From Octopus sinensis (taxonomy: Eukaryota), in NCBI RefSeq assembly GCF_006345805.1, contig NW_021834498.1, positions 1 to 47,817 on the forward strand: a stretch of DNA of 47,817 nucleotides, read 5' to 3'. Positions 1 through 47,817 of the stretch are shown here, one piece after another (within the stretch, counting starts at the first letter, position 1; the number at the start of each line of letters is the position of its first letter). The notes below the pieces were generated by a model. It was not told where the DNA came from. It searched no databases and saw nothing but the letters and a program-made list of their open reading frames with translations. A program made the position numbers and the translations under genes.

Positions 1-516
1 GTGCATGTCCGTGTGGGATGTGGGGGGTGTAGAAATATACATATATCATATAATGTCAATAACATTGTCCCTAAATGATTTGCTGAATTGAATTAACAAT
101 ATTTCACCCCAAAATTTGTGCGGTTTCAAGATTTCAAACTATTTCAAAATCTTTCGATTTCTCAGAGAGTTCAGCAAACCAGCGAATTTTGCAGACCATT
201 TTCACGAATCTGACAGCGGCTAATTGTCTCTCTAGAAATTCATTTATAAATATTTGCTCGCAATTTATAACTTACAAGAACCTATTTACAGGGGACTAAC
301 GCACATCTTAATATACCTACCTTAAGTACTGACTTTTTTACTTTTTCGGTTTAATCGGAATTTCATAAAGCTGTATATATTTGTATTTTATTGCCCTGAA
401 ATTGGGATTGGTTTTATTTATCACAACATCTTCTTCAGAATTTCACTGAAAATACTTTCATTTTCGTTTTATACGTTTGTCCTATTCGCTATTCATAATA
501 TAGAATACATACACCT

Positions 517-547
<31 letters not shown>

Positions 548-786
548 ACGTAGTTCATATTATCAAATCAATGTATATGTACACGCACACATACATACAC
601 ATACAAATAAGTCTGTGTGTCAGTGTGTTATTCAAATTATATAAAATAATGCATAGAATATTTAATATCGAAAATCAATGACGATAGTAGTCGGCATCGA
701 CTATACTTAGTTTTTAGAATCATCATTGTTATTGTTATTATTGTTGTTGTTATTTTTTTCTTCTTCTTTATCATCTTTTCTATCAA

Positions 787-844
<58 letters not shown>

Positions 845-1210
845 GAGTGAGGGAGCAGTGCATGTCAGCAATGTGACACCGGGGTAGAATATATGAAGCA
901 CAGTATAAACATCGTGGCTACTCGTCTGATAAGGGTACACCAGGCGCATGCATCACAACCATACGTGCGAGACATGGTGATCTTATATCAAGATAAACAA
1001 AAGCATGACCTAGTAGGTGGGGCCCAGTTAGAATTTTCTTCGTGTCGTGTAGTCCAACCCGCTCAAAAGGTCCTTGAAAAATGTTTGTTTAACGATGTTG
1101 AACGAAACACCCATGATTCAGAGGTGAATTATTCAAACCCCAACGAATTCCTGTCAACAAATGGCTATGATACTCCTCTATTAATTCTGCTCATGAGCAG
1201 AGATGCATAT
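845..1210 (-). repeat. Dispersed retroposon-like repeat embedded in (AAT)n
   Basis: 870-970 is the reverse complement of 17846-17943. Both copies end in (AAT)n on the element's 3' side. Confidence 0.65.
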
Positions 1211-1237
1211 ATTTTTAAAATAATAATAATAATAATA

Positions 1238-1331
<94 letters not shown>

Positions 1332-1746
1332 TATTATTGTGTTTTCCTTCAATTATCATCCCATTTCTTGCTTCGTGCCTTACCGACACTCAGGGCATAC
1401 TAACTCACATTATGAATTGATACGGCATTAAGATGAAATTCCGGGTTCTTTATTTACAGAATCAAATAAAGTTACGTAAAAAAAAAGCAATAACCATTTT
1501 TTAGAAAGAATAACAGTATTTATATAAATGCCATTAATACTGCAGTTCTTATTATAATAACCATTATTTTGTTCATAATATTTACAAGCATGTAGGAGAA
1601 TGTCTCAGTCACGCACCCTACAATTTTACAGCGTTTTAGCAATCGTAGTTTTTCATCGGATTGTATGTAGATTCATGGCTGATTAACTTAAGCGTAAAAT
1701 GTTTTCCAGATCGAGAAGAGTTTCATGTCGATATCCTTCAGAAGAA

Positions 1747-1841
1747 CATTTGCAGAGTAGATTCACATAGGACTGGGATCATGAAAGTGAAACACGCAAA
1801 AAAGGTGGAAATAAAATATATGCATACGTATGTGTGAAATA

Positions 1842-1912
<71 letters not shown>

Positions 1913-2287
1913 CTATGTTGTGTCTGGGGAGAGTCATTCTCTTTTAGTGCCTTATTATTTAACACACTCACCGGTAAATTTTCCACTTATTTCTGATAAG
2001 GGTCAAGACTATGGAAAGGTTGCAAGACGCAACGAATATTTTAGAAAATAAAAATAAAAAATAAGTGGAAATTTTACCGGCGTGTGTGTTGAATAATAAG
2101 GCACTAAAAGAGAATGACTCTCCCCAGACAGAATAAAATAAGCTTCAACACACGAACTCATATAAAGAATCTTGCAAACCAAATCCAAAAACGAAATATA
2201 TACATACTAGTTATATATGTATATTTAATATATATGCATTACATATATTGCATATAATATGTATATATCTATCTATCTGTCTATCTA

Positions 2288-2366
<79 letters not shown>

Positions 2367-2457
2367 CACACATACGTATGCATATATTTTATTTACACAC
2401 ATATTTGCGTGTTTCAATTTCATGACCCCAGTCCTATGTGAATCTACTCTGCAAATG
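1747..2457. repeat. Nested inverted repeats interleaved with (TA)n
   Basis: Outer arms 1747-1841 / 2362-2457, inner arms 1921-1992 / 2059-2130. Confidence 0.9.
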
Positions 2458-2967
2458 CCTATAAATACATGATCAATAACTCTGTTCTCAAATGAGCCAT
2501 GATGCCATATAACTTGACTTTAAAAAGATTTAACAAATCCGACCAAGTGGTGCTATTAAGTTAGATATAGCTTGGGCCAACCTTTGGTCGAAACATGCCT
2601 AAGTTTATCGAAGTTTATATTTAGAGATAAAAACATACATACCTATACACACACATTTACATTTTCATATATAATATTTATAATATTTATAAAATATATA
2701 TGTATATATTTATATACTTATATATTTGTATAAATGTAAATATACACACATATGTATATATAGTTGTATCTCCATATATATATATATATATATATATATT
2801 GAGATTTTATAACAGGTGTGCCTAAACGAAATCGCGAAATCTTACTCTGTATATATTATATATACATATATATATATGTATATATATATATAATTGTATT
2901 AAAGCGTGCACAATCAAAAACACACGCATACACACTCACGCGCGCGGACACACACACACATATATAT

Positions 2968-3007
<40 letters not shown>

Positions 3008-3117
3008 ATTCTGTGCTTGTGTTTGAGTGTTAGCGTGTAAAATATTCATACATACATACATACACACATATATATATATACTTAATTATACGCATATATT
3101 ATACATACATACGTAAA

Positions 3118-3375
3118 AATCTTAATAAACCAACAATAAAAGATACAGACAACCCTATAGAAACACAAAGAACCTCCTCCAAAATATAACGCCCCACACA
3201 AAAACCTTATAAATAAAATATCACCCCATTCAGACATAAGCAACAATGCAAACTCTACCGAGCCATATTCAATATTAAATCCAGAAAGTAACTCTGACCC
3301 CCACCCCTCATCAAAATCGAATGAAGCTCGATAAGTTTCCGCAATTATAGATATTATCAATATTAAAATATTAAC
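3118..3375 (-). pseudogene. ND1: Nuclear mitochondrial insertion (NUMT) of NADH dehydrogenase subunit 1
   Basis: Minus-strand translation AETYRASFDFDEGWGSELLSGFNIEYGSVEFALLLMSEWGDILF matches the ND1 signature AETNRxPFDxxEGESELVSGFNxEY. It is an isolated fragment with substitutions in normally invariant residues. Boundaries approximate. Confidence 0.9.
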
Positions 3376-3629
3376 AAAATATATGTTGATGCGTGCATAC
3401 CTAAAGTAATAGATAGACTGTCAGCAAAAGAGAGACACACAGACATAGACAAAGAAATTATCTGATCAATGAATGAATGTATGGAAAGATAAACAGGTAG
3501 AAAAGGCATACATACTTGCATCTTATGCGACTTCTTCGTGGCCGGTTTATTACAAGTGTTCGTATTTGAAAGAAGATAACGAAAATTTGAAGAAAAGTTA
3601 CACTAATCTCATGTCTACGCCCATCACTA

Positions 3630-4082
3630 CCACTACCTCCTGCACCACCACAGTCACCAGCAAATAAGGTCAATAATAACAAGAAGAAGATTATGAACAC
3701 ATTTTACATGTTCTTCGTTTTGATAGTTTTCTTTTTTTTTCAGTATTCTTTTCTCCAATTGAATACGAAAGAAAATGAAGGGAAGATCAAAGAGAGAATT
3801 TCGCTTGAATTAACACTAAGCAACGCACAGACAATAAGAAATTTAGCAATGGATGTCAAGCGAGGAGTAGGTCACTAAGTCACCTGGTCAGTCTGGACAA
3901 TCTACAGTATTTCGATATCTACAATTGTCCTAGCGTAAATTACAGAGCGGCCATATTTCGCCGGAGGGATGGTTTCCTTTAAAAGCATCGGCGGGTGGTG
4001 TGAGACTATTTCTGTTACTGATCCAAATTTACCGACTTCACACAAAATTATTTACCGACACAGAAAACTCGTCAATTTCACT
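3630..4082 (+). repeat. About 450-bp dispersed repeat, copy 1 (inverted relative to 11237-11681)
   Basis: Long near-identical blocks such as AATTTAGCAATGGATGTCAAGCGAGGAGTAGGTCACTAAGTCACCTGGTCAGTCTGGACAAT are reverse-complemented in copy 2. Strand label arbitrary. Confidence 0.9.
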
Positions 4083-5086
4083 ATATTTGATATTATTATT
4101 ATTTTTTATTATTATCATTATTATTATATTATTATTATTATTATTATTATTATATTATTTTATATTATTATTATTATTATTATTATTATCATCATCATTA
4201 TTATCATTATTATACGACACACACACACACACATCATATGTATTATACATATGTAATCTATACATATATATATATAATATATAATATATATTATATATAT
4301 ATATATATTATATATATATATATATACATATGTATAAATACATATGTATGTGTGTGTGTAAATTAGTATATTCTACATATATATATAGCACATTTATATA
4401 TATATGCATGTCTGAATTTGTGAGCAGGATCTAAGAAAATTCATTTAAGCTAACTAAATTTTTAGGAAACTTTAAGGTCTATTCAGCAATTTTCAAATTT
4501 ATGAAAACCTGAATTTTGAAACGAATAAAACTATAAATTTCACGTTTCGTAATTATTTTACGTAATATTTCACGTTTTGTAATTAATGCAGCACTTCCGC
4601 TCCGTTTCTGTCCACCGTCGACATCTACCGTCACTTAATGTTTTCATACTATTGATTATTGTATTTTGCAAAGAATGAGATGTTGCCCAGGAGTCATGAA
4701 GCAAACGTGTCTTTGGTAAGTTTAAAAGCTGCGAAACATTGTGGAATACTTTGTGAAAGCTTTGCATAAATTACAGTATCCCAATGGATGGTGTTTTTGT
4801 TTCTTACCAAATCTTCTCGTGTATACTATATATATATGACACAGAGATATGACACAGAGATATACTCTGTATTTTAGTAATTTAACTTACAAAACAGAAA
4901 GCTTTGGTGAATCGTAAATCTCTGTGGCAGCACATTCTACTCTCTTGAAATCTAGGAAAATATCCTGAAAATTTTACTCCGAGATAATATCATTGCCTGA
5001 TACAAAACATCGTTTGGTTACAGCTAGGATACCTGTGGAAATACGTCTTTGCAATTAGATAAACAGATTTATCATGAGTAGATATA

Positions 5087-5759
5087 CTAAGGGAAGTCAA
5101 AAACTATCCGCACTTTTGCCATAATATATCTTTATTATTGTCACACTGCCTTCTGCGCCTGCGTGCTTATAGTTGATACTGTTGTGGTCACGTGATCGAA
5201 GTTTTGAGCCTGATCGCGACATTTTTCTTTCTGACTTTAGAGTGTAAGCATGGCATGGCCGCTCCACTAGTAATGTACAACAAAGAATAGCAAAAAGCAG
5301 TGATCCGAGAAATGGTAATGGTGAACCGGTTCACCATTACCATCCTTCGAGCTTGCTAAATCTTCTCATCAGTGGTGGAGGTTAATGGGCGTCCAGCTCC
5401 CTCTTCATGCATCACATTTGTCCGGTCACATTTAAACTTTTTGATCCCCTCATACACACTTCTAAGCGGTTGTGCACTTCCCCGTATTGGGCTAAAAGTC
5501 TCCGATGAAATTTAGCACCCGACTCAACTTCCGACCAGAGAAATCGGATCCCTGCCCTTTGTTCTTCTTTGGTACACATTGCTAGTGGTATAGCCATGCT
5601 TACACTGTAAAGCCAGGAAGGAAAATGGCGCGATCAGGCTCACATTTTGATCACATGAGCACAAAACTATAACTATAAGTACGTATGTGCAGGAGGCCGT
5701 GTGACATTAATAAAGACATGTTATGGCGAATGTGCAGATAATTTTTTACTTCACCTCGA
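5087..5759. mobile_element. Non-autonomous mariner foldback built from two inward-facing 5' ends
   Basis: 5087-5308 is the diverged reverse complement of about 5544-5759. The minus-strand ORF 5412-5597 (EEQRAGIRFLWSE...HRRLLAQYGE) is a mariner N-terminal HTH region. TA dinucleotides lie at or near both ends. Confidence 0.8.
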
Positions 5760-5979
5760 ATACGAACAAAAGCTAAATCCATTTTCTACTTTAGACAGAT
5801 TTTGACGCCAATGCTTATGTGGAATATACAGATAAGAATAAGTACGCACAAAAAAATTATGGAGGAAACAGATTTGTAGATAAAAATATACAAAAGTAAA
5901 TATGTACATTGACGCAGGCATCCCAGCAACATATTTCTGCGCTCAACCCCATTTCGTTGTAGCATGAGCAAGTGTACAC

Positions 5980-6580
5980 TAAAGCCTTACGAGTGGCTTT
6001 GGTAGACAGAAACTGAAAGAAACCTGTCTGAAACTCCACACGTGCTGTTGGTGATTTGGACATTTACTTTTCCATTTTCCTTTCCGACAAAGAGCTATGC
6101 TCAAAACGTCAAAAACTCCCTCTTTTTACTGAGCCAAAAGCTAATACATTCCGGAACCATGTAGTTGGTAAGCAAGCTACTTACCACGCAGCCACTGCTA
6201 AATATATATATATATATATATATATTTATACGTATCTATCTATCTATATATATAAACATATATATAGATATAGATGAATGTATGTATGCATATGTGCGTG
6301 TATGCGTGCGTATGTATATATGTATGTGTGTGTGGTGTGTGTGTCTCTCTCTCTCTCTCAGTCTGCTTGCTTATTCCCCACCACCTGATAAACGGTGTTG
6401 CTGTATTTACATTCCCGAATCTAAGCGGTTCTCTAAAAGGAAAGACCGCTGGAATAAATGCGAGGTTTTAAAATAAAATAAGAAATACTTGGGTCAATTC
6501 GTTCGACAAAAACTTTTCAAGGCCGTGCCCCTGCATGGCCGCAGTCTAATGAGCGAAACAAGCGAGAAAGAAATAAAAGT
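5980..6580. mobile_element. SINE family A fragments in both orientations
   Basis: 5980-6030 is the + strand AAAGCCTT...GAAACTGAAAGAA segment. 6150-6200 is the reverse-complement head (GGTAAGCAAGCTACTTACCAC). 6330-6580 is the + strand tail (CATGGCCGCAGTC...GAAACA). Confidence 0.6.
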
Positions 6581-7421
6581 TAAGGGGATAAACATGTATA
6601 AAATCAATATGCAGACAACGGATCTATAGGAAACAATTATATAGATAATTAATATGCAGATACTAATTATATAATTAAGAATTATTTATGTAATTCATAC
6701 ATGGATAGCAAATATGCAAATAACATAAATACAATATATAGAGGATAACTATGTATGCAATGATACGTATGTAATAGATATGTAAGTAATAACTATATAG
6801 ACTTTGAATGCATAAAGAAGTACATTTCTAATAAATAATTAGATATACATACATTTAATGGATGATAAATATGTAGATATTAAATATACAGAAAATAATA
6901 TCATCAAGGAATTATGTATGAAATAAATATAATTATGGTAGGAATGCAGATAAATATTTTGATCATATATAGGTAGGCTATATATATATATATATGAAGA
7001 TGATATATTTACACCTTGGAAATTTGATAATATATTTGTGGGTGGGTGTTGCGAGAGAGTGTGTTGTGTTATGTGTGTGTGTAACAAATATGTAGGTAAT
7101 AGGTATATTGATAATACATAAGTGGATATTAGATATATAGAAAATAATATACAATATACGTACAGAATTAATATATACGTATAACAATTATGCAGATTAT
7201 AAACCTAAAGGATATAAATGTTTATGTAATGTGTATATAAATATTACTGATAATGTATATGTATATCATAAATACCTAGATAGTAAATAAGCAGGTAAGA
7301 TCCCATAGATAATATATATATACATACATACATATATATATATATTATATATATAATATATATATATATATATACATATATATGATAGATAGTTTGACGT
7401 AAATGAGATATAGACATGTTT

Positions 7422-7488
<67 letters not shown>

Positions 7489-7505
7489 GATAGATATACA
7501 CATGT

Positions 7506-7556
<51 letters not shown>

Positions 7557-7610
7557 CGGAGATGTACTTGCATAGCGAGTGACTGATCTGAGATCGTGTG
7601 ATGAAGCGAA

Positions 7611-7863
7611 AACAATTGCAGCGTGGAAGGTGTTTATATGCCATTTAGGAAACACACAAAACCGTTAGATTCACTTCAAATTTAAATTTAATTTGTCAAA
7701 ATATTTGCGTCGATTTCAGACCGTGACGAAGTTTTGTCAGGAACAGGTCGCGATCTCAAAGGGCCAAAAATATTTTGACAAATTAAATTTAAATGTTGAA
7801 GTGAATCTAACGGTTTTTGTGTTTCTTAAATTGCCTATAAACACCTTCCACGCTGCAATTGTT
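7611..7863. repeat. Palindromic (inverted duplication) element within TA arrays
   Basis: Arms 7611-7727 and 7747-7863 are diverged reverse complements (AACAATTGCAGCGTGGAAGGTGTTTATA...). Confidence 0.9.
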
Positions 7864-7989
7864 AATATATATACATATATATATATATATATATTATATA
7901 TATTATAATATATATATTTATATTTATATTTTATATATATATACACCACTCATAACATATAATATATATATATAATATATGTATTTATA

Positions 7990-8032
<43 letters not shown>

Positions 8033-9071
8033 ATATATATAAAATATATATGTGATTCATATAACATATATTTATATATATATATATATATGTGTGTATG
8101 TATGTATATAATATATATTATATATACGTGCAATATATATATATATAAATTCTAAAAATGTTAACAATATATTTTCAGATAATGTATGTGAAGATATTAA
8201 ATATGTAGATAATATACATACAGGTGAACAGTTACCCATAGCAAATATGCAGATATAAACATGATGAAAATATATAGATGTTTTCCGTATAGATAATAAT
8301 TATATCGATAACACAGATGTGAATTTTTAAAAATTGATAAATATATACAAATTAAATATGTGGATAATAAAATTGTCTAAAATAGATATTTAGTTTATAT
8401 GAAGGGCCTGCCGTCGGAAACTACGTGTGAGTGTTTCCGTAATGAGTTTGGAAACAAGTTCAAGAAACTCGAAGCGATAAGAAGACGTCAACATTCAAAC
8501 AAATGACCCATTGAACTAAGAAATTACAAGATACGAAGGCACCGACACAAATATTCAAGAACACAAGAAAGGCACTCACTGATAAAAATTCTATAATTTT
8601 TAGTTATTTTGTTTTCGATATTTATAATTTTATTCAATTTGATGGCTATTTTTTTTCCCCATTGTCAAAATATTTGGATCTATACTAAGGTGTTTTTGAC
8701 ATAGAATTTGAAAATGACATTCATTTCTATGATCATGTGAAGGTTTTAAGATAGAGATTCCTGAGAATTTCATTGTTGTTTTGGCGTAAGAGAAACCAGG
8801 TATAACATACAAACGTACGTAGGACTTATTTCTTTTTCCTTAGAAACCAAAATGTTTTCTTAAAATTCTACTGAAATTAGCAAACTTGTGAAAGTTTCTG
8901 CAAACAAATTAAGTGCGTGATTTTCCATGAATTTATGTTTCCTCAGAAAGATCCGAAACCAACTCTTAACAATGGACCACCATCACATCCAAGTTTCAAT
9001 CGTCTTGTTCCGTTGATGTTATGCTCTGATGGAAATATATGTATGTGTGTGTGTGCATGTCTGTGTCAGTG

Positions 9072-9125
<54 letters not shown>

Positions 9126-9344
9126 TGTGTGTGTGTGTTTGTGTGCGTGTGTGTATGTGTGTGTGTGTGTGCGTGAGTTTGTGTGTCTGTGTTTATCTCC
9201 CTAACATCGCTTGACAAACGATGTTGATGTGTCTATGTCCCCGTCACTTTGAAGCCAGAAAAGAAATGCTGTACTACTTGGCAGCAGCAGAACCTCCAAT
9301 ACGAACATTTCAGAGTGTTTGGGTGATAATCCGAGGACAGTGCA

Positions 9345-9972
9345 ATCTGAGGACATGTCCCGAGAATGATAAAAATCAAACATCCAGTCAACATCATGGT
9401 GTTTGGAGTGATCACTAGTGATGGCGAAATTATATCACAATTCATCTTCCCATACGGCTTCAGACTCAGCACGGAGACCTATATCAAGTGTCTGGAGGAG
9501 GTAGTGCTGCCCTGGGTCAAGAAGGTGAAGCTGGAAGACACTATGTCTGGCAACAAAACTCTGCACCATGCCACACAAGCAGGAGAACCTAGCCAGGGCT
9601 GTTAGGCAATTTCTGCGACCACATCACCCCTAACATCTGGCCATGTAACTCCCCAGACTAAAACCACTTGTTTATTATGTGAGGGGCACACTTGACAGAG
9701 AGACCAGTAAAACTCCTGTAACACTGAAGATGAACGGAAGGTAAGGATTATGGCAGCATTTACCAACTTAAACAAGGAGAAAGTCCAGAAGAGTTGCGGG
9801 AGATTCCGAAGTCAAATGGAGGACCTGGTTGAAGCAAATGTCGATTTTATTGAACAAATTTACTCTTTAGGATTTCAAGATATTTTTATGTAATCTTGGT
9901 AAATAAATTGACATGTCAGTGTTATTTTCATTTTTGCGTAATTTAGATGATAATGTATTCACTGCATCCTCT
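9345..9972 (+). mobile_element. 3' part of a Tc1/mariner-superfamily (DD37D/maT-like) transposon relic
   Basis: KHPVNIMVFGVITSDG...YIKCLEEVVLPW, a shifted WQQ.SAPCHT and WPCNSPD.NP. Homologous to 34975-35449 including the terminal segment. Confidence 0.8.
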
Positions 9973-10091
9973 GCATGTGTGTGTGTGCATATATTTACGC
10001 TTCGAGCCTTCACTCTACAATAGAAGGAAACATCGAGAAAATGAATAGAGAATAAAAAATCGTTTGGAGTTAGCGGTCAATCATGACGATG

Positions 10092-10122
<31 letters not shown>

Positions 10123-10306
10123 TATATGATGTGTGTGTGTGTATATATATATATATATACACCATACACGCACGCATACAATATGCATACATAATACATA
10201 CATACATATACATATACATATATATAATATATATATATATATATATCTACATACATATATATAAATGCATATATATGTATGTATGTATGCATGTATGTAT
10301 ATGTCA

Positions 10307-10858
10307 GGTCACTTTAGAGTGCTACTGGTAACATGTAACCCAGTACAACCTGTTGCATGGTCCGTTCGTCGGCGACTAAACCGGCAAGCCCACCAAGCTT
10401 GCTTGGTGAGGAGGGTGTTTATTGGACACACTGCGAGATGAAAAACAAAACCCGTCAAAGGGCGGAGGAACTCTTGAGAGTCAACGGCCATCCAATAAAT
10501 GTCTTAAGGCTGTATCATGCGCGGGGACATAGAAATAATCGGACTGAATACCCGATTGCGCGGTTAAACCATTGGGAGTGAAGGACTCCTAGCCTTTGTT
10601 AGGGCATCCTTCTAGGAGAAGGTAAATCAGGAAACTGGGATAACTCCGACATAAAACCTGCGGCTCAGTGGTTACCGATGATGTTGACTTATTCTTCTTT
10701 TCGGATTATGACTGCTGTTGCTTAGTGAGTGGGATTGACTCTGTGCACAGCCTTTCTTCACTTTAAAAAAAAATCTTCTTGCACAGGCATTGCACGATAA
10801 CAACATTGATTAAGCTTCGTGCAATGGCCATACTCGATAACGAGGGGGCAGCCACCAT
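10307..10858 (+). mobile_element. Non-autonomous element with RTE-type 5' UTR motif
   Basis: GC-richer island between microsatellites containing GGGCATCCTTCTAGGAGAAGGTAA...TAAAACC, similar to the conserved CTAGGAGAAGG motif of RTE 5' UTRs. No coding capacity. Confidence 0.5.
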
Positions 10859-11142
10859 ATATGTATGTATATATAATATATATTAAATTCCCAAATTATG
10901 GTGGTGCACCAGCATGACTGCAAGCGCATGACCTAAGCGAATAGAGGAATGAAAGAATAATACACATATATACATATTTAGATATGTGTTTGTTAAAACA
11001 CACTAACATAAACACACCTGAACATACATAAAGACATACACGAATATAAATATATATATATATACACCATACACGCACGCATACATATATGCATACATAC
11101 ATACATATATGCATACATACATACATACATACATATACATAT

Positions 11143-11200
<58 letters not shown>

Positions 11201-11236
11201 ATGTATGTACATGAAAAGAATAGAAATGAAATGCGC

Positions 11237-11681
11237 AGTGTAACTGACAGGTTTTCTGTGTCGGTAAATAATTTTGTTTGAAGTCGGTAAATTCGGATCA
11301 GCAACCGAAATAGTCTCACACCACCCACCGATGCTTTTAAAGGAAACCACCCTTCCGGCGAAATATGGCCGCTCTGTAATTTAGACTAGGACAATTGTAG
11401 ATATCGAAATTCTGTTGATTGTCCAGACTGACCAGGTGACTTAGTGACCTACTCCTCGCTTGACATCCATTGCTAAATTTCTTTTTCTCTGTTGTTTTGT
11501 GTTAATTCAGGCGAAATTTTCTCTTTGATCTCGATTTCTTTCGCGTTTAATTGGGGAAATGAAAGTTGAAAAGCGAAAAAGAAACTATCAAAATGAAGAA
11601 CATGTAAAATGTGTTCATAATCTTCTTCTTGTTATTATTGACTTTATTTGCTTGTGACTGTGGTAGTGGAAGTGGCTGTGG
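11237..11681 (-). repeat. About 450-bp dispersed repeat, copy 2
   Basis: Reverse complement of 3630-4082. Confidence 0.9.
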
Positions 11682-11899
11682 AAACTTTTTATGTAAATCT
11701 GTTCTCCTTTCCTTTCCATTTCTTAAACGTGAATATACAAAGAAAATATTGTATTATTAATAATTGAAAAGGAACAACTATCTGGAAGATATTGTGAAGT
11801 GCATATGCATATAAGTATATATATACTCAAATACATACATATATGCATTCATGGATGCGCGCGTGCGCAAGTGTGTGTGTGACGTGTGCGTCTGCGCGC

Positions 11900-12120
11900 A
11901 CGCGTGTGGTTTAATGGTAAAGGCTTTGCACTCATGATCGTAAGGTTGTTCGTTTGATTCCTAGACGAGACGTTGTGATGTGTTAGTGATAAAAATTTCT
12001 TCATTTCACGTTACCCCATTCCATTGCGGCGGAAAAAGGAGTAAATCTGCGTCTGGTCCGGCGGAGAAACATATATGCCACAAAATCTGGGAAATCGACC
12101 CTATTTGCCTATGGCTCATG
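11900..12120 (+). mobile_element. Degenerate tRNA-headed SINE
   Basis: TGGTTTAATGG...GTTTGATTCC...CGTTGTGA resembles the head of 42153-42525. Confidence 0.5.
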
Positions 12121-12240
12121 AATACCTTATATTCATATATATATATACATATATATACAAATGCATATATATATATATATGTACATATATTATATATATA
12201 AGTATTTCATTTAAGTATGTTTCTCTATTTTCTAATTTTG

Positions 12241-12282
<42 letters not shown>

Positions 12283-12452
12283 TATTATATATATATATAT
12301 ATATATGTATATGTATATATTATATATATATGGCGGTGCCCCGGCATGGCCACAGCTTGTGAGCTGAAATAAATAAAAAAAATATATATATATTACATAA
12401 AAGTGTGTGTGTATAGTATATATATATATAATATATATACTATATATATATG

Positions 12453-12503
<51 letters not shown>

Positions 12504-13535
12504 ATGTCAAACGAATGAGAGAGGCATGCTCATTCATCTTGTAGAGTGAATGGTTTACTGTGACTGTCTGTTTTTCTCACAACACCATTTTTCGCGCCAT
12601 TGTAATCTGTAAGTCTGAAGATCACAGTGGCTTGATACTTGACTCACGAGACATTCACCTATTTTCAATAAACTATAAATCTTTATTTAACATAAATCGT
12701 TCAATGACAGTTCGGAATATCGATACCTCAAATCAGCTTGCTGTTAAACATGGATATAACAACCATTCGCTGTCCCTCTGCATAGAATATATTCCTCTAT
12801 CACTCTGGCAAATGAGTTCCATTATTGTTTCTTTATACAATGGTGGATATCTTATAATACAAGGCCTCAAATCGGCAGATTTATTACATTATCTGCTAGA
12901 ATGCTTTACGGTATACATTCCGGTTCCCTGTGTTCAGAGATCTAATTACACCAAGACCACTTTCAATTTTCATACATTCGTTTAAGAGAAATAAGTAGCA
13001 GTCCATCACAATGATTGGTTCTTCGTTGCCTATCTATTACTCGTAGTCTCTCTCTCTCTCTCATCCTCTCACTACCTCACCGCACTTCCCTCTTTATTTC
13101 TCTCTCCGTCTCTCTAAGAAGTAGCAGAGGAAAAAGAAGTTGTACTCAGATCAGTAGAGGATTGGACTTCAGATTTAAATGTCTTAGATACAACATTTGT
13201 GACAAAGACGTCGTCACCACTCTTTTCTGAGCTGTTATGAGCCCGCAGTGAGGCAAGTCAATATTATATTCGCTCTTCTTTAGTTTCTTTGTTTCTGTGA
13301 GACCATACGACCAAGTCCATGCTGGAGTACATCCTATGGAACTTTAAAAATTGTAATTTACGATGAATATGTTGACATTGAAATAAAGTTAAGAGTCCTA
13401 TCTTACCATTTACCATATTACATTTACACATAATATATTTCTTGTATTGCTTTAGAGTGAAGAGAGTTCGACGTTATAAGTCTTAAAAATGTATCCTCTT
13501 CACAACCGTTTTAAATTGGAATCATCTAATTTTAG

Positions 13536-13690
13536 GAGATGGCACCAAGTCTCAGAGTCGCAAGCGCTGTCGGACATCTTTCACACCGGAGCAAGTGGCA
13601 ACGTTAGAGAAGGAATTTCAGTTCACCAAATATATTTCTGTTTCAAGGAGGATTCATCTCTCACTGACCTTAGGACTCACAGACACGCAG
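13536..13690 (+). CDS. Homeobox gene internal exon (homeodomain residues 1-44), NK-like/ANTP class
   Basis: After the acceptor ...ctaattttAG it reads (G)[51 protein letters not shown], with R5, F8, Q12, L16, F20, Y25, R31, L34, L38 and L40 conserved. It ends CAG|GCAAGT (GC donor, phase 0). An in-frame TAA at 13484 with no ATG in between shows that an upstream exon (phase 1) is needed. Confidence 0.93.
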
Positions 13691-14314
13691 GCAAGTATAC
13701 CGGTATGAACGTATGTGTGTGTGCGCGCGTGTGTGTGTGTGTATTATGATATTTGAGGGTGATTATATTTTTTGCCACTTACCCAACATTTTATACTGGG
13801 TCTTCATTTCAGCTTCATCATTATTCTTATTTTAATATCCTTTGACATCTCAACCGGCACCAAAATGGTAAGAGGCAATATGAATCGTATGCTGTTTCGG
13901 CGAAAAATCATAAACGATAAACATATTTTTAATTCACCTGAAGAAAACGTCTTTTATTACATGATGTAACTGATTTATTAATTAATAAAAAAAGAAACGC
14001 ATCTGAAACAGCTGTAGTAAACCTCAGCCCATTTGCGTTAGAATTTATACTACCGCCCACTGGGAACCTTGTACCTACGGTGGACGGTGGGCTGCGTGAC
14101 GGAACATTCTCTTTTGTGATTTTACGTACACGTTGGGGTGTTTTGGTCTCTATAATATGAATATATGCGTAACGGGAAGGAAATTGCTTTAGTAAGGATA
14201 TGGATGTCCGTAAGCATCATTAATACACAGGTATGCTACCTCCGACTCTACCATGATGCCTTTGTTATTAGAATATGTTGATTTCATTGGATCCTGAAAA
14301 TATACATTTACATA

Positions 14315-14340
<26 letters not shown>

Positions 14341-14345
<5 letters not shown>

Positions 14346-15130
14346 ACGGCAGTTTGTCTGTCTGTGTGTCTGTCAGGTTGTACCCTCACCCTGACCACGG
14401 CTTTCAACCGATTCTGATGAAACTTGACACACACATAGCCCAATGTCATAATTCAAAACTAACGCAGCGAAAATTTTGAAAAGTTCCCCCAGTTCTGAAA
14501 AGAAATCGATAAATTCGACATGGGTCGAGAATCTAAGCTTTTTATATGCAACACATTTTCTACAGACTGTCTAGGGGGCGCAACTCGACCTTTTTAACTC
14601 TCGGAACACGTGGGGTAAGTATCCCAAAATGTATAAAAATGTATAAAAACGGCAAAAAAGCGGGCAGCAATATGAGTGACAACAACGAAAAAGTCAAAAG
14701 TGACCAAACTGAGCAAACGAATGGAAAAGATTTTTTTGGTGCACACGACAAAAGCGGTTTATAATAAACCAAGAGTTTGCAAGTAGCGTCCGAGGACCCT
14801 TAGGGTACGTCAAAGATTTAAGGTAAAACGTTTGGGGTGGTAGTTATAAAGAAAGTGTAAACAAAAAAGGTATTCGAATAACTTGCGGCTGCAGCAGCTA
14901 TTAGCAGAAGTGGCGGTGTTGGGGGTAAAGTCTCGAATGTAATTTCTTCCTGGTAGGAATTGGTTGGGTTGAACTATCGATAGCTGTTTGATAGTTATTT
15001 GGGAGTGAAGAGAAGACATTGCAACCTACACATGCGCCTTCGTTCCCTAGAGGGAAAGGACTAGATTGGGATTAGTCGTTGCCTACTAGGGGCTCTTACA
15101 TACACGGGCAACGCCGGGCTATGCTGCTAG
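14341..15130 (+). mobile_element. Non-autonomous Helitron in the homeobox intron
   Basis: 3' end CACGGGCAACGCCGGGC + 7 nt + CTAG|T. The 5' end is lost in a TA run followed by (GTCT)n. Same terminal design as 44561-44917. Confidence 0.75.
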
Positions 15131-16810
15131 TTTATATATACATGGTGTTTACATGTTTCTGGCTACGCATTTAGATGTTCCTTTAAAATGCAACTCCCAC
15201 TAACCCTCAATCATTTCTTTCTTTCAGTCTTGTCTTTCTTTCTTCTTTTCCTTTCTTTCTAACTTTCTTCCTCAGCATCTGTAAATTGATTATTATTCAA
15301 TGCACCCCCCTCTCTCTCTCTCTCCATTTAGTATTATCTCCCACTACTCCCCTCTCCCTCACACCTCCATATAATTATTCCTTTTCCGAAACTCCTTCAC
15401 ATTTTTTCACTTTCTTTATTCCATTCACTTTTTCTTTCACTCATCTCACACACACACATCCAAACACTTATCATCTCGTTTCTCTTTATCGTTCACTCAC
15501 ACTCTTAACACTAAAGGACTCTCTTTCTCCCTGTATATCATCTTTATATATTTCATTTCTCCTCTCCCTACATCTCCCCGACTCTCACTGTCTCTCTCTC
15601 TCCCGACTCTCCCTCTCTCTCCACTCACACACATACGCACCCAAACTCTCACACTCACATCAAACTATTTTCTCTGTAGCTTTCTATCTTTTTTCCTGTC
15701 ACCCACTCTGTCTCTGCCTTTCTCACTTTCCCCCTTTATTTATATATACATACAAACAAACATACACACACACACGCACACACACACACACATTTATATA
15801 TACATACATATATGTCAATGTCCATATATATATTTATTAATGTGTATATATACACACCTATATATCCTTACACGCACATGTATATATATATATGTACACA
15901 CACACACACACACACTCACACATATATATATATATACATAAATACACCTACTATGCTATAAAATATGTATGCAGATATATATGTATGTTTCAATCGCAGT
16001 CGCTGTCTCCCTGTCTCTCTCTGTATATCTGTCTATCTCTCTCTCTCTCTCTCTCTCTCTCCTTGTCTCTCCCTATGTCCAAGTTTTCCATTCAAAACAT
16101 CATTCATTCCTATTTTACAACCTCTCTGACACTCTGCAGAACAGCCACGTGCCAGCAGTCACCTCTGAACTACCCCTGCCACCCCATACAACCAGACAGT
16201 ACTGTCTCAAAACAGCACGAATAAAACTCCGATATTCGTGTGAAGAACTAACTTTTGGCCCGATTTATGATGCCAACCAACTCATAAAATGGAATGAAAT
16301 CAGCCATGAGTTAGAACCTCCATATGAAATATTTTATTGATTCAAGTAACAGAGTAGACATCTTGCTTTTCATTTGTGCCGCGGTGACATGTTACATTGT
16401 TAACCTAAACGTCCATACATGCACACGTATACATATGTGTGTGTGCTTGTGTATGTGTGTGTATGTGTGTGCTGACTTCATAAGAGTCTTATAATCGTTC
16501 GGAAGAACGTGAAATAATTCTTTTTGATATTTTTAAGGTCCACATGAAAGTATAATAATAGCATGAGAAAATTGGTTGAGAAACCCTTTGGATAGGAAAA
16601 GGCCAAGGATTTTCAGATGTGTTTTATGTCCGACGAGAAGCCTTCGACATTTTTCCCCAAAGTTCTTTTTTGCAATTCAACACTTTCACGGTATTACTTA
16701 TGATTGTACGTGAGACTCAAGATTCTCTGAAAGAATTATACATATATATATATATGTGTGTGTGTATGTGAATATATATGTGTGTGCGCTCGTAAAATGA
16801 GTTAAGACAT

Positions 16811-17443
16811 AATAAACAGGAAACAGACACACGTGGTCGCCAACTCTTCGTCAGTTATCTGCTAGCGAGTCAATCGCAATTTAGCGCCTTACCGATATTA
16901 TTATATCCCCTAGTGGTGGCGCCGAAGACAAATGCTTCCGGGAATTGGCGAGCCAAATAAACATGAAACAAAACAGAATATGTACGGACAAGAATGCGTT
17001 ACAGACAGTTAACATACGAATGTGGAATAGATGGCATCCAATGTGAGACAATTAGTGTATGCACGTGGGACAGCGAAGAAAACAAACATGACTGTGGGAA
17101 AACAAGCGAATTGATATAGATATCAGTCAGGAGACAAAAATAGCCGATGCTGGAAGACTATCCTGAAGGATTTAACAGAGGGACAACAAAAGGCGAATAG
17201 AGCGGGTGACGAGGAAATGAGACAGTTTGGTAAACCAACCGGTCCAGAAAAGAAAGAGATAAGACAATGATCAGAGGTCACATGTCGGTAGTAGGAAGGA
17301 TGAAAATGGCGGAGAGCAAAGAGAAACACAGAGGGGTGGGCAAAAGGATGTCAGAGATAGAAGGAAGGGGACAAATAGAGAGAGAGAGAGAGAGTTAGAG
17401 AAGGCCAAAGAACGTGAAAGATAGCAACATAGAAGGAAGGGGA

Positions 17444-17491
<48 letters not shown>

Positions 17492-17820
17492 AGTGTGCGT
17501 GAAAGTTAGAGAGGAAGAGAAAGGTGGGAAAGAGAAGTACAAAAATATGGGGTATTAAGCTGTAAATAAAAAATTGTTCTAATGTAAGTAATATATAACA
17601 TATAATAAACGAGAAACAAAGATGGTCGCCAACTTCTTATCAGTTATCGGCCAGCGAGTCAATCGCAATTTCGCGCCTAACGGATTATATCACACCCCGC
17701 CGGGAACTGACGAGCTAAAAAACCAAGAAACGACAGAAAATTGTACAAACTGACAAGAATGCGTTATAGACAGTTAACATACAAATGTGGAATAAATGTA
17801 ATCCAAAACGAGACAATTGG
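16811..17820 (-). repeat. Direct repeats (16811-17055 and 17604-17820) flanking a purine-rich spacer
   Basis: Shared TGGTCGCCAAC...CAGTTATC.GC.AGCGAGTCAATCGCAATTT...ACAAGAATGCGTTA.AGACAGTTAACATAC.AATGTGGAATA. The partial-tandem arrangement is reminiscent of retroelement terminal repeats. Confidence 0.8.
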
Positions 17821-17845
17821 AGGATTGTCCCTCGTACATCCACTT

Positions 17846-17945
17846 GCGCACGTATGATTGTGATGCATGTACCTTGTGTAACTTTATCAGATGAGTAGTC
17901 ACGATGAGCATACTGAGCTTCGTATGTATTTATCCCAGCGTCAAT
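17846..17945 (+). repeat. Fragment of the same repeat as 845-1210
   Basis: GCACGTATG.TTGTGATGCATG...TTATCAGA.GAGTAG.CACGATG shared, followed by (AAT/GAT)n. Confidence 0.65.
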
Positions 17946-18054
17946 AATAATAAAAACAATAATTATGATGATGATGATGATAATAACATTAATAATAATA
18001 ATAACAACAACAATAATAATAATGATCGTTTTTGTTGTTTTCTTTAACTCCTAG

Positions 18055-18327
18055 GTAAAAATTTGGTTTCAAAATCGTCGCACGAAATGGAAGCGAACCA
18101 ACAACCATCTACCAGCATGTTTAAACTCACCCTACCACAGAACTCTCAGAGGACACAGCAACATTAAATATTCTTCAGAACACTTCCAGTATTCTTCTAA
18201 CTACTTACATCCGGTGTATTCCAGTTGGCATCCATCACCGGAAGTGTTCTATCCGCCATATTCTTACATCGTACAAGGAAACTGTGCATTCACATCCGCT
18301 AGATGTTGTGACTATATCTATATATAA
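18055..18327 (+). CDS. Homeobox gene terminal exon (helix 3 + C-terminal tail)
   Basis: Pyrimidine tract and ctcctAG acceptor, then [90 protein letters not shown]-stop (TAA 18325-18327). Phase 0, joins in frame with the 13536-13690 exon. Confidence 0.95.
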   Translation, partial: [90 protein letters not shown]

Positions 18328-18557
18328 GAAAACGAAACTGAGCGAACAGAGATGGAACAATGAATGTTTTTATTTGTTTATTAATGTATTTATTTATTCA
18401 TTTATTTATTTCTACATTTATTTAGGTTATAGTATGGATTTATGAAAATCTATGTTCCTGAATCTACCTACCTACGTTTTTTTTCTTTCTTTGTGTTGAA
18501 TTATCTCTACTAATAGCATTGTACTTACACACATATACACATGAAGCAGCACTTCAC

Positions 18558-18610
<53 letters not shown>

Positions 18611-19172
18611 CATAAAAACAAGCAGCATTGTTCATATGTACATATATACACATATGTACAGAGATACATCATACACATACACACTCATACACCCACACAC
18701 GCACTTACACACATACATACACACACGCATATATATATATGTATATGTATATATGCACGCTACTATATAATTGTAATACACATACATACGAACACACACA
18801 TATATATGGATGCGTGTATGTGTAGATATATATATGTATGTGTGAGTGTGTGTGTGCGTGTGTGTGAGTGTATATACAAATACGTGCATGTATTTATATA
18901 TGTATATGCCTTTGTATGTTGCCATATATTTGCATATTTATCTACATCACGTGTCCATGGTTCTAACTTTCCAACTGAAATTCCATGAATCAATATATGT
19001 TTATCGATCGGTCTAACTGTCTCAGACTTTCTCTCTCTCTCACTCCCTCTTTATGCACCTCACACACACCCTCTCTCCCGTTTCTCTCTCTGTCTCTCTT
19101 TCTCTCTGTCTACACACGTAAACACTCATTTATATGTAGAAAGACAAGCATTTCTTCTGACAATATCTAACA

Positions 19173-19203
<31 letters not shown>

Positions 19204-19384
19204 CTTCTTCGTTTCTTCGTCTTCTTCTTTTTCTTTTTCTTCTTTTTCTTCTTCTTCTTCTTCTTCTTCTTCTTCTTCTTCTTCTTCTCTTCTTCTTCTT
19301 CTTCTTCTTTTCTTCTTTTCTTCTTCTTCTTCTTCCAATTCTTCTTCTCCCAGCTCACCGCCTTATATATTATTGATAACAATC

Positions 19385-19596
19385 CTTTCTATTATAGGCA
19401 CAAGGCCTCGAATGTGGGGGAGGGGCATAGTCGCTTACTCGACTCCACTCTTAAACTGGTACTTATTTTGTCGACCCCGAAAAAATGAAAGGCAAAGTCA
19501 ACCTCGGTGAAATTTGAACTCAGAACAGAGCGACAGACGAAATGCCGTTAAGCATTTTGTTCAACGCGCAAACGATTCTGCCAGCTACCAGCCTTA
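19385..19596 (-). mobile_element. SINE family B
   Basis: Reverse complement of the same family (ATGAAAGGCAAAGTC...TTTGAACTCAGAAC...TTCTGCCAGCT on +). Confidence 0.72.
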
Positions 19597-20274
19597 TATA
19601 TTATTGATAATAATAACAGGAGTATTCCTCTTCCGAACTTTACAGATAATGATAACAAATGTTTCCGCCATTGATGAGAATATAGTATATATGAAAGACT
19701 GGAGGCAATAGTGAGGTGAGAGTCAGAAAATGGTTCTGTTGCAGGGTCACTTAAAATGGTGCTGCGAAATAGACACGGAAAGGCATAAACTCCATTCGAG
19801 CCAATATAAAGGAAGTTGATAACACTCACAGGATCTTAGTAACACTAACAGTAATTCCAAAAATGAAATTTCGCATTAATGCAATGGTAAAATATATATA
19901 AATATGTGTGTGTACGTGTATGAGTAATATATTCTTACGCTTGTATGTGTATCACTGTTCTTAAGAACAACAGTGATACACACACAAAAACACACACACA
20001 TACACATGCACACACACCCACACACGGACATAAACGCATGCGCACATAATGATACACATCTTTGAAGAACAGAATGTAGTAATTGGAGCAAGAGTAACCA
20101 CAAAAACGAAACGTGTCGCTGAGCTGAAGAGGTCACAGATGTGTGGCGAAAGATGAGTTAAAATTTAAAAGAAATAATAACAGTAATGAACAGGCGAGGA
20201 ACAAATATATCGTGCGTGTGTTTATTTGGGAGGAAACAATGACCATTCGAAATTCAACAATATATAAGTGTGTA

Positions 20275-20310
<36 letters not shown>

Positions 20311-20386
20311 TTGTATATACATATTCATCTGTTTGGATGTGTACATAAAAATGTATATATGTATATTTACACCCATATATATATAT

Positions 20387-20418
<32 letters not shown>

Positions 20419-20530
20419 CATGCATACGTATATATATATGTATATGTGTGTATATGTATATATGCATACACACATATATATATGTCCATTTATAGATATA
20501 TATATATATATAATGTCTGTATATGTTTGT

Positions 20531-20569
<39 letters not shown>

Positions 20570-21324
20570 AATATGTATATATATATATAAGTGTGTGTGT
20601 GTGTGTGCGTGTATATATATACATACACATATATATATGTATGTGTGTGAGTGTGAGTATACAAGCACGCAGGCACATTCACAAATCTATGTTTTAGATA
20701 ACTGAATTAAAACAAATGTTAGTGCAAACCACGCAATTATAAACATCACGACTATAACTGTGAAATAGGACAGACACATAAGACGGTTCCTCTCCGAGTT
20801 AGAATGCATTTTCACCTAGTCTTTGATGTAGTACATTGCAGCATGGATGCACGACAAAATCAGAGAGGAAACGAAGCCTGTCACCGAAGGTATTTCAAGA
20901 TGAATACTAAATACAAAATTAGAGGATTAGTATTAAAAGAATTATTATTAACACTACCAAATATTAATCCACAGCAATTTATTAATAACCTAAGGAGAAT
21001 TATTAATAACGGGAAATAAGTAATCGTTAGTATTGGCATTTATTGGTATGAAGATACAATATATAATACCATAATTCCTGTTATATAGGTTGGTCACTTA
21101 TTTAAATGCCTAAATAATGAATATAACCCCACAAAGTTATCGGTTGAGGAATATGTTTCTCCTAAAATATGTGTAGACAGAGACACAGACACAGACATAC
21201 AAACACACGACACACACACACGTACCCAAACACACACGTACATATTTGTACATATGTGTATGTGCACATATATATGAAGATGATATATATATGTGTATAA
21301 TTATATACATATATATATATATAT

Positions 21325-21376
<52 letters not shown>

Positions 21377-21775
21377 TATATATAAAATATAGACATTTAT
21401 ATAGAGGCATTTTCTCGATGTTAACACACGCACATACACGCTCACAAAATACACAGCAATAAATACACAATCACACACATACACACACGCAATCTAGCAT
21501 ATATATATATCATAGGTATGTATATCACAGAGGTATGCATATATTATACATCATTTGCGTATGTGTGTGTGTGTGTGTGTGTGGCGTAAGACAGTTTATT
21601 CTGATCGTGCTGAAATAAATGGAAAAGAGGTTGCTAACATTGAAAAGAAAAAGTTGGCCATTGATTTGAGCACCATCTATCATTTCTGACAGGGACCCAA
21701 CTGAATAAAAGTATGCGTGTGCGTAAGTATAGGTATATAGGTATATATATATGTGTGTGTGTGTGTATGTATGTA

Positions 21776-21822
<47 letters not shown>

Positions 21823-21954
21823 TACTTACATACACACATATATATATATATACGTATACTGTAAATGTATATGCATAGTATATATGTGTATATATATATA
21901 TGTATGCTTAAAATATTATAAATATACATCCATACGTACATACACATATATATG

Positions 21955-21991
<37 letters not shown>

Positions 21992-22077
21992 TTTTGTATA
22001 TATTATGTATATATATATATATATATATATAATAATATATATACTTACATAGATGCACATAATTATGCATATAGTGA

Positions 22078-22119
<42 letters not shown>

Positions 22120-22892
22120 TATACATACATATATATATATACATACATACATACATAAACGCGCAGAGACATATAATGGATATCTCTATATTCTGTACAC
22201 AAAGACGTATGTATTATTCCGTCCGTGTATAAGTACGTATTTATGAGGTGATGGGCAGGTGCGGGTTGGCTTATATCGCATAAATACCAAATGATATTTA
22301 AGAAATATATTCTTTGAAATTCTTCAATCGCCTAACTTCCAATTAAAACTAAATACTTACATTTTAATTCCTTTTATTTTTTCTTCCTCTGCCAATCGGA
22401 ATATTTAAAATGTCAAATCTGAGATTTTAATTGAATCTCCAGAATTATCGATGAAGCCGAAATGTAAATCGGTGAATCGAATAGTCAGCTGAAATATTGG
22501 AATAAAACAACGAAAGTAAGGAATGGATTCTATAGTATTGCCCAGTTAATGATCGCTAACGTGTCATAGAAGAATAGTATGGCTCCTCGAGGAATATTCT
22601 TGAACGCTATTGTGAATGTTATTGTTGATCTTTGGATAAACGAAACAATCATTGTGGAGTGCGACTAGGGTATAGAATAATGAAGGACTTCGTAGATGTC
22701 CTACATGCTCTATAACACAAACGCACGTACACACAGACACACACACGTACACACACACACACACACACACAGACACGCACACACACATATGAGTGTATCT
22801 ATTATACACATAATTAGGATAAACTCATTATTTAATGATTTATCAGTGGCCAGCATACTTAAAATACAATAATGATTAATTTATATTAAAAT

Positions 22893-23047
22893 TATAATAA
22901 GGGTGCTGAATGATCACAACACCACTCTGATAGAAATAGATCCCAAATGGTGCATCAACCACTTAGATTATATCTAAGTGGATCATAGACCATTTGGGGT
23001 ATGTTTCTAGCAGACTGGCCTTCTGATCCTTCAACACTCTTATTATA
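22893..23047. repeat. 155-nt imperfect palindrome/hairpin
   Basis: Paired blocks TATAATAAG/CTTATTATA, CCCAAATGGT/ACCATTTGGG and CCACTTAGAT/ATCTAAGTGG around a tiny loop near 22970. Confidence 0.85.
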
Positions 23048-23058
23048 TATATACATAC

Positions 23059-23098
<40 letters not shown>

Positions 23099-23303
23099 GA
23101 TATATATATAGATATATAGATATATATATATAGATAAGAAAGTTGGTTTGTGAAAGCACGTAGGTGAATATATAGAAAATAGTAACGAGTGAAAAAACTA
23201 CAGAAGGCTTAAATGTTAAAAAATATATATATTTGCGTCAATATGTCTGAAGAATATTAGAAAATTAAAAATTTTTTTTTTCTCTTATAATGACATAATT
23301 TAA

Positions 23304-23342
23304 AAGAAAGACCGGTTTCGCGTGTAGCTTTTCAAATTTCTT
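23304..23342 (-). ncRNA. Minimal type I hammerhead ribozyme motif, U3-A8 core variant
   Basis: Minus strand: AAGAAA-U-UUGAAAA-GC-UACAC-GC-GAAA-CCGGUC-UUUCUU. Stem I AAGAAA/UUUCUU (one extra U), 2-bp stem II, palindromic ACCGGU stem III, GUC cleavage triplet. It lies in the 3' region of the PLE, on its sense strand. Confidence 0.72.
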
Positions 23343-23451
23343 GCGACGTTATGTTTATGTTGAATAGAGTTATCGTTATGTTTATGTTCAGAAGAGTTCT
23401 AAATAAGGGAAGGTAGTGAGTGATTTCTTCCGGTGTAAGGGAGATAATCGC

Positions 23452-25689
23452 TTAACATTTTTTTCCTTTCCCTTGGTGTGAATTTCTCTGTATCAGTATG
23501 TTCGGATGGTTGAGTCTGGGCTTGTACTTTTCAATGAAGAATGTTTCCTTGTTTAGTCTAATTTGTGTTGATGATCCGAAAGCACATTGGTAAAATGGAA
23601 AGATTAAAAATTGTGGTAGTAGTTGCTTTGCGCATTTCTCAATGTGCTCACTAAAAGGTATCATTCTATATTCTGGGAATGCAATCTGTTGTCGATGCAG
23701 TGTGCATCTACGTCTGAGTGATAGTCCCGTGGAACCCACGTAGTCTTGGTGGCAGCCCGAGCATTTTATGACATAAATTATGTTTTCAGAGGCACAAGTA
23801 AAGTTAGATTTGATCTTGAATTTCTGTCCCTCTTTAAAGAGGAATTCTGATCCTTCTAGCAGGTTAGGACATGTTGCACAGTTCGATCTACCACATTTTT
23901 TTACTTTTGCATCCGTAATTTCAGAAGACAATTTTGCCTTTGTGAGAATCTTTTTGAGTGATTTAGGCTGTTTGTAGCTTTTATTGATTTGGTGTATGTT
24001 TAGAATTTCCTTTAATTTGGGGTCTTTATGAAGTATTGGTAAATTCTGGGTGATGATGGTGAAGGCTTCTTTGTTTCTGGGGTTGTATGTAGATATGTAA
24101 GGTAGTATTTTCGGGGAAGGTGTGTTGTTGTATTGAACTTTTCTTAAAGTTTCTATGTTGATTTCTGTTGCACGTCTGATCCCATCCTCTATGAGTTGAG
24201 CTGGGTAATGTCTGTCAATTAGGGTGTTTTTGAGTTCTTGCAGTCTAAAGTTCCTGGTATTTTGTTCTGACACTATTGTGCATATCCTTCTTGCAAGGTT
24301 GAAGGGGATGTTTGTTTTAGTGTGTCTTGGGTGGCATGAATTAAAAAGAAGGTATTGTTTGGCGTCTGTGGCTTTGTAAAAAATGTCTGTTTCTATTTTA
24401 AGGTTAATTTTTTAATTAGTATATCCAGAACGGGAGCTCCTTTTGGTTGTATTCCATTGTGAACTGTATATTTGGGTTTATGCTGTTCAATAGGTTTTTA
24501 AATTTTAGGAGTTTATCTGTGTTTTCATTCCAGAGAATAAAACAATCGTCTAAGAATCGTTTCCAATTCTCTTTTATGTATTGAGAGAGGGGGTTTCCAA
24601 AGATTGATAAAGATCCTGGTAAATGATTATTTCCATGTATCCCATTGTTAAGTTCGCAATGACTGGTGCTGCCCTTGTACCCATAGCAATTCCGGATTTT
24701 TGACGGTAAAATGTATTGTCAAACATGAAGTGGTTATTGTGTAGGATGAATTCAATTGATTTAGTAATGAATTCTTTACTGATCCTTTTTGGTATTTCTT
24801 CCGGAAATTGATCTAACCAGAACTGTATTGCCTCCAGTCCATAATTATGAGGTATACTGGTATATAAGTTAACTACATCAAATGAAACCAGGATTGTTTC
24901 TTCCTTGGCTTTTTTTGGAAGGTGGTTTAACATATCTAAGTCATCTCTGATATGGCTATCGATATGTTTAAGGAAGGGTTTCAGGAGGATGTCCATAAGT
25001 AGACTTAGTCTGTGTGTTTCACAGGTTGGGCCAGCTACAATGGGTCGTAGTTTTAGGTCCCCCGGGTTAGGTGTGTGTATGTATGTCTTTGGTGATTTTT
25101 TAATGGTTTCATTTATAATTTGACTTTTATGAATTTTTGGCAGACCATAGAAAAGGCTAGGTTTGCATTTAAAGTTTGTTGTTAGTTCCTTTTCATGGGT
25201 TTTAATTAGTGAAGATAGAGTTTTCATTATTTTTTGTGGGGTGTAGGTGGTAATTTTTTCATAATGTAGGTCGTCATCAAGCAAGGAAATTACAAGATTT
25301 CTGTAGTATGATGTATCCATTATTACAACTGCATTTCCCTTGTCTGCTTCCTTAATGGTTATATATTCATCATTTTGAAGTTCTATCAGCTCTTTCCATT
25401 GTGTAGTGTTAAAATTTGAGTTAACTTTCTGTTTATGTATAGTATGGTAGGGAAAGTTCTCAATGTGGTTACAGAATTCGTCAAGATCTTTATTTCTTCC
25501 TCTGTGTGGGATGTGTTCACTTTTGTTCTTGACTAGTGATTCATCTTCAGTATTGAAACTGGTTGATGCTTCTGCTAGTCTTAATTTTCTGCAAAATTCT
25601 GTTATATTATCCTTGATTTCATTTAGGTTGGTTCTGCGTGGAGTTGGTGTAAATTTGAGCCCTTTTGAGAGGATGTCAATTTTTATGTT
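23452..25689 (-). pseudogene. PLE RT-GIY-YIG polyprotein reading frame broken by three 1-nt deletions
   Basis: ORFs 24574-25824 and 23452-24273 are linked through alternative frames IFGNPLSQYIKENWKRFLDDCFILWNE...ELP, (F)LDILIK and IETDIFYKATDAKQYLLFNSCHPRHTKTNIPFNLARRICTIVSEQ. Confidence 0.88.
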
Positions 25690-26072
25690 GTCGATGCAGT
25701 GTGCATCTGCGCCTGAGTGATAGTCCCCAGGGACACCAGGACACAGGCTGGAACCTAGTAATAAGGAGAAACCGAAGATAATCAATCTTTCAACCAAACC
25801 TCTTTCTAACATAAAAATTGACATCCTCTCAAAAGGCCCCCTTCTCTTTTCTATCTTTAATTGCTTGTTGAGCTTCTATAGGATGATGTCTTCTATAAAT
25901 GCTCTTAGCACACCTTATACTTGTAGCATTTTTATATTCGAAAAATACTTACAATAGCAAGCTTACAATGTAATATGACAAACCTTCATTAGAAATCGAC
26001 CTTTCGAACCCACCAAAGTAGAGGATGAAATAGAACTCCGCAGGGACACCTGCCAATATGTGACAACACACA

Positions 26073-26129
<57 letters not shown>

Positions 26130-26163
26130 ACACATATACACACACGCATACACACACGTATAT

Positions 26164-26322
26164 GACGGTCTTCTTTCAGTTTCCGTCTACCAACTCTACT
26201 CACAAGGCTTTGGTGGGCACGAGGCTATAGTAGAAGACATTTTCCTAAGTTCCACGCTGTGGGAATAAATCAGGAACCATGTGGTTGGAAAACAATCTTC
26301 TTACTAGAGCTACACATGCACC
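26164..26322 (-). mobile_element. SINE family A head
   Basis: Reverse complement aligns with 28690-28838 (CAAAGCCTTG.GAGT.GA.TTGGT.GAC.GAAACTGAAAGAAG.CCGTC). Confidence 0.75.
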
Positions 26323-26333
26323 TTATGTTTACA

Positions 26334-26376
<43 letters not shown>

Positions 26377-26378
<2 letters not shown>

Positions 26379-27103
26379 ACACACACACTAGCTTTGATAC
26401 GACTCTTAATCTGTCTCTTTTTCTCTCTCTCTCTCTCCTCCCTTATTCCACTTCCTTTCTTTCCCTCTCCATCCGTCCCCCCCCTTCTACGTTTCTCTAT
26501 CTCTCTCACCTCCAGCCCCCTCGATCTGTCTCTTTCTTCTCCTCCCTCGTCTACCTTCTCTCCCTTTTCATCTGTCCCTTCCTCCTGTCTTTTGTTCTCA
26601 CGTGACAGCTAGCCGCTGTTGAGCGCTCTTTTCGTTTTCAGCAGCCGCAGAAGCAAGACGTATTTGTTCGTCTCCCCGTGGCCTTCAGGCACAACTTCAC
26701 AAGCCAGCCCCATACTCAAATCGTCCTGTCGAAAGACCCTTGTCCTACGTCCTGGTTTTGTTTTGTTGTTTATTTTTTATTTTTACCGTTATTGTTTTTA
26801 CGTTTTTGTATTCTTATTGGTGTCACGTATTCTGTATTTTTGCTTGTGTACTTCGATCGTTTTCCGTCCTTTCGTTGTATACATTCGAAGCTTTCTTCCA
26901 GGGGATCTAATGCGCTTGGCTTAGATTTCCCTTGGCGGGCTGGCCATATCGGAGCAATCTCAAGATTAATCAGCCGAAATTGCTAAGATGATCTGGTTCT
27001 TGACTGATGACTGAGGGCTTCGAATGTCCCGTCCTGTGGTTCTTGTGTCGTCTCTGTGGTGTTTCATGTTCTTGTCCATGTCTGTAATTAATTTTACTGT
27101 TTA

Positions 27104-27106
<3 letters not shown>
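26377..27106 (+). repeat. Unclassified non-coding element between (TA)n arrays with pyrimidine-rich body and structured 3' part
   Basis: Sharp (TA)n borders, strong strand skew and nested stems at 26881-27027. Confidence 0.5.
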
Positions 27107-27174
<68 letters not shown>

Positions 27175-28689
27175 AAATTTTAAGCCCTCCACAATCAGCT
27201 ATCTTGTGCTAACACGCTATAACGAAAATACTTCTGACCCCTGAGCCATATATATATGGCAAATGAAATATGGAAGATGGAATATACGAGATTATATTAT
27301 TAATCACATTAATTGTTTCGACACATCTAGCATCGATCCCTCAATGGTGGTTCAGGAGCATCCGGCGGTGCAGGTGTATGTCCTAGGACGATAAATAGCC
27401 ACTACTCGTTAAAATAACAGTTCCGGAATGTAACTTCTCATCTTCTGGAAAGAAAAGCAGTCAGACGCAAGAAATATCTTCTTTTATATAGAAGATCAAA
27501 AATAAAATCACAGATGAGAAACGAACACAAAATAACATCGAGAAAAGTATTAGAAATAACCGTTAATAAAAATGGATGTATAAACGCGCTGGGGCAAACT
27601 GCATGGCTCAAGTACACTCGCTCCTTGAGGCATCCGCTAAAATGTGAGCATACGCAGACGTGAGGTTTGGTGCACTCAAGATCACAAAATGAGTTAACTA
27701 TCTATTTGGTGTTTGTAAGTATGGGAAAGTTAAATGTAAACTTAATTTTTCCACCTTGTTTCACATTTATGTGTTTACTCCGGTATATATATATATATAT
27801 AATATATATATATATATATTATATATATCTGATATATATATCTGATATCTTCTCACTCTTAGGTTTGTTGAAATAAAATATAAAATTATTGCACAATTTG
27901 AAAAAATCTACTTTGATAGCCGGGAATTGACCATTAGCATCAATCGTATTTATTGTATATCATAAATATACACTGAAAATTTTGTGGAAAATCATTTATT
28001 AGTTTCTTAAATGTATTAAATGTATGAACATATTTTATAAAAACATAATTTAAAACCAAATCAGTCAAACCAGTACTACAAATAATATTCGATATAATAG
28101 AGCGTTCTGAATTATATAACAGCTGAAGCATCATTACACTTAAAAATACAATGCTGCACTAAAAACTTTTGTGGGAAACGTTGCTGGTATAAAGATAGTT
28201 AATGGACTCTGTAAAAGTTTAACATAATCATTTTAGAAATCTCACCCGATGTCGAATTCATCGGAAACTGAAAACATTGTAAAGTTATGAAACACCTGAA
28301 ATTGAAAGTTCATACATTTAAACTTAAATGTGGATTATACCATAATATATTTTTAGTCTAATTTGGCACTCGGACGCATTACAGGGGGTTGGGCATTTAT
28401 TGTATATGTAAAGGTACAATTAGGAGTGGTCTAATTATATTAATGAGAAGGTAAACAAACAGATCTTCCTCTGAAGATAATGAAGTTCGTTAATAGATAT
28501 AAAAAGGAATGTCCTTGGAAAATTGTGTGAAACTGTGTTTACAATTCTTATTAGTACAAAAACAATCTTTCATTATATTTTTGACGTTCGTTCATTTGGA
28601 AAGTGAGTAAAAGTGATGAACAGAAAAATTAACTATGCTGAGATTTAAGTCAACTATAATTCTTAAACATATTTCAGCAAATAATTGTT

Positions 28690-30145
28690 GCAGGCATGGC
28701 TGTGTAGTAAGTAGCTTGCTTACCAACCACATAGTTCCAGGTTCAGTCCCACTGGGTAAGTGTCTTCTACTAAAGCTTCGGGCCGACCAAAGCCTTGCGA
28801 GTGGATTTGGTTGACAGAAACTGAAAGAAGCCCGTCATATATACGAGGGACGTTCAATAAGTAATGCCTCTGACACACTTGCTGTTGTTTGATCTAGCTG
28901 AAATTCTGCATGTGCAATCAATTATATCTCTATAGAGTAAGTGGCAAATTACAGCTCTGAGCTAATTGTGGTTTCTGATTTACAGGAGTTTGAACCGAGT
29001 CAAGTGTGAAATGGAGCCTGTTGAGTGTCGAGCAGTGATCCGGTTTTTGTATTTGAAAGGACGCACACCACGGGAGACTTTTGATGAAATGAAAGTAACT
29101 TATGGTGATGATGCCCCATCATATGACCTTGTAAAACGCTGGCATCGTGAATTCAAACATGGTCGGAACTCTGTGGAAGCAGCTCCCAGATCTGGTCGCC
29201 CCCTTCTGCCATTGATGAGGCATCTATCCGTCAATTGAGGCTGCCATTTTGGAAGATCGACGCATAACTATTCGCCAAATAGCCCATAAGGTCAAGATTA
29301 GTACCGGGTCTGTGGAAACTATCATTCATGACCATTTGCATATGCAAAAGGTATCTGCCGATGGATTCCCAGGTTGCTCACGCCTTTCCAGAAGCAAGAA
29401 CGCGTCGAGTGCTCGAGGATGAATTTGGAAATGTGCCAAGAAGATGAGTCAAAATTTTTCAAAAGACTGATTACACAGGATGAAACCTGGGTCCATCACG
29501 ATGATCCAGAGACCAAAGCCCAGTCAATGCAGTGGAAGCACCGTGACTCACCCCCTCCAAAGAAGGCAAGGGTGCAGCCCTCCGCTGGCAAGGACATGCT
29601 CACAGTCTTCTGGGACCAGGACGGAGTAGTGATGACAGATTTCCTGGCAAAGGGAACCACAATTGCAGGAGCCTATTATGCTTCACTTTTGAGGAAATTA
29701 AGAGAAGTTATCAAAATCAAGAGGCGGGGTAAGATCAGCAAAGGCATCCTCCTCCTGCAGGACAACGCTCCGGTCCACAACTCGCTTGTCGCCAGATCAG
29801 AAGCACAGGCGTATGACTATGAACTCCTCTCCCATCCCCCTACTTTCCTGACCTTGCACCCTCTGATTTTCACCTCTTCCCACTCATGAAGTTGTTTTTG
29901 AAAGGAAAGCGTTTCCCAGATGATGAAGCCTTGATTTCTGAAGTCGCGTTCAGGTCGGAGGACCAAGCTGGGGTCTTCTATAAAAACGGTCTCCAGAGCT
30001 GCATCAAACAATGAGAGAAATGCATAACTCTGGGTGGTTCCTATGTAGAAAAAGACTAATAACTGTGCCAAGTTTCGTTGCTCTACTGCTATGGGAAGTG
30101 GGTCAGGGGCATTACTTATTGAACGCCCCTCGTATATATATGTAC

Positions 30146-30203
<58 letters not shown>

Positions 30204-30408
30204 TTGTGTGTCTGTGTTTGTTCCCCCACCATGGCTTGACAACTGATGCTGGTGTGCTTACGTTCCCGTAACTTAGCGATTCAGCAAAAGAGACAGATGG
30301 TATAAGAACCAAGCTCACAAAGAATAAGTCCTGGAGTCGATTTGTTCCACAAATGACGGTGCTCTAACATGGCCGCAGTCAAAAACTGAAACAAATAAAA
30401 GAATAAAT
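28690..30408 (+). mobile_element. tRNA-related SINE (family A) interrupted by the mariner
   Basis: Head 28690-28840 (TGGCTGTGTAGT...GGTTCAGTCCC, pol III A/B-box-like). The tail resumes after 30134 with (TG)n and ends ...CATGGCCGCAGTC...GAAACAAATAAAAG. Homologous pieces occur at 26164-26322, 6330-6580 and 9170-9265. Confidence 0.75.
28844..30132 (+). mobile_element. Full-length mariner-family DNA transposon (1289 bp), frameshifted transposase
   Basis: 37-bp TIRs CGAGGGACGTTCAATAAGTAATGCCTCTGACACACTT / CGAGGGGCGTTCAATAAGTAATGCCCCTGACCCACTT (3 mismatches) with TA on both flanks. Transposase from ATG 29011 (ECRAVIRFL..., ITQDETW, LLQDNAPVH, shifted PDLAPSDF) to TAA near 30059. Confidence 0.96.
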
Positions 30409-30665
30409 AACTTTCTGGGACTATTTCTAATTCTATTTATGTTTTAAACGATCATAAAACATGGGACTATACGACGATTAATGCATCGTATCATGACACG
30501 CTTCCATTTTATAAGGGACAAGATGTGACATGGTTAACGTAAACGATTGTCTGCCCCTAATCAATTTTGAACGGATTTTTATTCAGTTCCGTATTGGCTA
30601 GGAAATAGCATCTTTCAATGTAATGTACACATAATATTAAAGGCATTATAAACATTCTGGCTTAA

Positions 30666-30753
30666 GCGACTCTGAAGACAAACATATGCGACTCTGAAGA
30701 CAAATATATGCGACTCTGAAGACAAACATATGCGACTCTGAAGACAAATATAT
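30666..30753 (+). repeat. Minisatellite, 22-bp unit x4
   Basis: GCGACTCTGAAGACAAAYATAT repeated four times with Y alternating C,T,C,T. Confidence 0.95.
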
Positions 30754-31259
30754 GTCCTAAAACATTGGTATCTGTCTTAACCTTAGAAAGAAACATATTG
30801 AAAATTTTTAGAAAATGTATGGAATACAATAGACCCAAACTGCTTTCTTCGGTGGAAACTGTTTCAACCTTTATGCAAGAAATCCCATATATTTCAACAT
30901 TTTCGATGAATATTTGATCCTTTCTAAGAGACATTTAATGAAGTCTCTTCTGAAAGGAATCAGGCAGTTCTTTGCAAGAAGTTTCACTTGTCCTCAAGTA
31001 TTTAGTACTTCATGTATTTAGAAATATTTTTCGTTTGTAAAAGCAGACACTAACGCGGGCGCGCGCGTGCGTACAAAAGCACACTGACACATATACTCAC
31101 GCGCATATCTCTAAGTATATAAATTGATATCTGAACGAATACAGATGTATTCATATACGCGTAAATGTAAGTGCATGTATGTGTATATAATTTTGTGCCT
31201 GGTGGTCATAATTTTAATAATCATCGTTTTTGTTTTGAAAGATTATCCACATATGTACG

Positions 31260-31309
<50 letters not shown>

Positions 31310-31706
31310 GTATGTATGTTATATATATAATATATATATATGTATGTATGTACGTAAGTATGTATGCATGTGTGTTATTATATATGAGTATATATATTTT
31401 ACGAACACATCTTGATGCTTTTATAGAAATTATATGTGGGTGTATATGCCATTAAAAAATCGCTGATTAAGGATTCGAGAGAGTAAAATTAGAGAAAGGA
31501 ACAAGGGTATATGATAAATAAATGATGGGAAAAAATATAAAATTTTTTTTCTCCAAATACTGAAATGAAAAAAAAGTGTGTAAATCCGTCCGTGTGTCTG
31601 TGCAAGCATGGGTGTGCACGTATCTCTAAGTAAATCTGTTATTGCGTTGTATCCACAGATAGTTATGTTGTTGTTGGGTGATTATGACTTTCACCGTGTC
31701 TTTCTT

Positions 31707-31765
<59 letters not shown>

Positions 31766-31862
31766 ATATGTGTGTATATGTGTGTATAAGTATTTGTATG
31801 CATGCGTATACGCGCGTGTATGTATATGTATGTATACACACACACACACACAAACACACACA

Positions 31863-31903
<41 letters not shown>

Positions 31904-32073
31904 ATTATATTTTACACAAGAAATATAAAGCAACGATTACTGCAATTTTCTCGGCAACACGAGTTAATATATGAAAAAAATTCAAGTAAACAGGTATCGA
32001 AAAAAATAATGTTGAAAACAAAAACGAAAAAAAATATGTCGAATAGCTGGTATCAGAAGTAGTAGTAGTAGTA

Positions 32074-32114
<41 letters not shown>

Positions 32115-32236
32115 TAGTAGTAGTAACAACTACAACAAAAATAATAATAACAATGATACTTATGATGATGACGACGACGACGATGATGATGATGATGATG
32201 ATAATGATATTATTATTATTATTATTATTATTAATG

Positions 32237-32275
<39 letters not shown>

Positions 32276-32646
32276 TAATAGTTGTTTGTCTTTACTAATG
32301 AAGTGTTCCAAATCATTGTTTCTTTTCTGTCTTTCAATAAGAACGCAAATCAAATCGGTGTGTGTGTGTGTGCATGTGTGTATTTGTTCATTATATATAT
32401 TTTTGTTTGTTTTTTTTTAGATTTGTTTGTGCGTGTGTTCGTATGAGTGTGTATGTGTGTATGTCCTTAAAAATGTGCCTACGTCCATTCGAAGTCATGA
32501 TGTGCAATGTTTTGTGTTTATCTATGTGTGTGCAGATGTGTCTTATTGTGCATTGAAACATTTATGGGCATATGCCTATACCTGTGTATGTATGTATGTA
32601 TGTATGTATGTATGTATGTATGTATGTATGTATGTATGTATGTATG

Positions 32647-32680
<34 letters not shown>

Positions 32681-33796
32681 TGTATGTATGTATGTATACA
32701 CATACATATGTAAAAACGCGTGTGTGAATGAGTGTGTGTGTGTAATTATCTATGGTTATTTCTCTCAGACACTACACTTAATATATAATATCATTTTATT
32801 CTGCATATTTGTATTATTAAAACTGTCTCCTTACCGAAAACTACGCATTTGGTTTGGTTTTCTTTACTTTCTTGGCAATAACATCTGCAGACATGAACTA
32901 ATTCGAGATTATGTTCTTTTGACATTCGTATATCTCTGTGTCTATTTTCCTTCAAATCAAATCCACTAAGTTGAAGGGCACATTGGATAATGTACTCCCA
33001 GATGCTCTATGGTCAAAGCTTGACCACATTTCAACAACAGTGTGCTTACATTTTTATGATGGCTATATGTTGCAAATACCTATCTAAGACTATGTTAAGG
33101 CACGTGGCATTGTGCCTACGATGTTGGATTAATGTTGGATTGCTTCGAATCCTGTGCCCTGGCATCGCGTTTCCCTCTTGAGCAAGGTATTTAATTACAT
33201 GGTGGCTCAGTCTACTCAGCTGTATATGAGCACCATCGAATACCGGTGCAAACTTCCTCTTTCCTTCAAGCTGTCTTCAGATCAATGATGTTCGAATAAT
33301 TGGAGTTCGGTGGTGCCAAGACGCTGTCTTTGACTGCTAACAACTGCATACGAACCTAATGCAAATCCTGTCTTAAATAACGGCTGAACATTTTTCAATC
33401 AAATACAGACTAGATAAAACTAAACCATCAAGTGAAATTGCCCAGGGATGACAACTTCCATGTTGAAACAAAGGAGTGAACAGAAACAGCTCAAATCATT
33501 AAAAGTATTTTTACATTCAAAGAAAAACCTAATCTCGTTCCCGGTAAGTAGAAACGGCAGAAGACTACAGATTCTGGTCATTCCAGCGTCCATAGCAATC
33601 ATATTCTTCCTTCAGATGGAATGGTGTTTGCTGGAGTGACTTTAGTTATTCTTAGTTTTTGCCAAAAGAAACATAATTTCATGGACGATTGATAACATTT
33701 TTTAAATTCTTGAGTAGCGTCTTAAAATTCTTAGATATTTGTCGATCTAATCTTTTGGTAATTTAAGAAAGTTAAGTTCAAAGGATTTCAGGAATT

Positions 33797-33860
<64 letters not shown>

Positions 33861-34324
33861 CCATATTCACACATTTGAAGCAGATCTTATTTCCATGAAA
33901 AAAATCTGTGATACATTGAAAACAACAGTAAAAAAAATGAAAGAAAATAATTGATTGTATAGAAAATCAAATTATCGAGAAAAAAACCCATTATCTCACC
34001 AAGGAAACGACGAAAAAGAAAAAAAAGAAGCGTGGAATTAAGCAGCAGAATATTGAGGTGGCGGAGGGGAGTAACAGGGTGTATACCTCAGAACACAGCG
34101 TGTTCAGCCGCACCTAACCGACATGACATTAGCGATGGCGTTAGCGCGGAGAATGGACAGCAACATTTGCAACAACAGCCACTCTACCTCGTGGGGCTCA
34201 TTTCTCCGACGGGCCGCAGAGATCCCGAATTTGTGATGGAAACCAGCAGTATGAGTTCTGGGAATACCTGAGGTGTAGACTATGACCAGGGCAAACTGAT
34301 AGCTGTCGGTCAGACTCCTGTAGA

Positions 34325-35449
34325 CATTTATCAAAGAAATAGATAGTTGTCATTCTAGTATTAGTTCTAGCGATATTCTCGTCATTTTTACAATATAGTA
34401 GGATCTGATGGGCACCATTCTGTGAGAAAAACAGCACCATGACGCAATTAGGTTTGCCAGATATTTGGAAACGATATGCTGTACTGTTTGGCATCCACGC
34501 CGGAAGTTCCAATACGAACAGTCCCGGGTGATTGGACATCAAACTCAAGAGAGTGCAGCGGTTTCGGAAAGAGTTAGATGAGTCTAATGGTGATTATGAA
34601 GGTACGGCAGCTCGCAAAACACACTCTGATCGTTCTGATAAGAAAAGAACTCCTGAATTTGTTGGTGAGATCCAGGCCATGATTGACAACGATCCCTCCA
34701 AGTCAATCTGTTCCAAGGCCAGGGACATGGGAGTGAGTTTCTTATTGGGCAGGTGGTGAATGAAGACATTCAGTATGCCTTATACAAGATGAAATAGGGC
34801 CAATTTTTATCCCAAGTCATCAAGGACAGGAGGAAAGACCGCACTACGAAGCTTTTGAACAAATTCAAGCATCCGCTCGAACCGAACGTGATTTGGTTTT
34901 TCTCAGACGAAAAAGTTTTCTGTCAGGATCATATGATGAACACACAAAACAAGCGTTGCTTTGCCGTGTTCCCGAAACATGTACCGAGAATGATAAAAAT
35001 CAAACATCCAGTCAACATCATGGAGTTTCAAGTGATTACAAGTGATGGCCACGTTATGCAACCATCCATCTCCTCACACGGCCTCACACTCAACATGGAG
35101 GTCTACATCAGGTGCCTGGAGGAGGTAGTGCTGCTCCGGGTCAAGAGGGTGGCTGCTGGAAGACCCTATATCTGGCAACAGGGCTCTGCACCATGCCACA
35201 CAAGCAAGAGAATCTAGTCATAGCTATAAGACAATTTCTGCGGTCACGCCTCCCCTAACATCTGGCCACCTAACTAGTCAGGAGACCGTCGTCCGGAGAC
35301 CGTGGTTGAAGCCAATGGCGATTTTATTGAATAAATTTACTCTTTAGTATTTCAAGATATTTTTATGTAATCTTTGTAAATATATCTATGATGTCAGTGT
35401 CATTTTCATCTTTGCGTAATTTAGACGACAATGTATTCACCGCACTCTG
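34325..35449 (+). mobile_element. Tc1/mariner-superfamily (DD37D/maT-like) transposon relic, 5' TIR not seen, internal deletion
   Basis: WFFSDEKVF, KHPVNIM, YIWQQGSAPCHTS and WPPN motifs, with stops and frameshifts. The 3' terminus is shared with the 9345-9972 copy. Confidence 0.85.
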
Positions 35450-35544
35450 TGTGTGTGTGTGTGTGTGAGTGTGTGTATATACGCACACGCAAGTACACAC
35501 TCACACACACACACACACAAACACACACATACACACACTTATAC

Positions 35545-36215
35545 ATACATTGAAATGAATGATTGCTGAATACTTTCTAGTTGAATGTTATTGCTTTTGT
35601 ATTTGGTTTGAAGGACTCTTGCTGTGAACTCATGTCGTATCTCGGGAGGGTCATTAACTCTAATGATAAACACACGCACTGATGTCCAACGTTCTACGAT
35701 AAGTGTTCTATAGCCACTTTCTATATTTTATACTCTGCTTTTCTCACTCTATTATAGTTGCGTTGTAAGTAACTTGACCTATGTTGGCGAATCCCAAAGT
35801 ATTTTGCTGAAACGAACCTAGAATTTAGTGGGACGTAAAAGTCTTTGTGGCATGTATATGAGATATTCCTGGAACTCAAAGTGATGTTTACAAAGCCCTT
35901 CTACTCGAATGTTGCTCCGCATCAAATCATCAAGAATAGTTATGCTCTGAATGACCAAATGTATTTTAGTAGCAATGAGAAAGCTCATCTCAATATCTTG
36001 TGACGTACCAGTTAAAACAAACTTTTGCAATTCTTATAGGAATGGTAAAGCAGGGATCCTTCTTAAACATTTTTCATTTCCCTTTTTCATCATTCCTAGT
36101 TCTCCTACAATTACTGGTATAATAACCACCGTGAGATGCTACAAGTTTTCGATTTCAATTAGCAAATTTTTATATTTTCTGAGCTTGTCAAATTCTTTTG
36201 CCAAAATGTTATAAG
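35545..36215 (-). mobile_element. 3' fragment of an R4/Dong-like (RLE-type) non-LTR retrotransposon
   Basis: Minus-strand translation KEFDKLRKYKNLLIEIENL*HLTVVIIPVIVGELGMMKKG...ELQKFVLTGTS matches the KxxKY...PVxVGALG...IQK..LxGT C-terminus of restriction-like endonuclease domains. It abuts a (CAT)n array. Confidence 0.72.
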
Positions 36216-36369
36216 GGAAACTGATATGAAATCATCAATATCATCATCATCATCATCATCATTATCGTCATCATCGTCGTCGCCGTCATCATCATCCTCA
36301 TCATCATCATCATCATCATCATCGTCATCGTCATCGTCATCATCATTATCATCATCATCATCGTCGTCG

Positions 36370-36421
<52 letters not shown>

Positions 36422-37171
36422 TATTTGTTTTTATTAAATAATTATTACATACACAGGATCATTATTCGTGCTGTTACACGTGACTATGTATTTGTTTTCA
36501 AGCAAAATGGTCGAATAGAAAATATTTACGATTGAAAATGAAGGTAATGCATCAATTAAAAATACACACATACACATATGAATACATAATGCACAAACAC
36601 ACACATGCCCACACACAAACACACACACACATAAATATATACCCCCACACAACGAAACATACAAGCACACACATAAAAACAAATGCACACACACACATAC
36701 ATACATACATACATACATACATACATACATACATACATACATACATACAATCACACACACACATACATACATACAAACATACTTACATACATACATACAT
36801 ACAAACAGATAGAGAGATATCAGCTTAAATAAAAAAGATGCTTAACAAAAATAGTGCAAAAATGGAATGCATTCGAAGAATATCGCCAAACAAATGCTTG
36901 CTTTTGGTATTTTTTCCACTCTCTATTGACGTTTTAGTCTGAAATATGTAAGTAATTTTAACATACTGAAAAGATATAGCCATTTCCAATCATAAATATA
37001 TACACAACCAATTATACGTAGGTTGTTTTTCGGGCGTGTTTGCTTCATTGTTTTTCAAGGGTTTGTAGTTTGCAAACAACCTGAACATAAACAAAACTCA
37101 ACTACATGAACACACAAACATATACACAAAGCACATATACAAACACACCAACATAGAATATATATATATAG

Positions 37172-37218
<47 letters not shown>

Positions 37219-37331
37219 GATGTCTGTGTGTGTGTATGTATAAATTTATAGGAAAGTATATTTGTTTAAAAAATACTTAGTGACATGTAATTGGTTGTGT
37301 GGAGTAAGCTAATCATAACACTATCAGTGAG

Positions 37332-37383
<52 letters not shown>

Positions 37384-38177
37384 TTACATATATACATATA
37401 TACATATATATACATATATATACATATATATATATATATATACATATATACATATATACATGCACTCATATATATATGAATGGATATATATATGTATGGA
37501 TATATGTATATATGTATATATATATACATATACGTATATATACATATATAAGTTCTCATATGTGTATATATTTATAGTTTACTTATATCAGCATTGAAGT
37601 CTCTCTGTGATTTAAATAAACAATTAAAATGGCTGACTTTTTTATGTCAGAACACCTTACGTCGATTCGCGTGTATGTTCTTTGGACAGACAGACAGACA
37701 CACATACACATACACACACACGCACACACACGAAGATACCTGTACCACAACCATTCACATCTCAATGACATCTGCATATATATATATATTACGCGTATAA
37801 CTATGCATATGCACGGGTGTATACCGTGTAAGTATGTCTATATTAATATTCTGTTCAGTAAGAGAAGTTTTTCTCCCTATGAGATCAGATAGCATATCTT
37901 TCCTAAACACACACTTCCCACACTTATACTTCTATCTATGCATATATATACAAATGAATGTGTGAGTATATATGCGTATATATTGATGCATATTTATGTA
38001 AAACTTCATGTTCTTCATATATCTGTGTGTGTGTGTGAGTGTATGTATGTATGTGTGTGTGTGTGTCATACATTTCGCATTCTCTGTGCAGTTCAACCTC
38101 CCCCTCACTTCTTCTTCTTCTTCTGTTTCTTCTTCTCCCCCTCCTTTTTACTACTACTACTACTACTACTACCATAG

Positions 38178-38375
38178 TTGTGAGCTGGCAGAATAGTTAG
38201 AACGCCGGGCAAAATGCTTCGTCCGACTTTACGTTCTGAATTCGCATTCCGCCGAGGTCGACATTGCCTTTCATCCTTTCCGGGTCTATAAATTAAGTAC
38301 CAATTGAGTACTGGGGTCGATATAATTGACTAGTCCTCTCCCGCCAAATTTCAGGCGTTGTGCCTTTAGTAAAGA
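38178..38375 (+). mobile_element. SINE family B
   Basis: Homologous to 43414-43785, ends TTGTGCCTTTAGTAAAG followed by simple repeats. Confidence 0.72.
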
Positions 38376-38383
38376 GGATTGTT

Positions 38384-39485
<1,102 letters not shown>

Positions 39486-39727
39486 CTCTTGTAATGTTGT
39501 CATAACTTTCATTGAATAAACATATACATTCATGATACTTACATAGACACAGACACACATATGTGTGTATATATATACGTATATATATGTATATGTGATT
39601 GTGTGTGTATGTGCATGGACATGTATATATAATTATATTCATGTAAATGAATAATGCAAATATATATTCATGTATATACTTATGCCCCCATATACACACC
39701 TATGTATACAAATGTGTATGGTTACTA

Positions 39728-39816
<89 letters not shown>

Positions 39817-40328
39817 TATATAATACGTATATACTTATATGTATATATAAACATATATACTACATTACGTATAAATATCTCTATATCTTCAGAAACATAT
39901 TCATATGTCTATATATATATACATATATTTAAATGTATACGTACATATAGATGTATATATATACAGACTTACATATATATATTCATGTATATCTGATATG
40001 TATACACACACACACACACACATATATATATATGTATACATATACACACACATACACCTATACGTGCCTGAATATATTGTAAATATATATACACATCCAT
40101 ATATACATACATATATGCATCCTAATGCACATGTAGATATATACATAAATGCGTGTATATATGTGTTTGTGCGCGCGCATGCATATTGAAATATATTGAA
40201 AACTAAATATATATGTATTTGTATGTATTTCTGTAACGCTCCCTCACACTCCCTCCCTTCCTCACTCCCACCCTCTCAACTATTTACTCTCTCTCTCGCT
40301 CTCTCTCTCTCTCCGTATATATATATAG

Positions 40329-40369
<41 letters not shown>

Positions 40370-40762
40370 GTATATACCTATATATATATTGTTAGGTATA
40401 TATGCATATGTACATACATGTGTGTATAGATATATATCAGCACAAACAAGCATAATACACGCATACATATATTTGTTTTGCTTTTATATTTCAATATTCA
40501 GAAATATTCGGTAAATCAGGCGAAATTATATAGGACTGCAATCAATTGTGTTGGCACGCATACATATAGAACCGCACAAAAATACAAACAACAAACACAA
40601 AAACGAGTGTATAAATATCAATAAGAAAAACAACAATAAGGATATCAACACGAAAAATAAATATATTAGCATTTACAACAATATATACGAAAATAACACA
40701 AAAGAAACATCAACAACGACAACAGCATCAATAATATTATTATCATTATTATTATTATTATT

Positions 40763-40831
<69 letters not shown>

Positions 40832-41455
40832 GATAATAATAAGAACAAAAAATGTGTTAAAATTCTATGTATGTGTATGTGAAAAGCAATAGGAAAAGGC
40901 GAAACAAACACCAATATTATCATCATCATTAACAGCGTAAACAACAATAAGAATAATAGCAACAACAATAATAAGGACGATGTTTATGTTAAACACAATA
41001 GCAAGAACAACAAGAAGAACAATAGTTAAGATCAACAACCACAACAACTAACCACAAGAACATCGGAATTATGTGTAGCATTAATAATTGTAGCTTTATA
41101 ATAAGGGAAACAAATATAAATAGATCTAAAAAAAAATAACCATGTACGCGGTGATATATGTATGTATATACATACACACACACACACACACATATATATA
41201 TGTATATATATACATACATGAATATATATATATATGTATATATAAATATATATATAAACATATATATATATCTATATATATATGTGTGTATATATATATA
41301 ATATTATATATATTAATGTTATGTATATATATAGAGAGAAATATTTATGCGTATATGGAAATGCATTTGTATGTACACATATATACACACACATGTATGC
41401 ACCACACATGCACATATAGAGAGAGATATATACAATACCTGCATTGATACACACA

Positions 41456-41507
<52 letters not shown>

Positions 41508-41613
41508 ATATATAGCATACTTGACTCCATATACATACTATATTATATATTCATACAATCATCTATCATATATTATGTATATATATTTATATTTATATAT
41601 AATATATATGTTG

Positions 41614-41658
<45 letters not shown>

Positions 41659-42152
41659 CACACAAACAGACATTCACACAGAAACATACAGCCATTTATA
41701 CGCATGAGTGCACGTGCACATCCGCCTGAGTGTATGAGGAACTCCAAAGTAGCGATCCTTTAGATTTCGTTTAAATAAACACTGTGTATGTGTGTGTATT
41801 CGTTTTTATGAGTGTGTATATATACATATATCCACCTATTTCGGTATGTATGCACATATATGTATGTGTGTATGTGTTTTCTGCCACAAGGAGAATTGAC
41901 GCTGACAGCAAGCATTAACAAGTGAAAACACTACTACTGATGATGATGAGGGTTACTATGACGATGATGAAGATGATGACAACATCCACGACGAGGATAA
42001 TGAAGAGAACTACGATGATGATGGTGATGATGTTGTTAAGTAAGAGATGTTGTGATATTCATGCAGCATTTACAATAATCTCTAAAATATCTCATTAATA
42101 TTGTTGTTGTTATCATTGTCATTAGTTATTTAAAGAGTATAACTGTCAGAAT

Positions 42153-42525
42153 GTGGAGGCGCAATGGCCCAGTGGTTAGGGCAGCGGACTCGCAGTCGTA
42201 GGATACCGGTTTCGATTGCCAGACCGGGCGTTGTGAGTGTTTATTGAACGAAAACACTTAAAGCCTTACGAGGCATGGCGTGAGCTGGTGGTGAACCCTG
42301 CTGTACTCTTTCACCACAACTTTCTCTCACTTCTTTCTTCCTGTTTCTGTTGCACCTGTATTTCAAAGGGCCAGCCTTGTGTCACGCTGAATCTCCCCAA
42401 GAACTGCATTAAGGGTACACGTGTCTGTGGAATGCTCAGCCACTTGTACGTTAATTTTATGAGGAGGTTGTTCCGCTGACCGGATCAAATGAAACCCTCG
42501 TCGTCGTAACCGACGGAGTGCCAAG
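42153..42525 (+). mobile_element. tRNA-derived SINE (family C) with 14-bp target-site duplication
   Basis: A box TGGCCCAGTGG and B-box-like GGTTTCGATTGCC. Flanked by ATAACTGTCAGAAT (42139-42152) and ATAATTGTCAGAAT (42526-42539). Confidence 0.85.
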
Positions 42526-42869
42526 ATAATTGTCAGAATATTTACTATTTCCGCCGAAGTATCTTATTGCTATGTAGTCACAACTATTTGTTCTCTAGCT
42601 CCAAATCCTCACCAACTCAGCTTTGCCGTTCCTCGTTCTGCGGTTAATAAAACATTGGTCAATGGAGAACTGGAACTGAGGTAACCCACTTCATGCCCCA
42701 CTCTCCTCCAACACAAAAATTTGAGAAAAACTTGCAATGTATTGTGCCGATATAAAATACCATCGTCAATAAAATATTTACATTTTTATTCTCGTCAGCT
42801 TTCAATGGTTGGTAACCATATCATTTTCCTGAGTTGAGTAACATGTATTTTGTTTTACGCATTTTTCAT

Positions 42870-44060
42870 CATATCTCCAGCTTTAGCACTGCTTCCGTGT
42901 CGGGACCTTCTTTGTTTCGGTTCCATTATGTGTTCGCTGTTTTCTCTAGCAATTCCGCTTCCTTTTGTTTCATGCCTCTTTCTTCCAGCCAGTCGTCATC
43001 TTTGACATCCATGTCATCTTCTTCTCCCTCTATTTCATCCCTTTCTATCTTTTCGACCATTGCTAACTTTTCTCGGCTCTCTTTCCTCATCACGTGACCG
43101 TGAAAGCTCAGTTGCGAGACTTTTATTTCATGAAGCAGTTTCCTATTTAAAGCAGCCCTGGTTATCCCTTCTTCGTCAAACACTTTGCATGCGCATGCCA
43201 TTCCTCAATATTAAGAGACTTAAGGGGATTAAGAACTACATTTCACACCCCTCCCAGCCCCTTCTCATTTCTAATGTTACAGACCATACCTCACATCCAT
43301 ATATTAACACAAGGTAGACACAGCAGTTCAATATACAGAAACTGTTCTTGATGCTCAGAGTACAGTCTCCCAAGATGTTATGCAATTTCGAGAAAATAGA
43401 CCTTGTCAGCGCTGGCGAAGAGCTGGCAGAAACGTGAGCAAGCCGGGCGAAATGCTTAGCGGTATTTCGTCTGCCGTTTCGTTCTGAGTTCAAATTCCGC
43501 CGGGGTAGACTTTGCCTTTCATCCTTTCGAGGTTGCACTGGGGTCGATATAATCGACTTAATCCGTTTATCTGTCCTTGTTTGTCCCTTCTGTGTTTAGC
43601 CCCTTGTGAGTAGTAAAGAAACAGGTATTTCTTCTGTCTTTACGTACTGAGTTCAAATTCCGCTAAGGTCGACTTTGCCTTTCATCATTTCGGGGTCGAT
43701 AAATTAAGTACCAGTTGCGTACTACGGTCGATCTAATCGACTGGCTCCTCCCCCAAAATTTAGAGCCTTGTGCGTACAGTAGAAAAAATCTCCTTCACAC
43801 ATCTTGCCTCTTCAGTGATCAAAGATAGTTGAAAGATGATACCTGCTTAATGATTTGATTGTTCACTTTCAGCATGCACTTTGGGCTTCTCTTCTTTGTC
43901 ACAATCTTCACCATACTCTCTTTCTTCTTGCAATTTATGACCCTCCCTCTCACTTTCTCCAACGGCTACATCCAGAAGTCTCTGAAGTTCTTTTACCGAT
44001 TCTTCGACTAAAACTGTGTCATCTGCATATGTTATGTCTGTAGTGTCTGGACTTTGCACT
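42870..44060 (-). mobile_element. Degenerate RTE-clade LINE reverse transcriptase fragment, interrupted by a SINE
   Basis: TYADDTVLV..SVKELQRLL (43847-44146 ORF), VYLVLIYGCEVW (43236-43538 ORF) and QLSFHGHVMRKE (42926-43201 ORF) occur in the order expected for RTE RT and its C-terminus. Confidence 0.8.
43414..43785 (+). mobile_element. SINE family B, dimeric copy inserted in the RTE fragment
   Basis: GAGCTGGCAGAA...CTGAGTTCAAATTCCGC...GACTTTGCCTTTCATC; the body occurs twice (about 43455-43620 and 43625-43785). Confidence 0.75.
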
Positions 44061-44165
44061 CCAAGGTTTTGTGAAACACAGATTAATTGCGGTCTTTTTT
44101 TCAGCTCAGAACATAAAGCTGGAAGAAATGCAGCTAAGCATTTCATCCGCCAAAGATTCCGCCAA

Positions 44166-44227
<62 letters not shown>

Positions 44228-44560
44228 AAATTACCACCACTAATACTCATATTAGTAACGAATGAAGAAGAAGAAGAAGAAGAAGAAGAAGAAGAAGAAG
44301 GGAAGAAGAAGAAGAAGAAGAAGAAGAAGAAGAAGAAGAAGAAGGAGGAGGAGGAGGATGACGGTGTGATATAAATATGAAAATACTACGTATAAGACAA
44401 TCGAGTTAATAAAAACAAAACTGCTTTTGATATATTTCCTCCGGACACAGATTCGTGTTTCTACCACTGTGAGCATTAAAGCAAATATTTTGTTGCTGTA
44501 GAGAATGCCTATTTCAAAATTTACGATTCATATACGAAGACGATGAAATTTACAAACTAA

Positions 44561-44917
44561 TCTATATATATTTAAAGCTGAAGTTGTGTGTATGTGGCAG
44601 GTTTGGTAGCCTTCGACTTACACTATCCCCTCCGAGACCCTGCGGTGCAAGTTGACCAAAATTGAGAGTATGATAGAAGAAAGCTTACTCTTCATTCTGT
44701 AGGAGATAAAATTCAAATCGAACCATGTTAACAACAAAAATTATTTGCATAAAAAATGTGCTTTTCTCTATGAAAATCCCTTTTTTTACGATTTTTTGAC
44801 TGCTGTGTATTTCAACCAGAAAAATAACAAGCTACATAATGCAAAATTTTTACTTTTCAGAAATTCCAATTCTAAAGGGTCGAAACGAACCCCAGCAACG
44901 CCGGGCGATACTGCTAG
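44561..44917 (+). mobile_element. Non-autonomous Helitron
   Basis: A|TC 5' end, sub-terminal hairpin CCCAGC-AAC-GCCGGG and CTAG|T 3' end, inserted at an AT dinucleotide with no TSD. Confidence 0.85.
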
Positions 44918-45341
44918 TATAATGATATAACCATCATGCTTAGTTCTATAAATGGATTTATATTAAATTTATTATGTTTTTTTTTTCTAATTTTTGCCAA
45001 GTTACTTTTTCAAGTTGTAATTCACTCACAAGGCCATCATTAAATTCATTTTAATGTTGGATATGTTAGAAAAACATATGTTAGAAAAAGTTTTGTTGGA
45101 AGACCATTGTGAATGTATTACATGTACATATTTAACTTAAAATGCTCAATATGTTTTCTAAGTTCTATAAGTTTCAATGTCGCTATATTTCAGAATGTTA
45201 TTGCTGCAAACATGAATTCGTTTCCTGTTTAGCTGTCTCTTTGCTAACGTGCTTTACATAGGAAAATATTTCCGTTATATAGTCTAGATATTTATTTCTA
45301 TTTTTACATATACATTTATGTATGTATATATGTGTCGATAT

Positions 45342-45375
<34 letters not shown>

Positions 45376-45940
45376 TGTATGTATATATATACATGTATAC
45401 ATAAATATATATATATGTATCTATATATATACACACACACATATATATATATATTTATGTATATACATACATATACATAATACATATGCCTACATACATA
45501 CATACATATATATATACATATATATATATATATATGATGTATGAAAGCATATATATTTACACCCATAGATTCACTGTAATTCACGTATATAGGTATTTAA
45601 AGTATGCATATGTTCATGTATATATGCATGTGTATATGTGGTGGGAAGAAAGATGTAAACATGTATATGAGGAATTATATAAGTTAAACACCCCACCACA
45701 CACACATACATATGTATATATGTATGTATCTACTCACTCGAACGTTCGCACTGGACAAAGTGTATTTAAATCTATATGCAAATTTATGTATATATACACA
45801 TGGATAGATTATGGAATTATATATTCGAAAGAGTATGCATAAGGGAGCATGATAAAGCATACAATATATATATATATATGCACGTTGTGTGCACAATATA
45901 TCACTTATCCACTCATAGACACATACATTCGCATTTATAT

Positions 45941-46001
<61 letters not shown>

Positions 46002-46772
46002 CATATGTGCCCCTGCGTATGTGTTTGTCTGAGCCGTTTTTTTGCAAATTGATACACACATATATGAGAAAGCTATATTCGTACAGACGTAATACAGTCA
46101 GACATAGGAACAGATATGCACTGATATATATATATGTGTGTGTGTGCGTGCCTGTGTCTGAGTAGTGTTGTGTGTTGTTCGTATGTAGGTATAAATGGAT
46201 GCGACTTGGATGCTTTTTTCGCATGTATGTATTGCATATGCATATAATATATATATATTTATATATATATATTATATATATATTATATAATATATATATA
46301 TATATAATAGTAATTTCTAGTCAATAGATACATACACAAATAATTCCTACATCTCTACTCACTCCATATACTCGTAGCTACATATACACACAGTACGTAC
46401 ATACACAGCCATACATGCATGCATATAAACACACCTGCAATCTCACCGGCATACACATAAACATTCCATACTTGAATATATGCATGCATACAAACATGTA
46501 TACATGCATATATATTTATATACATACATACCTGTATGTGTGTGTGTTTGTGTGTATACATACGAACCCACATGCACACATACACTTATATCCGACATTC
46601 ATACAAACACACATTTATACATGCATTGAAATATACACGCATACACACACAGGCATACAAACATAGTTATTTACATACATACATGCACACACATACACTT
46701 ACGCACATTCAAACAGATATATATATGCTCACATGCATATACACACACATATATTAGTACATACATACATAT

Positions 46773-46805
<33 letters not shown>

Positions 46806-47655
46806 CATACAAATATATACACATACATTCATACATACATTCATACATACATGCATACATGCATACATACATACGTGCATAGATACATACATACATACGT
46901 ATATACATTCATATATACATATATGCATGCATACATACATGCACACATGCACTCATACATACATACAGACATACATGCATGCATACATACGTACATGCAT
47001 ACATTCATTCATACATACACGCATGTATTCATACATACATACATACATACATACATACATACATACATACATACATACACACATGTATTCATACATACAT
47101 ACATACACTCAACACACACTTAGCAACTGGAGTCTGTAGATATATGTAAATTGATGTAAATGGATGAAAGGAAAAGAAATGGATGGGACGCGGGAGGGGG
47201 TGAGGGGGGTGTTGCAGGGATGTAGAATTTAGAGTTAGAGGAGGAGGAGGGAGCAGTGCTGGGTGTGTGTGGAGGCGCGGGTGGGGGTGCCGAGATGAGT
47301 TGAAAGCGTAAATCCATCTCACTGTACGACAAGTTAAAAGCGAGAAACAGGCCTCGGTCTAATATAACTAACGCACGTCTGACGGCACTAATTATATGAG
47401 TGCTGAGCAGCCAAGTTCCTTTCTCAAACACACATGAACACACACACACAAACTCACACACACACACACACACCACACGCCAACACACACACCCACACAC
47501 AGATACACATCGTTATGTTCAGTCACATTATGATCAAAAGTTACATACAGACATTTAGATGTATAGACGCATACACACATAGACACACGCACACACACAT
47601 ACACACACACACACACAAACACGCACGTATATCTGCATAGAAGTTTGGAGATGAT

Positions 47656-47691
<36 letters not shown>

Positions 47692-47817
47692 ACATACATA
47701 TATGTATACATGCAACTCCTTTACATGCAGCGAAGCATTATTATGAGACGGTACACTACACGTCAAAAGACACACCCACAGGAGTCCGTAGTATCGACAG
47801 CGAACAGTGATGCAGTC

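What the first reader, a model, noticed from the sequence alone, without database searches (positions are those of the whole stretch)
23304..23342. Penelope-borne minimal hammerhead ribozyme with compensatory U3-A8 core
Seen: core UUGAAAA instead of CUGANGA. The two changes fall exactly at positions 3 and 8, which form a Watson-Crick tertiary pair in hammerheads, so C-G becomes U-A rather than random decay. Stem I (6 bp), stem II (2 bp), GAAA, palindromic ACCGGU and GUC are all in place about 110 nt downstream of the ORF stop. Established: PLE terminal repeats encode minimal hammerheads thought to act as dimers. Inference: an active or recently active ribozyme cleaving after C at 23310. With the motifs at 2009 and 7733 it suggests a local set of core-variant ribozymes in TA-targeting elements that canonical searches miss.
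Basis: partly seen in the sequence, partly recalled or inferred. Interest (0 to 1): 0.75.

Follow-up and report, generated by a model that had tools for sequence, protein, structure and literature searches.

The report
Penelope hammerhead: lost, regained stem pair
A broken copy of a Penelope-type jumping gene carries a small hammerhead-ribozyme-shaped RNA motif whose U-A core pair is the family norm and already published; this copy's lineage also lacks one base next to the predicted cut site, which likely weakens cutting and which a younger, larger sister lineage likely regained.

Summary
The motif is real, on the minus strand, in the 3' pseudo-LTR of a 5'-truncated, frameshifted Penelope-like element. 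U3 is fixed in the family (67 of 67 unbiased copies; A8 59, G8 8), so it is not decay of this copy. U3-A8 in Penelope hammerheads was published in 2014, and this scan noted it on other DNA. Older subfamilies keep A1.1. A tree of flanking DNA says it was lost once and regained in the largest recent subfamily (AU p=1.9e-5; recombination not excluded). Core and stem I vary far less than flanks (p about 3e-4 to 7e-4) and N17 is C, A or U, never G: selection on a hammerhead fold. Activity is untested. This copy has no dimer partner and is probably inert; an unbiased test for genomic cut-site scars showed no clear peak. The motifs at 2009 and 7733 belong to unrelated fold-back repeats and fail the consensus, but genome-wide, non-C3-G8 cores (U3-A8, A3-U8) dominate ACCGGU-type motifs.

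The parts
23304..23342 (-). Minimal type I hammerhead motif, U3-A8 core, A1.1-less form
   Evidence: same motif in close family copies
23337..23342 (-). Stem I, 5' strand (2.7-2.2)
   Evidence: pairs with 23309-23304; 2.7/1.7 is G-C in an older subfamily and A-U here
23336..23336 (-). Orphan U2.1; its partner A1.1 is absent in this lineage
   Evidence: 392 exact GUC copies with A1.1 and 695 without; tree
23329..23335 (-). Core U3 U4 G5 A6 A7 A8 A9
   Evidence: U3 in 67 of 67, A8 in 59 and G8 in 8 of 67 unbiased copies
23320..23328 (-). Stem II, 2 bp (G10.1-C11.1) with a variable 5-nt loop
   Evidence: loop positions vary among subfamilies, C11.1 does not
23311..23319 (-). G12 A13 A14 and the 6-nt palindrome (A15.1 to U16.1) predicted to form stem III in a dimer
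   Evidence: invariant among subfamily majorities; cofolding
23310..23310 (-). C17; predicted cut between 23310 and 23309
   Evidence: hammerhead consensus; N17 is A 33, C 28, U 4, gap 2, G 0 among 67 copies
23168..23451 (-). 3' untranslated part of the pseudo-LTR
   Evidence: family homology ends at about 23168 in copies without tail
23131..23167 (-). About 37-nt PLE 'tail', followed by (TA)n
   Evidence: present on only some copies; continues into the 5' UTR in the near-full element L151
23452..24411 (-). C-terminal ORF piece: end of RT, C-x4-C-x2-C linker, GIY-YIG-type endonuclease with CCHH
   Evidence: motifs read by eye; no Pfam hit at E up to 0.01
24416..25689 (-). RT-coding part in two further frames (two frameshifts), 5'-truncated
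   Evidence: Pfam RVT_1 E 9.8e-5, 22.6 bits, below the curated cut-off; 94.9% identical to L151
25686..25836 (.). 5' junction: a 42-nt piece of the endonuclease region and a 110-nt inverted ORF piece; no upstream pseudo-LTR
   Evidence: blastn against L151

Best explanation
The motif is the hammerhead-shaped RNA element in the pseudo-LTR of a C-terminal-endonuclease Penelope-like retrotransposon family, and it likely self-cleaves after N17 when two copies pair through their palindromes. Shown: position, strand, family-wide U3, conservation pattern, presence of subfamilies with and without A1.1. Inferred: in transcripts of tandem source elements two motifs pair to form stem III, U3-A8 replaces C3-G8, and cutting (probably slow, possibly helped by the element's protein) trims the RNA so that it begins at 1.1. 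The window copy descends from a lineage that lost A1.1, leaving U2.1 unpaired, which likely lowers activity without stopping transposition; the copy itself is truncated, single and probably inert. A later lineage likely restored the pair.
For: Sense strand, 110 nt after the ORF stop, as for published PLE hammerheads (PMC4209133). Sample chosen by an anchor 100 nt downstream, blind to the motif (3132 matches, first 100 fetched): among clusters defined by flank columns only, 0-1 of 17 core and 0-2 of 13 stem I positions vary against 32-41 of 98 flank positions (Fisher p 2.8e-4 to 6.8e-4); the two stem I changes are one compensatory pair; N17 never G. The active dimer fold is the minimum-energy cofold for the GUC+A1.1 form (-13.3 kcal/mol) and 0.6 kcal/mol above it for the window form. 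A1.1-bearing rows are rejected as one clade (20 of 50 rows, AU p 1.9e-5, 2 changes). Other families in the genome keep 3-8 complementary: A3-U8 13 of 13 (families B, C), U3-A8 10 of 10 (E), C3-G8 7 and U3-A8 3 (F) among fetched loci, which were picked by position-8 class. Natural U3-A8 reported in PMC3088659.
Against: No cleavage data. A1.1-less lineages amplified to at least 695 exact copies, and a very young lineage combines the loss with a U3.G8 wobble (7 of 101 copies, nearest-neighbour divergence 0.005), so a perfect fold is not needed to spread. No locus with two direct, intact family hammerheads was seen; both full-length 5' ends found lack the upstream one. Unbiased 5'-junction rate at the cut site (6 events, 0.50 per nt per 100 copies) is not above -63..-34 (10 events, 0.44). 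In an Anolis PLE the hammerhead was not needed for insertion in vitro and no RNA-seq ends mapped to the cut (PMC11167929). Stem II has only 2 bp and lacks the extra base between 9 and 10.1 usual in published minimal motifs. One abundant family (D) matches the core pattern with C3.U8 and no stem I.
Confidence: 0.72

Rival explanations
1. The fold is kept for a job other than cutting, such as binding the element's RT-EN protein, RNA dimerisation or packaging; catalysis is vestigial.
For: A1.1-less and U3.G8 lineages spread recently; no clear cut-site peak; hammerhead mutants did not affect insertion in vitro in another PLE (PMC11167929); low in vitro activity of minimal motifs (PMC4209133).
Against: The conserved positions are the unpaired catalytic ones, N17 changes only among C, A and U, and 3-8 stays complementary in families B, C, E and F, which points to the catalytic geometry.
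Confidence: 0.18
2. The A1.1-less form is a fully active natural variant: U2.1 is a tolerated one-base insertion before U3, and the later A is neutral slippage or recombination, not repair.
For: The lineage kept every other core and stem position while diversifying into at least five subfamilies; the loop II sequence is homoplastic on the tree, hinting at recombination; old subfamilies carry the same GUA+A1.1 junction.
Against: Insertions next to position 3 impaired cleavage in saltern hammerheads (two-base case, PMC3088659); the A1.1-bearing young lineage is the largest cluster (25 of 67).
Confidence: 0.25
3. Chance look-alike or neutral remnant with no selection on it.
For: No Rfam hit; monomer folds no better than shuffles.
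Against: 0 of 200 shuffles give a hit; 5047 genome matches against 298 for the control pattern; significant conservation against flanks.
Confidence: 0.03

Closest known systems
Minimal type I hammerheads (min-HHR) of metazoan Penelope-like elements, including the U3-A8 variant of Schistosoma mansoni Cercyon elements (Cervera and De la Pena 2014, PMC4209133; read: main text parts 1-2 of 4, supplement file 2 part 1 of 3 plus a term search)
   Same: In the pseudo-LTR, type I layout, palindromic 15.2-16.2 region, G10.1-C11.1, NUH site, U3-A8 core (about 1,300 hits in S. mansoni), mostly single dispersed copies and opposite-strand pairs.
   Different: Stem II is 2 bp (published consensus is longer), no extra base between 9 and 10.1, a 2-nt loop III, and a lineage-wide loss of A1.1 with apparent regain; U3.G8 sublineages.
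Natural core variants of Perreault et al. 2011 (PMC3088659; read: passages)
   Same: U3-A8 covariation in nature; short insertions between stem I and position 3 (2a/2b).
   Different: Their insertion variants came from saltern metagenomes and the tested one had two extra bases; here one unpaired U arises by deletion of the partner base in a eukaryotic retroelement.
Hammerhead of the Anolis Poseidon PLE (Frangieh et al. 2024, PMC11167929; read: part 1 of 4 and passages)
   Same: PLE hammerhead dependent on the 3-8 pair; tail structure at element ends.
   Different: C3-G8 core overlapping the start codon; here U3-A8, about 200 nt upstream of the start codon of the next unit.
Diminished-stem-III hammerhead variants that cleave as dimers (Lunse, Weinberg and Breaker, RNA Biol 14:1499; seen only as a reference and summary in PMC6765202; paper not held)
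   Same: PLE-linked, short palindromic stem III, dimer mechanism.
   Different: Could not check whether its alignments include this family or these core variants.

Membership tests
Minimal type I hammerhead of PLEs | Located in a PLE pseudo-LTR on the sense strand | tested here: met
Minimal type I hammerhead of PLEs | Core N3 U G A N N8 A with a Watson-Crick 3-8 pair, then GAAA | tested here: met
   U3-A8 in the window; 59 of 67 copies, U3.G8 in 8
Minimal type I hammerhead of PLEs | A15.1-U16.1, palindromic stem III region, NUH site | tested here: met
Minimal type I hammerhead of PLEs | Stem II closed by G10.1-C11.1 | tested here: met
   2 bp only
Minimal type I hammerhead of PLEs | Stem I closed by a 1.1-2.1 pair directly at the core (window copy) | tested here: not met
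   U2.1 unpaired in the window copy and its lineage; the copy is filed as a derived, damaged form, not as an intact member
Minimal type I hammerhead of PLEs | Stem I closed by a 1.1-2.1 pair (older and youngest sister subfamilies) | tested here: met
   7-bp stem I in GUC+A1.1 (392 exact copies), old GUA/GUU and young GUA subfamilies
Minimal type I hammerhead of PLEs | Extra base between 9 and 10.1 (usual, not part of the published descriptor) | tested here: not met
   absent in all ten subfamily groups
Minimal type I hammerhead of PLEs | Second direct copy in the same transcript for dimer formation | tested here: inconclusive
   absent at the window locus; no direct intact pair among fetched family loci, only 2 full-length 5' ends seen
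Minimal type I hammerhead of PLEs | Self-cleavage after N17 | not testable with these tools
   only contigs, no raw RNA reads listed; genomic junction test inconclusive
C-terminal EN+ Penelope-like element (Neptune/Nematis type) | RT followed by GIY-YIG endonuclease with CCHH and a Cys linker motif | tested here: met
   motifs by eye; weak Pfam RT hit, no Pfam EN hit; clade description in PMC8557442 (passages)
C-terminal EN+ Penelope-like element (Neptune/Nematis type) | pLTR, optional 30-40 bp tail, inverted partner copies, (TA)n flanks | tested here: met
C-terminal EN+ Penelope-like element (Neptune/Nematis type) | Phylogenetic placement in Neptune versus Nematis | not tested
   no reference PLE proteins were fetched

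The most novel reading that the evidence does not exclude
The family is a natural mutation-and-rescue series for a retrotransposon ribozyme: on a fixed U3-A8 core it lost the base pair at the cut site, tried a U3.G8 wobble and an N17 change, and its largest recent burst comes from a lineage that rebuilt the pair. That would be in vivo evidence that hammerhead cleavage rate is under selection in Penelope transposition, in a genome where non-canonical 3-8 pairs are the rule.
Probability: 0.35. Interest if true: 0.55.

Novelty: new member of a known kind. Interest (0 to 1): 0.3.

Why it matters
Whether PLE hammerheads cut in vivo and matter for transposition is open (PMC8557442 calls their function unclear; PMC11167929 found them dispensable in vitro). 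This family supplies dated natural variants differing by one or two bases (with or without A1.1, A8 or G8, C17 or A17) that can be assayed side by side and compared with their copy numbers. It also shows that CUGANGA searches would find at most about 6% of GUC-type ACCGGU motifs in this genome (262 of 4447 flanked matches have G8; roughly half of the U/C8 class listed is family D, which may not be a hammerhead). The U3-A8 core itself is not news.

Tried and rejected
1) Rfam: whole window gave only microsatellite-driven miRNA matches among the 150 of 394 rows shown; none on 23260-23460. 2) Cut-site scars. A targeted pattern found 34 matches, 8 of them indels or decay and 26 junctions, about 21 independent by eye, against 1 junction among 6 matches 12-18 nt upstream but about 15 junctions among 20 matches about 55 nt downstream. 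About 9 of the 21 have C before position +1, and microhomology is evident. In the unbiased sample of 101 copies the site was not enriched. Rejected as support. 3) Expression: no RNA holder listed, only contigs; four runs of other organism codes were laid and hold the family but add nothing on cutting. 4) First tree was distorted by trimming to the majority (25 rows dropped) and the second (14 rows dropped) has an artefactual clade of truncated copies; one search used 50 long copies (7 unclassified rows left out, two large groups capped) with the hammerhead columns removed; its root is the midpoint, and the direction rests on older, more divergent subfamilies having A1.1. 5) The conservation test used motif-based anchors and groups (circular) and was redone with a motif-blind sample. 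7) Literature: searches for A3-U8/U3-A8/G3-C8 terms gave 2 papers, hammerhead plus octopus 4 listed and none on this topic, truncation at the cut site 3, 3-8 covariation 15 of 63 listed; none describes loss and regain of the 1.1-2.1 pair or a natural A3-U8 PLE family, but Lunse 2017, Przybilski 2007 and Hammann 2012 were not held and supplement file 1 of PMC4209133 could not be read.

Full report
Observation. The motif lies on the minus strand at 23342-23304. One detail was missed: an extra U at 23336 separates the 6-bp stem I from U3. A relaxed type I descriptor finds only this site in the window and nothing in 200 shuffles. Rfam has no match and the monomer is not stably folded, as expected for a motif with a 2-nt stem III loop.

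Host element. The motif sits in the 3' pseudo-LTR of a Penelope-like element with RT followed by a GIY-YIG-type endonuclease and a Cys linker, a tail and (TA)n flank. The copy is 5'-truncated at about 25689, has two frameshifts and no upstream pseudo-LTR. The genome is 2.72 Gb; a cephalopod origin is my guess from size and repeat content, not a tool result. The family is large: 2703 candidates by DNA search and 3132 exact matches to a 20-nt anchor near the 3' end.

Is U3-A8 decay? No. The 30 closest loci carry the same core. In a sample chosen without regard to the motif (first 100 anchor matches, 101 copies, 67 reaching past the motif) U3 is present in 67 of 67, with A8 in 59 and G8 in 8. No C3 relative was found in this family, so the C-G to U-A change is not witnessed here. 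It is witnessed in an unrelated tandem repeat of about 355 bp, whose sister subfamilies have C3-G8 or U3-A8. Two other families with PLE endonuclease upstream have A3-U8. Among flanked GUC-type ACCGGU motifs the counts are A8 2339, U/C8 1846 and G8 262, with controls of 49, 129 and 35; about 92 of the first 100 A8 matches listed have U3 (counted by eye). Family D, roughly half of the U/C8 list, has C3.U8 and no stem I and may not be a hammerhead.

Selection. Among clusters defined only by flank columns, core and stem I positions vary much less than flanks at three thresholds (p 2.8e-4 to 6.8e-4), the only stem I change is a compensatory A-U/G-C pair, loop II varies freely, and N17 takes A, C or U but never G. 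G17 impairs minimal hammerheads (PMC3884650, abstract and passages). Flank columns include poly-A/T tracts that inflate their variability somewhat.

The orphan U. Sister subfamilies have an A at 1.1 that pairs with this U and gives a 7-bp stem I: 392 exact GUC copies with it, 695 without, plus GUA and GUU forms not counted there. A maximum-likelihood tree of 50 long copies with the motif columns removed places the A1.1-less copies, including the window copy, in one clade (100/99) that also contains, nested (100/100), a GUA+A1.1 subfamily; holding all A1.1-bearing rows together is rejected (AU p 1.9e-5). That subfamily is the largest cluster (25 of 67) and young (median nearest-neighbour divergence 0.007 for GUA+A1.1 against 0.025 for GUC without A1.1). 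The simplest reading is loss then regain; exchange with an older lineage is not excluded, since loop II is homoplastic. Against a strict need for the pair, a small A1.1-less U3.G8 lineage is just as young (0.005, 7 of 101). Cofolding gives the active dimer as the minimum-energy state for GUC+A1.1 and as 0.6 kcal/mol above it for the window form; for the young GUA+A1.1 form it is 1.4 kcal/mol above a state with extra A17/U3 pairing. Published work used a deletion that breaks the closing 1.1-2.1 pair as a mutant in dimer assays (legend S6A of PMC4209133; gel not seen), and a two-base insertion before position 3 impaired cleavage (PMC3088659).

In vivo cutting. If transcripts began at the cut, 5' junctions should pile up there. 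A targeted search looked promising (about 21 junctions at the site against 1 just upstream), but a downstream control gave about 15 and the unbiased profile shows no clear peak. The two full-length 5' ends seen begin about 5 and about 60 nt downstream of the site, which is compatible but weak. No raw RNA reads were available. Activity remains untested.

The other two motifs. 2009 and 7733 lie in the loops of long fold-back repeats unrelated to this element. Relatives of 2009 have a U3-A8 or U3.G8-like core, a 5-bp stem and GAAA, but I found no stem I or III; the window copy has lost core bases. 7733 lacks an intact core and GAAA. Earlier scan notes describe permuted hammerheads and head-to-head PLE ends in such repeats; I did not test that here.

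Comparison and verdict. U3-A8 hammerheads in Penelope elements were reported in 2014 (PMC4209133) and in nature in 2011; this scan noted U3-A8, A3-U8 and cut-site scars on other DNA. The finding is a new member of a known kind. What it adds is a resolved lineage series around the cut site that makes the open question of PLE hammerhead function directly assayable. Interest 0.3.

Noticed in passing
L031, L035, L049, L033, L042 (G000 C1): Two PLE families (36-64% endonuclease identity to the window element) with A3-U8 cores and 2-bp stem II with a tetraloop; not found in print in my searches, noted before by this scan on other DNA.
   Followed up: partly
L160, L072, L161, L162: About 355-bp tandem repeat with a well-formed type I hammerhead (6-bp stem I, 4-bp stem II); sister subfamilies C3-G8 and U3-A8; no PLE protein hit nearby, resembles a non-LTR retrozyme.
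   Followed up: partly
L032, L036, L048 and many: Abundant homogeneous family D with a hammerhead-like core (C3.U8), GAAA and ACCGGU-C site but no adjacent stem I and no PLE hit within 1.5 kb; unexplained, perhaps a split or permuted core.
   Followed up: no
L044, L054, L081: Family E: U3-A8 core with an A/U-rich stem II lacking G10.1-C11.1.
   Followed up: partly
window 1918-2133: Fold-back repeat in (TA)n; relatives (L198, L189, L015) have a variant core, 5-bp stem and GAAA at the loop, without an evident stem I.
   Followed up: partly
window 7610-7862: Second fold-back repeat in (TA)n, 85% self-complementary over 255 nt; relatives in L173 and L150.
   Followed up: partly
L155 (G000 C5:68631272): One U3.G8 copy has also lost the orphan U, restoring a gap-free 6-bp stem I; single copy, may be chance.
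   Followed up: no
window 29332-29889 (+) and 34798-35217 (+): Open frames that read like mariner/Tc1-type transposase fragments (by eye, no search run).
   Followed up: no
window 43236-44167 (-): Frames that read like RTE/LINE reverse transcriptase remnants (by eye, no search run).
   Followed up: no
window 3082-3420 (-): Frame that reads like a mitochondrial ND1 fragment, possibly a nuclear copy of mitochondrial DNA (by eye, no search run).
   Followed up: no
window 3827-4082 and 11237-11492: Two copies of a 256-nt dispersed repeat, 93% alike, in opposite orientation.
   Followed up: no

What the first reader, a model, noticed from the sequence alone, without database searches (positions are those of the whole stretch)
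26881..27027. Multi-stem RNA motif sharing architecture with the 16.8/17.6-kb repeats despite different stem sequences
Seen on +: 15-bp outer stem ACATTCGAAGCTTTC/GAGGGCTTCGAATGT (2 G-U), CCAG, hairpin GGGGATCTAA/TTAGATTTCC, stem GGCTG/CAGCC, GAAATTGC, 9 nt, CTGG, 7 nt, CTGATGA. A GCAAT in the loop could pair with ATTGC as a pseudoknot. Conserved boxes with swapped stems is the signature of a structured RNA. It contains both hammerhead boxes (GAAA, CUGANGA) in type-II order, but I cannot close hammerhead stems I and II, nor an HDV fold. Inference: possibly an undescribed ribozyme or RT-recognition element of TA-targeting retroelements. This is the best novelty candidate in the window.
Basis: partly seen in the sequence, partly recalled or inferred. 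Interest (0 to 1): 0.7.

Follow-up and report, generated by a model that had tools for sequence, protein, structure and literature searches.

The report
Split-core permuted hammerhead in jumping repeats
This stretch belongs to a very common non-coding jumping repeat and holds every part of a hammerhead RNA in a scrambled order with its core opened at a link thought to be fixed; it likely cuts itself, and the same fold ends Naiad retrotransposons, which were reported to lack a normal hammerhead.

Summary
Real and non-random. Blocks run site-GAAA-CUGAUGA, a non-circular permutation like types SGC/CSG (PMC10085705). The stem II strand that should follow CUGAUGA comes from upstream instead; the outer stem and a hairpin close a four-way junction at A9/G10.1, which that paper assumed unbreakable. 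A kink-turn pattern joins stem III to a further helix. The carrier is a young 779-780-nt tandem, (TA)n-targeting retrozyme-like element (most of 1,522 pattern hits). Three other families here, one the Naiad 3' tail, keep the layout with different stems; a fifth, decayed family fits weakly. Truncated copies start at or just after the predicted cut and seldom just before it: indirect evidence of cleavage in vivo. Read by eye, published Naiad consensus tails show this split form or intact CSG. No Rfam match; ten literature searches found no description. This scan noted the fold before, in this and other genomes. Cleavage is untested and the mobilising partner is unknown.

The parts
26390..27111 (+). 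5'-truncated copy (about 720 of 779-780 nt) of the tandem non-coding element, family A; it crosses the predicted cut site intact
26881..26895 (+). outer stem P0, 5' strand
26898..26935 (+). hairpin lying between P0 and G10.1; with P0 it forms the inferred four-way junction
   Evidence: same position in families B, D, E
26938..26942 (+). stem II 5' strand (G10.1 = 26938), supplied from upstream rather than from behind CUGAUGA
26944..26950 (+). 5' strand of the interaction helix (pairs 26990-96; 6/7 here, mismatch absent in older subfamilies)
26951..26953 (+). kink-turn-like strand (pairs with 26987-89 after the 3-nt bulge 26984-86)
   Evidence: G.A 122/124, A.G 123/126 in family A
26954..26965 (+). 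block S: stem III strand, U16.1 = 26958, H17 = C26959, predicted cut 26959/26960, stem I strand 26960-65
26971..26983 (+). block G: stem II 3' strand, GAAA, stem III strand
26984..26996 (+). kink-turn bulge and G-A strand, then 3' strand of the interaction helix
26998..27010 (+). stem I strand and CUGAUGA core box (A9 = 27010)
27013..27027 (+). outer stem P0, 3' strand, following A9
27106..27171 (+). (TA)n target run at the element's 3' end
16835..16954 (-). decayed family B copy of the same fold (G12 changed to U)
17624..17716 (-). decayed family B copy (G8 changed to A; hairpin and stem II 5' strand deleted)

Best explanation
The motif has all hammerhead core bases and three closing stems in site-GAAA-CUGAUGA order, with stem II's first strand lying upstream, and it likely self-cleaves the RNA of a tandem non-autonomous retroelement after C26959. 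Shown: the pairings, their covariation between families, the 779-780-nt tandem unit ending at (TA)n, and the step in 5' ends at the site. Inferred: the A9-G10.1 backbone link is replaced by a four-way junction (outer stem plus hairpin); a kink-turn bends stem III back onto the interaction helix that clamps stems I and II. Inferred life cycle: read-through transcripts are cut into unit monomers, some of which would be re-ligated into circles; a Penelope-like RT/endonuclease supplied in trans would prime at the internal TATA tail about 150 nt behind the site on a (TA)n target, giving short copies that stop near the cut from linear RNA and tandem arrays from circular or uncut RNA. The fold is the CSG/SGC ring reopened at A9/G10.1 and is likely shared by descent with Naiad tails.
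For: Pairings and 0/20,000 shuffles. Descriptor: 198 hits in fetched loci, 0 in 5.1 Mb of shuffled loci, 0 in reversed loci. Stem II upstream pairs in 569/590 cells (A), 72/94 (B), 161/180 (D), while a canonical stem II behind CUGANGA gives 0-2 bp in these families. Between families the stems change on both sides and stay paired: stem I 6 of 6 positions A vs D, stem II 4 of 5 A vs B, stem III 3 of the first 4 A vs D, with G10.1-C11.1 kept in A, B, D, E. N7 varies (U103, A57, G27, C1 in A). Kink-turn G.A/A.G in A, B, D. 5' ends: 292 copies break at the site versus 46 and 72 one base either side; 22 of 30 examined lack the upstream part; at a control T 37 nt downstream 6 of 70 examined (of 157) are junctions; 47 junctions in 26956-74 versus 16 in 26888-955 and none in 26943-55. 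Family D equals the published cephalopod Naiad tail and follows the RT end in 11 of 20 loci. SGC and CSG hammerheads cleave in vitro (PMC10085705). One extra base between A9 and G10.1 is tolerated in a viroid hammerhead (PMC3705267 passage).
Against: No cleavage assay and no RNA end data. No published hammerhead has more than 1-2 nt between CUGANGA and stem II (PMC10085705). The 5' ends form a step spread over about 19 nt with modes at AT-rich 26965-69, not a spike; only 9 of the 47 fall in 26956-61, and the intervals were chosen after seeing the histogram. Within family A, stems II and III show no double-sided change. Core conservation is partly forced by the search patterns. In family E the strand behind CUGAUGA can also pair stem II (5 bp, two G-U, 1-nt insert). 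Family C is decayed (4 copies). Naiad RT copies here are fragmentary while family A is young, so the partner is unproven; the abundant young Penelope-like element in the window has no CUGANGA in its 3' UTR in the six long copies scanned.
Confidence: 0.83

Rival explanations
1. A hammerhead-derived but catalytically silent structure kept as a binding or priming signal for the retrotransposon's reverse transcriptase; the 5' step comes from RT stalling plus AT microhomology.
For: The core is broken at a link that is intact in all assayed hammerheads; truncation modes sit at AT-rich 26965-69; PLE hammerheads often cleave weakly in vitro (PMC4209133 passages).
Against: Core bases are kept and N7 and H17 vary as in active hammerheads. 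The AT-containing stretch 26943-55 just upstream has no junction among 153 aligned copies. An RT arriving from the 3' side has already copied the partners of the upstream strands, so no helix barrier is expected at 26960 (inference).
Confidence: 0.1
2. An ordinary type-SGC hammerhead: in the active state the strand after CUGAUGA leaves the outer stem and pairs as stem II; the upstream strand and outer stem form an off state (a switch).
For: Family E allows 5 bp with a 1-nt insert, one family C copy 4 bp with a 2-nt insert.
Against: Families A, B, D give 0-2 bp; the upstream strand pairs by Watson-Crick pairs and sits 20-25 nt before the site in A, B, C, D and one E copy.
Confidence: 0.05
3. 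A canonical hammerhead built in trans or across neighbouring tandem units (dimer), as for minimal PLE hammerheads.
For: The element is tandem; dimeric activity is known for metazoan hammerheads.
Against: Stems I and III are 5-6 bp and close within one unit; no unit supplies stem II behind CUGANGA; Naiad tails carry single copies.
Confidence: 0.02

Closest known systems
Type-SGC hammerhead ribozymes (HRIMA-1 and variants; Eckert et al. 2023, PMC10085705; read: abstract, Methods, Results parts 1-3, Discussion part 1 of 2; supplements not seen)
   Same: Block order site-GAAA-CUGANGA, short linker from stem I to stem II, an extra helix joining stems I and II, full core.
   Different: Block C is split: stem II's first strand and the interaction strand lie upstream; outer stem plus hairpin at A9/G10.1; kink-turn pattern; found in an animal genome, whereas SGC was found only in metatranscriptomes.
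Type-CSG hammerhead ribozymes (same paper; two examples, cleavage shown)
   Same: Same ring connectivity; from stem II onward the strand order is that of CSG. Five Naiad records in the supplement of PMC8557442 read by eye as intact CSG.
   Different: The ring is opened between A9 and G10.1 rather than between stem III and the interaction helix.
Metazoan non-LTR retrozymes (Cervera and de la Pena 2020, PMC7229834, passages; bioRxiv 10.64898/2026.07.22.740005, parts 1-2 of 5)
   Same: Non-coding tandem units, one hammerhead per unit, dispersed in high copy number, link to Penelope-like elements.
   Different: Those carry type I hammerheads and mostly 150-450-nt units; this unit is 779-780 nt with the permuted split fold. 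Circular RNA not shown here.
Naiad Penelope-like elements (Craig et al. 2021, PMC8557442; passages and searches in the supplement)
   Same: (TA)n targeting; the paper flags 'HHR_half_core' in 8 Naiads, with the core halves 35-50 nt apart; family D is the tail of its cephalopod Naiad.
   Different: Family A encodes no RT and shares the fold, not evident sequence, with the Naiad tail; the paper did not fold these cores.

Membership tests
Hammerhead ribozyme | Core C3 U4 G5 A6 N7 G8 A9, G12 A13 A14, A15.1-U16.1, H17 | tested here: met
   window copy intact; family tables
Hammerhead ribozyme | Stems I, II and III close next to the core | tested here: met
   6, 5 and 5 bp; covariation between families
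Hammerhead ribozyme | Site-specific self-cleavage after H17 | not testable with these tools
   indirect only: step in genomic 5' ends
Canonical types I-III (Rfam models) | Nested three-way junction in circularly permuted order; Rfam match | tested here: not met
   order S-G-C is crossed; no hammerhead among 3 matches at E<=10 in 26700-27100
Type-SGC / CSG hammerhead | Ring order S-G-C with a helix joining stems I and II | tested here: met
   (3 double-sided changes in the interaction helix)
Type-SGC / CSG hammerhead | Block C continuous: stem II strand within 0-2 nt after CUGANGA | tested here: not met
   0-2 bp in A, B, D; family E ambiguous
Non-LTR retrozyme | Non-coding tandem units with one ribozyme each, many dispersed copies | tested here: met
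   779-780-nt period; 1,823 first-look candidates; longest ATG frame 125 codons, not searched against Pfam
Non-LTR retrozyme | Type I hammerhead | tested here: not met
   permuted split fold instead
Non-LTR retrozyme | Expressed as linear and circular monomer RNA | tested here: inconclusive
   no RNA holder listed; contigs only
Naiad PLE (family D, the relative) | RT at the C-terminus of the ORF, tail ending at (TA)n | tested here: met
   RT fragments (RVT_1 E about 1e-3, below cut-off) end 0.86-2.3 kb before the motif in 11 of 20 loci; tail matches published consensus by eye
Naiad PLE (family D, the relative) | N-terminal GIY-YIG endonuclease | not tested
   no fetched copy was shown to reach it; not searched for
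Kink-turn | 3-nt bulge followed by tandem G.A and A.G pairs between two helices (definition recalled) | tested here: met
   A 122/124 and 123/126, B 9/11 and 8/11, D 31/33 and 34/34; C by eye only; the bend itself not testable

The most novel reading that the evidence does not exclude
A new active hammerhead topology in which the A9-G10.1 link is replaced by a four-way junction, standing beside intact type-CSG forms as the overlooked ribozyme of Naiad retrotransposons across animal phyla and of retrozymes in this genome: non-circularly permuted hammerheads are common in animal genomes, and the 'blocks' of the hammerhead can themselves be cut.
Probability: 0.72. Interest if true: 0.86.

Novelty: new variant of a known kind. 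Interest (0 to 1): 0.8.

Why it matters
It would add a permutation outside the six that were thought to exhaust the hammerhead, move non-circular RNA permutations from environmental sequence into animal genomes, and answer why a large retrotransposon clade seemed to lack the ribozyme that all its relatives carry. It makes that question testable with a 147-nt transcript, gives a descriptor to re-screen eukaryotic genomes, and offers a natural four-way junction and kink-turn scaffold for ribozyme engineering.

Tried and rejected
Rfam: whole window gave microsatellite noise in the 150 of 394 rows shown; the region gave no ribozyme. Type II reading: rejected, the site block is upstream of GAAA. 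CCAG(26898)/CTGG pairing: rejected in favour of 26944-50. HDV fold: not tested beyond Rfam. Metagenome scan: 65 pattern hits, 0 of 65 close stem I with 4 bp or more, so chance. Expression: no RNA holder listed; laid contigs cannot show ends, strand or circles. Penelope-like element at 23452-25875 as carrier of the fold: no CUGANGA behind the ORF close to the element end in six long copies or in the tails shown (output partly cut); it remains a possible trans partner. MAFFT across families misaligned, so cross-family pairs were anchored on the core. The pattern missed the main spacing and returned variants only. The pooled count (49 of 65) was a miscount, corrected to 47 of 63. The kink-turn count for family C failed; the 'inverted' flag is a TA-repeat artefact. 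In one search the L131 and L090 copies gave a wrong upstream stem II register (insertion in L131, mismatch in L090). Nested folding of a family D copy is not more stable than shuffles (z 0.55). Weinberg 2015 (PMC4509812) on hammerhead variants is not held, so it was not checked.

Full report
Observation. The stretch folds better than shuffles (z -3.55). Rfam has nothing relevant: 3 weak non-ribozyme matches in 26700-27100 at E up to 10. The 16.8- and 17.6-kb relatives lie on the minus strand at 16835-16954 and 17624-17716 and are decayed: one has G12 changed, the other G8 changed and a deletion.

The fold. Read as a hammerhead, GAAA at 26976-79 opens stem III, which pairs with 26954-58; the next base, C26959, is H17. 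The six bases after it pair with the six before CUGAUGA (stem I). The five bases before GAAA pair with 26938-42 (stem II, beginning G-C). This core with stems I and III occurred in 0 of 20,000 dinucleotide shuffles. The blocks run site, GAAA, CUGAUGA. Eckert et al. (PMC10085705) call this order SGC, showed cleavage for SGC and CSG, found them outside genomes of known organisms, and assumed that CUGANGA and the stem II strand after it cannot be separated. Here they are: the bases behind CUGAUGA give 0-1 bp with stem II and pair instead with the outer stem, whose other strand leads through a hairpin into G10.1. I infer a four-way junction in place of the A9-G10.1 link. A further helix (26944-50/26990-96) corresponds to their interaction stem. 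Between it and stem III lies a 3-nt bulge with tandem G.A and A.G pairs, a kink-turn pattern (definition recalled; lead from earlier scan notes), which could supply the sharp bend that the paper found hard to explain.

The carrier. The motif sits in a repeat with 1,823 first-look candidates; the 40 scored were 98-100% identical. It forms head-to-tail arrays of 779-780 nt, ends at (TA)n and has variable 5' ends. A core pattern found 1,522 matches and 0 in the reversed control. This is the anatomy of non-LTR retrozymes (PMC7229834 passages; bioRxiv 2026.07.22.740005 parts 1-2), which carry type I hammerheads instead.

Covariation. Five families were found: A (this one, several subfamilies), B, C (old), D and E (three copies). 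Pairing among copies: A (189 distinct rows) stem I 910/928, II 569/590, III 620/630, interaction 710/836, outer stem 445/449; B (25 rows) 126/158, 72/94, 83/101; D (35 rows) 177/197, 161/180, 124/132 (only cells with local identity to the family were counted; 4 misassigned C rows and 1 D row were dropped). In 18 diverse A copies 90.6% of cells pair and 9 pairs change on both sides (1 of 500 shuffles; related sequences can exceed shuffles), none of them in stems II or III. Between families the stems are rewritten and stay paired: stem I differs at 6 of 6 positions between A and D, stem II at 4 of 5 between A and B, stem III at 3 of the first 4 between A and D; G10.1-C11.1 is kept in A, B, D, E. 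Kink-turn pairs: A 122/124 and 123/126, B 9/11 and 8/11, D 31/33 and 34/34. A sequence-free descriptor gave 198 hits in the fetched loci and 0 in 5.1 Mb shuffled. Against: core conservation is partly built into the patterns, and family E can also form stem II behind CUGAUGA.

Footprint of cleavage. If the RNA is cut after C26959, reverse transcription from the tail should end there. Copies whose match breaks at the site number 292, against 46 and 72 one base up and down. Of the first 30, 22 lack the upstream part (one is an internal deletion, one a restart), 7 are substitutions and 1 has extra bases at the site. At a control T 37 nt downstream, 6 of 70 examined of 157 are junctions, roughly ten-fold fewer after allowing for subfamily coverage (20 of 30). 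In 153 of 160 loci chosen by downstream anchors, 47 junctions fall in 26956-74, 16 in the 68 nt upstream, none in 26943-55 (p 7e-19; the subset alone 23 versus 11, p 1e-8; intervals chosen after the fact). The ends are spread, with modes at AT-rich 26965-69, so microhomology shapes them. This is indirect evidence.

Naiad link. Craig et al. report that Naiads target (TA)n and lack canonical hammerheads, but flag 8 with a 'half core'. The tails of two cephalopod Naiad consensus sequences show the same split fold by eye. That tail has 368 pattern matches here, 0 in the control, and lies 0.86-2.3 kb behind the end of a decayed RT frame in 11 of 20 loci (RVT_1 below cut-off). Among the supplement passages seen (not a census), three further distinct sequences read as the split fold (places 28-30 as one, 31, 37; no kink-turn evident in 28-31) and five read as intact type CSG (one search places 34, 35; one search places 6-8 of the third term). 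These readings are by eye. They suggest that the split form is the CSG ring reopened at A9/G10.1, which a tandem or circular element can produce (inference).

Mechanism. Shown: pairings, covariation, tandem anatomy, 5' step. Inferred: monomer cleavage, circularisation, and target-primed reverse transcription at (TA)n by a Penelope-like protein in trans. The partner is open: Naiad copies here are decayed, family A is young, and the young Penelope-like family in this window (21,326 candidates, 95-100% identity among 150 scored; RT followed by a Cys motif and GIY-YIG) also ends at (TA)n but shows no such core in its tail.

Novelty. Ten full-text searches found no description of a split-core or Naiad hammerhead fold; a 2026 paper lists only the three types plus variants citing three works (PMC13725137 passages and reference list), of which one was not held and one showed nothing on this in passages (PMC10162972). 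Supplements of PMC10085705 and of the bioRxiv preprints were not seen and could bear on this. Subscription journals are mostly outside the library. Earlier notes of this scan describe the same fold in this and other genomes; they are not independent support. Verdict: works like an SGC/CSG hammerhead, is not a member of either type because block C is split; new variant of a known kind; interest 0.8.

Noticed in passing
window 23452-25875 (-): Broken Penelope-like element with RT followed by a CxxxxCxxC motif and GIY-YIG (Neptune/Nematis-type order); very abundant and young in this genome, ends at (TA)n, and its 3' UTR has no CUGANGA, unusual for such elements; possible trans partner.
   Followed up: partly
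supplement of PMC8557442, passages: Five Naiad consensus tails read by eye as intact type-CSG hammerheads, a type so far known from two metagenomic sequences.
   Followed up: partly
L090:215-320, L097, L290: Fifth family (E) of the split fold, whose strand behind CUGAUGA could also pair stem II; a possible intermediate or switch.
   Followed up: partly
L003 about 1330-1370, L040 about 2240-2270 (-), L061 about 745-780 on the minus-strand listing: Another TA-inserted repeat with a minimal type I hammerhead-like core whose first box reads CCGACGA in all three copies.
   Followed up: no
L251, L139, L142, L152 and other matches: Some copies carry 1-5 extra bases exactly at the predicted cut site, as expected from ligation or template jumping at cut ends.
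   Followed up: partly
L080, L090, L150: A family A variant lacking the junction hairpin occurs in tandem arrays at several loci, so the hairpin may be dispensable for mobilisation.
   Followed up: no
L132, L146, L148, L151: Fold-back insertions with the inversion point at or just after the cut site, like the inverted 5' copies of Penelope-like elements.
   Followed up: no
window 29332-29889 (+) and 34798-35217 (+): Transposase remnants; the first matches Pfam Transposase_1, the second was judged by eye only.
   Followed up: partly
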